Part shown: piece after piece, positions 1 to 37,116 of the stretch
Layout: every line of letters starts with the position of its first letter
Numbering within the stretch: the first letter of the stretch is position 1
Assembly: GCA_046484845.1 (NCBI GenBank)
Contig: JAWOIB010000068.1
Location: 1 to 37,116 of the forward strand
From: a bacterium
GTDB taxonomy: Bacteria; Hydrothermota; Tepidihabitantia; Tepidihabitantales; Tepidihabitantaceae
Reading direction: 5' to 3'
DNA length: 37,116 nucleotides
Program-made: the position numbers and the translations under genes
The notes under the pieces: generated by a model
What the model saw: the letters and a program-made list of their open reading frames with translations, nothing else
What the model was told of the DNA's origin: nothing
Databases searched by the model: none

Positions 1-234
1 GGACGTACGGCGTGTTTGCCGCGGGCCGGAACATCGACCAGCTGCGGACCACGGTCGCCTATGGCGATTTCAACGTGCTCGTCGCCGGGGCGCACTGCGG
101 GGTGTCGGTCGCGCCGTCCGGCCCGACCGACACCCCGCAGTGCGCCCCGGCGACGAGCACGTTGAAATCGCCATAGGCGACCGTGGTCCGCAGCTGGTCG
201 ATGTTCCGGCCCGCGGCAAACACGCCGTACGTCC
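1..234. repeat. Terminal fold-back: bases 1-117 are the reverse complement of bases 118-234
   Basis: Base i pairs with base 235-i. Checked by hand: 1-10 ggacgtacgg pairs with 225-234 ccgtacgtcc, and pairing continues to the centre with only two unpaired positions (112/123 and 117/118). The palindrome lies inside the transketolase frame. Confidence 0.9.
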
Positions 235-1447
235 CGAACACCGGCAGCTTGCCTTCCCGGGCCAGCCCGGCGGCGAGCGCGGTGCCCGACTGCTCGGCAA
301 TGCCGACCGAAATCCAGCGGTCGCACCGGCTGCCGTCGCATTCGTAGAACTTCGATATCAGGATCGAACCCGAGATGTCGGCGCCGATGGCGATCGTGCG
401 CGGGTCCGCACCGCAGGTCTCAAGCGCCTGGCCGAACCCGGCCCGGGTCGGCTTCATCTCGACCTGCATCTGCTCCTGCCGGTTCCAGAAGTAGTCCCGG
501 CCGAACTTCGGCACCCGGGCCGCAAGTTCGACATCCACCTTGGCCTGGTAATCGAGCGCGACCTGCTTGAGCGCCTTGCTGTCCAGCCGGAAATCAAGGT
601 TCAGTTCCTTGAGCGCCCGGTGCAGCTCGTCATCGTTGGGCGCCCGGCCGTGCCAGCCGGCAACGTTTTCCATGAAGCTGACGCCCTTGCCCTTGGTAGT
701 ATTGGCGATGATCAGCGTCGGCTTGCCCGTGACCTTCGCCGCCTTCTCGAACGCGTTCAGAATCTGTTGCATGTTGTGGCCGTCGATCTCGGTGACGTGC
801 CAGCCGAACGCCCGGTACTTGTCGGCGATCGGTTCGATGTTCTGGACTTCCTTGACCCAGCCGTCGATCTGAAGCCGGTTCCGGTCCAGGATGCAGCAGA
901 GGTTGTCGAGCGCGAAGTTGCCCGCTTCCATCGCCGCCTCCCAGACCTGGCCTTCCTGCTGCTCGCCATCGCCGGTGATGCAGTACACCCGGGAACCCCG
1001 CTTGTCGAGCCGGGTCGCGAGCGCGATCCCGACCGCGATCGACAGCCCCTGCCCGAGCGAGCCGGTCGAGGCTTCGACCCCGGGCAGCTTCAGCCGGTGC
1101 GGGTGGCCCTGGTACGGAGAATACAACCGGCGCAGCCGCACCACATCCTCGACCGGGAAGTAGCCGGCCATGCCCAGCGCGACATAGAGCGCCGGCGCCT
1201 TGTGGCCGGTGGACCAGATGATCCGGTCCCGGTCCGGCCACTCCGGGTTCTCCGGGTCGTGGCGGGCGACGTGCAGGTAGAGCGCGGCCGCGATATCCAT
1301 GATTGAGAGCGTGCCGCCGGCGTGGCCGGAGCCGGCGGCGTTCAGCGCAATCAGGTTGTAGCCGCGCATCATCTGGGCGGCCTGGGTCAGTGAGGCGGCG
1401 CCGTGCTCGGTCCGGACTTTGCCGGTGCGGCTGTCGAGAAGCGGCAT
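59..1447 (-). CDS. tkt: Transketolase, fused N- and C-terminal halves, 3'-truncated by the fold-back
   Basis: TPP-enzyme motifs are present: AAGSGHAGG, GDGEQQEG, then the pyrimidine-binding half (RAGFGQAL, GIAEQS). ATG 1447 overlaps the tal stop (ATGA). Only codons down to about nt 118 are genuine; the last ~20 codons and the stop lie in the palindromic artefact. Confidence 0.85.
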   Translation of the reverse strand: MPLLDSRTGKVRTEHGAASLTQAAQMMRGYNLIALNAAGSGHAGGTLSIMDIAAALYLHVARHDPENPEWPDRDRIIWSTGHKAPALYVALGMAGYFPVEDVVRLRRLYSPYQGHPHRLKLPGVEASTGSLGQGLSIAVGIALATRLDKRGSRVYCITGDGEQQEGQVWEAAMEAGNFALDNLCCILDRNRLQIDGWVKEVQNIEPIADKYRAFGWHVTEIDGHNMQQILNAFEKAAKVTGKPTLIIANTTKGKGVSFMENVAGWHGRAPNDDELHRALKELNLDFRLDSKALKQVALDYQAKVDVELAARVPKFGRDYFWNRQEQMQVEMKPTRAGFGQALETCGADPRTIAIGADISGSILISKFYECDGSRCDRWISVGIAEQSGTALAAGLAREGKLPVFGTYGVFAAGRNIDQLRTTVAYGDFNVLVAGAHCGVSVGPDGATDTPQCAPATSTLKSP

Positions 1448-2112
1448 CAGCCCTCCTTCCGGCCGCCGCCGGGAATCCTGGTGAAGTCCTCGTGGAACTT
1501 GCGGATGCCGATATCGGTCAGCGGGTGGGCGGCCATCTGTTTGAGCACCTTGAACGGCACCGTCGCGATATGCGCGCCCAGCCGGGCGGCCGCGACGACG
1601 TGCAGCGGGTGGCGGATGCTGGCGGCGATGACCTCGGTATCGAGCCCATATCCGTCGATGAACTCGACGATGTCGCCGACGACTTCCATCCCGTCATGGC
1701 CGATGTCGTCCAGCCGGCCGACGAACGGGGAGATGAACGTCGCGCCGGCCCGGCAGGCAAGCATCGCCTGAGTCGCGGAGAAGACCAGCGTACAGTTGGT
1801 CTTGATCTCCCGGTCCGCCAGCGCGCTTATCGCCTTCAGGCCCTCAATGCCCATCGGGATCTTCACCGTCACCTTCTCCGGGTCGAGCTTCGCCCAGTCT
1901 TCGCCCTCCCGGACCATGCCCTCGGCGTCGGGCGAGACCGCCTCGACCGAGACCGGGCCGTCCACGACCTTCAGGATGTCCGCGACGCAGTCCCGGAACG
2001 GCCGGCCGGTCTTCTGCACCAGTGATGGGTTGGTGGTGCAGCCTTCGAGGATACCCCAGCCCGCGACCTCGCGGATTTCGCCGATATCGGCGCTGTCAAT
2101 GAACATTCTCAT
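1447..2112 (-). CDS. tal: Short-type transaldolase / fructose-6-phosphate aldolase family protein
   Basis: 221 aa with MRMFIDSADIGEI, GCTTNPSL, the Schiff-base lysine context TVKIP, and FISPFVGRLDD. SD AGGAG sits 6 nt upstream of ATG 2112. Confidence 0.9.
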   Translation of the reverse strand: MRMFIDSADIGEIREVAGWGILEGCTTNPSLVQKTGRPFRDCVADILKVVDGPVSVEAVSPDAEGMVREGEDWAKLDPEKVTVKIPMGIEGLKAISALADREIKTNCTLVFSATQAMLACRAGATFISPFVGRLDDIGHDGMEVVGDIVEFIDGYGLDTEVIAASIRHPLHVVAAARLGAHIATVPFKVLKQMAAHPLTDIGIRKFHEDFTRIPGGGRKEG

Positions 2113-2330
2113 GGCTGACTCCTTGCGGGATACTGTGCAATGGATGGGCTACCCCCGACGACCGGTCTCCCCGGGCACCGGTGATTGCGGGTAGTCTGGA
2201 CACAGGTCATTTTTCTCTGCGGTTTTTCCTGACCCCGCGGCCGGGCGCCCGCCGGGGTAACAGTGTTGGTCAGTATAGCGGCCCAACCCCGGTTGGCAAG
2301 GCCGGCCGCCCGGCCCGCCGGGACGGCTCG

Positions 2331-2358
2331 TTGACCCTGCCGACCGGCCGGTTAAGAT
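2331..2358 (+). promoter_or_regulatory. Sigma70-like promoter of glgB; transcript probably leaderless
   Basis: TTGACC (2331-2336), a 16-nt spacer, TAAGAT (2353-2358). ATG 2365 lies only 6 nt after the -10 and has no SD. Confidence 0.35.
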
Positions 2359-2364
2359 ACGCTG

Positions 2365-4278
2365 ATGCCTGCTGAACCGGTCGTTCACGGCCCGACGCTG
2401 CTTTCCGAACTCGACACCTGGCTGTTCCGCCAGGGCGCTCACTGCCAGCTCGCCGACCTTCTCGGCGCGCACCCGCAGGTGGTTGACGGCCGGACAGGCA
2501 CCCTGTTCGCGGTCTGGGCGCCCTCCGCGGCCCGGGTCACGGTCATCGGCGATTTCAACGACTGGAACCCGGCGGCCTCGCCGCTCGCGGTGCGCTGGGA
2601 CTCGTCCGGCATCTGGGAGGGCTTCGTGCCCGGCGCCGGACCGGGAGTGCGCTACAAGTTCCGCATCGAGCCACGGGACGGCGGCCCGGCGCTGGAGAAG
2701 GCCGACCCGTTCGGGCTCCGTTTCGAACCCGCCCCGGGCAACGCCGCGATCGTTCACGCGCCGGCGCACGACTGGCAGGACGATGACTGGCTCGCCGCCC
2801 GGCTGGAAACAGACCCGCACCGCCGGCCCCTGGCCATCTACGAGCTCCACGCCGGTTCCTGGCGCCGGGGTCCGGGCAACCGGTTCCTCGGCTGGGACGA
2901 GCTCGCCGACGCGCTGATTCCCTACGTCCTCGACGCCGGGTTCACCCACGTCGAGCTCCTGCCGGTGATGGAGCACCCGTTCTACGGCTCCTGGGGCTAC
3001 CAGACAACCGGTTACTTCGCGCCCACCGGCCGGTACGGCACGCCGGACGAGTTCTGCGCTTTCGTGGACCGGCTCCATCGGGCCGGCATCGGGGTCATCC
3101 TCGACTGGTCGCCCGCCCATTTCCCGGACGACCCACACGGCCTCGCCCGGTTCGACGGCACCTGCCTGTACGAACATGAGGACCCGCGCCGGGGCCGACA
3201 CCCGGACTGGCACACCTGCATCTTCAACTACGGCCGCCCCGAGGTTGCCAGCTTCCTCGCTTCGAGCGCGCTCTTCTGGCTCGACCGCTGCCACGCCGAC
3301 GGCCTCAGGATTGACGCGGTCGCCTCGATGCTCTACCTCGACTACTCCCGGCCGGACGGCGAGTGGCTGGCCAACCCGTTCGGCGGCCGGGAGAACCTCG
3401 AGGCGATGGAGTTCCTGCGTCGGCTCAACTGCGCGGTCTACTCCCGCTGCCCGGGCGCGTTCACCGTCGCGGAGGAATCCACCGCCTGGCCGGGCGTGAC
3501 CCGGCCGGTCCACCTGGGCGGGCTTGGCTTCGGGTACAAGTGGAACATGGGCTGGATGCACGACACGCTCAGCTACTGCGGCCGGGACCCGGTCCACCGC
3601 CGCTGGCACCACAACGAATTGACCTTCGGCCTGACTTACGCCCACGGCGAGAACTACATCCTGCCCCTGTCCCATGACGAGGTCGTCCACGGCAAGCACA
3701 GCCTGCTCGAGCAGACGCCCGGCGACGACTGGCGGAAATTCGCCCAGCTCCGGCTCCTGCTCGGGTGGCAGTACTGCCACCCGGGAGCGAAACTGCTCTT
3801 CATGGGCGGCGAGTTCGGCCAGCGCCGGGAATGGGACCACGATTCACCGCTCGACTGGCAGCTGCTCGACGCGCCCGCGCACGCCGGGGTCAGTCGCTGG
3901 GTCGCGGACCTGAACCGGCTCTACCTCGGCCACCCGGCGCTTTCCACGCTCGACCGCGACTCGCAGGGCTTCCAGTGGGTCGTCGCCGCGGATTCCGCGC
4001 AGAGCGTGTTCGCGTTCCTGCGCCGGGGCGAAGGCGGCCGGGTCCTGCTCGCGGTCGCCAACTTCACACCGGTGCCCCGCGCCGGTTACCGGGTCGGGGT
4101 CCCGGTCGCCGGCCGCTGGCGGGAACTGCTCAACAGCGACGCGGCCGAGTACGGCGGTTCCGGGCTCGGCAACCTCGGCCGGGTCGCGGCCGGGCCGGAC
4201 GCCTGCCACGGTCACCCGCAATCGCTCGTGCTGACCCTGCCGCCGCTCGGGCTCGTCGTGCTGGAGCCGTCCGGATGA
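2365..4278 (+). CDS. glgB: 1,4-alpha-glucan branching enzyme (GH13)
   Basis: 637 aa. GH13 conserved regions: ILDWSPAHF, GLRIDAVASM, FTVAEEST, LPLSHDEVVHGK. N-terminal CBM48-like segment (FAVWAPSA..V.VIGDFNDWN). Confidence 0.95.
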   Translation: MPAEPVVHGPTLLSELDTWLFRQGAHCQLADLLGAHPQVVDGRTGTLFAVWAPSAARVTVIGDFNDWNPAASPLAVRWDSSGIWEGFVPGAGPGVRYKFRIEPRDGGPALEKADPFGLRFEPAPGNAAIVHAPAHDWQDDDWLAARLETDPHRRPLAIYELHAGSWRRGPGNRFLGWDELADALIPYVLDAGFTHVELLPVMEHPFYGSWGYQTTGYFAPTGRYGTPDEFCAFVDRLHRAGIGVILDWSPAHFPDDPHGLARFDGTCLYEHEDPRRGRHPDWHTCIFNYGRPEVASFLASSALFWLDRCHADGLRIDAVASMLYLDYSRPDGEWLANPFGGRENLEAMEFLRRLNCAVYSRCPGAFTVAEESTAWPGVTRPVHLGGLGFGYKWNMGWMHDTLSYCGRDPVHRRWHHNELTFGLTYAHGENYILPLSHDEVVHGKHSLLEQTPGDDWRKFAQLRLLLGWQYCHPGAKLLFMGGEFGQRREWDHDSPLDWQLLDAPAHAGVSRWVADLNRLYLGHPALSTLDRDSQGFQWVVAADSAQSVFAFLRRGEGGRVLLAVANFTPVPRAGYRVGVPVAGRWRELLNSDAAEYGGSGLGNLGRVAAGPDACHGHPQSLVLTLPPLGLVVLEPSG

Positions 4279-5642
4279 CCGCGCCCCGGGTCTGCATCCA
4301 CAGCCACTGCTACCAGCCGGACCGCACCAATCCCTGGACCGGGCAGGTGGACGAACAGCCCGCGGCCGCGCCCTGCCACGACTGGAACGAGCGCATCACC
4401 GCCGAATGCTACGCGCCCAACGCGCGGGCCGGCAACTACGCGCGCACCAGTTTCAACTTCGGCCCGACCCTGCTGGCCTGGCTCGAGCGGCACGCGCCCG
4501 ACAGCTACGCGCTGCTGCTTGAGGCGGACCGGACCGGCCAGGCCCGGTTCGGCGGCCACGGCCCGGCCATTGCCCAGGCCTGGGGTCACAGCATCCTGCC
4601 GCTTGACAATGACCGCGACCGCCGGACCCAGGTCCGCTGGGGCATCCGCGACTTCCGGCACCGCTTCGGCCGGGACCCGGAGGGCATCTGGCTGGCCGAG
4701 ACCGCGGCGGACATCCCGACGCTGGAGACACTGGCCGAAGCCGGCATCAGGTTCACCATCCTCGCCCCTCACCAGGCCGGGCACGGGCCGGGCGCGTACC
4801 GCTGTCCCCTGCCCTCGGGCCGGGAGCTGGCGCTCTTCACCTACGACGGGACCATCGCCAACGAACTCGCGTTCCGGGACCTGCTGGCTGACGCGGACCG
4901 GTTTGCCGACCGGCTGCTTGCTGCGCGGGGTGAGCTTGTGAGCGTCGCGACCGACGGCGAGACCTATGGTCACCACCACCGCTCCGGCGAGCAGACGCTC
5001 AGGCACTGCCTGGACCGGCTCGAGACGACCGGCACGCGGCTGACCGTCTACGGCGAGTACCTCGCCGCCTGCCCGCCCGAAACCCCGGCGACGCTGGTCG
5101 AGCGCAGTTCCTGGAGCTGCGTCCACGGCGTCGAGCGCTGGCGCGGCGACTGCGGCTGCTGTACCGGCCTGCACCCGGGCTGGCAGCAGGGCTGGCGCGC
5201 ACCGCTCCGGGCCGCGGTCGAATGGCTGCGCGACACGGTCGCGCCCGCATACGAGGAAGCGCTCGAACCGCTGGTAGCCGACCCGTGGGCCTTGCGCGAC
5301 GAGTACATCGAGGCGGTCCTCGACCCGCCCGCGCTGGCCGGCCTGCTCGACCGCCACGCCCGCCGGCCGCTCTCCGCACCCGACCGGGAACTCATCGCCG
5401 GCCTGCTCGAAATGCAGCGCTGGACGCTCCTGTCATTCACCAGTTGCGGCTGGTTCTTCGACGACATCTCGGAACCGGCCACCATCCAGGTCATGCGCTC
5501 CGCCGCGCGGGCGATGGAAATGTGCCTCCAGCACACGGGCATCCGGCTCGAAGAAGGATTCACCGACATCCTCCACAACGCCCGGAGCAACATCCCGGCG
5601 CTCGGCACCGGGGCGGATGTCTACAGGCAGGAAGGGACGTAG
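4275..5642 (+). CDS. GH57-family glycoside hydrolase with DUF3536-like C-terminal region
   Basis: CIHSHCYQPDRTNPW, HDWNERITAECYAPNA, FNFGPTLLAWLE, WLAETA (nucleophile Glu context), ATDGETYGHHH, then SSWSCVHGVERWRGDCGC. ATG 4275 overlaps the glgB stop (ATGA). The ORF-track extension back to 3765 lies out of frame inside glgB and is ignored. Confidence 0.85.
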   Translation: MTAPRVCIHSHCYQPDRTNPWTGQVDEQPAAAPCHDWNERITAECYAPNARAGNYARTSFNFGPTLLAWLERHAPDSYALLLEADRTGQARFGGHGPAIAQAWGHSILPLDNDRDRRTQVRWGIRDFRHRFGRDPEGIWLAETAADIPTLETLAEAGIRFTILAPHQAGHGPGAYRCPLPSGRELALFTYDGTIANELAFRDLLADADRFADRLLAARGELVSVATDGETYGHHHRSGEQTLRHCLDRLETTGTRLTVYGEYLAACPPETPATLVERSSWSCVHGVERWRGDCGCCTGLHPGWQQGWRAPLRAAVEWLRDTVAPAYEEALEPLVADPWALRDEYIEAVLDPPALAGLLDRHARRPLSAPDRELIAGLLEMQRWTLLSFTSCGWFFDDISEPATIQVMRSAARAMEMCLQHTGIRLEEGFTDILHNARSNIPALGTGADVYRQEGT

Positions 5643-5647
5643 CAGGG

Positions 5648-7171
5648 GTGAGGAAGAAAGGAGCAGGACGAGAAGGAAAGCACTCCTCACTTCCGGCCCT
5701 TGGCTTGAACTCCTCTTCTTCCCGTACCGCCGGTGTCCTGCTCCACGTCTCCAGCCTGCCCGGTCCGCACGGCATCGGCGATTTCGGACCCGCGGCGCAG
5801 GCGTTCGCCGACTGGCTGGCCGCGGCCGGATTCCGCTGGTGGCAGGTCCTGCCCCTGAACCCGACTGACCCATTCTACGGCAGTTCGCCCTACCGCAGCA
5901 TCTCCTCGAACGCGCTGAGCCCGCTTTTCATCAGCCCGGAACTGCTGGTCCGGGACCGCCTGCTCGCGCCGGGAGAGACCCGACCGCCCCGCTTCCCGTC
6001 GGCCCGGGCCGACTACCCCGGAGCCTCGCGCTGGAAGCGGGACCTGCTCGACCGGGCGGTCGGACGCGCGCTGCCGGACCCTGCGTTCCGCCGCTTCTGC
6101 GCTGCGGAATCCGGCTGGCTTGATGACTACGCGCTCTTCGCCGCGCTCAAACGCCGTTTTGGCGGCGTTGCCTGGACCGCCTGGCCTTCGCCCCAGCGCG
6201 ACCGGGAACCGGCCGCGCTGACCCGGGCCGCGGACGAACTCGGCTCAGAGGTCCGGCGGCACAGGTTCGTCCAGTTCCTGCTCGACCGGCAGTGGCGGGA
6301 ACTTCGTCGGCACTGCCACCGGCGCGGCATCCGCATCATCGGCGACCTGCCGATGTACCCGGACCACGACTCCGCGGACGTCTGGGCCAACCGCCACTAC
6401 TTCAAGCTCGACCGGCAGGGACTGCCCCGGTTCGCTGCCGGGGTCCCGCCCGACTACTTCTCGAGGACCGGCCAACTCTGGGGTAACCCGGTGTACGACT
6501 GGCGCGTGCTGGTGCGGGATGGCTTCGACTGGTGGTTCAACCGCTGTGCCCGGGCGCTCCGGCTGTTCGACGTGGTCCGGCTCGACCATTTCCGGGGACT
6601 GGTCGCGTACTGGCAGGTGCCGGCCGGGGAGAGGACCGCGGAACGCGGCCGCTGGGTGCGCGCGCCGGGTGCGAAACTGCTGGCCGCGCTGAATGTGGAA
6701 TTTCCGGATCTGCCCTTCATCGCCGAGGACCTCGGCCATATCACACCCGCGGTCGAGCGCGCCCGGTGCCGGGCCGGCCTGCCCGGGATGAAGGTAGCGG
6801 TGTTCGGTTTCGGCAGGCACCGGAGCCCGCACCGGCCGGACCTGGTGCCGGCTGACGCGGTGCTCTATTCATCAACCCACGACACCAACACGCTCCGGGG
6901 CTGGCTGGAAGAGGAAGCCGGGCCGGAAGAACGGCGGCGGGCAAATGAGCCAGACGCAGGGACGTTGCTCGAGGCCTGCCTTGCGTCGCCGGCCGGGTTG
7001 GTTATCTTCCCGGCCCAGGACCTGCTCGGGTTGGACGCCCGGGCGCGGATGAACACCCCGGGCACGACATCGGGCAACTGGCGCTGGCGACTGCCGGCAG
7101 GCGGTCTGACCGACGCCCTTGCCGCGGAACTGCGCCGTTCGCTGGCCGCCTCCGGCCGGGTCAGCTGTTGA
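5648..7171 (+). CDS. malQ: 4-alpha-glucanotransferase (amylomaltase, GH77)
   Basis: GVLLHVSSLPGPHGIGDFG, RLDHFRGL, FIAEDLGHIT, YSSTHDTNT. The start is uncertain: GTG 5648 (AGGAAGGGA upstream) or TTG 5705 (6 residues before the conserved RxxGxLLH). There is no in-frame ATG after the GH57 stop. Confidence 0.88.
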   Translation: MRKKGAGREGKHSSLPALGLNSSSSRTAGVLLHVSSLPGPHGIGDFGPAAQAFADWLAAAGFRWWQVLPLNPTDPFYGSSPYRSISSNALSPLFISPELLVRDRLLAPGETRPPRFPSARADYPGASRWKRDLLDRAVGRALPDPAFRRFCAAESGWLDDYALFAALKRRFGGVAWTAWPSPQRDREPAALTRAADELGSEVRRHRFVQFLLDRQWRELRRHCHRRGIRIIGDLPMYPDHDSADVWANRHYFKLDRQGLPRFAAGVPPDYFSRTGQLWGNPVYDWRVLVRDGFDWWFNRCARALRLFDVVRLDHFRGLVAYWQVPAGERTAERGRWVRAPGAKLLAALNVEFPDLPFIAEDLGHITPAVERARCRAGLPGMKVAVFGFGRHRSPHRPDLVPADAVLYSSTHDTNTLRGWLEEEAGPEERRRANEPDAGTLLEACLASPAGLVIFPAQDLLGLDARARMNTPGTTSGNWRWRLPAGGLTDALAAELRRSLAASGRVSC

Positions 7172-7198
7172 CGACCACCTTACCGGTAAGCACACGCT
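7105..7198. repeat. Left copy of a 94-bp imperfect direct repeat (the real malQ 3' end plus a relic of the peptidase 3' end)
   Basis: Aligns with 9485-9578 at an offset of 2380 nt. 87/94 identical by hand alignment, and the first 43 nt are identical. The minus frame still reads QRVLTGKVVVNS-stop. Confidence 0.9.
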
Positions 7199-7301
7199 GA
7201 CGGCAAGCCCCCCCTTGCCCTGTTGGCATCGCCAGTCTCAATGTGGGCATAAGTTGTTGCTGGACAATGCTTTGTGTGTATCGGTCATGTGGGTCCTTGG
7301 G

Positions 7302-7333
7302 TTGACAAGAGAGAGAGAGAGAGAGAGTATTAT
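7302..7333 (+). promoter_or_regulatory. Promoter-like TTGACA / TATTAT pair whose 20-nt spacer is entirely (AG)10
   Basis: TTGACA 7302-7307, (AG)10 7308-7327, TATTAT 7328-7333. SD AAAGGAG (7366-7372) and ATG 7379 follow. Confidence 0.45.
7308..7327. repeat. Dinucleotide microsatellite (AG)10
   Basis: Perfect agagagagagagagagagag. It is the only simple-sequence tract I found in the window. Confidence 0.97.
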
Positions 7334-7378
7334 TGGTCGCAATCGGGGAATGGGTCCTGATTGCGAAAGGAGTACGTG

Positions 7379-7720
7379 ATGATGCTCACGCCTGACCGAG
7401 GTCGCAGGACGCTGTCCAAGGCACTGCCTTGTGCCATCGCGTTACTGCTCCTGCTGATGCCGTTGGTTGCGAACGCTGCCACCATCACGATCTATGGCAA
7501 GGGTGGGGTTCAACTCATCCCGCCGGCTCTGTGTCCGAAGGAGAGCAGTTCAGCGTGTGCCACGATCGAGTTGGACACGGCCTCTCCGAACCCCAATGAG
7601 TGGCTGGTCTATCCCGTGGTCGGTTTCGAGGTGTACCGGGCGGTTCTGGACCCGATAGACCCCGAAATCACTGAGATGCAGGGCTCTGAGCTGGTCATTC
7701 ACAGTATGACACAGGAATGA
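7379..7720 (+). CDS. Small secreted hypothetical protein (113 aa)
   Basis: Signal peptide MMLTPDRGRRTLSKALPCAIALLLLLMPLVANA|AT. SD AAAGGAG sits 6 nt upstream of ATG 7379 (the ORF track starts at TTG 7361). The stop overlaps the next start (ATGA). I recognised no family. Confidence 0.6.
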   Translation: MMLTPDRGRRTLSKALPCAIALLLLLMPLVANAATITIYGKGGVQLIPPALCPKESSSACATIELDTASPNPNEWLVYPVVGFEVYRAVLDPIDPEITEMQGSELVIHSMTQE

Positions 7721-9489
7721 ACCCATCACCACCGGCGAGGAGCGGAAGGGCGTCTGTTCTTCTGCTCCTCGCCCTTGCAGCATTTCACCCTGTGGTCGGG
7801 CCGGGAGCGCGGGCGGAGCAGCTCCACCAACTGCTTCAGGTCGAAGGTAGCGCAGAGGAGACAGCTCGTTTCCTTGCCGACCTCGGTATCCCCTTCAAGT
7901 CGGATACCGTGTACGTGTTTGTCATCCCGCCGATGGTTGCGGCGAGGCTGGAGGGCGCGGTCAACCCTTTCATACGCCTCCTCCGCAAGACTGGAGTACA
8001 GGCGGATATCATGGTTCTGGCCGTGCACAACCGAAGACGCGCAGCCGAGAGATACCTGGAAAGAAGGAACTTTGCCGCTGACCACATCCGGGTCACGGAC
8101 GAACGGTTCCTGGAAGCATTCGTCCTCTCCGCAGGTTCCTTGCAGAGCCCGTTTGCCACCAAGTTCTGCGTTGAGAGCGGGGAGCTGATTTCGTCCTACT
8201 CTCTGCTCGGTGTTGTAGATTCGGCAACGGTTGCCCGGTTCGTTGCCGATTCCTCTCGACCCAGGGCACTGAGACCCGAGGCGAAAGATACGGTCATCCG
8301 AAAGACTGGCGGTGATCCGCTCCAACCCGCAAGACGGATGAGACTCCTCGACACGGACACGTCTCCATTGTCCACCGCTTACTACCTGAGCATCAACCCG
8401 TCCGGTTCTCGCCTCGCTCTGCGTGATGACCTGACGAATCACATCTTTGTCTTCGACCTTGCCACGGGTGAACTGGACAATGTCCTGTATCCCGATTCCA
8501 GCGAAGAGACGATGTTTGTCAGCGCCGAGGTTCCGGGAGCGGTGCTCTCCTGGCTGAAGAGAAACAACATCATCAACTCGATGTACTTCAGCCACGACTT
8601 CCTCGACGACTCCACGCTTACGGTCACGGCCTCGCTGCCAAGTGTCGAGATGGAAGTCAGCGGTACGGACACGAACTTCGGATATCGCAACGCGGCGGTC
8701 CTGGTAACGAAGCGTGTTCGGTCCAACAAGCCGGTGGCCTGTGCTCGCTTCACTCCTCTTCCCGATACCGTCAGCGGCGGCCGGGCGCACATTGATGCGC
8801 GTTTCGTGCGCGACGCCGGATTCATCTTCCTGCCCTTCGAAAAGGGCTGGCCGAAGACCGGGACACAGATGCTGGATGAGGACGTGCCCCCGGAGGATAA
8901 TCCCTTCTCAGGCGAGTTCTACGCGAGAGATGTGCACCAGTTTGCGGCCTACAACTACAAGGGCGAGTTCGCAGGCTTCTGGGGCAGGCTGAACGAGCGT
9001 TTCAGGAAGCTGAAGCTCGGTTACATTGCAGCCGGCGGTTTGGCCAGACGGTATGGAGACAAGTACTATCTGGCCGATGTCCATTTCTCGGGAAGAGTGT
9101 ATGTCCACAGTCAGGATGGCGCTCGGCAGGACTCGATCATCGTTTATGAAGAGCCGCCCATAGTGTTACCGGATACGGACCCGGCGAATGAGCCACTGCG
9201 CTATCTGCTGGATGCGGTCGAGATGAACTTCGGGATGATAGCCGTCGACCTTCTCATCGCCCGGAATCACTGCTTCGTCCTGCTGTTGGACCGAGGCCAA
9301 CCGGTCGTCTATCGTGCAGATGGAGCAGGTCATAACGGAGGTAAGTTCCCATTGCCGGCTCAACTGGATGGAAGTGACGTAAGACATCACCTGCTGCGCG
9401 ATACCCAGGCCGGCATTGTCGTCGTATCCCTGGCAGAGTCGGCAGACGAAACTTGGTACTGCGAGTACCTGATCCCCGACGGTTTCTGA
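7717..9489 (+). CDS. Secreted hypothetical protein (590 aa), beta-rich, possibly propeller-like
   Basis: N-terminal signal-like segment (RASVLLLLALAAFHPVVGPGARA). Blade-like segments such as YYLSINPSGSRLALRDDLTNHIFVFDLATGEL. No catalytic motif recognised. The stop codon (9487-9489) lies inside the right direct repeat. Confidence 0.65.
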   Translation: MNPSPPARSGRASVLLLLALAAFHPVVGPGARAEQLHQLLQVEGSAEETARFLADLGIPFKSDTVYVFVIPPMVAARLEGAVNPFIRLLRKTGVQADIMVLAVHNRRRAAERYLERRNFAADHIRVTDERFLEAFVLSAGSLQSPFATKFCVESGELISSYSLLGVVDSATVARFVADSSRPRALRPEAKDTVIRKTGGDPLQPARRMRLLDTDTSPLSTAYYLSINPSGSRLALRDDLTNHIFVFDLATGELDNVLYPDSSEETMFVSAEVPGAVLSWLKRNNIINSMYFSHDFLDDSTLTVTASLPSVEMEVSGTDTNFGYRNAAVLVTKRVRSNKPVACARFTPLPDTVSGGRAHIDARFVRDAGFIFLPFEKGWPKTGTQMLDEDVPPEDNPFSGEFYARDVHQFAAYNYKGEFAGFWGRLNERFRKLKLGYIAAGGLARRYGDKYYLADVHFSGRVYVHSQDGARQDSIIVYEEPPIVLPDTDPANEPLRYLLDAVEMNFGMIAVDLLIARNHCFVLLLDRGQPVVYRADGAGHNGGKFPLPAQLDGSDVRHHLLRDTQAGIVVVSLAESADETWYCEYLIPDGF

Positions 9490-9578
9490 CCGACGCCCTT
9501 GCCGCGGAACTGCGCCGTTCGCTGGCCACCGCGGGCCGGGTCAGCTGTTGACGACTACCTTACCGGTCAGCACCCGGT
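9485..9578. repeat. Right copy of the 94-bp direct repeat (the real peptidase 3' end plus a relic of the malQ 3' end)
   Basis: See 7105-7198. The plus frame still reads ALAAELRRSLATAGRVSC-stop, a relic of the malQ C-terminus. Confidence 0.9.
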
Positions 9579-11469
9579 CCCCAACCCGCAGCCGCAGCCA
9601 GTAGACTCCGGCCGCCAGCCGGCTGCCGTCCAGCCGGACCCGGTGCCGACCCGCAGGCTGCACCCCGGCCGCCAGCACCGCTACCCGGCGGCCCGCCGCG
9701 TCGTGCAGCTCGAGCGCCACCGGTCCGGCCAGTGACAGGTCGTACCGCACCCAGCCGGCCCCGCCCAGCGGGTTGGGCCGCGCGCCGTGCAGCGCCAACG
9801 CCGGCGGCGCCGGCTCACTGGCCAGCCCGGTCCCGGGCAGCACGTACACCGAGTCCTCGACCTTGTTGTCGGTCGGGTCGTCGTCGATGCCGAGCTCGGT
9901 CGAACAGCTGGTCGCGTGCCAGCCCTGCCCTGGCGCGGTCCAGGATGCGAACGCCACCGTGTCGGTCATCCCGCTCGGCACCGTCACCTGCCGCCGGTCC
10001 GAGTACCCGACCCCGATGCGGAACCGGACGTCGAAGGTCTCGTTCCGGTCTCCGGAGTTGCGGACGACCGCCCTGGGCACGACGACCGCGCCCGAATCCA
10101 CCGTGTCGCGCGGCGCGAGTATCGCCGATGCCCCGACGTTGTGCAGCGCCACCCGGGTCGTACAGTAACGGGCGTTGTTGGCCGGGTACTGGTCTCCGGC
10201 CAGCCGGGTCGAACAGGAAACCGCGTACGGGCCGGGTACGCCCGGTGCCATCCAGGGCGGGAAAACCAGCTCGTACTTGCTGCCGGGCGGCTGGCTGACA
10301 ACCCCGAGTGTCGAATCGTAGGTCGTGCCGATGCGCAGCCGGACAGTGTAACTCTCGGTCGTGGTACCGTAGTTCTGCACCGAACAGACCGGCGCCACTA
10401 ACAGCCCCCGCTCGACCAGCGGCAGCATCACCAGCGCCGCCACCCCGACATCCCGCACCGGGGCCGGGTTGTTCTTCACCCGAACCATCATACTGTCCGT
10501 CACCAGGTTGCCGGCCCGGTCCGATGCGGCCACGATTATCCAGTAGGGCCCGTCCGGTACCGCGGTCGTGTTCCAATGACCCAGCGAGTCCTGCGCCTGG
10601 ATGAGCGAGTCACCGTTGGTGTTGGTGAAGATGAAGTAGTAGCGTCGGTTGAGCGAGTCGTAATCGCACCGGGTCGGGCAGACCCCATCCTGCTTGTACA
10701 CCACCCGCGACTGCACGCGGGTGTACCCGTCGAGCGAGTCGGTGAACTCGAACCCGCGCGTCGGCGGCACGACGGTGTTGCCGACGCTGTCCCGGATGGT
10801 GAACATGATGCGGTGGACGTTGACCTTCCAGAGCCGGTGGTTGACGCGGTCCTCGAGCCGGCAGATCAGGTCCACCCGGCCGTACACGCTATCCTTGCCC
10901 TGGTAGTTCGAAGTGTTGTCGGTGCAGATCGCGAACCGCTGGTTGGGGTAGGCGTCGAGGAAGTTCGGCACAATCGAGTCGCCGTACGGTACGAGGTCCA
11001 ACAGCGGGTTGCGGAAGAAACCGCCGTAACTGGACCAAGGCTGGCCGGAGTTTCGGTTCCAGGAAAAATGATTGTGGTGGAAGTTCGCCACCGGCCAGTT
11101 GACAATCATCGCCAGCGTGTCGCCGACCCGCACCGTGTCGCCGACCTGCACCCGGATGGTCGTCGGGTCAACGTGGTAGTACATCAGCCCGTGGCAGAAC
11201 GCGGTCCCGGCCGAGTCCGCCACGGTCAACCCGTTGTACAGCGGGTTGGCGTTCGTCCATATCTGCTTCACGTACCCGGCCTTGATCGCCACGCAGGGCG
11301 CCATCGAGACGGTCATGATGTCTATCCCGTTGTGCAGGTACGGGCTGCCGCCATAGTCCTGGTAGTTGCCCCAGTAGTTGCCGACGTGGTGCGGCTGGTT
11401 GGTCGGAAAATGCGGCCAGGGCAGGCCGAAGGCGACAGTAGCAATACAGAGCAGCGCCAGGCCTCTCAT
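9541..11469 (-). CDS. M23-family metallopeptidase with CARDB/Ig-like repeats and a T9SS C-terminal sorting domain
   Basis: Signal peptide MRGLALLCIATVAFG. M23 motifs YLHNGIDI (HxxxD) and NFHHNHF (HxH). The C-terminus ...RVRLDGSRLAAGVYWLRLRVGDRVLTGKVVVNS is typical of Por/T9SS tails. ATG 11469 overlaps the upstream stop (ATGA). Confidence 0.8.
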   Translation of the reverse strand: MRGLALLCIATVAFGLPWPHFPTNQPHHVGNYWGNYQDYGGSPYLHNGIDIMTVSMAPCVAIKAGYVKQIWTNANPLYNGLTVADSAGTAFCHGLMYYHVDPTTIRVQVGDTVRVGDTLAMIVNWPVANFHHNHFSWNRNSGQPWSSYGGFFRNPLLDLVPYGDSIVPNFLDAYPNQRFAICTDNTSNYQGKDSVYGRVDLICRLEDRVNHRLWKVNVHRIMFTIRDSVGNTVVPPTRGFEFTDSLDGYTRVQSRVVYKQDGVCPTRCDYDSLNRRYYFIFTNTNGDSLIQAQDSLGHWNTTAVPDGPYWIIVAASDRAGNLVTDSMMVRVKNNPAPVRDVGVAALVMLPLVERGLLVAPVCSVQNYGTTTESYTVRLRIGTTYDSTLGVVSQPPGSKYELVFPPWMAPGVPGPYAVSCSTRLAGDQYPANNARYCTTRVALHNVGASAILAPRDTVDSGAVVVPRAVVRNSGDRNETFDVRFRIGVGYSDRRQVTVPSGMTDTVAFASWTAPGQGWHATSCSTELGIDDDPTDNKVEDSVYVLPGTGLASEPAPPALALHGARPNPLGGAGWVRYDLSLAGPVALELHDAAGRRVAVLAAGVQPAGRHRVRLDGSRLAAGVYWLRLRVGDRVLTGKVVVNS

Positions 11470-12404
11470 CTCTCATCCCCCAACCCGTAGGTTTCCAGCT
11501 CCTCGACCGTCTCGACCGTGATTGCTCCTGCCGGCCCGAAACGCACCTTCGGGCTGAACGCGTTCCAGCGCTCGTGGGTCAGTTCCTGCCGCCAGGCTTC
11601 GGTCCCGTCCGCGGCCAGCAGCAACACCGCCATCCGGCCGTGCGCCTTGCCCAACCCGACCAGCACCCGGCCGTCCTCGGCCAGATCCAGCGACACCGGT
11701 TCCGGGTCCGCCGGGCCCGGCCGCCAGCTCAGCAATTCCATCAGGTCATCAGTCTGGAACACCCTGAGCCCGTGCCGCTCGACGTACCCGGCCCGCCCGC
11801 CGTCCGGCGAAAACCGCAGTTCCCGGACCAGCGGGCCCGCCAGCCGCGCCCTGGCCTGCTCGACCCCGTCCCGGTACAGCACCAGCGCCTCCTCGCGGAC
11901 CAGCACGACCTGCCGGCCGTCGGCCGACACTGCGAACCCGCTCGCCGGTCCGAGGTCGTACAACTCCCGACCGGCGCTGGTGAACACCCGCACCCCGGCC
12001 CGGCCGTCGTTGACGCAGAACACGCTCCCGTCCCCGGAGAACTCCTGCCCGCCGTAGAACCCGATATCGGCCCTACCGAGTTCCTCCCCGGCCGGGTCGA
12101 AGAACCGAAGCCGGGCCCGGCCCGAAACCGGCCCGTCGAACTCCGCCCCGACCACGACGCCCTGGTCGCTGATCACCAGCGTGGTAATGCCCTCCCCGGG
12201 CCGCGCGTACACCAGCCTGCTGTCCGCGTCATACAGCTCGAACCGGCTGAACGGCACGAAGTCGGTCAGCCGCGTCTCGTACTCCACCTCTGCGCGGTAC
12301 GCCCGGCCCGGCGAATGGAAGGTGCGCCCGTCGTGCGCGAGCGGGGTCCGGCTCAACGACGCCGGCGCCGATGCCAGCGTCGCAAGGATGATTAGTGATG
12401 TCAT
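11466..12404 (-). CDS. Secreted hypothetical protein, beta-propeller-like repeats
   Basis: 312 aa with an N-terminal hydrophobic signal (MTSLIILATLASAPA). Repeated strand-turn segments (SADGRQVVL, SPDGGRAGY, AEDGRVLVG). SD AGGAG upstream. Translationally coupled to the M23 gene. Confidence 0.65.
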   Translation of the reverse strand: MTSLIILATLASAPASLSRTPLAHDGRTFHSPGRAYRAEVEYETRLTDFVPFSRFELYDADSRLVYARPGEGITTLVISDQGVVVGAEFDGPVSGRARLRFFDPAGEELGRADIGFYGGQEFSGDGSVFCVNDGRAGVRVFTSAGRELYDLGPASGFAVSADGRQVVLVREEALVLYRDGVEQARARLAGPLVRELRFSPDGGRAGYVERHGLRVFQTDDLMELLSWRPGPADPEPVSLDLAEDGRVLVGLGKAHGRMAVLLLAADGTEAWRQELTHERWNAFSPKVRFGPAGAITVETVEELETYGLGDER

Positions 12405-12466
12405 TGCTGCTCCTCTCGAATCATTCTCGGCCGTTTGGCAAGTTCGTCAATACCCGGCCGAAGGGG

Positions 12467-12492
12467 CGGGCCGGGCGCTCTGTCGCGCCCGG
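12467..12492 (-). terminator. GC-rich hairpin downstream of the VIT/vWA gene
   Basis: 10-bp stem gggccgggcg / cgcccggccc with a 6-nt loop, 23 nt after the stop at 12515. There is no clear U-tract. Confidence 0.35.
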
Positions 12493-12514
12493 CCCTGCGG
12501 AGGCCCTGCGGAGG

Positions 12515-14851
12515 TCAGGTCTGGAAGCCGAGCACGACCACCACCATCGCACCACGCCCGACTTCGAGGTCAAACTTCAGCCCGCCCAGCAGCCGCTTCA
12601 CCGCCTCGCACAATCCCCGGCTCAGCGCCTGCTTCGGGAACTCCACCTTCTTCACCGCCCCGTCCGCTCCGACCGTCAACCAGGCGGACAGCTCTCCCGC
12701 CAGTCCCGGGTTCGCAACCAGCTCGACCGCGTAGGCCGCCGCCAGCCCGGGCCGCAGACCCTTGACCGCCTCCTCCACGTCCATCGCCAGCACCGCAGCG
12801 TCGGCCGACCCGATGCCGGTCACCTTGACGCTTCTGACGCTGACCGCGGGCGCGGACCGCTCGCCGGCCGTTTCGCTCGGCGCGGGCGAAACCGGCTCCT
12901 GCGCGTACCCCCGGCCGGCCTTGCCCACCAGCCCCGGCACCGCGGTACGCGAGGCACCGGCGGTCGCATCGAGCGCGTACTCGGATACACCCTGGGGCAG
13001 CGGCAACGGCTGCTTGACCACCTCCGGCCGGCCATTGACGGTCCGCACCCGGGTGTCAACCGCCACGAACGAGGTCAACCGGGTCAGCAGGTTGTACTTC
13101 AGCCCGAGCGCGAGGATCTCCTCGTTCCGCTTCGGGTCGTTCCGGACGCTGTTGTAATCGTCAAGCAACTGGATGCGGTGCCGGGCCCAGAGATAGCGGA
13201 GCGCGGCGTTACCCGCACTCGCCGCGGTCCGGCTTGCCTCCAGCACCTGCCGGTAACTGCCCCGGCCGCTCCGGCCGGTAACGACGATTCTTCCCTGCGG
13301 CCGGCCCCGGTACTTCCCGAACACGATCACCGGCCGCTCCGCCAGCACGTCCGGGACCCCGGCCGGCTCCACGTCGTAGGCATCGAACCCCTCGAACCGG
13401 AGCCGGACCCCGGTCAGCACCGGCGTCGCGACGTACTTCCGGAACCGCTCCGCCTCGGCCGGGGCCGCGCGCTGGTCGGTGATGATGAACGGCTCGCCCA
13501 TCCCGACCCGGGCCAGCCCCTCGACCAAGTGCCGGTTCACGCTCGAGCCGATGCCGAACGCAAACAGGTTGGCGTCCCCGAGGCTGTTCCGGACCAGGTC
13601 GAACGCCTCCGCCTCGACCGTTACGTACCCGTCGGTCACGATCACCACCGAGCGCGATATCCCCTCGGTGCGCGGCAGCGCCAGCGCCCGCTTCAGCGCG
13701 GGCAGCATCTCGGTCCCGCCGCCGCCCCGCTGCTCCTCGATGAGTTGCACCGCCCGCGCCAAGTTGGCCTCGGTCGCGGCTACCGACTTCTCCGCCATCA
13801 CCGAGTTCCGGCTCTCAAACAACAGCACGTTGAACCGGTCCGACGGTCTGAGCCCGGTGATCAGGTCGCGCAGCAGCTTCTTCGAAATGTCCAGCGGAAA
13901 CCCGTACATCGAGCCGGAAACGTCCACGATGAAGATGTACTCACGGCCCGGGATGTCCTCCTTCGCTACCCGCTTCGGCGGCTGGACCATCGCCAGGAAG
14001 AAGTTCTCCTGCTCGCCCGGGAAGAGCAACAGCCCGCTCTCGACCCTGCTCCCGGCCAGCCGGTAGCGCAGGATGAAATCCCGGTTGCCGCCGTCGCGCT
14101 CGTCCCCGGCCAGCCGGCAGCTCGCGGTCGCCGGGCCGTCGTACTTGATGAGCGTCCGGTGGCTCGGGCAGGTCATCTCCGCAATCGCCATCCCGGCCCG
14201 CAGCCGCACACCGACCTCGAATCCATAGGGCGCGGACTCGCCCTCGCGCAGGTACGGATTCTCCACCCAGCGCTCGCTGTCCGGCGCGCCGGCCGCCGGC
14301 TGGTTCGAATAGCGCGGCCCGACCACCGCCGGGTACGCGAACTCGTACACCCCCTCGACCGGCACCAGCAGCTCGGTGTAGGACAGCTCGACCACGACCG
14401 TGTCGCCGGGCAGGATGTTGCCGACGTTCATCTGGAACACGTTCGGCCGCTGCTGCTCCAGCAGCGAGGCGGTTCGACCCTGCTCCAGCGCCTGCTCGTA
14501 GTTCCGCCGGGCCTGCTCCCGTTCCTGCACCTCGGCCACGACAACCCGCTCCCCGATGGTCATCTTCATCCCGTACACCGCGGCCCGGGTCGAGGCCGGG
14601 AACACGTACACCGCCTCGATCGGCTTCTTCCCTCCGTTCCGGTACTTCTGCACGACCCGCACGTCCGCAATCACCCCGGCGATGTCCACGTCCGCGCCGG
14701 CAGCTATCAACGGCAGCTTCTCGGTCCCCGGGTCGCCGCCGGGAATGAAGAAATACGGCGACAGCGTCCGGTCCTCTGCCGGCCCTGCGGTCAGCGTCCC
14801 GGGCGCGAGGCCCAGCGCCAGGACGATTGCGAGCACGAGCGATTTCGACAT
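12515..14851 (-). CDS. VIT-domain and von Willebrand factor A-domain secreted protein
   Basis: 778 aa with a signal peptide. VIT-like N-terminus (LSPYFFIPGGD...LPL...VDIAGVIADVRVVQKY.N). vWA MIDAS motif IFIVDVSGSM. SD GGAGGT upstream of ATG 14851. Confidence 0.88.
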   Translation of the reverse strand: MSKSLVLAIVLALGLAPGTLTAGPAEDRTLSPYFFIPGGDPGTEKLPLIAAGADVDIAGVIADVRVVQKYRNGGKKPIEAVYVFPASTRAAVYGMKMTIGERVVVAEVQEREQARRNYEQALEQGRTASLLEQQRPNVFQMNVGNILPGDTVVVELSYTELLVPVEGVYEFAYPAVVGPRYSNQPAAGAPDSERWVENPYLREGESAPYGFEVGVRLRAGMAIAEMTCPSHRTLIKYDGPATASCRLAGDERDGGNRDFILRYRLAGSRVESGLLLFPGEQENFFLAMVQPPKRVAKEDIPGREYIFIVDVSGSMYGFPLDISKKLLRDLITGLRPSDRFNVLLFESRNSVMAEKSVAATEANLARAVQLIEEQRGGGGTEMLPALKRALALPRTEGISRSVVIVTDGYVTVEAEAFDLVRNSLGDANLFAFGIGSSVNRHLVEGLARVGMGEPFIITDQRAAPAEAERFRKYVATPVLTGVRLRFEGFDAYDVEPAGVPDVLAERPVIVFGKYRGRPQGRIVVTGRSGRGSYRQVLEASRTAASAGNAALRYLWARHRIQLLDDYNSVRNDPKRNEEILALGLKYNLLTRLTSFVAVDTRVRTVNGRPEVVKQPLPLPQGVSEYALDATAGASRTAVPGLVGKAGRGYAQEPVSPAPSETAGERSAPAVSVRSVKVTGIGSADAAVLAMDVEEAVKGLRPGLAAAYAVELVANPGLAGELSAWLTVGADGAVKKVEFPKQALSRGLCEAVKRLLGGLKFDLEVGRGAMVVVVLGFQT

Positions 14852-15048
14852 GGATTACCTCCGGTTATGCCCGATATACCGGCCCGCCCCCGGAGATTAT
14901 TCCCGGCAACCTCGTTGACCGCTCGCCGCTCCGGCCAGGTCTACCTCGGCGCGGTCAGCTTCGCGGGTGAAACGGTCCGGGTGCGGCTGGTCCTGGCCCG
15001 CTAGGTTCCGGGCTCAACGCCCGGCCGTGGCCGCGCGGAAACCGCCGG

Positions 15049-15780
15049 TCATTCTCCCGGCACCAGCTTACCCTTGAAATCGTACCGCGTGTCGGTCGGG
15101 TCGCGCTGGTACCACCAAGCCTCGCCGTTGTTGATATCCTTGCACTCCGCGAACAGCCGGTCTATGTCCCGGGCCGGGGTCTTCTCCAGCCAGTACTTGA
15201 ACCCCACCATCAGCCGGCCGTGGGTAACGAGCAGGACATCCTTGCCCGCCCGCGCCCGGCGGACCGAGTTCAGAAATATGTGCACCCGCTGCCAGGCGTC
15301 GGCGATGCTCTCGCCCCCGGGCGGCCGGGCATAGACCGGCCCGACCAACAGCTCGTACCGTTCCCACCACGGGAACAGGTTCCTGCCCTCGTGCACGGTC
15401 AGCGCGTAGGGATACCCGGCGTCGCGCTCGCGCAGGTCGAGGTGCGACCGGCGCTTACCCTCCGCCCGCTCCGTCTCGGGAAAGGCCTCCAGCACGAGGT
15501 CCAGCGTCTCTATCGCGCGCCGGTAGCCTGAATCGTAGTAGTAGTTGAACTGCCCGAACTCCCACCGCTCACGGATCAGGCGGCCGATGAACCGGGCCTG
15601 TTCCCTGCCCTTCTCGGTGAGCGGGAGCTCGTGGTCGGGCCTGCCGGCTAGCAGCGCGATGTCCCCGGCGGTGTTGAAGAACCGGCCGGTCCGGCCCGCC
15701 GCGTTGGCCGGGGTCTGACCGTGCCGGACAATAACGATGTTGCGGACGTGCTGGTACTCAGTGACAGAATTGTCGTTCAT
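15049..15780 (-). CDS. Histidine phosphatase superfamily protein (phosphoglycerate-mutase-like)
   Basis: IVIVRHGQT (RHG catalytic motif), a second His in LLVTHGRL, and YDSGYRRAIET. Confidence 0.85.
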   Translation of the reverse strand: MNDNSVTEYQHVRNIVIVRHGQTPANAAGRTGRFFNTAGDIALLAGRPDHELPLTEKGREQARFIGRLIRERWEFGQFNYYYDSGYRRAIETLDLVLEAFPETERAEGKRRSHLDLRERDAGYPYALTVHEGRNLFPWWERYELLVGPVYARPPGGESIADAWQRVHIFLNSVRRARAGKDVLLVTHGRLMVGFKYWLEKTPARDIDRLFAECKDINNGEAWWYQRDPTDTRYDFKGKLVPGE

Positions 15781-16011
15781 CTGCTACCTCGCTGTCGGTA
15801 TCGGGCCCAGGTCGCTGCGCGGCCCGGGAACTTCCCTGCTTCGGATACCCGACGTGGCTCGGAATCAACGCCTCGGCCATCGGCCCGACTGACCCCACCG
15901 CCCGGCCCGGTGCCCTCTGCGCCGTCAGCCGGGCTGTGTCCCCGCACCTGCGGACGCGGCTGACCCGGTTCGGGTAACTAGCGATGACCCGGCTCCGCCC
16001 TCATCAGCGTG

Positions 16012-16039
16012 AGTATAACCCGGCGGCCCGGGCTGTCAA
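16012..16039 (-). promoter_or_regulatory. Near-consensus sigma70-like promoter about 225 nt upstream of the phosphatase gene
   Basis: Minus strand: TTGACA (16039-16034), a 16-nt spacer, TATACT (16017-16012). Confidence 0.45.
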
Positions 16040-16377
16040 CCCCGTCCCCCACCCGGGTGATGCCACAGGGATTATGTCAGTTCTGACGTGCAGCCGGCGG
16101 TCGCCGGGTCGTTTGGCTACGCTGGATGTATGGCAGAAACCCGGGTTCCGCTCACGGAGCGAAAGCCGAACCGACTCAGCGTCATCGCGAGGGCCTTACC
16201 GCGGGCCTGCCGTGTACAGCGCGGCCGATACCTTCAGGCCGAAACCCGTCATCCCACCCGAATTACCCATGACCCATGATGCCAATTGCCATCCATCGAG
16301 TTGAAATGAATATCCGGCTAACTCCTTGTGTTGTCTGCGTTTCATCCGCATCCGAATTTCCCCCCTCCCCTACCCCC

Positions 16378-16581
16378 CGGGTCATCCCCCCGGTCATCGG
16401 GCCGGTGACCCGGAGAGCGACCCGGCCGGTCATTCGCCCGGTCATCCGGCGCATCACCCGGCCGCTCATCCGCCGGGCAACCCGGCCCAGCATCGGCCCG
16501 GTAACCGGACCGGTCACCGGGCCGCTCGTCCCCCCGGTCACCGCCCGCATCACCGACCCGGCCACCGCCCGGGTCAGCCCG
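16378..16581. repeat. Degenerate 12-bp tandem repeat, 17 units, consensus CCGGTCAYCCGG
   Basis: Units phased by hand, for example 16390 ccggtcatcggg, 16438 ccggtcatccgg, 16510 ccggtcaccggg, 16534 ccggtcaccgcc. It lies in a 1.24-kb gap with no convincing ORF. Confidence 0.85.
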
Positions 16582-17024
16582 GGAATGCAGGTACGAGCAC
16601 CGGGCGGCGGCCCGCCGGGGTGGCGGGCCGCCGCAGGAACCTGCCCGGTCCGGCGCGAGAGCAGGCTTCCGCGTCGTCCGGGTCTCGCCGGGCGGCAAAG
16701 TCGTGCGCGGTCAGACGGACCTGCTCCGCACCCACCAACTTGTAGCAGATACTTGTCCGGCCCGGGATTTGCGGGGGACGGCCCGGATGCCGTTGCCGGC
16801 ACCACGGTCGCAGTACAGCAGTAGTCTGAAGGAACGATTCACATCCGGCATGACCGGGCCGGCGAAGTCCAGCACCTCCGCCTGCCCGATCGACCTAAAC
16901 CTCGACGCCCTTCGGCAAGAAGTCGCTATGACACTTTCGCTGTGGTTTGACAGCTCGAATATGCCTGCCCGGGGCCGGCTGAAATCCGGCCGTTGCGGAG
17001 GGTTAGCGCGAAGAGCGGGCCTGG

Positions 17025-17915
17025 TCAGGCATCCTCGAACAGCGCCCGGGCGTAGGACGCGGCCTCGAACGGTTCCAGGTCTTCGAGCGTCTCCCCGGTC
17101 CCGATGTAGCGTATCGGCAGGCCGAGCTCAAGCGCGACCGCAATCAGCACCCCGGCACGGGCGGTACCGTCGAGCTTGGCCACAATCAACCCGGTCAGCC
17201 CGAGCTGTTCGTGGAACACCTGGGCCTGGCGCAACCCGTTCTGGCCCACGGTCGCGTCGAGGACCAGCAGGGTCTCATCCGGCGCGCCCGGCCGGACCTT
17301 GCCCAGCACCCGCTTGATCTTCACGACTTCCTGCATCAGGTCGGTCCGGGTGTGCAGCCGGCCGGCGGTGTCCACAATCACGACGTCGTCGCCCCGGCTC
17401 TTCGCCCGGCTGACTGCGTCGAACGCGACCGCGGCCGCGTCCTGCCCCTGCCGGGACCCGACGAACTCGACCCCGGCCCGCTCCGCCCAGACCGCCAGTT
17501 GCTCCGCCGCCGCATCGCGGTAGGTGTCCGCTGCGGCCAGCACCACCCGCCGGCCTTCCTGGCGCAGCCGGTAGCAGAGCTTGCCGGTGGTGGTGGTCTT
17601 GCCCGAGCCGTTGACCCCGACAATCATCATCACCTGCGGCACCGCCGCCGGGTCCGGCGCCGCGGCCGGCGGCTGGCTCGGGGCGAGAATGCGCGCGATT
17701 TCTTCTTCGAGCGCCGCCCGCCGGTCCCCGCCCGCCCGGCGCATCCGCTCGAGCAGCAGCCCGGTTGCCCGCACCCCGACGTCCGCGCCGAGCAGGAGCT
17801 CTTCGAGCTCCTCGACATCCTCGGTCTTGAGCAGCCGCTGGAACACCTGCCGCGTCCGGGCCAGCCCGGCCGCCAGCCGGCGAATGCCCCGGCCGATGCC
17901 ACCGAACGGCGCCAT
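17025..17915 (-). CDS. ftsY: Signal recognition particle receptor FtsY
   Basis: GVNGSGKTTTTGKL (G1), DTAGRLH (G3), VAKLDGTARAG (G4), RYIGTGE. Confidence 0.95.
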   Translation of the reverse strand: MAPFGGIGRGIRRLAAGLARTRQVFQRLLKTEDVEELEELLLGADVGVRATGLLLERMRRAGGDRRAALEEEIARILAPSQPPAAAPDPAAVPQVMMIVGVNGSGKTTTTGKLCYRLRQEGRRVVLAAADTYRDAAAEQLAVWAERAGVEFVGSRQGQDAAAVAFDAVSRAKSRGDDVVIVDTAGRLHTRTDLMQEVVKIKRVLGKVRPGAPDETLLVLDATVGQNGLRQAQVFHEQLGLTGLIVAKLDGTARAGVLIAVALELGLPIRYIGTGETLEDLEPFEAASYARALFEDA

Positions 17916-17918
17916 CGG

Positions 17919-20900
17919 TCAGCTGACCGACGCGCCGGCTTCGCTGTCGCGGTACTCGGCGAGGTTGACCGACACGAGCTTGGACACCCCCGGCTGCTCG
18001 GCGGTGACCCCGAACAGCGAGTCCGCCCGCTCGACCGTCACGCGGTTGTGGGTGATGATGACCACCTGGGTGTGCGCCGACATCTGCTTCAGGTAGTCCG
18101 CGAACCGGCCGACGTTGGCGTCGTCGAGCGGCGCGTCGATTTCGTCCAGGAAACAAAACGGCGCCGGCTTGACGCGGTAGAACGCGAACAGCAGCGATAC
18201 CGCCAGCAGCGCTTTCTCGCCGTCCGAGAGCTGTTCCAGCCGCTTGGGATTCTTGCCCCGGGGCCGGGCGGTGATGACGATGTCCGACTCGAGCGGGTTC
18301 TGCTCGTCGAGCAGTTCCAGGTCCGCCTCACCGGCCAGGAACATCTGCCGGAACGCCTCCCGAAAATGCTCCCGGACCTGGCTGTAGGTTTCGAGGAACC
18401 GCTCGCGGGCGTGGCGGTCGATTTCCGCCATCGAGCCGATCAGGTTCTCGCGCGCCGCGACCACGTCCGCCCGCTGGGCGGCCAGCTTGTCCAGGTCCTT
18501 CCGCTCCTGCTCGTGCTCCTCGACCGCCAGCGGGTTGACCTGGCCCAGCGCGGCCAGCCGGTCCCGGATTTCGGCCAGCCGGCCCGCCACGTTCTCTTCC
18601 GCCCCGGGCTTGAAATTGACGATGTCGGTGCCGTACTCGGTCGCGGCCTCGTGGCGGATCGCCTCGCGCTGCTGGGTAAAAGCATGCAGTGTCATCCGCT
18701 GGTCGAGCAGCAGCGCCTGGTTCCGCTCCCGCGCCTCCCGGTGCTCCGCGAGGTTGCGTTCCAGCTCTTCCTCGGACCGGACCAGGTCCGCCACCGACAG
18801 CTCGCCCGCCCGCGCCTCGAGCGCCGCAATTTCCTCCCGGGCCGCGGCCAGTTCCGGCCGGGACGCCTCGCGCTCCTCCGCCAGCCGGGCGGCATCGGCG
18901 CGCGCCGCCGCCGCCCGCTGCTCCAGCCCGGTTGCCCGCTGCCGCCGCTCTTCGATGCTGCGGCGCAGAAAATCCCGCTCGCTCTCCAGCCGCGACACCT
19001 GCTGCCGGCCGTCGCTCAGCCGGGCCAGCCGCTCGCTCGCCCGGGCCAGCCGGTCCCGCGCCTCCTGCTCCCGGGTCCCGGCCTCCTCGTCCACCCGGCG
19101 CTGGACCGCGGTCTGGCTTTCGACCTTGGCGTCGAGCGCCTCGAGTTCCAGCCGGACAGTCGCCAGCGCGCGCTCGTTCTCGCGCCGGCTGTTGCCTGCC
19201 TGCTCAAGCTCGCTCAGCAGCCGGGCTTCCTCCCGCTCGACCTCCGCCAGCCGTGCGCCCAGCGTCTCGCTCCGCACCTCGGTCGTGCCCCGCACCCGCT
19301 CCGCCTTGACCAGCGTCGCCCGGGCTTCCTCGACCTGCCGGTGCAGCGCGACCGCCGCGCTTTCTAGCCCGGACTCGCGCGCGGCCAGCCCGGCCAGTTC
19401 TTCCTCGGCCCGCGCCAGCCCGGCCGCGGTGTCCGCCAGCTGGCGCTCGAGCCGCAGCCGGCCCCGCGCCGGCCCGGCCACCACGTAACCGCCCTGCTCG
19501 AGCCGGGCGTACCCGCGCCGGTTGACCAGCAGCCGGCCCGGCAGCCGCCGGGCGAGCGCCTCGAGGTCAGCGTTGTCGCCCGCCACGACCGCCGACCCGA
19601 CCGCCCGGGCCACCGCCATCGGGCAGCCCAGCCGCAGCCCGACGTGCCGGCTGAGCAGGTCCAGCGATTCCGGCGTTCCCGGGTCCGCCGGCGCCGCGCC
19701 CCCGGGTTCGCTCTCGGTTACCAGCCCGCAGCCCGATTCTGGGCCGTGCTCCGCCAGCCGGGCCAGTTCCTCGGAGCTCAGCCCGCCCGCGACGACCAGG
19801 AACTGCAGCACCGACTGCAGCGCCGCCTCGCAGGCCCGCTCCCAGCCTTCTTCAATCTCCAGGTAGCCGCCGATTTCGCCCCGGACCCGCTCGCCCAGTT
19901 GCTCGCGCACCGGCGTGACCAGGTCCGGCAGCGCCGAGCGGAGCACTGCCAGCTCTTTCTCCAGCCGACCGCGCCGCTCCCGGGACGCCAGCAGCGCCCG
20001 GTGAATCTCCGCCCGCTCCCGGGCGCTCCGCGTCAGCGCCGCCTCACCGTCCGCCAGTTGCTGCCGGGCGCGTTCCAGCGCCTCGGTTGCGGCCTCCGCG
20101 GCATGCCCGGCCTCTTCGCGCTCCGCCCGCAGCTGCGCCAGCCGGGCCCGGGTCTCGTCCCGCTCGCGCGCCAGCCGCTCTGCGTTTTCGGCCAGGTTCC
20201 GGCCGACCGCGACCAGGTAATCCTCTCGGCTGCCTACCGCGTTCCGCTTCTCGAGCAGGCCCTGGAAGCTCTCGCGTACCGACTGCCCGTGCACTCGCAG
20301 TTCGTGGAGTTTCTGTTCCGCCTGCGCGGTCTCCTGCTGGGCCTTCTCCAGCTCCGCCTGCAGTTCCTGCTGGCGGGCGTTCGCCTGCTCCAGCTTCCGG
20401 ACCGCCTGGTTGAACGCCTCTTCGAGTTCGGCCATGCTCCGGGCAAGCTCTTCGCGGTCCGCGTCCGCCCGGGCCGCGTCCTCCTCGAGGAATGCGGTGC
20501 GCTGGCCCGTCACCAGATCCCGGTTCTCGACCCCGGCCAGCGCGTCCCGCCGCCGCCGCATCTCGGTCGCGATGAGCTCCTTCCGGCTCTGGACTTCCCG
20601 CACCTGCTCGCGGCTGCGCGCGAGCTCCGCCTCGAGCCGGTGGATGTCGTTCAGCCGCTCCGCCTCCGCGGCCTCCAGCGCTTCGACGTCCCGGCTCAGC
20701 GCCGCCGCGTCCCGTGCCGCCGCCTCGTAGTCCTCCTTCAGTTCGAGCAGCCGCAGGTCCCGCTCCTCCGCCCGCAGCTTCTCCCACACCCGCAGCCGTC
20801 CCGACTGCCGTCGGAGCGAGCGCACCACCCGCTCGCGCTCCGCGATGATGTCGTCCAACCGGACCAGGTCGGCTTCGGTCAGCTCGAGCTTGCGCAGGCA

Positions 20901-21413
20901 GTCCGCCTTCGCCTCTCGGTACTTCGCCAGCGTCGCCGCCTCCTCGAACATCCGGCGGACGTTGCCGGCGATGATCTCGCGCATCTGGCGCAGGTCGAAT
21001 ATCGAGTAGGCCCGGGTGCCGATGCCCGACTGGAGGAACACCTCCATGATGTCCTTCATCCGGCAGGGCTGGCGGTTGAGGTAGTACTCGCTCTCACCGG
21101 TGCGGAAGTAGCGCCGGCGGATTTCGATTTCCGCCGGGTACTCGGGCAGCGAGTCATTGGCCAGCACCAGCCGGACCTCGGCCAGGTTGGTCGGCGCGAT
21201 GGTGGCGGTGCCGCCGAAAATCAGGTCTTCGTTCTTTGCGCAGCGCAGCACGGTCGAACTCTGCTCGCCCAGCACCCAGCGCAGCGCGTCAAGAATGTTG
21301 GTCTTGCCGCAGCCGTTCGGCCCGATGACCGCATTCATCCGCGACGAGAACCGCAGGGTGGTCTTATCCTGGAACGACTTGAACCCGACCAGCTGGAGCT
21401 CGCTGATGTGCAC
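17919..21413 (-). CDS. smc: Chromosome segregation protein SMC
   Basis: GPNGCGKTN Walker A, long coiled coils, signature LSDGEKALLAVSLLFA, Walker B FCFLDEIDAPLDD. GTG 21413 gives MHISELQLVGFKSF, which aligns with the canonical SMC N-terminus. The ORF track's TTG 21446 is the alternative start. Confidence 0.93.
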   Translation of the reverse strand: MHISELQLVGFKSFQDKTTLRFSSRMNAVIGPNGCGKTNILDALRWVLGEQSSTVLRCAKNEDLIFGGTATIAPTNLAEVRLVLANDSLPEYPAEIEIRRRYFRTGESEYYLNRQPCRMKDIMEVFLQSGIGTRAYSIFDLRQMREIIAGNVRRMFEEAATLAKYREAKADCLRKLELTEADLVRLDDIIAERERVVRSLRRQSGRLRVWEKLRAEERDLRLLELKEDYEAAARDAAALSRDVEALEAAEAERLNDIHRLEAELARSREQVREVQSRKELIATEMRRRRDALAGVENRDLVTGQRTAFLEEDAARADADREELARSMAELEEAFNQAVRKLEQANARQQELQAELEKAQQETAQAEQKLHELRVHGQSVRESFQGLLEKRNAVGSREDYLVAVGRNLAENAERLARERDETRARLAQLRAEREEAGHAAEAATEALERARQQLADGEAALTRSARERAEIHRALLASRERRGRLEKELAVLRSALPDLVTPVREQLGERVRGEIGGYLEIEEGWERACEAALQSVLQFLVVAGGLSSEELARLAEHGPESGCGLVTESEPGGAAPADPGTPESLDLLSRHVGLRLGCPMAVARAVGSAVVAGDNADLEALARRLPGRLLVNRRGYARLEQGGYVVAGPARGRLRLERQLADTAAGLARAEEELAGLAARESGLESAAVALHRQVEEARATLVKAERVRGTTEVRSETLGARLAEVEREEARLLSELEQAGNSRRENERALATVRLELEALDAKVESQTAVQRRVDEEAGTREQEARDRLARASERLARLSDGRQQVSRLESERDFLRRSIEERRQRATGLEQRAAAARADAARLAEEREASRPELAAAREEIAALEARAGELSVADLVRSEEELERNLAEHREARERNQALLLDQRMTLHAFTQQREAIRHEAATEYGTDIVNFKPGAEENVAGRLAEIRDRLAALGQVNPLAVEEHEQERKDLDKLAAQRADVVAARENLIGSMAEIDRHARERFLETYSQVREHFREAFRQMFLAGEADLELLDEQNPLESDIVITARPRGKNPKRLEQLSDGEKALLAVSLLFAFYRVKPAPFCFLDEIDAPLDDANVGRFADYLKQMSAHTQVVIITHNRVTVERADSLFGVTAEQPGVSKLVSVNLAEYRDSEAGASVS

Positions 21414-21465
21414 GGGCAAGAATATGACTGCTGCCCGGCAAGTCAAGCCCCGTGGGACTGCCGGG

Positions 21466-22452
21466 CTAGCCGATGATGACCGCCGCGGCCTCCGCCGCGC
21501 CGGCCGGCCGGACCGCGAGCGGCACCCCCGCCGCCCGCACCGTCACCGATGCTTCCTGCCGCTGGTCCGAGTACCGGGCGCAGATGCGGGCCGCGAGCTC
21601 CCGGTCCGTCTCCCGGTCCGGTATCAGCAGCCCCACCGGCCCGGGCAGTTCGCTCGCGTCAATTACCGCCGCGCCCGCCGGCGCCCGCCGGACCAGTTCG
21701 TCGTTCTCAACCTCGTTCCGGCCCACCACCAGCCGTACCCCGGAGCCCAGCCGGAAATGCCGCCCCAGCCGCAATAGCTCCAACACCGCGACCGAGTCCT
21801 CGCCGTGCTCGAAGGCCTCCCGTACCCGACGCGCGTAACCGACGTCCGTCAGGAGACAGCCACCCGCCGGGTTGGCGAAACCCGATACTCCCAGTGCCGC
21901 CGCCAGCGCGAACTGCCGCTTCCGGCTCCGGCCCTGGATATCCAGCAAACGCTCCCGGTCCACGATGCCCTCCCGTTCCGGCACCGTCGGCTCGAGCAGC
22001 CGGGCGGACAGCGGTCGCAGCAGGTAGCCTTCCGCGCCGGACCGCCTCGCCACCAGCTCCAGCCCGGGCTTGCGCTGGGACATCGGCCGCTGGCCGAGCA
22101 CTTCGCCGGTGATGACGAACGCCGCGCCCCGCGACCGGCCCCATTCCCAGGCCCGCCTGACCATCAGGATGTGGCAGTCGATGCAGGGGTTCAGGTTCCG
22201 GCCGTGGCCGTAACGTGGCGACTTGACCAGCTCGACGAAACCCTCGTCAATCGGCAGCCGGACCAGTTCGATGCCCAGAAGCTCGGAAACAACCTCGGCC
22301 GGTCCCGGGCCATCGAGCGGCGGTGGGCAGTAGCCGCCGGAAAAGTTGACGCCGGTGACCTCGATGCCCTGGTCCTGGATGAGTCGCACCGCCAGCGCCG
22401 AGTCGAGGCCGCCCGACATCAGCGCGACGCAGCCCGCGCGGGTGTTCGTCAC
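21466..22452 (-). CDS. PP-loop ATP-pyrophosphatase family protein (ThiI/MnmA-like tRNA sulfur-transfer enzyme)
   Basis: ALMSGGLDS PP-loop, NPCIDCH, VITGEVLGQRPMSQ. GTG 22452 overlaps the upstream stop (GTGA). The alternative start is 22488. Confidence 0.75.
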   Translation of the reverse strand: MTNTRAGCVALMSGGLDSALAVRLIQDQGIEVTGVNFSGGYCPPPLDGPGPAEVVSELLGIELVRLPIDEGFVELVKSPRYGHGRNLNPCIDCHILMVRRAWEWGRSRGAAFVITGEVLGQRPMSQRKPGLELVARRSGAEGYLLRPLSARLLEPTVPEREGIVDRERLLDIQGRSRKRQFALAAALGVSGFANPAGGCLLTDVGYARRVREAFEHGEDSVAVLELLRLGRHFRLGSGVRLVVGRNEVENDELVRRAPAGAAVIDASELPGPVGLLIPDRETDRELAARICARYSDQRQEASVTVRAAGVPLAVRPAGAAEAAAVIIG

Positions 22453-24209
22453 CGGGCCCGGCCGGTGTTGTGCGCGTCGCGCTGCCATTTCGGCCAGGGC
22501 GCGGCCGGGTCGAGCGGCCCGTCCCGGTAGCCCGCGATGCAGAAGATACCGTCGTAGTAGGCAACGATGATGTCGCCCCGGCTGGTCAGCGTCGGCTGGA
22601 TGCGCGGCATGTCGTCTCGACCGGCCGGGTGGTCTGAGAGAACACAGCGCCAGCGTTCAACGCCGTCGTCCTGTCCGAGGCAGTGGACCGCCTCCGATTC
22701 GGGGGAGACCAGGTACAGCAGCCCGTTGGCGGCCAGCGCCGGCGTGCAATCCATCTGGGCCTCCTCGTCCCACGTCGTCCATCGCTCGGTGCCATCGAAC
22801 TCCAGACACGCGGTAGTGATGTCGGTTGCGCAGTAGATGGCGTCCCTGCCGACCGCGATGCCGTATGCGAGCCGGGAGTCGTGGGTCCAGAGCGGACTGC
22901 CGTCCGGGCCAAGCGCCCCGACCACGCAGCGGGTGTAGTCAACCGGCGCGCTGTAGTAAACCCGGTCCGCGCCGTCAACCGCTAGCGCGTACACGGAATG
23001 ACCATCGCTGACCCGGGTTTCCCAGATCACCGAGTCGAGGTCCGGGGTCAGGCAGGCGATCGTGCTCGCCCGGCCGACGATCACGTTTCCTGCGGAAGTC
23101 GCCACCGGCGGCGAGAGAACCGTCACCGAGTCGAACGAGGCGATAACCTCGACCCCGGTACCGCGGTCCTCGAAGCACCAGAGCCGGCCCTCGTTATGCG
23201 GCCGAATGCCCCGGAAGTAGTCCCAAGTCGCGTAGACCCTGCTCCCGGCAATCACCGGCGCGCTCCAGCGGCCGGTCGTCTCCGGCCGTACCGACCATAC
23301 CTCAACCAGCCCCGGCGTGTAGGCCGAGAACGCGCCGTCGCTCCGGCCGACGATGAGATGACCGACCTGCTCGTTCCAGGCCGGGTACGGGCTGAACTCT
23401 GCGCCCGGCGGCCCGGGCAGTATGCGGTGGCTCGCCCCGATGGCGTGCAGGTCCCGACCGCTGACGATGACTAGTTCCTCGCCGCCGGCGAACACGACCA
23501 GCGGCGTGCCGTCGTAGGCGATCCGGCGCTCGGGCCGGTACGACCAGCGCACCGCCCCGGTTTCCCCGACCACCAGCGTCTCGGACGGGCTCCAGTCGCT
23601 CTCGCTGCCCTTCCAGTCCCGGGCCTTCGCCCGCACCGGCACCAACCCGGTCCGCCCGAACCGGTGCGAGTCCAGCGCCCATCCGGATACGCCACCGTCG
23701 GTGAACCCGGTCCAGGCCCCGACCGTACCGCCGTAATCGAACAGGTACTGCACGCTGTCCAGGTCCGGGTCCCGCGCATGCGCCCGGAAGAGGGTCCAGG
23801 CGTCGGGCAGCGCCCGCTCCGGCAACCGCAGCGTCGGCACCGCCGGCACCCCGTTCGCCCGCACCGTCATCGTCACCGGCGCGGACCAGTCCGAGGTCTC
23901 GTCCGTCCGGCCGGCGGACGCAGCCCGGAAGCTCACTTCGTGACCGCCCGGGGCCGTCCAGGCATGGCGCATCGTAGCGGTGTCGCCCGACCCGGACACC
24001 GCCGAGGTGTCAGTTCGGCCGTCGCCCCAGTCCGCGATGAACACCACCGGCCTGCCGTCTGGTGACCGGCTGGTAACCCGGAACCCTACCGGCTGGGACT
24101 GGTACGCCTCGGCGGGATGCTCGACGATTTCCGGCGGGAGCGGCGCGACATCCGTGCAGGCCAGCAGCGTCAGCACCCCCGCCGCGGTGACGAACCGCTT
24201 CACGTTCAT
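22449..24209 (-). CDS. Lipoprotein with PKD-like domains and a PQQ/BamB-like beta-propeller
   Basis: Lipobox VLTLLAC. Two PKD-like modules (FIADWGDGRTD...SDWSAPVTMTV and YLFDYGG...SESDWSPSETLVV). Repetitive W/G-rich propeller blades follow. Confidence 0.7.
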   Translation of the reverse strand: MNVKRFVTAAGVLTLLACTDVAPLPPEIVEHPAEAYQSQPVGFRVTSRSPDGRPVVFIADWGDGRTDTSAVSGSGDTATMRHAWTAPGGHEVSFRAASAGRTDETSDWSAPVTMTVRANGVPAVPTLRLPERALPDAWTLFRAHARDPDLDSVQYLFDYGGTVGAWTGFTDGGVSGWALDSHRFGRTGLVPVRAKARDWKGSESDWSPSETLVVGETGAVRWSYRPERRIAYDGTPLVVFAGGEELVIVSGRDLHAIGASHRILPGPPGAEFSPYPAWNEQVGHLIVGRSDGAFSAYTPGLVEVWSVRPETTGRWSAPVIAGSRVYATWDYFRGIRPHNEGRLWCFEDRGTGVEVIASFDSVTVLSPPVATSAGNVIVGRASTIACLTPDLDSVIWETRVSDGHSVYALAVDGADRVYYSAPVDYTRCVVGALGPDGSPLWTHDSRLAYGIAVGRDAIYCATDITTACLEFDGTERWTTWDEEAQMDCTPALAANGLLYLVSPESEAVHCLGQDDGVERWRCVLSDHPAGRDDMPRIQPTLTSRGDIIVAYYDGIFCIAGYRDGPLDPAAPWPKWQRDAHNTGRAR

Positions 24210-24256
24210 GGTCTATCTTAGCCCGGGACCCCAGCTGCGTCAATTGCTCGAAAGAG

Positions 24257-24282
24257 AGACCGGGGCGGTGACGCCCCGGTCT
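24257..24282 (-). terminator. Rho-independent-type terminator after the Spy/CpxP-like gene
   Basis: 11-bp stem agaccggggcg / cgccccggtct with loop gtga. On the minus strand it is followed by CTCTTTC. It lies 26 nt after the stop at 24308. Confidence 0.55.
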
Positions 24283-24307
24283 TGGGAGGCAGACAGCAGG
24301 AAGGAGG

Positions 24308-24880
24308 CTACTTCTCGCCGTGTCCCGAACAGTTCTCGCAATCACCCTGGCAGTCGCCCTGCCGGCCCTGGCCGCGCATGCCCCGACCCTTACGGCCTTC
24401 ACCGCCCATGCCTTTACCTCGCCGCTCGCCTTCGCGACCGGCCGCCCGGAGCTGCTCCCGCTGCTCCGGCGTCAGCAGTTCGAGCATCGCCACCCGGAGA
24501 TTCACCCGGGCGACTTCCAGCTTCTCGCGCAGGCCGGAGATCTCCTTAACCTTGGCAACCAGCTTCCTGGCTTCCAGCTTCTCCGCCCGCCAGAGCGCAA
24601 CCATCTCGGTCGCCTTAACCTCGAGGTCGGCCCGCACTGTCGCCAGCGCCTTCACCTGCTCGGCCCGCAACTCATCAAGCTTCTGACGCTGGGCCTCGGT
24701 CAGCTCCACCCCGCGCAGGCCCAGACCCGCCCGGCGGCCCATCCGCATCCCTTCGCCCGACCTCATCCCGGCCTTGCCGCACCCGTCGCAGTCATGACCG
24801 GCTTCGGCCGCGACCGTCACCGCCGGTAGCGCGACCAGCAGCAGCGCGACCAGCAGCATCAGTGGTGTTCTACTTCTCAT
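24308..24880 (-). CDS. Periplasmic Spy/CpxP/ZraP-like (LTxxQ) protein with Cys/His/Met-rich termini
   Basis: Signal peptide. Two LTxxQ motifs (LTEAQRQKL, LTPEQREQL). HDCDGCGKAGMRSGEGMRMG near the N-terminus and GDCQGDCENCSGHGEK at the C-terminus. SD AAGGAG upstream. Confidence 0.75.
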   Translation of the reverse strand: MRSRTPLMLLVALLLVALPAVTVAAEAGHDCDGCGKAGMRSGEGMRMGRRAGLGLRGVELTEAQRQKLDELRAEQVKALATVRADLEVKATEMVALWRAEKLEARKLVAKVKEISGLREKLEVARVNLRVAMLELLTPEQREQLRAAGREGERRGKGMGGEGRKGRGMRGQGRQGDCQGDCENCSGHGEK

Positions 24881-24994
24881 CTTCGGATTCTCCTTTGTTG
24901 GTCCTGTTTGTCACGGGCGGCCCAGCACCACGGCAGCAAATGGTTTGACCGAGCTGTCGTCTCTCTTGGTGCCGGGCCGCCGTGCATTCCGTCA

Positions 24995-25516
24995 TCACCT
25001 GTCGTCCCGGGGCGCCCGCTCGCGCCACGGCCGGCGGGGCGGGGACGGCGGACCATCCGGTCCGCAGTCACGCCGGCTCGGCCGGTACCGGTAACCGTGC
25101 CTGTCCGGCCGGTGCCGCATCCCCTCCCAGCGCTCGCGCAGCATGCCGCGCCGTTGCTCCGGGAACATCCTGAAAATCTCCTGCCCGGTCGCGAACGCCA
25201 CCCGGTTCATCTCCCGGTGGACGCCCGCCAACCGGTCGAGCAGCGAATCCAACGTCGCCTGGTTCGGCCGCTCTTCGTCGCCCAGCAGTGCCAGCGCCCG
25301 CCGGGCATCAAGATACTCATGCCGGAGCGAATCCATCTCGTCCCGGTGCTCGTCCAGCACCACCGAAATCCGTTGCCGGGTGTCTTGCTTCAGCTCACGG
25401 TAGAACCGCCGCTCCCGGTTCCAGCGCCGGTAGCGGTGCCAGGCGAACGCCCCGATCGCCCCGGCATTCAGCGCCAGCGAAGCCGCCAGCGCCACGATCA
25501 GCCAGCGGGGCTTCAC
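24995..25516 (-). CDS. Membrane-anchored helical protein (periplasmic heavy-metal-sensor / Spy-like fold suspected)
   Basis: One N-terminal TM (WLIVALAASLALNAGAIGAFAW) followed by a charged helical region. GTG 25516 overlaps the anti-sigma stop (GTGA). Confidence 0.6.
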   Translation of the reverse strand: MKPRWLIVALAASLALNAGAIGAFAWHRYRRWNRERRFYRELKQDTRQRISVVLDEHRDEMDSLRHEYLDARRALALLGDEERPNQATLDSLLDRLAGVHREMNRVAFATGQEIFRMFPEQRRGMLRERWEGMRHRPDRHGYRYRPSRRDCGPDGPPSPPRRPWRERAPRDDR

Positions 25517-25938
25517 AGCTCGCTCCCCAGCGTCGCGTCGACGTAGTCGGTCAGCGCCGGCATGCCGTTTACCGCCAGCGGGTCAAGCTCCAGGTCGGCG
25601 CGCCCGGCCAGGTCCGTGCCCACCCAGGCCCCGCCCGCCACGAACAGCGCCAGTGCCGCCGCGGTCAGCCCGACCCTCAGCCCGTGCAACGCCGGCAACC
25701 GCCAGCCGCGTTCCTGCCGGCCCGCCCGGACCTCGGCCATCACCCTGGTCACCAGGCCCGGGCCCGGTTCCGGCTCGGGCAGCTCGTGGAGCAGCGCCCG
25801 GTCGGCCTCGAACCCGGCCCGCAGGCCGGCGCAGTCCGGGCAGGCGGCCAGGTGGCGCTCCAACGTCCCGACCGCCGCCGGTGCAAGCTCGCCGGCCATC
25901 AGCGCCGGGAGCGACTTCCTGCAGTTACCGCATTTCAT
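25513..25938 (-). CDS. Anti-sigma factor, zf-HC2 type, single-pass membrane
   Basis: HLAACPDCAG (Hx3Cx2C), a central TM (VGLTAAALALFVAGGAWV), and SD GGGAGG upstream of ATG 25938. Confidence 0.8.
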   Translation of the reverse strand: MKCGNCRKSLPALMAGELAPAAVGTLERHLAACPDCAGLRAGFEADRALLHELPEPEPGPGLVTRVMAEVRAGRQERGWRLPALHGLRVGLTAAALALFVAGGAWVGTDLAGRADLELDPLAVNGMPALTDYVDATLGSEL

Positions 25939-25989
25939 GATTCTCTAACCTCCCTAGACCCGGCCGCGTCCGAAAACCTGCGGTCGGTC

Positions 25990-26547
25990 TCACAGCATCC
26001 CCTTCTCCCGGGCCGGCTCCAGCAGCCGGCGCAGGTTCTGCCGGGCCCGGAACAGCAGCGAATCCACCGCCCGGACCGAGCGGCCCAGCGCCCGGGCCGC
26101 TTCCTCGTAGCTCATCTCCTGGTACTCGACCATCACCAGCGCCGCCCGCTGGTCCGCCGGCAGTTGTCCAAGTGCCTCCCGCACCAGCGCGATGCGTCGC
26201 TCGCGGGCGTAACGCTCCTCCGGCTCCGACGATTCCGGCGCGGGCAGGCTCTCGGGCAGCTCGCAGGTCGGCCTACGCCGGGTCGCCCGGTTGATGCAGA
26301 GATTGGTCGCAATCCGGTACAGCCAGGTCTTGAAACTGGCATCCCCCCGGAAGCCGCTTAGTCCCTGCCAGGCCTTCACCAATGCCTGCTGGGTCATCTC
26401 CTCGGCGTCGGCCGGGTTGCCGCACATCCGGTACAGGTAGCCGAACAGCGGCCGCTGGTACCGCCGCACCAGCTCCTCGAACGCGGCCAGGTCACCTTCC
26501 CGGGCCGCGCGGGCGAGTTCAGACTCCTGCCCGGGAACGTCAGTCAA
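25990..26547 (-). CDS. ECF-type RNA polymerase sigma factor (module A)
   Basis: Region 2 FKTWLYRIATNLCINR. Region 4 LPADQRAALVMVEYQEMSYEEAARALGRSVRAVDSLLFRARQNLR. TTG 26547 overlaps the flavodoxin-like stop (TTGA). Confidence 0.9.
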   Translation of the reverse strand: MTDVPGQESELARAAREGDLAAFEELVRRYQRPLFGYLYRMCGNPADAEEMTQQALVKAWQGLSGFRGDASFKTWLYRIATNLCINRATRRRPTCELPESLPAPESSEPEERYARERRIALVREALGQLPADQRAALVMVEYQEMSYEEAARALGRSVRAVDSLLFRARQNLRRLLEPAREKGML

Positions 26548-27038
26548 TTCCGGGGCATCCCCCCGGGAGCGCTCTCCGCGGCCAGCCGGTGAGCGAACGC
26601 GCGCGCCGCCTGCCGCAGCTGCTCCTCGTCACCGGGACGGGTATCGATTTCCCCGAACGCGACGACCGCCACCCCGCGGTCGGCGAGCAGCTGCCTGACT
26701 TTTTCCTGCGCCCGGAGCGTCGGCCCGCCGCCGGTGGAGAAGCAGACCGCCAGCCGGGGCGGCAGTTTCGCCCGCTTCAGAAAGGTCCGCGCCGGCGGGG
26801 CCGGCTTCCAGGCCCAGATCGGGGTGCAGAGCACGAGCAGCCCGCATTCAGCGAAATCAGTGGGCATCGGCCGGAGCCTCATCCCGAGGTTGAAGTAGGA
26901 ACGGAATCCCATCACCGCATAGCCATACTGCCGGGTGGTCTCGATGCGCGTGCGCGGCGCCGCCAGTTCCGCCGCCATCGCCTCGGCGATGACCTCGTTG
27001 TGCCCGAACCGGGTGTAATAGACGACGGCTGCTTTCAC
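26544..27038 (-). CDS. Flavodoxin-like fold protein
   Basis: KAAVVYYTRFGHNEVIAEAMA at the N-terminus, LVLCTPIW. GTG start preceded by SD GGAGGTG. Confidence 0.65.
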   Translation of the reverse strand: MKAAVVYYTRFGHNEVIAEAMAAELAAPRTRIETTRQYGYAVMGFRSYFNLGMRLRPMPTDFAECGLLVLCTPIWAWKPAPPARTFLKRAKLPPRLAVCFSTGGGPTLRAQEKVRQLLADRGVAVVAFGEIDTRPGDEEQLRQAARAFAHRLAAESAPGGMPRN

Positions 27039-27055
27039 GTTCGCACCTCCGGGTC

Positions 27056-27083
27056 AGGATAATCTGCCAGCGGATACTGTCAA
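27056..27083 (-). promoter_or_regulatory. Possible sigma70-like promoter for the flavodoxin/ECF module A operon
   Basis: Minus strand: TTGACA (27083-27078, overlapping the DMT stop), a 16-nt spacer, TATCCT (27061-27056). The predicted TSS would fall at the SD, so the call is uncertain. Confidence 0.25.
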
Positions 27084-27943
27084 TGCCCCGACCCGCCCAG
27101 CTGCAACAGCACCAGCGCCGCCACCACCAGCCCGACCCCGAACCAGCTGCGCGGCCGGAGCCGCTCCCGCCAGATCAGCGTCCCGGCCAGCGCCAGCAGC
27201 CCGACCTCCCCCGCCGCAATCACCGGGTACACCACCATCCCGGGCAGCACGGTCAGCGCCAGCACCAGGAAAAGGTAGTTGCCGAGGTTGGCCAGCCCGA
27301 GCAGCGAGCCCCAGCGCAGCGCCGCCATGTCCGGCCGCTGCCGGCGCGCAAAGCAGACCAGCGTGGTGACCAGGAACGCGGACACGAAAACCATCGCCTG
27401 GAACGGCAGGTGCTCCGCCTGCGGCAGTTCCTTGCGGAAGACCAGTGCGGCGGTCACCACCAGCCCGTCAACTAGGAACAGGGCGGCCAGCCAGAACGCC
27501 GCGACCCGGCCGGCACCGGCCCGGTCCGGCCGGCCCGCGTCGGACAGCACCAGCCCGAGCGCGGCCAGCGCCACCGCGCTCCCTGCCAACTCGAACGCGC
27601 TTGGCCGCTCTCGCCAGACCAGCGCCGCGAGCAGCACGGGTACCACGATCGCGGTCCGCATCGCCACCACCGACAGCGCCAGCCCGGCGGCCCGGATTGC
27701 CCGGGCCCAGACCAGCAGGCCGGCCACGAACACCACGCCGGTCGCCGCCCCGAGCAGCGCGGTCGGCACCGAGATGTGGTGCTGGCCGGCCAGGTACGCT
27801 CCAAAGAACGCCAGTAACGCCGCCGCCGCGTAGTTCACGCGGAGTAACGGCAGCAGCGGCATACGACGGCCCTCGGCCCGCCGCAGCACCAGCCCGAGCC
27901 CGACCGCGGACGCAACCTTCAGCAGCAGGAAATGCATCGCCAA
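27080..27943 (-). CDS. DMT/EamA-family transporter
   Basis: 287 aa, about 10 hydrophobic helices, two-fold internal repeat typical of EamA. Start is TTG 27943 or ATG 27937. Confidence 0.8.
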   Translation of the reverse strand: MAMHFLLLKVASAVGLGLVLRRAEGRRMPLLPLLRVNYAAAALLAFFGAYLAGQHHISVPTALLGAATGVVFVAGLLVWARAIRAAGLALSVVAMRTAIVVPVLLAALVWRERPSAFELAGSAVALAALGLVLSDAGRPDRAGAGRVAAFWLAALFLVDGLVVTAALVFRKELPQAEHLPFQAMVFVSAFLVTTLVCFARRQRPDMAALRWGSLLGLANLGNYLFLVLALTVLPGMVVYPVIAAGEVGLLALAGTLIWRERLRPRSWFGVGLVVAALVLLQLGGSGH

Positions 27944-27990
27944 GTATCCGCCCGGACGCTACCCGGTCAACCCCGGCGCGGCCCGGGCGA

Positions 27991-28018
27991 TTGACAGCGC
28001 CCCGCGGCCGGGTAATCT
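27991..28018 (+). promoter_or_regulatory. Sigma70-like promoter of the FmdE-domain gene, apparently leaderless
   Basis: TTGACA (27991-27996), a 16-nt spacer, TAATCT (28013-28018). GTG 28024 lies 5 nt after the -10. Confidence 0.4.
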
Positions 28019-28023
28019 CGTCC

Positions 28024-28494
28024 GTGGTCAATCTCCGCGCCTCCAGCGGCAGCGCTCAGCGCCTGCTCCAGCAGGCGACGTCCTTTCACGGCCATCTCGG
28101 GCCCTGGCTCGCGCTCGGGCTGCGGGCCGGTCTGTACGCCCGCCGCATCGTCAGCGCCGACCCGTTCCGGCTTGTCGCCCGCGCCCGCTGTCCGGCCCGT
28201 ACGCCCTACACCTGCCTCCTCGACGGTATCCAGTTCAGCTCCGGCTGCACCCTGGGCAAGGGCAACATCCACCATCTGCGCTCCGCCTGCCGCGGCCGCT
28301 CACGGCGCGCCGAGGTTAGTGTCGAGTTCCGGCGCCGCGACGGCACCGGGACCGGGCTCCGGCTGGAGCTCAGGCCCGAACTCTGGACCGAACTCCACCT
28401 CGCGCCGGTCGATACTGAGACGGCGGTCACCAGGCTCGGCCGCGACGTTTTCGGCCGCCCGCTGAACATGCTGTTCATCGAGACCCGTTCCTGA
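28024..28494 (+). CDS. FmdE-domain protein
   Basis: FHGHLGPWLALGLRAG and CLLDGIQFSSGCTLGKGNI match the FmdE signature. The ORF-track upstream extension (27445-28023) is Arg/Pro/Ala junk antisense to the DMT gene. Confidence 0.75.
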   Translation: MVNLRASSGSAQRLLQQATSFHGHLGPWLALGLRAGLYARRIVSADPFRLVARARCPARTPYTCLLDGIQFSSGCTLGKGNIHHLRSACRGRSRRAEVSVEFRRRDGTGTGLRLELRPELWTELHLAPVDTETAVTRLGRDVFGRPLNMLFIETRS

Positions 28495-28566
28495 ATCCCC
28501 GCGTCCTTCACCGCGTCTAACAGCCGAAAAATGAAACCGGGGTTCGCCCCAAAGGAGGTGTTGGTA

Positions 28567-29010
28567 ATGGCTAAGAACCTGGTCCGCTGGGACCCTTTCA
28601 GCGAGGTGAACTCGCTGCGTGAGGATATGGAAAGACTATTCGACTCCGTCTACGGTCGCTATCCGCGTGAGCGCGCCGAGATATCGTGGGCTCCTCCGCT
28701 AGACATCGAGGAGACCGACAACGGCATCATCATCCGGGCGGAAGTCCCGGGGATGAACAAGGACGACATCAAGATCTCGCTCACCGGTGATACGCTCTGC
28801 ATCTCGGGCGAGCGCCGGCACGCGGCCGAGCAGAAGGACAAGACCTTCCACCGGGTGGAGCGTGCCTATGGCAGGTTCATGCGCACGCTGGTCCTGCCGG
28901 CCGACGTCGACGGCGGCAAGGTCAAGGCCGGCTACAAGGACGGCATCCTTGAGCTCAGCCTGCCCAAGTCCGAGAAGGCCAAGCCGCGCGAAATCGCGAT
29001 CGAAAGCTGA
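28567..29010 (+). CDS. Hsp20/alpha-crystallin small heat-shock protein
   Basis: MAKNLVRWDPF..., an alpha-crystallin domain (PPLDIEETDNGIIIRAEVPGMNKDDIKISL...GILELSLPK). A strong SD AAAGGAGG sits upstream of ATG 28567. Confidence 0.92.
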   Translation: MAKNLVRWDPFSEVNSLREDMERLFDSVYGRYPRERAEISWAPPLDIEETDNGIIIRAEVPGMNKDDIKISLTGDTLCISGERRHAAEQKDKTFHRVERAYGRFMRTLVLPADVDGGKVKAGYKDGILELSLPKSEKAKPREIAIES

Positions 29011-29013
29011 TAA

Positions 29014-29074
29014 GCGGGCGGGCCGACCCGCCCGCGACTATCGAAAGAAGCGGCCCGCCCTCGCGGCGGGCCGC
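29014..29074 (+). terminator. Two tandem GC-rich hairpins after hsp20
   Basis: Hairpin 1: gcgggcggg / cccgcccgc (29014-29035). Hairpin 2: gcggcccgcc / ggcgggccgc (29050-29074). No U-tract. Confidence 0.45.
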
Positions 29075-29104
29075 CGCAGTTCGCCTGAGCGCATCCCGGC
29101 CGGC

Positions 29105-29132
29105 TTGACTGACTGACGCGTTCCGGTAGTCT
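29105..29132 (+). promoter_or_regulatory. Sigma70-like promoter of gatD
   Basis: TTGACT (29105-29110), a 16-nt spacer, TAGTCT (29127-29132). ATG 29152 lies 19 nt downstream. Confidence 0.35.
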
Positions 29133-29151
29133 TGCGAACTGGCTCAAGCGT

Positions 29152-30546
29152 ATGACCACTGCCAACCCGACCTATAAGGGCTATCGCGACCCAGCTCTCG
29201 CCCGGCTCAAGGAGCTGGGCATCTCGGTCTGGTCCGATGTCGTGCTCAAGACTGCTCGCGGCACCTTCGAGGGCATCGTCCTGCCCCGCAGCGAGACCGA
29301 CGACGAGCAGCACATCGTGCTCAAGCTCCGGTCCGGGTACAACGTCGGGGTCCGGGCCGACTCGGTGACCGAGGCCCGGCAGGTGGGCTACAAAGAAGCC
29401 ATCTACAAGATTCCCGAGAGCGAGTTCCCGACCGACCCGGCCCGGCCGAACGTGACGCTGTTCGGGACCGGCGGGACGATCGCCTCGCGGCTCGACTACC
29501 GCACCGGCGCGGTCATCCCGGCGTTTACGCCCGGCGAGCTTTACGGCGCGGTGCCGGAGCTCGCCGACATCTGCAACTTGAAGACCGAGAAGCTGTTCGG
29601 AGTGTTCAGCGAGAACATGGGCCCGGAGCAGTACATCGTCACCGCGAAGGCGGTCGCCGCCGAAATCGAAAAGGGCGTCAAGGGCATCGTCATCGGCCAC
29701 GGCACCGACACGCTCCACCACACTGCCAGCATCCTGTCGTTCATGCTTCAGGACCTGCCGGTGCCGGTCGTGCTGGTCGGGTCCCAGCGCTCAAGCGACC
29801 GGCCTTCCTCGGACGCGGCCCTCAACCTGCGCAACGCGGTCAAGACCGCGGCCGAATGCGACATCGCCGAGGTGATGGTCTGCATGTTCGGCCCGACCTC
29901 GGACGATTACGCCCTGCTCCACCGCGGCACCCGGGTGCGCAAGATGCACTCGAGCTACCGCTCGACCTTCCGGACCATCGGCGACATCCCGCTGGCGATG
30001 GTCGCGCAGGACAAGGGCTTCACGCACCTGCGCGACGACTACAACCACCGGCGTGACGACCGGCGGCTGACGCTCAACACCGCCTTCGAGGAAAAGGTCT
30101 CCATCGTCTACTACTACCCGAACATGAAGCCGGACATCATCGAGGCGCTGGTCGACAACGGCTACAAGGGCATCATCATCGCCGGGACCGGTCTCGGCCA
30201 CGTCAACAAGCCGCTCTACCCGGCGCTGGCGAAATGCCGGGAAGCGGGCGTTGCGGTTTATATGACCGTCCAGACGCTCTGGGGCTACGTCCACATGCGG
30301 GTGTACGAGACCGGCCGGGACATGATCAAACTCGGCGTGGTCGAGGCCGAGAACATGCTGCCCGAGGTCGCCTACATGAAACTCTGCTGGGTGCTGGGCC
30401 AGACCACCGACCCGGCCCGGGTCCGCGAGCTGATGCTCACCCCGATTGCGGGCGAAATCACCGACCGCGAGCCGCCCAACGGCTACCTCATCTTCCAGGG
30501 CGGGATTCCCGAAGTCGAAGAGTTCGTGTCCCGGATTCTGCGCTAG
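29152..30546 (+). CDS. gatD: Glu-tRNA(Gln) amidotransferase subunit D, archaeal type
   Basis: 464 aa. An N-terminal GatD-specific domain is followed by an asparaginase-like core: FGTGGTIAS (catalytic Thr motif), IGHGTDTLHHTA, VLVGSQRS..RPSSDA. Confidence 0.9.
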   Translation: MTTANPTYKGYRDPALARLKELGISVWSDVVLKTARGTFEGIVLPRSETDDEQHIVLKLRSGYNVGVRADSVTEARQVGYKEAIYKIPESEFPTDPARPNVTLFGTGGTIASRLDYRTGAVIPAFTPGELYGAVPELADICNLKTEKLFGVFSENMGPEQYIVTAKAVAAEIEKGVKGIVIGHGTDTLHHTASILSFMLQDLPVPVVLVGSQRSSDRPSSDAALNLRNAVKTAAECDIAEVMVCMFGPTSDDYALLHRGTRVRKMHSSYRSTFRTIGDIPLAMVAQDKGFTHLRDDYNHRRDDRRLTLNTAFEEKVSIVYYYPNMKPDIIEALVDNGYKGIIIAGTGLGHVNKPLYPALAKCREAGVAVYMTVQTLWGYVHMRVYETGRDMIKLGVVEAENMLPEVAYMKLCWVLGQTTDPARVRELMLTPIAGEITDREPPNGYLIFQGGIPEVEEFVSRILR

Positions 30547-32456
30547 GCGCCCGCGGCCCTGCGCACCTCGCCCGCCACGTCCGCACCCCGCGCCCGGCCT
30601 GTCAGCCCGGCCATCGCCCGGCCCATCAGGAACCGCCAGCGCGCTTCCGGGTCGTGGGCGTGGTCCGGCGTCGCGGCCGCGACCACCGCGGCGACGATCG
30701 TCTCCAATCGCCTGCCGGTGACGACCTCGCCCAACCCGCGCTCCACCAGCAGCCGGTCGAGCGGCTCGCCCCGGCACAGCCCGCGCATCAGGTGGACGAT
30801 CGCCTCGCGGGCGAACTCGCCCCGCTGGTACCGCTCGAACAACCCGGCCAGCAGCTCGTCGGGCAACTGGTGAACCGGCAGACCCTGCCGGGCCAGCCAG
30901 CGCGACCACTGCTCGAGCGCCACCCCGGCCAGTTTCGGGTCCACCCCGGCGCTGCCGGTGAGCCGCTCGAACAGCGCGCGCCGGGGCGAGAAAACCAGGC
31001 TCTGGACCACGTCCTCGGGCAGGCCGAGACTGCGGAACCGCTCCTCGGTCGCCCAGGCCGGTTCCGGCAGCCCCTGCCGTAGCTCCTCCAGCTGCTCCCG
31101 GCTGATGACCGTGGGCGGCGAGTCGGTATCCGGGTACATCCGGTCCGGCCCGGGCAGGATCCGCTCGAACCCGGTGGTGCCGTCCGGGTGCGGCTGGCGG
31201 GTTTCGCTCGGCACCCCGTTCGAGGCATCGACCGCCCGGAGGTGAAGCTCGTTGACCGAGGTCCTGATGTCGTCGGCCGGTCCCCGGACGATTACCGCCT
31301 CGTCCCCGACTCCGCAGTTGACCGTTTCCCGGATGACGCGCCAGTCATCGTCGGTCAGGCCCTCGTCACCGCCGCCCCGGTAAATGATGTTGGGCAGCCG
31401 GTCGATGCAGGCGATGACCCGGACCCGCTCTGAAAACTCGTACCCGAGGTCGTGGCCGGGCTGGAGCGTCCGGTTGAGCAGGCCGGCGAACCCGGCCAGC
31501 CGGACTACCGCCAGCGACAGCCCCTCATCCGCGGCCTGGCGCAGGTGCGGGCTGCCGGTCTTCCGGGCCAGCCGGGCGGGCAGTTCGGCCGATTCGGGCT
31601 GGAGCCCCTCCGGGCTGACGCCCCGGGCGCGCAACTCGTCCCGGACCGCCAGCAACTGCTGGTGGCGAAACGCTTCGACCGCGACCAGCCGCCGGACCAG
31701 CCGGGTATCGGGCACGCCCTTGATCTCGACCCGGGTCGAGTCCTCGATGCTGACGTTGACATCCTGCCGCCCCGCGCCCGGCCCGGTCCGGACCTGGCCG
31801 GTCGAGCGCAGCAACCGCCAGAGCAGCCGGGCGCCCTCGCTCGCCTCTTCCGGGGTGTGCATCGTCGCGTCGGTCACCACCTCGACCAGCGGGAACCCGA
31901 GCCGGTCCCCCCGGAAAGTCACCTCGTGCCCGACGTCCGACACCTCGCGGCAGGCGTCCTCCTCCAGCCCGAGCTGGATGATGCCCAGCCGGCGGCCCCG
32001 AAAAGGCACCCAGCCCTCGACCCCGATGATCGCGGTGCGCTGGAACCCGGTCGGGATCGAGCCGTCCAGGTACTGCTTGCGCGAGATGTGCATCTCGTCC
32101 ACGATGTTCAGGTTCAGCAGCAGCCCGATGCGGAGCGCAATCGCCAGCGCCTCCTGGTTGATCGGGAACGGCGGGGTGTCGTCCATCTCGTAGGTGCAGT
32201 CGATGTCCGCGTAGAGCTGGTACCGCACGTTCTTCCGGGTCTTGAACTCCATCAGCGCGGTGCCGTCGTACTCGCCCAGCTCCGACAGCGTCGGCCGCAT
32301 ATGGCGCAGAACTTCGTAGTCCGGGGGCCGCGAGCGCAGCTCGGACCGGCAGCGGCAGAACAGCTTGTGCCGGGTCAGCAGCTGGTAATGGATTTCATGC
32401 CCGACCCGGAACCCGAGTCGCTGCCAGTCCAGGTCGAGGTCAACAGGCGTATTCAA
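30543..32456 (-). CDS. gatE: Glu-tRNA(Gln) amidotransferase subunit E, archaeal type
   Basis: 637 aa. GFRVGHEIHYQL..HKLFCRC, RKQYLDGSIPTGFQRTAIIG (the GatE-type motif rather than the GatB-type RKNYFYPD), an inserted domain, and a GatB/YqeY-like C-terminus. TTG start at 32456. Confidence 0.9.
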   Translation of the reverse strand: MNTPVDLDLDWQRLGFRVGHEIHYQLLTRHKLFCRCRSELRSRPPDYEVLRHMRPTLSELGEYDGTALMEFKTRKNVRYQLYADIDCTYEMDDTPPFPINQEALAIALRIGLLLNLNIVDEMHISRKQYLDGSIPTGFQRTAIIGVEGWVPFRGRRLGIIQLGLEEDACREVSDVGHEVTFRGDRLGFPLVEVVTDATMHTPEEASEGARLLWRLLRSTGQVRTGPGAGRQDVNVSIEDSTRVEIKGVPDTRLVRRLVAVEAFRHQQLLAVRDELRARGVSPEGLQPESAELPARLARKTGSPHLRQAADEGLSLAVVRLAGFAGLLNRTLQPGHDLGYEFSERVRVIACIDRLPNIIYRGGGDEGLTDDDWRVIRETVNCGVGDEAVIVRGPADDIRTSVNELHLRAVDASNGVPSETRQPHPDGTTGFERILPGPDRMYPDTDSPPTVISREQLEELRQGLPEPAWATEERFRSLGLPEDVVQSLVFSPRRALFERLTGSAGVDPKLAGVALEQWSRWLARQGLPVHQLPDELLAGLFERYQRGEFAREAIVHLMRGLCRGEPLDRLLVERGLGEVVTGRRLETIVAAVVAAATPDHAHDPEARWRFLMGRAMAGLTGRARGADVAGEVRRAAGA

Positions 32457-32464
32457 GGGCGATT

Positions 32465-32492
32465 ACACTATCTAAGGCAGGTGCGGAGTCAA
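32465..32492 (-). promoter_or_regulatory. Sigma70-like promoter of gatE, near-leaderless
   Basis: Minus strand: TTGACT (32492-32487), a 16-nt spacer, TAGTGT (32470-32465). The TTG start lies 8 nt after the -10. The hexamers nearly match those of gatD. Confidence 0.35.
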
Positions 32493-32518
32493 GCCCGGCG
32501 CTTGCCCGGGAAAGGAGA

Positions 32519-32545
32519 CGGGCCGGGGCATACTGTCCCGGCCCG
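32519..32545 (-). terminator. Hairpin terminator after the T9SS cargo gene
   Basis: 9-bp stem cgggccggg / cccggcccg with a 9-nt loop. On the minus strand it is followed by GTCTCCTTTCCC. Confidence 0.4.
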
Positions 32546-32563
32546 CCTGTTTCCGGTCCGCGC

Positions 32564-34786
32564 CTAGCGCTGGACCACCAGCTTCTGCGTCGGCGCGCTG
32601 CTGCCCTCGAGCCGGACCAGGTAGGTCCCGGCCGCCAGCCCGCTGATGTCCAGCCGGGTGCTGCCGGTCCGGGCCTGGCCTAGTTCCAGCCGGCGGACCG
32701 ACCTGCCCGCCGCGTCGTACACCAGCGCCCGCGCCGGCTGCGAGCCGACCAGCGACCAGTTCAGCCGGACGCTCGGACCGGTCGCCGGGGTCGGCCCGAC
32801 GCTCAGCCGCTCCGCGCCCAGCCGTCCGGGCATCGCCTGACCGCCGCCCGGCACCCAGCCCTCCGGGGCGAGCCGGTAGCGCCAGAACTCCACCGATCGG
32901 TTGCCCTTCAGCGCGTAGAACGCGCGCGCCCTCGGGTAGGCCACGAAATCGCCGCCGTCCTTCACCAGCTTCTTCCGCTCGGAACTGCCCAGGGCGGGTA
33001 TCGGGTCCGACTCCTGCCAGGCGTTACGGCCCGGGTCGTAGCGGAAGTACTGCTGCGAGTTGCCGCCCTTCAGCGACCAGATGCCGCCGTCGAACCAGCC
33101 CGCCCCGGCGCCGTCCTTCGCCTTCCGGCCGGTCAGCCGGTTGCCGTGCCGGCCCAGCAAGGGCAGGCCGTTACGGGCGACCTGCTCCCAGCTCCCGGCC
33201 CGGACGTCGAACAGCCATAACTCGTGGTGCGGCTCCGGGGTGTTGCGGACGTACCGCGGCTTGTGGGCGTAGATGGTGCCCATGCCGTCGTAAACCAGCC
33301 AGGAGCCCTTGTCCCACCGCGCCTTCACCCCGGCCGGCGCGAACGGCAGCTCCTGCCAGTTCCCGGCCGCCACGTCGAAGCGGTAGAACTCGCCGTCGCG
33401 GGCCTTGAGCAGGTACACATAGCCCTGCCCGTCAACCTCGACGTAGACCATGTTGCTGCCGCCCCGGACGCGCCGGCGGGCGGGACCCGACGGGACGTCG
33501 GGCAGGACTTCCCAGGCGTTCTCGCTGATACTATACCGCCAGAATCCCAGCGAGTTATTGCCCTGCAGCGCGTAGACGTAGTCGCGGTTGTCGCTCACGC
33601 CCTGCGCGCCATCCTGCGGGGCCCGGCGGCCCCAGCGCAGGTGTTCCTGGTAAGGCATCCCGGCCAGCTGCTGCCAGCGGTCGGTCACCGGGTCGAAACC
33701 GTAGAAATCGTTCGTCTTGTTACCCTTGGCGCCGTAGACCAGACCGTTGCCCTCGTTCACCGCCAGCCAACCGCCGCGCCGGACCGGCTGGTACGACGGG
33801 GCCTGGGGCAACTGCCGCACCTCTTCCCAGCCGTAGCGCTCGTAGCCGCGCGGCACCGGGTTCACCCGGAACCAGCCGACCGCCTCGTCATTGTCCGGGT
33901 TCACGTCACCATCCGCGTTGACGCGGGCGACCACGCTCCAGTCGCCCTCCAGCCCGATGAACGTCAGCCCGGGCAGGGCGATGGTCTCGTCGCTGCCGAC
34001 CTCCATCCCGTCGAGCTCGACCACCTCGGAATAGACCACGTCCGGGGTCGCGTCCCGGATGACCAGCGAAACCGAGTACGGCACGCTCACGTCGCCCAGG
34101 TTCCGGATTACCACCTCCGGAATCACCCCCGACCCGGCCGCGTGCTCGCCGGCCGGGGAGTTTATCGCCACCAGCGCCAGGTCGGGCTGGTTGACGGGCG
34201 GGATGGAATAGCGCACCCGCAGGTATGGCTTGAACGGTCCCTGGTAGCCGCGCGCGTTCAACTGCGTCCGACCGTCATCGTACTTGTACAGCCCGAACGC
34301 CACCCAACCCTGCGCAATCGCGGCTGCGACCGCCTGCCGGCCCTGGGAATCCAGTCGCCGCTCGACCCAGCCGGTACCGTGCGGCACGTCGTTGCTGACG
34401 ATCATTCCGCCGACGATTTCCTGCCAGAGCTGGTCGGCCGGCGCGGTCACCGGGTCGCTCGCCAGCGCGGTCACGTAATTGGCCGGGCGCGGGTTGCTGA
34501 GCTGGAACACGTGGTAATGGAGATACGCTTCCTCGACCACCGCCCCGACCGGCAGACCGTCCAGGTCGAACTTCAACCACGAGTTCCAGTTCAGGCTGCC
34601 GGATATGGAACTCACCAGCAGCTCGGAATTATGCTTGGAGTATTCTCCCGCCTCGGCCTTCACCCTGCCCGACCAGTACTCCTCATGCAGGGGATAGAAA
34701 TCCTGTTCGACGCCGGCTACTGCCGGGCCTGCTGTCACCAGGCCCAGGACCAGCATCACTGAAAACAACTTAGCAAGCCCTGACAT
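32564..34786 (-). CDS. T9SS-sorted multidomain secreted protein (lectin/DNRLRE-like N-domain, CARDB-like domain, Kelch-like beta-propeller, Por C-terminal tail)
   Basis: Signal peptide MSGLAKLFSVMLVLGLVTAGPAVAG. WLKFDLDGLPVGAVVEEAYLHYHV. PDLALVAINSP...VIRNLGDVSVPYSV. Repeated propeller-like blades with recurrent W/Y/G motifs (e.g. DFYGFDPVTDRWQQL, EFYRFDVAAGNWQEL, YFRYDPGRNAWQE). Tail GTYLVRLEGSSAPTQKLVVQR. ATG 34786 is preceded by SD GGGAGG; the ORF-track start 34810 is less likely. Confidence 0.8.
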   Translation of the reverse strand: MSGLAKLFSVMLVLGLVTAGPAVAGVEQDFYPLHEEYWSGRVKAEAGEYSKHNSELLVSSISGSLNWNSWLKFDLDGLPVGAVVEEAYLHYHVFQLSNPRPANYVTALASDPVTAPADQLWQEIVGGMIVSNDVPHGTGWVERRLDSQGRQAVAAAIAQGWVAFGLYKYDDGRTQLNARGYQGPFKPYLRVRYSIPPVNQPDLALVAINSPAGEHAAGSGVIPEVVIRNLGDVSVPYSVSLVIRDATPDVVYSEVVELDGMEVGSDETIALPGLTFIGLEGDWSVVARVNADGDVNPDNDEAVGWFRVNPVPRGYERYGWEEVRQLPQAPSYQPVRRGGWLAVNEGNGLVYGAKGNKTNDFYGFDPVTDRWQQLAGMPYQEHLRWGRRAPQDGAQGVSDNRDYVYALQGNNSLGFWRYSISENAWEVLPDVPSGPARRRVRGGSNMVYVEVDGQGYVYLLKARDGEFYRFDVAAGNWQELPFAPAGVKARWDKGSWLVYDGMGTIYAHKPRYVRNTPEPHHELWLFDVRAGSWEQVARNGLPLLGRHGNRLTGRKAKDGAGAGWFDGGIWSLKGGNSQQYFRYDPGRNAWQESDPIPALGSSERKKLVKDGGDFVAYPRARAFYALKGNRSVEFWRYRLAPEGWVPGGGQAMPGRLGAERLSVGPTPATGPSVRLNWSLVGSQPARALVYDAAGRSVRRLELGQARTGSTRLDISGLAAGTYLVRLEGSSAPTQKLVVQR

Positions 34787-34905
34787 TGTAACCTCCCTCG
34801 AAACATCCACTTGGAAGAATCCAGGTTTTCAAATCTTTCGTTCCTCGGACTGCGCCAGCTTATTCGGCCATCTACTAAGACCCGCTGTCCGTCGGGAGGA
34901 TTCCT

Positions 34906-34928
34906 AAAAAGTTAGATATACCTAACTT
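34906..34928 (-). terminator. Weak AT-rich hairpin plus T-run at the end of ECF operon B
   Basis: Minus strand: AAGTTAG-GTATAT-CTAACTT followed by TTT. The right arm overlaps the TAA stop at 34927-34929. Confidence 0.3.
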
Positions 34929-35331
34929 ATCGGAGGACCTGCTCGAGGCGCATCATCTCCCGCCAGCTCTCTTCGTAGCGTCGGCGCAGCCCGGCGCTTT
35001 CGACCAGCGGGAGTTCCCGTACCGAACGGTACATGACCCGGAAGAGCCCGCGCTCGATCTCGCCGGCCTCCTCCGCCAGGCGGTCGAACTCCTCAGGACC
35101 GGCCGCCGGGTCAAGCCGGGCAAGCCCGAGCGCCAGGTCGTTCACGACCCGCAGGTCCTGGAGCGAATCGAGCTGGCGCTGGGCTTCGGGGGTGACCGCC
35201 CACAGGCGGGTGCGGTGCCAGCCCGGGCCGGACACCTTCGGCCACAGCCTGGGCAGGGCATAAGCCCCGGCCGCGACCGCGTTCCCGAGCAGGGAAACGG
35301 CGAGCAGGATGTACTGCCAGTGGCGTCTCAT
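34927..35331 (-). CDS. Membrane-anchored helical hypothetical protein (ECF module B, gene 4)
   Basis: N-terminal TM (WQYILLAVSLLGNAVAAGAYAL) followed by a helical charged region. ATGA overlap with the upstream gene. Confidence 0.6.
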   Translation of the reverse strand: MRRHWQYILLAVSLLGNAVAAGAYALPRLWPKVSGPGWHRTRLWAVTPEAQRQLDSLQDLRVVNDLALGLARLDPAAGPEEFDRLAEEAGEIERGLFRVMYRSVRELPLVESAGLRRRYEESWREMMRLEQVLR

Positions 35332-35792
35332 CTCCCCTCCTTGTTTGCGGGCCAGCGCCGGGCGACTTCCGCCCGCGCGGAGTCGAGACTCGCCCGGGTC
35401 GCGACTGCCCTGCGCGTCCGCTCCTCCGGCCCTATGTCGAACTCTGGTGACCTGACGAAATCAACGCTCAACCGCGTCCAGCGCCGCCGGTGTTCCGCCA
35501 GCCGGACCAGCGCCTGTTCGACTTCAGCCGAGTCCGGTTCATCGGCCAGCGCCAGCCGGCCAAGGGCAGGTCGCGCGTCCCCGAACTCCTCCCGCAGTGC
35601 CCGCAATTGCCGGTCGAATTCGTCCATCCTCTGCTCGGCGCGTTTGTAGGATGCCCGGTCAGGATAGTACCGGCGCCAGTGCCGTTCCCGTTCGACTGAC
35701 CGGCGCACCGCGTTCACACCCATCATCCCGAGCACCCCAGCGTTGGCGCCCAGCGACAGCACCAGCACCGCCTTCAGGAACCTGCTCTTCAT
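35328..35792 (-). CDS. Membrane-anchored helical hypothetical protein (ECF module B, gene 3; counterpart of 24995..25516)
   Basis: N-terminal TM (AVLVLSLGANAGVLGMMGV) followed by Arg/Glu-rich helices. ATGA overlap with the anti-sigma stop. Confidence 0.6.
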   Translation of the reverse strand: MKSRFLKAVLVLSLGANAGVLGMMGVNAVRRSVERERHWRRYYPDRASYKRAEQRMDEFDRQLRALREEFGDARPALGRLALADEPDSAEVEQALVRLAEHRRRWTRLSVDFVRSPEFDIGPEERTRRAVATRASLDSARAEVARRWPANKEGR

Positions 35793-36223
35793 AACCCCTC
35801 CCCCGGCCGTGATCCATCAAGGACCCGCATCATCGGCGTGATATGGTCCGTGTCATCCGGCACCGGCCTGCTGATGGCGTTGCCTGCCAGCGCCCCGATT
35901 GTCATCCCGGCCGCGAACAGCACCAGCGCGACCACCCGCCACAGCATCCGCACCGGTGTGGATTGTGGCTCTTCGTGCCGGTTTCCCGGTCGGAACCGGA
36001 CACCGGCCATCACCCGGCCGTCCAGCCCGGCCGGGACGGCTGGCATCGGGTCGTCCCGGAGCCATCCGGTTTCGGCCCGGAGCAGTTCCAGTTCGCGGCG
36101 ACAGTCGTCACAGCCCGCGACGTGGGCGTCCACCCGAGCGGCCCGGTCCGGGGCAAGCGTCCCGTCGGCCCGGGCGATCAGCAGCGGTCCGGCTTCTCGA
36201 CATTCCTTCGTCATCTTCGACAT
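35789..36223 (-). CDS. Anti-sigma factor, zf-HC2 type (module B)
   Basis: AHVAGCDDCRR (Hx3Cx2C) and a TM (MLWRVVALVLFAAGMTIGALAG). ATG 36223 is preceded by SD GGGAGG; the ORF-track start 36244 is less likely. Confidence 0.8.
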   Translation of the reverse strand: MSKMTKECREAGPLLIARADGTLAPDRAARVDAHVAGCDDCRRELELLRAETGWLRDDPMPAVPAGLDGRVMAGVRFRPGNRHEEPQSTPVRMLWRVVALVLFAAGMTIGALAGNAISRPVPDDTDHITPMMRVLDGSRPGEGL

Positions 36224-36257
36224 GGACACCTCCCGGGCGGGCAACTATCGCCCGGAC

Positions 36258-36821
36258 TCACAACAACCCCTCTTCCCGGGCCGACGCCAGTTCCCGGCGC
36301 AATGCCAGCCGGCCGCGGTAAAGCAGGGCGTTCACCGACGACGACGTCTTCCCCAGCGCGCGGGCGATCTCCTCGTGGCTCATCTCCTCCCACACTGACA
36401 GCACCAGCGCCGACCGCTGGTCCGGGGGAAGCGCAGCGAGCGCGGCGTTGATGCGTTCGGATCGGGTCTGCCGGCGGTGACGCTCCTCCGGTTCGCAGGC
36501 GGCCGCGGCCGGGAGCGTATCGGGCAGCGGCTCCAGCGGCCGGGCCCGGGTCAGCCGGTTCACGCACAAGTTGTGGGCGATACGGAAGAGCCAGGTTCGG
36601 AAGCTCGCCGCGCCGCGGAACCCGACCAGCCCGCGCCAGGCGTGGATGAACGCCCGCTGGGCCAGCTCCTCGGCCTCGGCCGGGTTGCGGGTCATCCGCC
36701 AGAGATACCCGAACAGCCGGTCCTGGTGTCTCAGCACCAGCGCCTCGAAGGCCGGGAGGTCACCGGCCCGGGCCCGCTCAACCAGCGGTCGGTCGTCGTC
36801 CGGCTGTCCTGACATACTCAT
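36258..36821 (-). CDS. ECF-type RNA polymerase sigma factor (module B)
   Basis: FRTWLFRIAHNLCVNR and LPPDQRSALVLSVWEEMSHEEIARALGKTSSSVNALLYRGRLALR. 47/70 residues identical to sigma A across region 2 by hand alignment. Confidence 0.9.
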   Translation of the reverse strand: MSMSGQPDDDRPLVERARAGDLPAFEALVLRHQDRLFGYLWRMTRNPAEAEELAQRAFIHAWRGLVGFRGAASFRTWLFRIAHNLCVNRLTRARPLEPLPDTLPAAAACEPEERHRRQTRSERINAALAALPPDQRSALVLSVWEEMSHEEIARALGKTSSSVNALLYRGRLALRRELASAREEGLL

Positions 36822-36838
36822 ATTGACCCGCTCGCGAC

Positions 36839-36867
36839 AATATACTATCGCGGCAGCGGCCTGTCAC
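36839..36867 (-). promoter_or_regulatory. Possible promoter of ECF operon B
   Basis: Minus strand: GTGACA (36867-36862), a 17-nt spacer, TATATT (36844-36839). ATG 36821 lies about 10 nt from the predicted TSS. Confidence 0.3.
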
Positions 36868-36877
36868 CTCGCCCCGC

Positions 36878-37116
36878 TTGACCGGCAGGCCTGCCCGGCT
36901 ATCCTCGGCCGTGGTGATTCTCTGCCTGCTCCTCTCCGGCGGCATCATCATCACCGAGGTGATGTCCAACCCGGCCGGCGGCCACGGCACCGGGTACCCG
37001 GAGGACCGCAACGAATTCGTGGAGCTGTTCAACGCCGGCGCCGAGGCGGTGGACCTCCACGACTGGACCCTGGACGACGGCGATGCGGTCAGCCGCATCA
37101 TTGCCTGGACCGATTC
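36878..37116 (+). CDS. Lamin-tail-domain (LTD) protein, 5' fragment running off the window
   Basis: Open frame from 36827 to the window end, absent from the ORF track because it has no stop. AVVILCLLLSGGIIITEVMSNPAGGHGTGYPEDRNEFVELFNAGAEAVDLHDWTLDDGD matches the LTD pattern (EVM.NP...EFVEL.N.....DL.GW.L.D). The start is TTG 36878 or GTG 36911/36914. Confidence 0.65.
   Translation, partial: MTGRPARLSSAVVILCLLLSGGIIITEVMSNPAGGHGTGYPEDRNEFVELFNAGAEAVDLHDWTLDDGDAVSRIIAWTD

Follow-up and report, generated by a model that had tools for sequence, protein, structure and literature searches.

A two-gene cassette flanked by direct copies of a convergent malQ/peptidase junction in an uncultured WOR-3-type bacterium

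Introduction

How does a DNA segment that encodes no recombinase come to stand between two copies of a host gene junction? The question is raised by the 37,116-nucleotide stretch of DNA analysed here (the window), from an uncultured WOR-3-type bacterium, in which malQ and a peptidase gene converge on either side of a segment with deviant composition. An earlier note, made from the sequence alone, had drawn attention to the structure; its observation is confirmed here and its interpretation is partly supported.

Results

The duplicated junction and its empty site

The gene on the left, malQ (positions 5222 to 7171, plus strand), encodes a GH77 4-alpha-glucanotransferase (Pfam PF02446, E = 1e-151; synteny in the relatives L006 and L007); its reading frame is open from 5222, with the GH77 domain starting at about 5741, and the protein ends in AELRRSLAASGRVSC within the left repeat copy, which holds its last 22 codons. 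On the right, the minus-strand ORF at 9541 to 11469 (642 aa) encodes a peptidase of the M23 type whose C-terminus is a T9SS-type sorting domain, as judged from Pfam (Peptidase_M23, slightly under the cut-off, plus a FlgD_ig tail) and from homologues, which bear PF18962 Por_Secre_tail. The repeat copies, at 7105 to 7198 and 9485 to 9578, when re-measured were identical at 87 of 94 bases without gaps, with positions 1-43 all matching and mismatches at repeat positions 44, 47, 49, 72, 84, 90 and 93, and they form the sole long repeat of >90% identity in the window. The left copy comprises the functional malQ tail (7105 to 7171) and a relic of the peptidase tail, namely its last 11 codons and stop on the minus strand (7161 to 7196); the right copy comprises a malQ-tail relic (9490 to 9540) and the functional last 11 codons and stop of the peptidase (9541 to 9576, minus strand). 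Both copies thus encode RVLTGKVVVNS and a stop on the minus strand, whilst the peptidase ORF continues from the right copy only and malQ ends in the left, in agreement with the division of roles described in the earlier note. That note had overlooked the stop codon of the inserted 590-aa ORF (9487 to 9489), which lies inside the right copy.

In both L006 and L007 malQ and the peptidase gene are directly joined, the arrangement for which the earlier note had proposed a search, within a conserved gene order (GH13-GH57-GH77 | peptidase-312aa) and with tail-to-tail overlaps of 17 and 14 nt respectively. Both repeat copies of the window align to one 93-nt stretch of L007 (5305-5397), and likewise to a single stretch in L006; the matches to L007 cover window positions 2420-7190 and 9476-10620, and they overlap there solely on 5305-5397. 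On these alignments L006 and L007 represent the empty site, and the plus-strand segment at 7199 to 9484 (2286 bp), lacking in both, is an insertion at the convergent malQ/peptidase junction. The insertion brought with it a direct duplication of an approximately 89-94 bp target, so that each gene retains its own 3' end, malQ through the left copy and the peptidase through the right.

Sibling strains and the differences between the copies

Logan contigs from at least seven other sequencing runs (among them SRR22541072, SRR22541074, SRR21460061, SRR31326373, SRR22541065 and SRR22541066) reproduce both junctions at 98-99% identity. One (L033) extends from malQ across the left copy and the cassette; L030 and L031 run from left-copy positions 42-94 into the cassette, L030 continuing to right-copy positions 1-30; and L034-L036 run from the peptidase through to right-copy position 42. 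A repeat of 71 shared nt forces a k = 31 graph to break, and the contigs end at those points. The left copy is identical in L033, L030 and L031, and the sibling right copy has left-type bases at 44/47/49 and right-type bases at 72/84/90/93, so that the malQ-tail differences at 44/47/49 are private to the window strain.

The four strain-wide differences all fall in the last 23 of the 94 positions, adjoining the left joint (P = 0.003), and in the siblings the relic in the right copy has no change over its 51 nt, as against 4 in 27 nt of the left relic (Fisher P = 0.012). This asymmetry is not predicted by simple neutral decay; the cluster fits faster relic decay or error-prone replicative joining of the kind described for BIR/MMBIR (PMC4352052). 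Three mismatches inside the peptidase tail (CTT/CTG, GTG/GTA, CGT/CGG) are, as the earlier note had seen, synonymous third-position changes, an outcome with P ~0.04 under random decay (3/3). They are also compatible with AT-biased relic decay or error-prone synthesis at the junction, and the earlier proposal that the relic came from a diverged functional allele does not sit well with three private differences and four shared ones within 23 nt of the left joint.

Composition and content of the insert

The GC content of the insert is 58.3% against 69.4% in the rest of the window (about 35/60 against 42/60); the drop reported earlier is thus real, but its size had been overstated (30-32 against 47 of 60). 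For GC3 the insert has 69-72% and 14 host genes have 85-93%; the tetranucleotide distance of the insert, 0.476, exceeds that of 65 same-size host segments (0.20 +/- 0.04, maximum 0.37). The insert is compositionally foreign, and the comparison that the earlier note had proposed for 7199 to 9484 marks it as a tetranucleotide outlier. At all 14 compared loci, in hosts spanning 30% to 69% GC, the cassette lies below its flanks, and its GC3 is also lower in L001, L028 and L004; because of the 14/14 pattern low GC is partly a trait of the family, which weakens it as evidence for recent transfer.

The insert begins with a 103-nt leader (7199 to 7301, plus strand) that separates the promoter-like element from the left repeat. 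It holds a hairpin (GGCAAG-C7-CTTGCC) whose fold is unexceptional, and it resembles none of the sequences preceding the cassette at 12 other loci. The plus-strand promoter-like element (7302 to 7333) consists of TTGACA (7302-7307), an (AG)10 spacer (7308-7327) and TATTAT (7328-7333); a matching layout, with spacers of 10-22 nt, is present in >15 related loci, the AG tract measures 20 nt against 14 nt in near-identical strains, and no other (AG)5-or-longer run occurs in the window. There follow, on the same strand, a 5'UTR stem-loop (7337 to 7372, arms 7337-7344 and 7359-7366, then the Shine-Dalgarno sequence AAGGAG at 7367-7372), for which RNAalifold across 13 loci gave 9 pairs with compensatory changes in 6, and a small ORF of 112 aa (7382 to 7720, plus strand, alternative ATG at 7379), which always accompanies the large ORF. 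Its product has two conserved Cys and a hydrophobic N-terminus (signal peptide called by eye), and found no match in Pfam, NCBIfam, PADLOC or PHROGs. The large ORF (7717 to 9489, plus strand) encodes 590 aa, and its AlphaFold2 model (pLDDT 82, pTM 0.82) shows at the N-terminus an alpha/beta domain of thioredoxin-like appearance, without CxxC, and after it a C-terminal beta-propeller; Foldseek returned generic propellers only, including NHLRC2 (Trx-like + NHL), at TM ~0.3. Homologue searches gave 20 proteins of 43-58% identity in metagenome-assembled WOR-3 genomes, and 263 representative clusters when made exhaustive. The cassette is a pair of uncharacterised genes.

We found no terminal inverted repeats in the insert (best local score 8 against a shuffle maximum of 12), and neither the insert nor any of 26 ORFs tested across the window has an integrase or transposase domain, as the earlier note had said from inspection. 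Searches of the insert against Pfam, NCBIfam, PADLOC and PHROGs gave no match, and the cassette was not found in viral contigs. It encodes no recombinase and is non-autonomous.

The cassette at other sites

At ~20 loci, spread over differing genomic sites in many WOR-3 genomes and some with uvrB/DUF362 context, the small ORF accompanies the large one, and in most loci it adjoins the large one on its upstream side (tblastn); the two genes thus move as a unit. In two further loci, from other lineages, target sequence is duplicated: in L004 the 3'-terminal 58-67 nt of an LVIVD T9SS gene occur three times around two tandem cassettes, and in L010 a 60-nt duplication comprises a terminator hairpin and T9SS tail, with two orphan T9SS tails in series. 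The three duplicated targets (94, 58-67 and 60 nt) have no core sequence in common, and conservation at the cassette ends is limited to the -35 box and the ORF stop, the right joint lying within that stop or 4 nt past it. Both orientations relative to the T9SS gene were found, and ~12 other loci are without any flanking repeat. In all three duplications the repeated stretch runs across the stop of a T9SS-cargo gene (n = 3, post hoc), a hint of greater specificity than random illegitimate recombination would give. The cassette and downstream repeat relic of L004 are 97.8% identical to those of L024, with flanks at 89-92%, and L024 lacks the T9SS gene that gave rise to the relic; the cassette and one repeat therefore travel as a unit.

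Discussion

How the cassette probably entered

In our view the non-autonomous cassette was probably inserted by host illegitimate or replicative recombination, with duplication of the target, a joining reaction that we infer by exclusion of the alternatives. The incoming DNA would have comprised the promoter-like element with its (AG)n spacer, the 5'UTR hairpin, the small ORF and the 590-aa Trx-like/beta-propeller ORF, and its entry site would have been the overlapping tail-to-tail junction of malQ and the T9SS-sorted M23 peptidase gene. Both novel joints were probably made by the host recombination or repair machinery without a site-specific enzyme, possibly through microhomology-mediated illegitimate recombination or through a replicative template switch, in which synthesis would run to the end of the 94-bp stretch, leave the chromosome there, copy the foreign DNA and re-enter 94 bp upstream. 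The peptidase-tail relic by the left joint would later have decayed, unless synthesis errors at the joint had altered it, and the private 3-base cluster would have arisen later in the malQ-tail relic of the window strain. The joints show weak and ambiguous microhomology, with GACGG at each end of the cassette and CGGT/TCTGACC at the right joint.

Documented illegitimate recombination events usually delete or replace recipient DNA, and to our knowledge a clean 94-bp duplication sparing two overlapping genes is not their usual outcome; nor do we know of staggered or template-switch duplications of 60-94 bp with foreign-DNA insertion being documented as routine in bacteria. The homology-facilitated and double illegitimate recombination of natural transformation, as treated in PMC5361080 (citing de Vries & Wackernagel 2002 and Prudhomme et al. 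2002), is similar in that host functions integrate foreign DNA without mobility genes, at joints with little or no homology where recipient DNA may rearrange, but here no anchor homology is visible between cassette and host. FoSTeS/MMBIR, for which PMC4352052 (citing Carvalho et al. 2013) gives insertions accompanied by a flanking duplication and by point mutations close to the joints, shares the variable-length duplication around the insert and the base differences clustered by one joint; it is, however, described mainly in eukaryotic and human rearrangements within one genome, whereas here the template would be foreign and the joint microhomology is not clear. The C-terminal displacement arrays of Rhs, CdiA and T6SS effector-immunity modules (PMC5361080) likewise leave orphan 3' gene ends beside new modules, as do the three T9SS tails of L004 and the two orphans of L010, but their incoming module carries a conserved anchor region and replaces the 3' end of the gene, whereas no T9SS domain is present in the cassette and the resident gene is left with its own tail.

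Alternative origins

We regard as unlikely a Campbell-type homologous integration, in which a circle bearing the cassette and one junction copy, excised for example from a sibling already of repeat-cassette-repeat form, entered by RecA crossover at the resident junction, leaving hybrid repeats with allelic differences. A single crossover would yield exactly the observed layout, the repeat is long enough for RecA, the three synonymous peptidase-tail differences are as expected of two functional alleles, and L004 and L024 show the cassette travelling with one repeat. The malQ-tail differences are nevertheless private to the window strain, the four shared ones cluster at one end and are not spread as in a diverged allele, and the left copy is the same in all strains seen; moreover, such integration accounts for spread and not for origin, since the first repeat-cassette-repeat still requires two illegitimate joints.

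Site-specific recombination in trans, with the repeats as attL and attR of a small mobilisable element that has no integrase and is moved by a recombinase (tyrosine, serine or XerCD-type) from elsewhere in the genome or cell, is disfavoured and a little more doubtful again. Known parallels are CIMEs, whose integrase has been lost, and IMEX, integrated by host XerCD. Integrase-borne islands and CIMEs typically have direct repeats of tens of bases that restore the 3' end of the target gene, the tandem arrays of L004 with their inter-unit repeats resemble accretion at att sites, precise excision would be possible, and all three duplicated targets straddle a T9SS stop codon. Against an att-like duplication, as the earlier note had entertained, stand the missing common core, the unequal lengths and the unconserved element ends at three independent targets, the two orientations, the lack of repeats in most family members and of a recombinase gene within 37 kb; both copies are host sequence over two gene ends, including 66 nt of malQ tail, which an attP would have to copy. 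A target directly repeated on both sides and single in the empty site also recalls DDE transposases and casposases, but their duplications span a short 2-15 bp, a length fixed for each element, whereas those of the cassette are variable (58-94 bp) and come without terminal inverted repeats or transposase.

It is improbable that the cassette is ancestral at the junction, its low GC being a gene trait as the 14 loci and the GC3 of L001, L028 and L004 would allow. The empty sites of L006 and L007 could in principle be secondary, given that deletion between the 94-bp repeats would regenerate them perfectly, but this needs a separate loss in each relative, the cassette sites of other lineages are unrelated, the 20-point GC3 gap is large, and the duplication would still require an insertion, at another date but by the same mechanism.

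A chimeric join of two strains or organisms through shared k-mers, the scenario named in the earlier note as telling against its reading, is very unlikely, because although the window is evidently a metagenomic contig whose 43-nt exact stretch could confuse a de Bruijn graph, contigs of other runs reproduce both junctions (left joint with malQ, left joint alone, right joint) and end precisely at the repeat, as they would have to if it is genuine, and the unrelated assemblies L004 and L010 hold analogous structures.

Promoter tract and excision

Phase-variable promoters such as those of Haemophilus hif and Neisseria porA/opc have a simple-sequence repeat between -35 and -10. The dinucleotide spacer of the cassette, differing in length between nearly identical strains, would resemble them, but its commonest length of 20 nt exceeds the sigma-70 optimum, which may not be that of WOR-3.

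The duplication probably let both flanking genes survive, and RecA recombination across the repeats could reversibly excise the cassette, restoring the junction and freeing a 2.38-kb circle. The identity that RecA could use is 43 nt in the window and probably ~71 nt in the siblings, whose contigs leave repeat positions 31-41 uncovered.

Insertion between two convergent genes

Segments 7105-7198 and 9485-9578 are, as the earlier note had claimed, 94-bp direct repeats: they align without gaps at 87 of 94 positions, the first 43 bases are the same and the mismatches fall at repeat positions 44, 47, 49, 72, 84, 90 and 93. The 37-kb window contains no second repeat of >90% identity and comparable length. 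The left copy holds the end of malQ (5222..7171, plus strand; ending AELRRSLAASGRVSC and a stop codon), a GH77 4-alpha-glucanotransferase gene (Pfam E = 1e-151). Both copies encode RVLTGKVVVNS and a stop codon on the minus strand, and only from the right copy does this frame continue into an M23-type peptidase of 642 aa that has a T9SS-type tail (9541..11469, minus strand). The left copy thus carries a peptidase relic and the right copy a malQ relic, with the insert, hereafter the cassette, between them (7199-9484).

The site without the cassette, malQ abutting the peptidase gene, for which the earlier note had proposed a search, was found in the two closest relatives of the peptidase, L006 (an NCBI metagenome-assembled genome, 71% identical) and L007 (a JGI contig, 76% over a fragment). 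Both share the neighbourhood of the window (GH13-GH57-GH77 on one side, peptidase-312aa on the other), and in both the malQ and peptidase genes overlap tail-to-tail, by 17 nt in L006 and 14 nt in L007. BLASTN of the window against L007 gave two blocks, 2420-7190 and 9476-10620, which share one 93-nt stretch of L007 (5305-5397), and a four-way alignment agrees with a single copy of the junction at the empty site, so that the direct repeats correspond to one copy there.

An exact-sequence look-up with the peptidase and the large ORF of the window gave no match; a look-up of cluster members led instead to sibling strains, represented by short contigs of independent sequencing runs in which this cassette is present at 98-99% identity. 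One (L033) covers malQ, the entire left copy and part of the cassette, two (L030, L031) run from left-copy position 42 into the cassette, L030 having its other end at right-copy position 30, and three (L034-L036) cover the peptidase gene up to right-copy position 42. From these contigs we infer that the two copies in the sibling strains are identical through position 71, right-copy positions 31-41 being uncovered; an assembly graph with k = 31 must then break at positions 30 and 42, as seen. Contigs that break exactly there make a mis-join of two strains, the objection that the earlier note had raised against itself, very unlikely, since the independent contigs reproduce the joints and end at the repeat as a true repeat demands. 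This independent support is piecewise, the cassette, right copy and peptidase gene being seen in one piece only in the assembly of the window.

Composition and coding content of the cassette

The GC content of the enclosed 2286 bp was 58.3% vs 69.4% for the remainder of the window, so that the low GC noted earlier holds in direction, although the per-line counts on which it was based exaggerate the contrast. GC3 was 69-72% in the insert against 85-93% in 14 host genes, and in the composition check proposed earlier the insert lay beyond all 65 equal-size host segments in tetranucleotide distance to the contig mean (0.476, vs a mean of 0.20 and a maximum of 0.37). Cassette GC was below flank GC in 14 of 14 loci compared, in hosts of 30% to 69% GC, and cassette GC3 was clearly lower in three loci (L001, L028, L004) and not so in two others (L005, L025). 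Low GC is therefore partly a trait of the family and not alone proof of recent arrival; here that argument is carried by the empty sites.

From the left, the insert comprises a 103-nt leader of unassigned origin, a promoter-like element (TTGACA, (AG)10, TATTAT; 7302-7333), a stem-loop ending directly at the Shine-Dalgarno sequence (7337-7372), a small ORF of 112 aa and, overlapping it, a large ORF of 590 aa whose stop codon lies within the right repeat copy. Neither protein gave anything usable in Pfam, NCBIfam, PADLOC, PHROGs or PDB sequence searches. The AlphaFold2 model of the large ORF (pLDDT 82, pTM 0.82) predicts an N-terminal alpha/beta domain, which looks thioredoxin-like, followed by a beta-propeller. 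Foldseek against the PDB returned only generic propellers at TM ~0.3, including NHLRC2 (Trx-plus-NHL), which gives no function beyond the fold. The hydrophobic N-termini of both proteins look, by eye, like putative signal peptides. The absence of an integrase, a transposase and terminal inverted repeats, remarked on earlier, was borne out in the insert, and no recombinase occurs among 26 ORFs tested across the 37-kb window, which are housekeeping genes such as transketolase, glgB, FtsY, SMC and GatDE.

The cassette family and its upstream element

Twenty homologues of the large ORF were found at 43-58% identity, from candidate division WOR-3 where named, and an exhaustive profile search gave 263 representative clusters, nearly all of ~580-600 aa; this family of some 260 representative clusters is uncharacterised. 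In a word-indexed homologue search the small ORF matched itself only, its relatives being recovered by tblastn within the fetched loci. In ~20 of these loci both ORFs occur as a pair behind the same promoter/hairpin layout, in varying surroundings (uvrB/DUF362, glycosyltransferases, Fe-S oxidoreductases and various T9SS cargo genes). Two distant lineages have the cassette between uvrB and a DUF362/Fer4 gene (L001 4969-10831; L015 4376-9729), but oriented oppositely relative to these genes; the location may be an older one that was inherited vertically and underwent an inversion. For one WOR-3 species, three independent assemblies (L025, L026, L027) all break ~1.7 kb upstream of the cassette, at contig position 1 and inside a UspA1_rep/Peptidase_S74-type gene, which suggests a repeat or variable region there.

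The promoter-like element recurs in L001 (7457), L009 (2933), L010 (2168), L013 (5572), L018 (1566), L028 (1615) and others, with TTGACA and TATxxT separated by an (AG)n spacer of 10 to 22 nt; nothing aligns across loci further upstream than the -35 box. The tract varies in length among near-identical strains: 20 nt in the window, 14 nt in L030 and L033, in which the -35 box is also changed from TTGACA to TTAACA, and 20 nt with one substitution in L031. Likewise, the spacer of the second cassette of L004 is 20 nt vs 14 nt in L024, at 97.8% overall identity. The spacer is therefore a candidate for slipped-strand phase variation. In the stem-loop, six of nine predicted pairs show compensatory changes in a 13-locus alignment (A2; for example CGCAAT/ATTGCG, CGTGAC/GTCACG and CACCGC/GCGGTG), and it is possibly a translational or stability element. 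Given the likely phase-variable promoter and the conserved leader hairpin, the cassette is a candidate variable cell-envelope function in WOR-3.

The promoter-plus-leader element also stands upstream of unrelated genes. At L025 5667-5737 it precedes a pair of 199-aa and 718-aa genes that have no detectable homology to the cassette proteins, and at L012 7795-7887, behind two cassettes in tandem, it is followed by a 186-aa ORF. The element could be the mark of a small regulon, or else a regulatory module that is portable.

Flanking duplications and T9SS gene ends

Flanking duplications were scored by local alignment of upstream vs downstream flanks. Besides the 94 nt of the window, target duplications were found in two loci. 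In L004 the final 58-67 nt of an LVIVD T9SS gene occur three times, at 90-95% identity, around a tandem pair of cassettes that match each other internally at only ~70%. In L010 the duplication is 60 nt at 93% identity, comprising a terminator hairpin and the final five codons of a T9SS-type tail. Two further candidates were rejected: three 95-nt repeats in L012 correspond to the promoter region of the cassette itself within a tandem array, and a 34-nt flanking repeat in L024 is part of a dispersed REP-like element also present elsewhere in L004. About 12 other loci have no flanking repeat. The three true duplications are without a common core, differ in length and occur in either orientation relative to the cassette, and conservation at the cassette ends is limited to the -35 box (left) and the ORF stop (right). 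Considered as a possible recombination signal, the folding of the window copies was like that of shuffled sequences (z = -0.1 and -0.7); a strong hairpin was present in L010 only.

Between L004 and L024 the second cassette and the T9SS-tail relic downstream of it are 97.8% identical, the flanks 89-92%, and L024 is without the T9SS gene from which this relic derives. By this comparison, a cassette with one repeat, once formed, can travel as a unit. Clusters of the REP-like element (GTCATTGCGAG...GCAATC motifs) at L004 4429-4757 and L024 5421-5520 and 7825-7965 flank the cassette region in these two strains of one species; their positions match the breakpoints of a 5.4-kb segment, comprising the LVIVD T9SS gene and the first cassette, that is present in one strain and absent from the other.

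In all three loci the duplicated segment spans the stop codon of a T9SS-cargo gene (window -38 to +56, L004 -52 to +15, L010 -13 to +47), whilst in the loci that lack a duplication the cassette never abuts the 3' end of a T9SS gene. Since T9SS genes make up only ~2/30 of those in the window, three out of three is unexpected, in a tiny sample (n=3) and for a pattern noticed post hoc.

Origin of the insertion

One foreign segment, two novel joints and one duplicated target of 89-94 bp are established, as is the absence of a mobility gene, of terminal repeats and of a target core shared across the family. On balance we favour a host-mediated, non-site-specific origin, in which both joints would have been made by host recombination or repair. 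By one route, incoming DNA would have been joined illegitimately at the level of microhomology, as is known from natural transformation (PMC5361080 and work cited there). By another, a replicative template switch would have re-entered the chromosome upstream of its exit point, which would leave the insert flanked by a duplication. Insertions here that truncated malQ or the peptidase gene would be removed by selection; the duplication exceeds what is needed to save both genes, because their overlap is only a few codons, and so looks mechanistic rather than selected.

Alternatively, a circle with the cassette and the junction could have given rise to this copy by a single, Campbell-type crossover. 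We consider this unlikely; it would account for strain-to-strain spread and for the stacking in L004, but not for the first event. Also improbable, if of wider consequence, is that the Trx-like/beta-propeller cassette is a recombinase-less mobile unit repeatedly put across T9SS-cargo stop codons, in either orientation and with variable target duplications of 58-94 bp. Were it true, it would imply an insertion pathway so far undescribed in bacteria, candidates being a trans-acting enzyme that reads a structural or transcriptional feature of gene ends and not their sequence, or a replicative template-switching hotspot at T9SS gene ends; homologous recombination would then spread and stack the repeat-cassette-repeat units so formed. 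A site-specific recombinase acting in trans on att-like sites, as suggested earlier, is quite doubtful: the lack of a shared core, the unequal duplication lengths and the lack of conserved cassette ends all speak against an att-type, sequence-specific enzyme. A cassette ancestral at the junction, or an assembly artefact, has little probability.

Comparison with known systems

The event works most like insertion-duplication by host recombination. An islet at a gene 3' end with direct repeats resembles an integrase-mediated element (genomic island, IME or CIME), but there is no recombinase in the insert or in 26 ORFs tested across the window and no conserved att core among the window, L004 and L010, where length and orientation differ. 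Unlike a DDE transposon or IS, the insert, 2.3 kb in length, is protein-coding and has no transposase domain and no terminal inverted repeats (the best local match between its ends scored 8, vs a shuffle maximum of 12), and in place of a short duplication of fixed length there are 94, 58-67 and 60 nt at three loci and none at ~12. That the repeats are the coding ends of two genes, and wholly different between loci, argues against a XerCD dif-like site (IMEX, pdif module). An integron cassette would carry an attC site at its 3' end, the right joint here lying at the ORF stop without spare 3' sequence; no conserved or structured 3' element was found across loci, and no IntI in the window. The lack of PHROGs matches and of any relative in 2.9 million viral contigs sets the cassette apart from a prophage or phage satellite, and the lack of a PADLOC match from an anti-phage defence island.

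What cassette insertion leaves behind is similar to the orphan 3' ends in displacement arrays of Rhs and T6SS. On the minus strand of L010 (4450-4700), downstream of the cassette, two orphan T9SS C-terminal sorting-domain tails stand in series (~66 aa ending RKVVLAE and a stop; ~15 aa ending TGKLLVTR and a stop), followed by an intact T9SS-type gene (4903-6219), a layout like that of C-terminal displacement arrays.

The cassette is a recombinase-less accessory unit with unusually long target duplications. Documented by an occupied site, an empty site and several sibling strains, it provides a natural example of a foreign gene pair gained at two overlapping convergent genes, the most constrained kind of insertion site, with neither gene harmed and without a dedicated mobility enzyme. 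Through the long duplication, ordinary homologous recombination could reverse this gain. Should a larger survey confirm that the duplications recur in the family and are tied to the ends of T9SS genes, this would indicate an unrecognised route of gene gain in candidate phyla of the FCB group.

Divergence of the repeat copies

All seven differences between the window copies fall within positions 44-94 (P = 0.011 for uniform placement). The right copy of the sibling strains has left-type bases at 44, 47 and 49, and the changes there are thus private to the non-coding malQ relic of this strain; on these grounds a polarity argument from the outgroups, which had placed one crossover between 44 and 47, was dropped. 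The four differences common to all strains (72, 84, 90 and 93) lie in the last 23 positions, by the left joint (P = 0.003). In the sibling strains the 27-nt peptidase relic has four changes vs none in the 51-nt malQ relic (Fisher P = 0.012); two of the four are GC-to-AT. Of the earlier proposal that the relic came from a diverged functional allele, the observation stands that the three mismatches in the peptidase tail are all synonymous third-position changes; the private changes at 44, 47 and 49 and the clustering of the shared four by the left joint count against it. Such an allelic origin of the peptidase-tail relic is one of three readings, the others being an AT-biased decay that ran faster in one relic while gene conversion or constraint acted on the other, and point errors during synthesis of the left joint, as described for replicative joining of the BIR/MMBIR type (PMC4352052). 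Positions 90 and 93 may represent a fuzzy end, in which case the duplication is 89 nt and not 94 nt.

Through a private 3-base cluster, the right copy at 9529-9545 (CCGCGGGCCGGGTCAGC) is a 16/17 reverse complement of malQ-internal 6217-6233, 3.3 kb upstream (left copy 14/17), a match that might have arisen by chance, the DNA being GC-rich, or through a templated change of several bases. An indel and SNP hotspot separates the window (6926-7007) from L033 in a low-complexity linker near the malQ C-terminus (the EEEAGPEERRRANEPDAG region), where L033 has ~48 additional bases and many substitutions, the adjoining repeat copy being identical in both strains. Elsewhere in the window, 26204-26506 and 36472-36774 share a 238-nt direct repeat at 72% identity and an adjacent 57-nt match, 10.3 kb apart, probably as paralogous genes of the ECF sigma/Metal_resist region at the right end.

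Follow-up and report, generated by a model that had tools for sequence, protein, structure and literature searches.

The 37,116-nt stretch of bacterial DNA analysed here (hereafter, the window) carries a promoter in which an (AG)10 microsatellite makes up the whole spacer between the hexamers TTGACA and TATTAT, upstream of a two-gene operon for secreted proteins, and about 15 lineages of WOR-3 have this promoter ahead of their orthologous operon. The AG-tract promoter is a real and non-random observation. It is proposed here as a candidate for a slippage-driven, contingency-type switch of spacer length, a reading whose chances are judged about even, and the switch interpretation of the initial annotation is, as a whole, partly supported. 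The features of the promoter, the operon and its boundaries are as follows (coordinates in the window, strand, description and basis).

7105-7196, no strand: left 92-nt direct repeat bounding the cassette, at the 3' end of malQ; the syntenic relative L039 lacks the cassette.
7302-7307, plus: -35 hexamer TTGACA, read from the sequence and found at the same place in all orthologous loci with the upstream region captured.
7308-7327, plus: (AG)10 microsatellite forming the entire 20-nt spacer, from the sequence and Tandem Repeats Finder.
7325-7330, plus: overlapping weak alternative -10, GAGTAT, 17 nt from TTGACA, by direct reading of the sequence.
7328-7333, plus: -10 hexamer TATTAT in the canonical assignment, from the sigma-70 conservation pattern across 15 lineages.
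7338-7365, plus: 5'-UTR hairpin with a stem of 11 bp, which probably lies close to or at the mRNA 5' end (RNA fold of -21.1 kcal/mol, z = -4.06).
7366-7372, plus: unpaired Shine-Dalgarno sequence AAAGGAG, from the sequence and the RNA fold, aligned as GAAAGGAG across lineages.
7379-7720, plus: small secreted protein of 113 aa with the signal peptide ...LMPLVANA/A (ORF; Sec signal by inspection).
7717-9489, plus: secreted protein of 590 aa, whose start overlaps the stop of the small gene (ATGA) (ORF; signal peptide by inspection).
9485-9576, no strand: right 92-nt direct repeat, which shares 93% identity with the left one and includes the 3' end of a convergent T9SS-cargo gene (TIGR04183 match).

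The promoter reads ggTTGACA(AG)10TATTATtggt. The coordinates of both hexamers, the tract and the 20-nt spacer had been placed exactly by the initial annotation, and Tandem Repeats Finder describes 7308-7327 as an array of period 2 with 10.0 copies and 100% matches. The same program bears on the claim that this is the only simple-sequence repeat of the window: it is the sole period-2 array in the 37 kb, but one other short-unit array, a degenerate CCCGG x6.8, is present at 27505-27537. A single match to TTGACA-N10-26-TATNAT is present in the window, where shuffling predicts 0.01, and (AG)6 with at most one mismatch is found only inside the tract against 0.12 expected. A coding role for the tract was considered and dropped, the ORF at 7119-7379 not being conserved.

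A spacer of 16 nt had been taken as the local optimum, and an optimum of 16-17 nt is seen both in a motif scan of the window and in 168 kb of non-redundant WOR-3 DNA. About 2 sigma-70-like sites were expected in the window and the scan gave 14, of which 10 have a 16-nt spacer. All seven comparison promoters named in the initial annotation are present where it puts them, six spaced by 16 nt and one by 17 nt. In the WOR-3 DNA, non-focal promoter-like pairs numbered 17 against 3.2 expected at 16 nt and 14 against 2.3 expected at 17 nt, the signal being far weaker at other spacings. The relatives that lack the tract include an ortholog, L002 (TTGACA-16-AAGAAT), and a paralog, L005 (TTGACA-17-TAGACT); an exception is L009/L017, which has no tract, an 11-nt spacer and a frameshifted small ORF. 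Because of the 16-17-nt peak and these tract-less spacers of 16-17 nt, TTGACA is taken to act as a true -35 and the tract-bearing promoters to lie mostly off the optimum. The other promoter-like sites of the window (e.g. 16012-16039, 27056-27083, 27991-28018 and 29105-29132) keep strict 16-nt spacing and often have a -10 ending in CT, the elements of this kind in this high-GC WOR-3 genome being TATACT, TATCCT, TAATCT and TAGTCT. The TATTAT of the islet is nearer to the E. coli consensus than these host -10s, which fits a putative foreign origin.

The initial annotation had held the present allele to be OFF or weak. The part of this claim that stands is that 20 nt exceeds the local 16-17-nt optimum, while the OFF state is weakened by the overlapping GAGTAT, whose second and sixth positions are A and T; we infer that this hexamer might serve as a -10. 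Because it stands 17 nt from TTGACA, the allele of the window may be weakly ON instead of OFF. All tract alleles create such an xAxTAT 3 nt 5' of the canonical box, and it lies 17 nt from TTGACA in the modal spacer class.

Orthologous loci, numbered with the prefix L, were drawn from genome, metagenome and assembly collections. Nearly all of them share TTGACA, a purine tract, TATNAT, 3-6 nt, a hairpin and GAAAGGAG, and their large proteins are 42-58% identical to that of the window and up to 86% identical to one another. TTGACA, often preceded on its 5' side by a T-run such as tttttcTTGACA, is present in every locus with a captured upstream region, L016 having TTGACG. Over 15 lineages, the -10 has an invariant A2, T6 in 14/15, T1 and T3 in most and a free position 4, a conservation pattern that, as aligned, is of the sigma-70 type. 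The spacers range from 10 to 22 nt and the homologous tracts from 4 to 11 units in about 15 lineages, as listed here by locus.

Window: (AG)10, 20 nt.
L019/L020/L021: (AG)10, 20 nt.
L003: (AG)9AC, 20 nt.
L033/L034: (AG)9AT, 20 nt.
L032b: GGAGAAAAAGGGAGAGAGAA, 20 nt.
L004: AC(AG)10, 22 nt.
L007: (AG)11, 22 nt.
L025a: AACA(AG)5TGTGTATA, 22 nt.
L012/L013/L035/L036: TTGAC(AG)9AC, 19 nt.
L031: (AG)9, 18 nt.
L008: AGAGAA(AG)5AC, 18 nt.
L016: TTGACG-(GA)8G-GATAAT, 17 nt.
L018: 14 nt.
L032a: 12 nt.
L025b: 10 nt.

The modal spacer is 20 nt (five lineages: window, L019, L003, L033 and L032b), and 9 of about 15 lineages have 19-22 nt. Nine lineages retain pure tracts of 8.5-11 units, and none of these is at the presumed 16-nt optimum. 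Nearly all dinucleotide repeats of at least 5 units in 254 kb are the AG tract of the operon promoter. The spacer of L025 is a compound microsatellite, (AG)5(TG)n(TA)n, which suggests that repetitiveness may be what is retained and not an AG-specific binding site. The promoter module must be old, because the proteins are only 42-58% identical and the core pairs of the hairpin have changed on both sides, and selection on a promoter that works at least sometimes is indicated by hexamers that stay near consensus while the spacer wanders. Judged from these alignments, the AG tract is an ancient conserved feature of the operon across WOR-3 and not a peculiarity of the window.

The module of promoter and UTR is also duplicated inside genomes, giving a small family of differently set promoters that recalls the vlp or opa families. 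The L025 locus, on a 1.43-Mb WOR-3 contig and seen also in L026-L029, has a second copy at 5492-5648, about 90% identical and with a 10-nt spacer, which drives a different gene (MNKGTRIKWLL...), and L032 has two tandem operons, at 1108 and 3392, with spacers of 12 nt and 20 nt. Other loci show signs of wear. L009 (5484-5620, = L017) reads TTGACA-aatagtagtag-TATAAT, with 11 nt including (TAG)3 and no AG tract; its small ORF is frameshifted at a T-run, and the locus looks to be decaying. L008 has an interrupted tract and a small ORF whose Shine-Dalgarno sequence and ATG carry mutations, and the small ORF of L018 has 84 aa. Outside the operon, a scan of viral contigs gave a single site of the same build, L038 (11410-11429, minus strand, IMGVR_UViG_3300036851_000339), in which TTGACA-(AG)8-TAACAT has a spacer of 16 nt made up wholly of AG, with a terminator-like hairpin after it; this is an unrelated low-GC viral contig. 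A (TC)6 in the signal-peptide codons of the large gene of L012 was dropped as a candidate because it is interrupted in relatives.

In the window, the hairpin begins 4 nt 3' of TATTAT and is followed by AAAGGAG and by the ATG at 7379. Its 6-bp core is kept in 15 lineages, with pairs changed on both sides at 5/6 positions, and since this covarying hairpin begins 3-6 nt past TATNAT, it fixes the -10 and the predicted transcription start. The stem-loop at 7338-7365, like the homologous positions in 14 loci, adjoins the Shine-Dalgarno sequence, and this conserved element may be a candidate 5'-terminal mRNA stabiliser or protein-binding site. A search of Rfam gave no family for the hairpin, nor anything across 7100-7800.

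Both proteins downstream of the tract, described as secreted in the initial annotation, do carry Sec-type signal peptides by inspection, and their genes form a translationally coupled pair, specific secreted products being the putative targets of the promoter. The signal-peptide region of the 113-aa product reads ...LMPLVANA/ATITIYGKGG, and its orthologs have about 108-115 aa and the motif I(Y/H)GxGG...PP.ICP...C in all lineages. Searches of Pfam, NCBIfam and PDB sequences gave no match for either protein. The AlphaFold (AF2) model of the 590-aa protein (pLDDT 82) has an N-terminal alpha/beta domain followed by a beta-propeller, for which Foldseek returned generic beta-propellers only, NHLRC2 (Trx-like + NHL) among them. 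The family of the 590-aa protein comprises about 20 clusters among 5.8 billion proteins, and its named members are WOR-3 MAGs. The gene has a dN/dS of about 0.26 between close lineages, and because of this purifying selection the operon genes must be expressed.

The description of the region as a foreign islet is upheld by its lower GC, by its being an insertion relative to L039 and by the 92-nt direct repeats that are 93% identical. The GC is 0.57-0.61 over 7001-9500 compared with roughly 0.70 on either side. The 5' neighbours are glgB, a GH57 gene and malQ, and the 3' neighbour is a convergent gene with a T9SS sorting domain. The nearest MalQ, 77% identical, is annotated to a candidate division WOR-3 MAG (L039/L040, GC 0.67). 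L039 is syntenic from glgB through malQ (L039 3742-8543 = window 2380-7190) and then runs straight into the ortholog of the convergent gene (L039 8451-9593 = window 9476-10620). Because L039 joins malQ directly to this ortholog, the promoter and the two genes are a 2,380-bp insertion. The cassette of the window consists of the two secreted-protein genes and nothing more.

The glgB-GH57-malQ cluster (window 2365-7171) is syntenic with the WOR-3 MAG contig DSBX01000199, with about 80% nucleotide identity; the long ORF at 5222-7171 overstates malQ, whose catalogued product has 488 aa. In L004 the cassette likewise lies between direct repeats, here of 60 nt (2047-2106 and 4408-4467, 93% identical). 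The repeat spacing is 2380 bp in the window and 2361 bp in L004, two unrelated genomes in which the repeats are of host sequence, and in both, the 3' end of a convergent gene marks where each direct repeat stops, the gene of the window carrying the T9SS sorting domain. Taken together, this layout suggests a possible Campbell-type integration of a small circle via a short homology anchor, or an unknown mechanism of cassette mobility. Exact-protein look-ups with the 590-aa protein and with MalQ returned no further contigs of the species of the window, which is represented by one 1,072-nt Logan contig only, recovered through the small protein.

Evolutionary change is concentrated in the spacer in 3/4 close pairs of loci (flank divergence 0.6-2%), in which the spacer has changed more than its flanks, as expected of localized hypermutability. 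Between L003 and L008, the flanks differ at 10/490 positions with no indels and the tract is 2 nt shorter with one substitution; L018 and L032b have 2/300 differences downstream and spacers of 14 vs 20 nt; and L025 and L028 differ at 3/490 flank positions vs 3/22 in the spacer (Fisher p = 0.0013), both keeping 22 nt. The fourth pair, L012/L013, has an unchanged spacer and flanks 1.8% diverged. Its identical tract was set aside as strong evidence of stability: the loci are 91% identical overall, but the local flanks are only 1.8% apart, so that the evidence is weak. L031 and L007 have identical hexamers and are exactly two units apart (9 vs 11), and the paralogous promoter copies within one genome have 22 vs 10 nt in L025 and 12 vs 20 nt in L032. 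By these comparisons, the AG tract is a hotspot of length and sequence change between lineages.

Within strains, the assemblies available agree. L019, the closest lineage with a pure (AG)10 tract, is represented by three assemblies of one strain with 100% identical DNA, all with (AG)10, and L033/L034 by two that are 100% identical, tract included; the Logan contigs L020, L021 and L034 cross the tract without a break. One Logan contig alone, L001, whose strain shares 99.8% identity with the window, starts exactly where (AG)10 starts. At k = 31, a graph branch at the first base of the tract is expected if alleles of 10 units and of 11 or more units coexist, and the start of L001 could alternatively come from a drop in coverage, PCR or sequencing stutter, or a paralogous copy. 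Logan contig ends were rejected as reliable evidence of heteroplasmy. L030 starts exactly 30 nt before the first base that separates two paralogous promoter copies, and the paralog explains it fully; L022 and L024 begin with adapter sequence; and L041 begins at the hairpin, with the promoter missing.

In the proposed mechanism, a near-consensus promoter of sigma-70 type, with its T-run, TTGACA, tract, TATNAT, 5' hairpin and strong Shine-Dalgarno sequence, would drive a two-gene secreted-protein operon that appears to move as a cassette of about 2.3 kb among WOR-3 bacteria. Slipped-strand mispairing at the tract would add and remove AG units, and each unit change would bring the hexamers 2 bp nearer or farther, with a rotation of about 70 degrees relative to each other, and so alter promoter strength. 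Spacers of 16-18 nt (8-9 units) would be strong and the 20 nt of the window weak or OFF, with residual activity of the 20-nt allele possibly provided through GAGTAT at 17 nt. The promoter would be very strong if correctly spaced, and the slippage-prone spacer would be its only variable element. The sequences compared here show how the promoter is built, that it is conserved, that ordinary promoter-like sites of this DNA favour spacers of 16-17 nt and that evolutionary change gathers in the spacer. Beyond these, we infer that slippage may be frequent and reversible enough in populations for a bet-hedging switch (of the phase-variation or volume-control kind), that 20 nt would be the low-expression state and, from the 16-17-nt optimum of the other promoter-like sites, that expression would depend on repeat number. 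Conserved hexamers, a pure repeat that is kept but varies in length, optimal spacing in tract-less relatives and change focused on the tract together fit a contingency switch or "volume control". Fast switching is improbable for the spacers of 10-14 nt, which have only 4-5 units, and about 20 nt could itself be functional, for instance if GAGTAT at 17 nt or some factor is used.

This last point leads to a fixed promoter, in which a polypurine spacer of about 20 nt works with a regulator or with non-B DNA (H-DNA/triplex or an A-like helix) that realigns the hexamers, or in which TTGACA-17-GAGTAT is used and the modal allele is ON, the length differences between species being slow drift. Such a promoter would account for 20 nt being the commonest spacer and for 19-22 nt in 9 of about 15 lineages, for the 22 nt that L025 and L028 hold through three substitutions, for the agreement of assemblies of one strain on a consensus length, and for the xAxTAT that every tract allele places 3 nt 5' of the canonical box, at 17 nt in the modal class. 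It is a serious rival but is considered rather unlikely, as no single geometry accommodates spacers of 10-22 nt, the tract-less relatives sit at 16-17 nt, the conserved A5 and T6 of TATNAT are left unaccounted for by a model with GAGTAT alone, and the compound microsatellite of L025 argues against AG-specific recognition. Nor does the cassette carry a regulator gene, and the tract lacks the dyad symmetry of a MerR-type operator. A twisted-spacer promoter of the MerR type was rejected on these grounds: no inverted repeat was found in (AG)10, the DNA fold of 7290-7345 being unremarkable (z = -0.55), and no linked merR-family regulator was found in the two-gene cassette, whose neighbour genes differ in every lineage. 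The fixed promoter also draws on the fact that (AG)n.(CT)n tracts are perfect homopurine mirror repeats, classic formers of H-DNA. A bolder form of it, held to be very doubtful, would make (AG)n.(CT)n of about 20 bp a new kind of spacer element, whose non-B form (triplex/H-DNA, or an A-like helix with a shorter rise) or unknown bound factor would bring the over-spaced -35 and -10 into register, the transcription of the cassette then responding to supercoiling, temperature or pH in thermophilic WOR-3. We know of no bacterial promoter for which a role of H-DNA in the spacer has been demonstrated.

The remaining readings deny the tract a part in setting promoter strength. The tract might be a neutral or decaying microsatellite inherited from one ancestral cassette, with no regulatory role, in a promoter that works with a spacer of any length or is mostly silent, and the broad spread of spacer lengths would agree with this, as would the degraded-looking lineages L008 (Shine-Dalgarno sequence and ATG lost), L009 (frameshift, 11-nt spacer) and L018 (84-aa small ORF). 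Pure tracts of 8.5-11 units have, however, been kept in 9 lineages despite about 50% protein identity and compensatory changes in the hairpin, in DNA where such repeats are otherwise essentially missing (254 kb), with both hexamers still near consensus and the genes under purifying selection, which makes neutrality clearly improbable. It is extremely unlikely that the hexamers are not a promoter at all and that transcription entering from the 5' side, such as read-through from malQ, covers the AG tract, which then acts in the RNA. No terminator-like site was found between the malQ stop (7171) and the tract, which favours this reading, but TTGACA, tract and TATNAT are conserved as a unit and the upstream sequence is not, the genomic contexts vary between lineages (uvrB, glycosyltransferase, ftsX and others), the hexamers follow the sigma-70 pattern and Rfam has no match. 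The slippage-driven switch stays the preferred reading, at the even chances given above.

To our knowledge, repeat-driven phase variation has been documented almost entirely in host-adapted pathogens and commensals. WOR-3 is an uncultivated phylum of free-living bacteria, known mostly from hot springs and sediments, and in it a promoter-spacer repeat has been kept at many lengths through deep divergence. If the tract does switch, bet-hedging by contingency loci would be ancient and general and would extend beyond adaptation to immune systems; it might protect against phage or predators that use secreted or surface proteins for recognition. A cassette with its own switchable promoter and long direct repeats would then be a mobile, self-regulated gene module.

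Phase variation is characterised by a high rate and by reversibility as twin traits, together with tract-dependent expression (PMC11868660), and the AG-tract promoter, with its simple-sequence repeat between the -35 and -10 elements, is provisionally placed as a putative member of the phase-variable promoters. A full-text literature search found no paper that mentions WOR-3 together with phase variation. In Haemophilus influenzae hifA/hifB, the number of units of a dinucleotide (TA)n between -35 and -10 sets the spacer and hence transcription (PMC3899988). The operon of the window has the same layout, a dinucleotide-filled gap between -35 and -10 and exported or surface products. The unit is TA there and AG here, and the promoter is bidirectional there and unidirectional in the window; the host is a pathogen adapted to its host there and a member of an uncultivated, free-living phylum here; and the variation lies within one species there, whereas the AG tract is conserved over lineages of about 50% identity and is a candidate switch only. 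Homopolymers fill the spacers of Neisseria meningitidis porA (poly-G), Bordetella pertussis fim and Mycoplasma hyorhinis vlp (poly-A) and give graded or ON/OFF expression of surface proteins (PMC3899988). With vlp, L025 and L032 share paralogous promoters of unequal tract length in one genome; porA, fim and vlp change in 1-bp steps at measured switching rates, whereas the AG tract would change in 2-bp steps. The promoters of the MerR family have over-long spacers of 19-20 bp between good hexamers, as in the modal AG class, but also dyad-symmetric operators and a merR-like gene, in contrast to the spacers of 10-22 nt seen here and to an AG tract with no dyad and no linked regulator. The H-DNA-forming (GA)n.(TC)n tracts resemble it as perfect homopurine/homopyrimidine mirror repeats of about 20 bp. 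The slippage mechanism is of a known kind, that of hifA/hifB, porA and vlp, and what is new is the AG unit in the spacer, the uncultivated free-living host phylum and the depth of conservation.

Follow-up and report, generated by a model that had tools for sequence, protein, structure and literature searches.

An archaeal-type GatDE amidotransferase encoded by convergent genes in a WOR-3-related bacterium, and its relatives across bacterial phyla

The closest described counterparts of the locus studied here are the archaeal GatDE amidotransferases, of which the enzymes of Methanothermobacter thermautotrophicus (2D6F) and Pyrococcus abyssi (1ZQ1) have been solved. Archaeal GatDE requires an A1-U72 pair in its tRNA, its GatD subunit works with a Thr nucleophile and a Thr-Asp-Lys triad, and in M. 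thermautotrophicus GatE the residues H15, E157 and E184 are Mg2+ ligands (PMC2330236). GatE differs from its paralog GatB in carrying a Gly/Ala tail motif instead of the Lys-rich KxGKxK, and this motif has been implicated in the rejection of Asp-tRNA(Asn) (PMC2811023). Reviews from 2021–2022 describe GatDE as exclusively archaeal, and the archaea-only view underlies arguments, in reviews up to 2022, on the gene content of LUCA and on Archaea never having acquired GlnRS. A literature search on GatDE in bacteria, horizontal transfer and phyla found no paper reporting a bacterial GatDE. The literature thus bears out the preliminary description of this DNA, according to which the enzyme is generally treated as an archaeal signature.

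We analyzed a stretch of 37,116 nucleotides (the window), in which genes for both subunits lie tail to tail. Its features are as follows.

29105..29132, plus strand: gatD promoter-like site TTGACT-16-TAGTCT, 19 nt 5' of the ATG, read directly
29152..30546, plus strand: gatD, open reading frame of 464 aa with ATG start, glutaminase subunit
30543..30546, both strands: shared CTAG of the two stops, opposite-strand TAG codons with a 2-nt overlap
30543..32456, minus strand: gatE, open reading frame of 637 aa with TTG start, tRNA-dependent kinase/transamidase subunit
32492..32465, minus strand: gatE promoter-like site TTGACT-16-TAGTGT, with 8 nt between site and TTG start

Both open reading frames are intact and keep all catalytic residues. 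The gatD stop codon occupies 30544-30546 and the gatE stop codon the complement of 30543-30545, so that the earlier claim of two stops in one CTAG is borne out by coordinates read directly in the sequence. At the junction a generic terminator scan detected no terminator-like structure, and folding gave z-scores of -0.5 to -2.1 and no convincing hairpin.

GatD passes the curated equivalog models TIGR02153 (518 bits, cut-off 324) and NF003217 (516 bits, cut-off 310) and contains the Pfam domains GatD_N (PF18195), Asparaginase (PF00710) and Asparaginase_C (PF17763). Its best PDB matches are full-length alignments to archaeal GatD (2d6f_A, 9e-124; 1zq1_A, 6e-120). The motifs TGGTIAS and HGTDT start at residues 106 and 183. 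T109 (TGGT), T185 and D186 (both HGTDT) and K264 (VRKMH) line up with their archaeal counterparts and are conserved at 90% or more in 60 bacterial sequences. The protein ends in a conserved tail of about 24 aa, REPPNGYLIFQGGIPEVEEF, which is specific to the bacterial clade described below.

GatE likewise exceeds the cut-offs of NF003107 (498 bits, cut-off 456) and TIGR00134 (461 bits, cut-off 320). All six GatB models give only 66-147 bits against cut-offs of 315-680 (best 147 vs 338), and the protein is thus not a member of the GatB family. Full-length alignments to archaeal GatE are again the PDB matches (1zq1_C, 9e-101; 2d6f_C, 1e-97), so that the GatD/GatE identity first assigned by motif is confirmed by equivalog scores, distance from GatB and structural matches alike. 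An AF2 model (pLDDT 90) leads to the same family in Foldseek: 1zq1_C is matched with E 9e-49 and TM 0.84 and archaeal GatE (1zq1_C, 2d6f) overall with E of about 1e-44 to 1e-48 and TM 0.79-0.84, compared with only about 1e-25 for GatB. The motif GHEIHYQL starts at residue 19 and DGSIPTGFQRTAIIG at residue 131. H23, E165 and E192, the counterparts of the Mg2+ ligands H15, E157 and E184, are invariant in a 40-sequence alignment. Since the 277 positions of the GatB_N profile span residues 18-456, the protein holds an insertion of about 160 aa, which aligns continuously with 1zq1_C and 2d6f_C; weak Foldseek matches of the model to AspRS mark the region as the AspRS-like insertion domain, which in a Pfam scan does not reach the GAD model. 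PF02637 matches residues 495-629, and the tail bears the GatE-type Gly/Ala motif (LMGRAMAGLTGRARG vs archaeal LMGQAMGRLRGRADG).

The GatE loop next to the 1:72 pair of the tRNA departs from the solved enzymes. It reads TGQVRTGPGAGRQD in the window GatE vs (K)VKRGLGTIRQD in the two archaeal structures, and it is consistently unlike these two sequences, which make up the archaeal side of the comparison, in 207 bacterial GatE. As the loop differs from both solved archaeal enzymes, tRNA specificity may have changed. The tRNA(Gln) of bacteria normally has the pair U1-A72.

The near-identical promoter hexamers of the two genes stand as first described and are read directly, but the co-regulation deduced from them is weakly founded. 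The pattern TTGAC-N16-18-TANNNT occurs at nine sites in the window vs 0.36 expected, and the gatD and gatE sites are two of the nine. Both thus belong to a generic promoter class of this organism (TTGAC-N16-18-TAnnnT), and special co-regulation of gatD and gatE finds no evidence here for that reason. A generic E. coli-consensus scan calls neither site because the -10 boxes match TATAAT at only 3/6 positions. The gatE site is kept in the relatives L001 and L081 with -35, -10 and a CC(C/T)TTGAA start context, and the gatD site in L081 with its -35 box and a TAG(T/C)CTTGCG stretch, the spacers having diverged in both cases. With only 8 nt separating the promoter-like site from the TTG, the gatE mRNA probably has little or no leader.

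A scan of genome contigs recovered relatives of GatE from about ten bacterial phyla, at least 80 species-level genomes in all. Their labels include WOR-3, Aminicenantes, Phycisphaerae/Planctomycetes, Ignavibacteria/Melioribacteraceae, Zixibacteria and KSB1, and further Cloacimonetes, Calditrichota, Myxococcota, Caldisericia and Thermoanaerobaculia. GatE of the window shares 81% identity with its counterpart in WOR-3 SpSt-1182 and 43-58% with those of other phyla; GatD identity across the bacterial clade is 60-76%. NCBI records list the members as GatD/GatE; in JGI/IMG they go under 'glutamyl-tRNA(Gln) amidotransferase subunit D/E'. Given the bacterial context and at least 80 bacterial genomes with close relatives, the pair does not fit an 'archaeal signature protein' of Archaea-only distribution. 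An archaeal-type enzyme in a bacterium is what the preliminary description had recognized, but the case is not an isolated one; the enzyme proves common, as had been allowed for, but not already characterized. The locus itself is ordinary, and the clade to which it belongs is large, automatically annotated and apparently under-reported and undiscussed.

In a neighbor-joining tree of GatD, 61 bacterial and 3 further sequences form one clade with 96/100 bootstrap support; two of the three lie on contigs with bacterial-looking context. All labeled sequences outside this clade are archaeal, with archaeal labels coming from five representatives found by cluster look-ups. The sister of the clade is weakly defined, being an Asgard Sigynarchaeota sequence (28/100) that partly shares the C-terminal tail. 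Midpoint rooting places the root between the bacterial clade and all other sequences. The inter-domain transfer suggested earlier stays plausible, but its direction does not follow: bacterial GatD is monophyletic and separated from the rest by the midpoint root. The archaeal GatE sample, drawn with a profile of two PDB sequences, consists of Thermococcales and Methanothermobacter, a range that does not suffice for a GatE phylogeny or a domain-wide comparison of the loop.

Gene layout was surveyed at 84 loci. A tight gatE->gatD arrangement is found at 56 of them, both genes share a strand with a gap of more than 300 nt at 8, the order is gatD->gatE at 3, and the genes are unlinked at 6. Besides the window a single locus, L081, is convergent: its GatE is 79% identical, both promoters recur, and its stops meet in CTAA with the same geometry as in the window (gatE TAA, gatD TAG). 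In L001, the closest GatE relative (81%), gatD is not adjacent. The convergent layout with overlapping stops is a derived, lineage-specific inversion of a gatE->gatD operon. Neighbor clustering of 926 ORFs from 82 of 85 loci (three duplicate contigs left out) revealed no conserved partner such as gltX or gatCAB, cross-phylum recurrence being limited to gatE and gatD. One related lineage has a tRNA(UUA)-gatE-radical SAM/SPASM operon, and at locus L087 gatE occurs together with AsnA, a radical SAM gene and a GatD-like protein that is catalytically degenerate.

We consider it likely that the locus encodes a functional heterodimeric GatDE of archaeal type in a WOR-3-related bacterium, from an operon of the bacterial clade in which gatD was inverted. 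If the enzyme works like its solved archaeal homologs, a GatD dimer would bind two GatE. On mischarged Glu-tRNA(Gln), GatE would phosphorylate the gamma-carboxyl of the Glu, GatD would hydrolyze Gln or Asn, and the ammonia would pass through an intersubunit tunnel to GatE, yielding Gln-tRNA(Gln). We infer this alpha2-beta2 complex with its ammonia tunnel from homology to 2D6F and 1ZQ1, and we presume in the same way that its substrate is tRNA(Gln) and that it is essential for translation. An inversion of gatD in place within a gatE->gatD operon would have produced the convergent genes with overlapping stops, each presumably transcribed from an ordinary sigma-70-type promoter of its own. Against this reading, convergent promoters without a terminator between them and a leaderless mRNA that begins with TTG would be unusual for highly expressed essential genes; the altered GatE loop and the non-adjacent gatD of L001 count against it too. 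GatDE is expected in genomes that lack GlnRS, encode a non-discriminating GluRS and have GatCAB only in the absence of AsnRS. The 37-kb window, one part of the genome, lacks gltX, glnS, asnS and gatCAB, and a tRNA scan detected no tRNA gene in it. Nor did 82 related loci yield a tRNA assigned to Gln; among them, the UUA tRNA of L074 is the sole Gln-like one.

The literature that calls GatDE exclusively archaeal would favor an assembly or binning artefact, in which an archaeal fragment became fused to bacterial DNA, but the surroundings of the genes speak otherwise. As the preliminary description had it, the context is bacterial: on one contig, gatDE is flanked by T9SS cargo and an ECF sigma/anti-sigma pair on one side and by Hsp20, FtsY and SMC on the other. 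The match in GC noted there also holds, with values of 0.65 for gatD, 0.71 for gatE and 0.69 for the window; GC3 of gatD (0.92) and gatE (0.93) is at the level of host genes (0.76-0.91 in seven other window genes, five of them 0.90-0.91). An independent WOR-3 MAG (DSBX01000219) shows collinearity with the gatE flank at 75-86% nucleotide identity. The host itself is a bacterial relative of candidate division WOR-3. As judged from the sequence, the composition of gatDE is fully ameliorated and its long residence in the genome is evident. Independent Logan contigs carry the same convergent pair, the clade is present on complete bacterial MAG chromosomes (e.g. CP070718.1, OY820579.1), and identity to archaeal sequences is only 36-37% for GatE (n=2) and about 41-52% for GatD. 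Contamination or a chimera, dismissed already at the outset, is very unlikely because the flanks are syntenic with the WOR-3 MAG, and ameliorated composition and bacterial context point the same way; we give this explanation next to no weight.

More serious, though still improbable, is a GatDE whose specificity has broadened or shifted, or which alternatively reads bacterial-type U1-A72 tRNA(Gln), with GatCAB replaced. The loop at the first base pair and the conserved clade-specific tail of GatD would fit such a change, and the conservation of GatD across phyla suggests an essential role. The loop comparison has two sequences on its archaeal side, however, and two determinants tied to discrimination are kept: the AspRS-like insertion domain, which in the archaeal enzyme was modeled to clash with ND-AspRS (PMC2330236), and the GatE-type tail motif implicated in rejecting Asp-tRNA(Asn) (PMC2811023). 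A slight chance goes to a non-translational role, in which a biosynthetic pathway would use the pair to amidate a carboxylate, tRNA-bound or otherwise. The other gatE partners of some relatives (tRNA(UUA)-gatE-radical SAM/SPASM; L087) are compatible with it, but the catalytic motifs of the window pair are canonical, the pair falls in the mainstream clade of gatE-gatD operons and it has no biosynthetic neighbors at its locus, and the conservation of neighbors across phyla stops at the partner subunit.

Beyond the functional GatDE favored here, we tentatively raise a wider possibility, which we hold to be rather doubtful: a single old bacterial GatDE lineage may have replaced GatCAB for Gln-tRNA(Gln) in many FCB, PVC, Acidobacteriota and Myxococcota groups, with tRNA recognition re-tuned to bacterial-type tRNA(Gln) through the GatE 1:72 loop and the GatD C-terminal tail. 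If so, the label 'archaeal signature' would be wrong, and the co-evolution of GatDE and tRNA(Gln) invoked to explain the absence of GlnRS in Archaea, as well as the inferred gene content of LUCA, would need to be revisited. Bacteria with GatDE offer natural experiments: is GatCAB kept, does tRNA(Gln) have A1-U72 or U1-A72, and how did the enzyme adapt after a change of domain? Reconstructions from FCB- or PVC-type MAGs should look for gatDE before 'no gatCAB' is scored as a gap in aminoacyl-tRNA synthesis.

Compared with the archaeal GatDE of M. thermautotrophicus and P. abyssi, the window proteins share the two-subunit architecture, a GatD made of an N domain and an asparaginase core with the Thr/Thr-Asp-Lys residues, a GatE cradle with His/Glu/Glu Mg2+ ligands, AspRS-like insertion and helical domain, and the G-x-A-x-G motif in a YqeY-like tail; they also pass both curated equivalog models. 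They differ in their bacterial host, in sequence (36-37% identity of GatE to Methanothermobacter and Pyrococcus, about 41-52% for GatD), in the GatD tail and the altered GatE loop, and in the convergent genes with overlapping stops. Archaeal GatE matches the Pfam GAD and YqeY models, which the insertion and tail of the window GatE no longer reach. With GatB of bacterial GatCAB (3IP4, 3KFU) GatE shares, as a paralog, the cradle fold and chemistry (Foldseek E about 1e-25, shared region residues 95-275), but its GatB scores fall far under the cut-offs, it has the extra insertion of about 160 aa and lacks the Lys-rich tail motif, and its glutaminase partner is the asparaginase-type GatD where GatCAB uses the amidase GatA with GatC. 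The GatD core resembles stand-alone type I L-asparaginase (AnsA; TIGR00519, 387 bits, cut-off 260) and matches solved asparaginases at about 1e-40. It is set apart from AnsA by the GatD_N domain, by higher scores on the GatD equivalogs and by its pairing with gatE throughout the bacterial clade. With the members of this clade, known from MAGs, the window has the GatD tail and the GatE loop consensus in common; most of them have tight gatE->gatD operons (56 of 84 loci), whereas an inverted gatD with a promoter of its own is seen in the window and one relative.

The locus comprises the following features:

29105-29132, forward strand: promoter-like site of gatD, TTGACT-16-TAGTCT
29152-30546, forward strand: gatD, 464 aa, ATG start
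30475-30543, forward strand: C-terminal tail of GatD, about 24 aa, residues 442-464
30543-30546: CTAG common to the TAG stop codons of gatD and gatE
30543-32456, reverse strand: gatE, 637 aa, TTG start
32492-32465, reverse strand: promoter-like site of gatE, TTGACT-16-TAGTGT

Both ORFs, their motifs, the shared CTAG and both hexamer pairs were found as claimed in the preliminary description. As read in the sequence, TGGTIAS begins at residue 106 and HGTDT at residue 183 of GatD, GHEIHYQL at residue 19 and DGSIPTGFQRTAIIG at residue 131 of GatE. Profile searches identified the proteins as archaeal-type GatD and GatE, not GatB, in agreement with the earlier assignment: GatD scored 518 bits against TIGR02153 (cut-off 324), GatE 498 bits against NF003107 (cut-off 456) and 461 bits against TIGR00134 (cut-off 320), whereas every GatB model stayed far below its cut-off on GatE. 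Pfam assigned GatD_N and two asparaginase domains to GatD. Its GatB_N match on GatE is spread across residues 18-456, implying an insertion of about 160 aa, and is followed by the GatB/YqeY tail.

The best-matching solved structures were archaeal GatDE for both GatD (2d6f_A, 9e-124; 1zq1_A, 6e-120) and GatE (1zq1_C, 9e-101; 2d6f_C, 1e-97), whereas solved GatB matched the GatE sequence with about 1e-25 at best. An AlphaFold2 model of GatE (pLDDT 90, pTM 0.85) matched 1zq1_C with an E-value of 9e-49 and a TM score of 0.84, compared to about 1e-25 for GatB; weak partial matches to AspRS correspond to an AspRS-like insertion domain. T109, T185, D186 and K264 are retained in GatD. In GatE H23, E165 and E192 are retained, the counterparts of the Mg2+ ligands H15, E157 and E184 of Methanothermobacter thermautotrophicus GatE (PMC2330236). 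The tail of GatE carries the GatE-type G-R-A-x-G motif and lacks the Lys-rich GatB motif, as these are defined in PMC2811023. A working Glu-tRNA(Gln) amidotransferase of archaeal type is the best-supported prediction from the sequences.

The window further encodes transketolase, transaldolase, GlgB, MalQ, an M23 peptidase, FtsY, SMC, a BamB-like protein, Hsp20, an FmdE-like protein and a zf-HC2 anti-sigma/ECF sigma pair; the immediate upstream neighbor of gatE is a Kelch protein with a T9SS Por_Secre_tail. On its gatE side the window can be aligned collinearly with the WOR-3 MAG DSBX01000219 (75-86% nucleotide identity). GC3 of gatD (0.92) and gatE (0.93) is the same as in the host genes, making contamination, a chimera or recent acquisition very unlikely. 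The collinear flank and the bacterial neighbors point the same way, in line with the earlier view, drawn from GC content and gene context, that this does not look like contamination.

We assessed the arrangement of the two genes in 84 distinct related loci. A tight gatE-gatD operon was found in 56 of them, and eight keep this order but have a wider gap between the genes; gatD precedes gatE in three, the genes are unlinked in six, and in ten the contig is too short to determine the layout. The convergent arrangement of the window recurs in a single locus (L081/L082, GatE 79% identical), where the stop codons likewise overlap by 2 nt, the sequence being CTAA in L081. In the WOR-3 MAG contig L001, carrying the closest GatE relative (81% identity), homology to the window stops at the gatE stop codon and another convergent gene follows instead of gatD. 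This gene is a 469-aa ORF (L001:11966-13375, reverse strand), membrane-transporter-like by appearance. The simplest history suggested by these sequences would be an inversion of gatD in place within the window's sub-lineage. No terminator-like element was detected at the gatD/gatE junction. The convergent transcripts probably overlap.

The hexamers of gatD and gatE belong to a class, TTGAC-N16-18-TANNNT, that occurs nine times in the window compared to 0.36 expected, an enrichment of about 25-fold. Besides the gatE site it includes:

2331-2358, forward strand: site upstream of GlgB, ATG at 2365
21419-21446, reverse strand: site of the same class
24215-24243, reverse strand: site upstream of a 586-aa ORF, ATG at 24209
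27991-28018, forward strand: site just upstream of an FmdE-family ORF

The small FmdE-family ORF (28027-28494, forward strand; PF02663, 63 bits) is nested in a longer spurious high-GC ORF (27445-28494). Both the gatE and the gatD sites are kept in orthologous regions while their spacers have diverged, and they are probably real promoters. The near-identical hexamers had been taken to imply co-regulation. They are present and conserved, but since they represent the ordinary type of this organism their likeness is no evidence of dedicated co-regulation. In this class the end of the -10 box and the start codon are often just 5-8 nt apart. For gatE the distance to the conserved TTG start (32456) is 8 nt, and its mRNA is accordingly predicted to have little or no leader, with transcription beginning 0-2 nt ahead of the TTG; leaderless mRNAs seem to be common in this WOR-3-like host.

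A neighbor-joining tree was calculated from 61 bacterial GatD and 121 full-length representatives of a library clustered at 50% identity. Bacterial GatD formed one clade (bootstrap 96/100) including three further sequences, two of them from contigs with bacterial-looking context; all labelled GatD outside it are archaeal (Sigynarchaeota, Thermococcus, Bathyarchaeia, Ranarchaeia, Methanosarcina). Phyla are largely coherent inside the clade, pointing to long residence by vertical descent and some exchange among phyla. Of the established inter-domain transfer proposed before, the long residence is thus supported by coherent phyla and GC3. Donor and direction are not given by the midpoint root, which lies between the bacterial clade and all other sequences, and the nearest labelled archaeal neighbor, an Asgard sequence, is placed with a support of just 28/100. 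The C-terminal tail, REPxNGYLIFQGGIPEVEEF, is conserved in and specific to the bacterial clade and missing in most archaeal GatD; a partial match to it is seen in P0125, a sequence from Sigynarchaeota (Asgard), and in the unlabelled neighbor P0126.

Two divergent GatD-like sequences, P0165 and P0123, branch basally in the bacterial clade. The TGGT and HGTDT motifs are lost in both, as is the Lys in P0165. The P0165 locus (L087, Logan SRR27730023 contig) encodes, in this order, gatE, an SQHop-cyclase-like protein, a radical SAM protein, the GatD-like protein and AsnA, which may reflect a co-opted, non-canonical use. P0122 (943 aa, found in Logan only) combines in one chain an N-terminal GatE portion (GatB_N at residues 24-304) and an entire GatD at residues 491-937, which shares 59% identity with window GatD; it may be either a genuine fusion or the product of a frameshift or of misassembly.

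On three independent contigs, whose GatE are 84-96% identical, a 75-nt tRNA with anticodon UUA is conserved ahead of gatE, in the same orientation and at a distance of 70-120 nt:

L074:328-402, forward strand: tRNA(UUA)
L088:1232-1306, reverse strand: tRNA(UUA)
L089:3196-3270, reverse strand: tRNA(UUA)
L074:2403-3416, forward strand: radical SAM/SPASM gene
L089:147-1151, reverse strand: radical SAM/SPASM gene

The tRNA scores 46-50 bits with the Rfam tRNA model (cut-off 29), has its own promoter (TTGACC-17-TATTGT) and shows U37, an A1/A72 mismatch, G73 and an encoded CCA; acceptor end and discriminator are like those of bacterial tRNA-Gln. Its stems change from G-C to G-U between copies while the anticodon is invariant. 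Judged from its anticodon it would read the UAA stop codon. Of the 12 ORFs located on these contigs, two still end in TAA, giving no sign of full UAA reassignment. A 3' tRNA fragment on the soil contig L090 has a UUG loop and an identical T arm. A gene for a radical SAM/SPASM protein (334-337 aa) takes the place of gatD downstream of gatE in this lineage; its start overlaps the gatE stop, and gatD is absent from these short contigs.

The preliminary description had named GatDE being common and already characterised in this phylum as one finding that would speak against its reading. Scanning GTDB contigs, one genome per species, we found at least 568 loci with GatE relatives, the best 80 all from bacterial MAGs, including several complete chromosomes. 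Complete or near-complete genomes with gatDE include CP070718.1 (Phycisphaerales), OY820579.1, OY760517.1 (Melioribacteraceae), JAXGMQ010000001.1 (Caldisericia) and JAGNLW010000001.1 (Aminicenantes). Labels among the 80 include WOR-3, Aminicenantes, Phycisphaerae/Planctomycetes, Ignavibacteria/Melioribacteraceae, Zixibacteria, KSB1, Cloacimonetes, Calditrichota, Myxococcota, Caldisericia and Thermoanaerobaculia. Protein databases gave at least 8000 matches, the named ones being bacterial GatE or GatD according to NCBI and IMG records. Across phyla, identity to the window protein is 60-76% for GatD and just 43-58% for GatE. The enzyme kind is well known and its bacterial copies are automatically annotated. 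Reviews from 2008 to 2022 describe GatDE as an archaeal signature protein or as confined to Archaea, as had been stated before, and a full-text literature search found no paper reporting bacterial GatDE; the bacterial clade appears undiscussed and uncharacterised in the literature.

[quoted passage not shown] The window locus combines a known kind of enzyme with a lineage-specific rearrangement, and it draws attention to a bacterial GatDE clade that has been overlooked and is at odds with current reviews.
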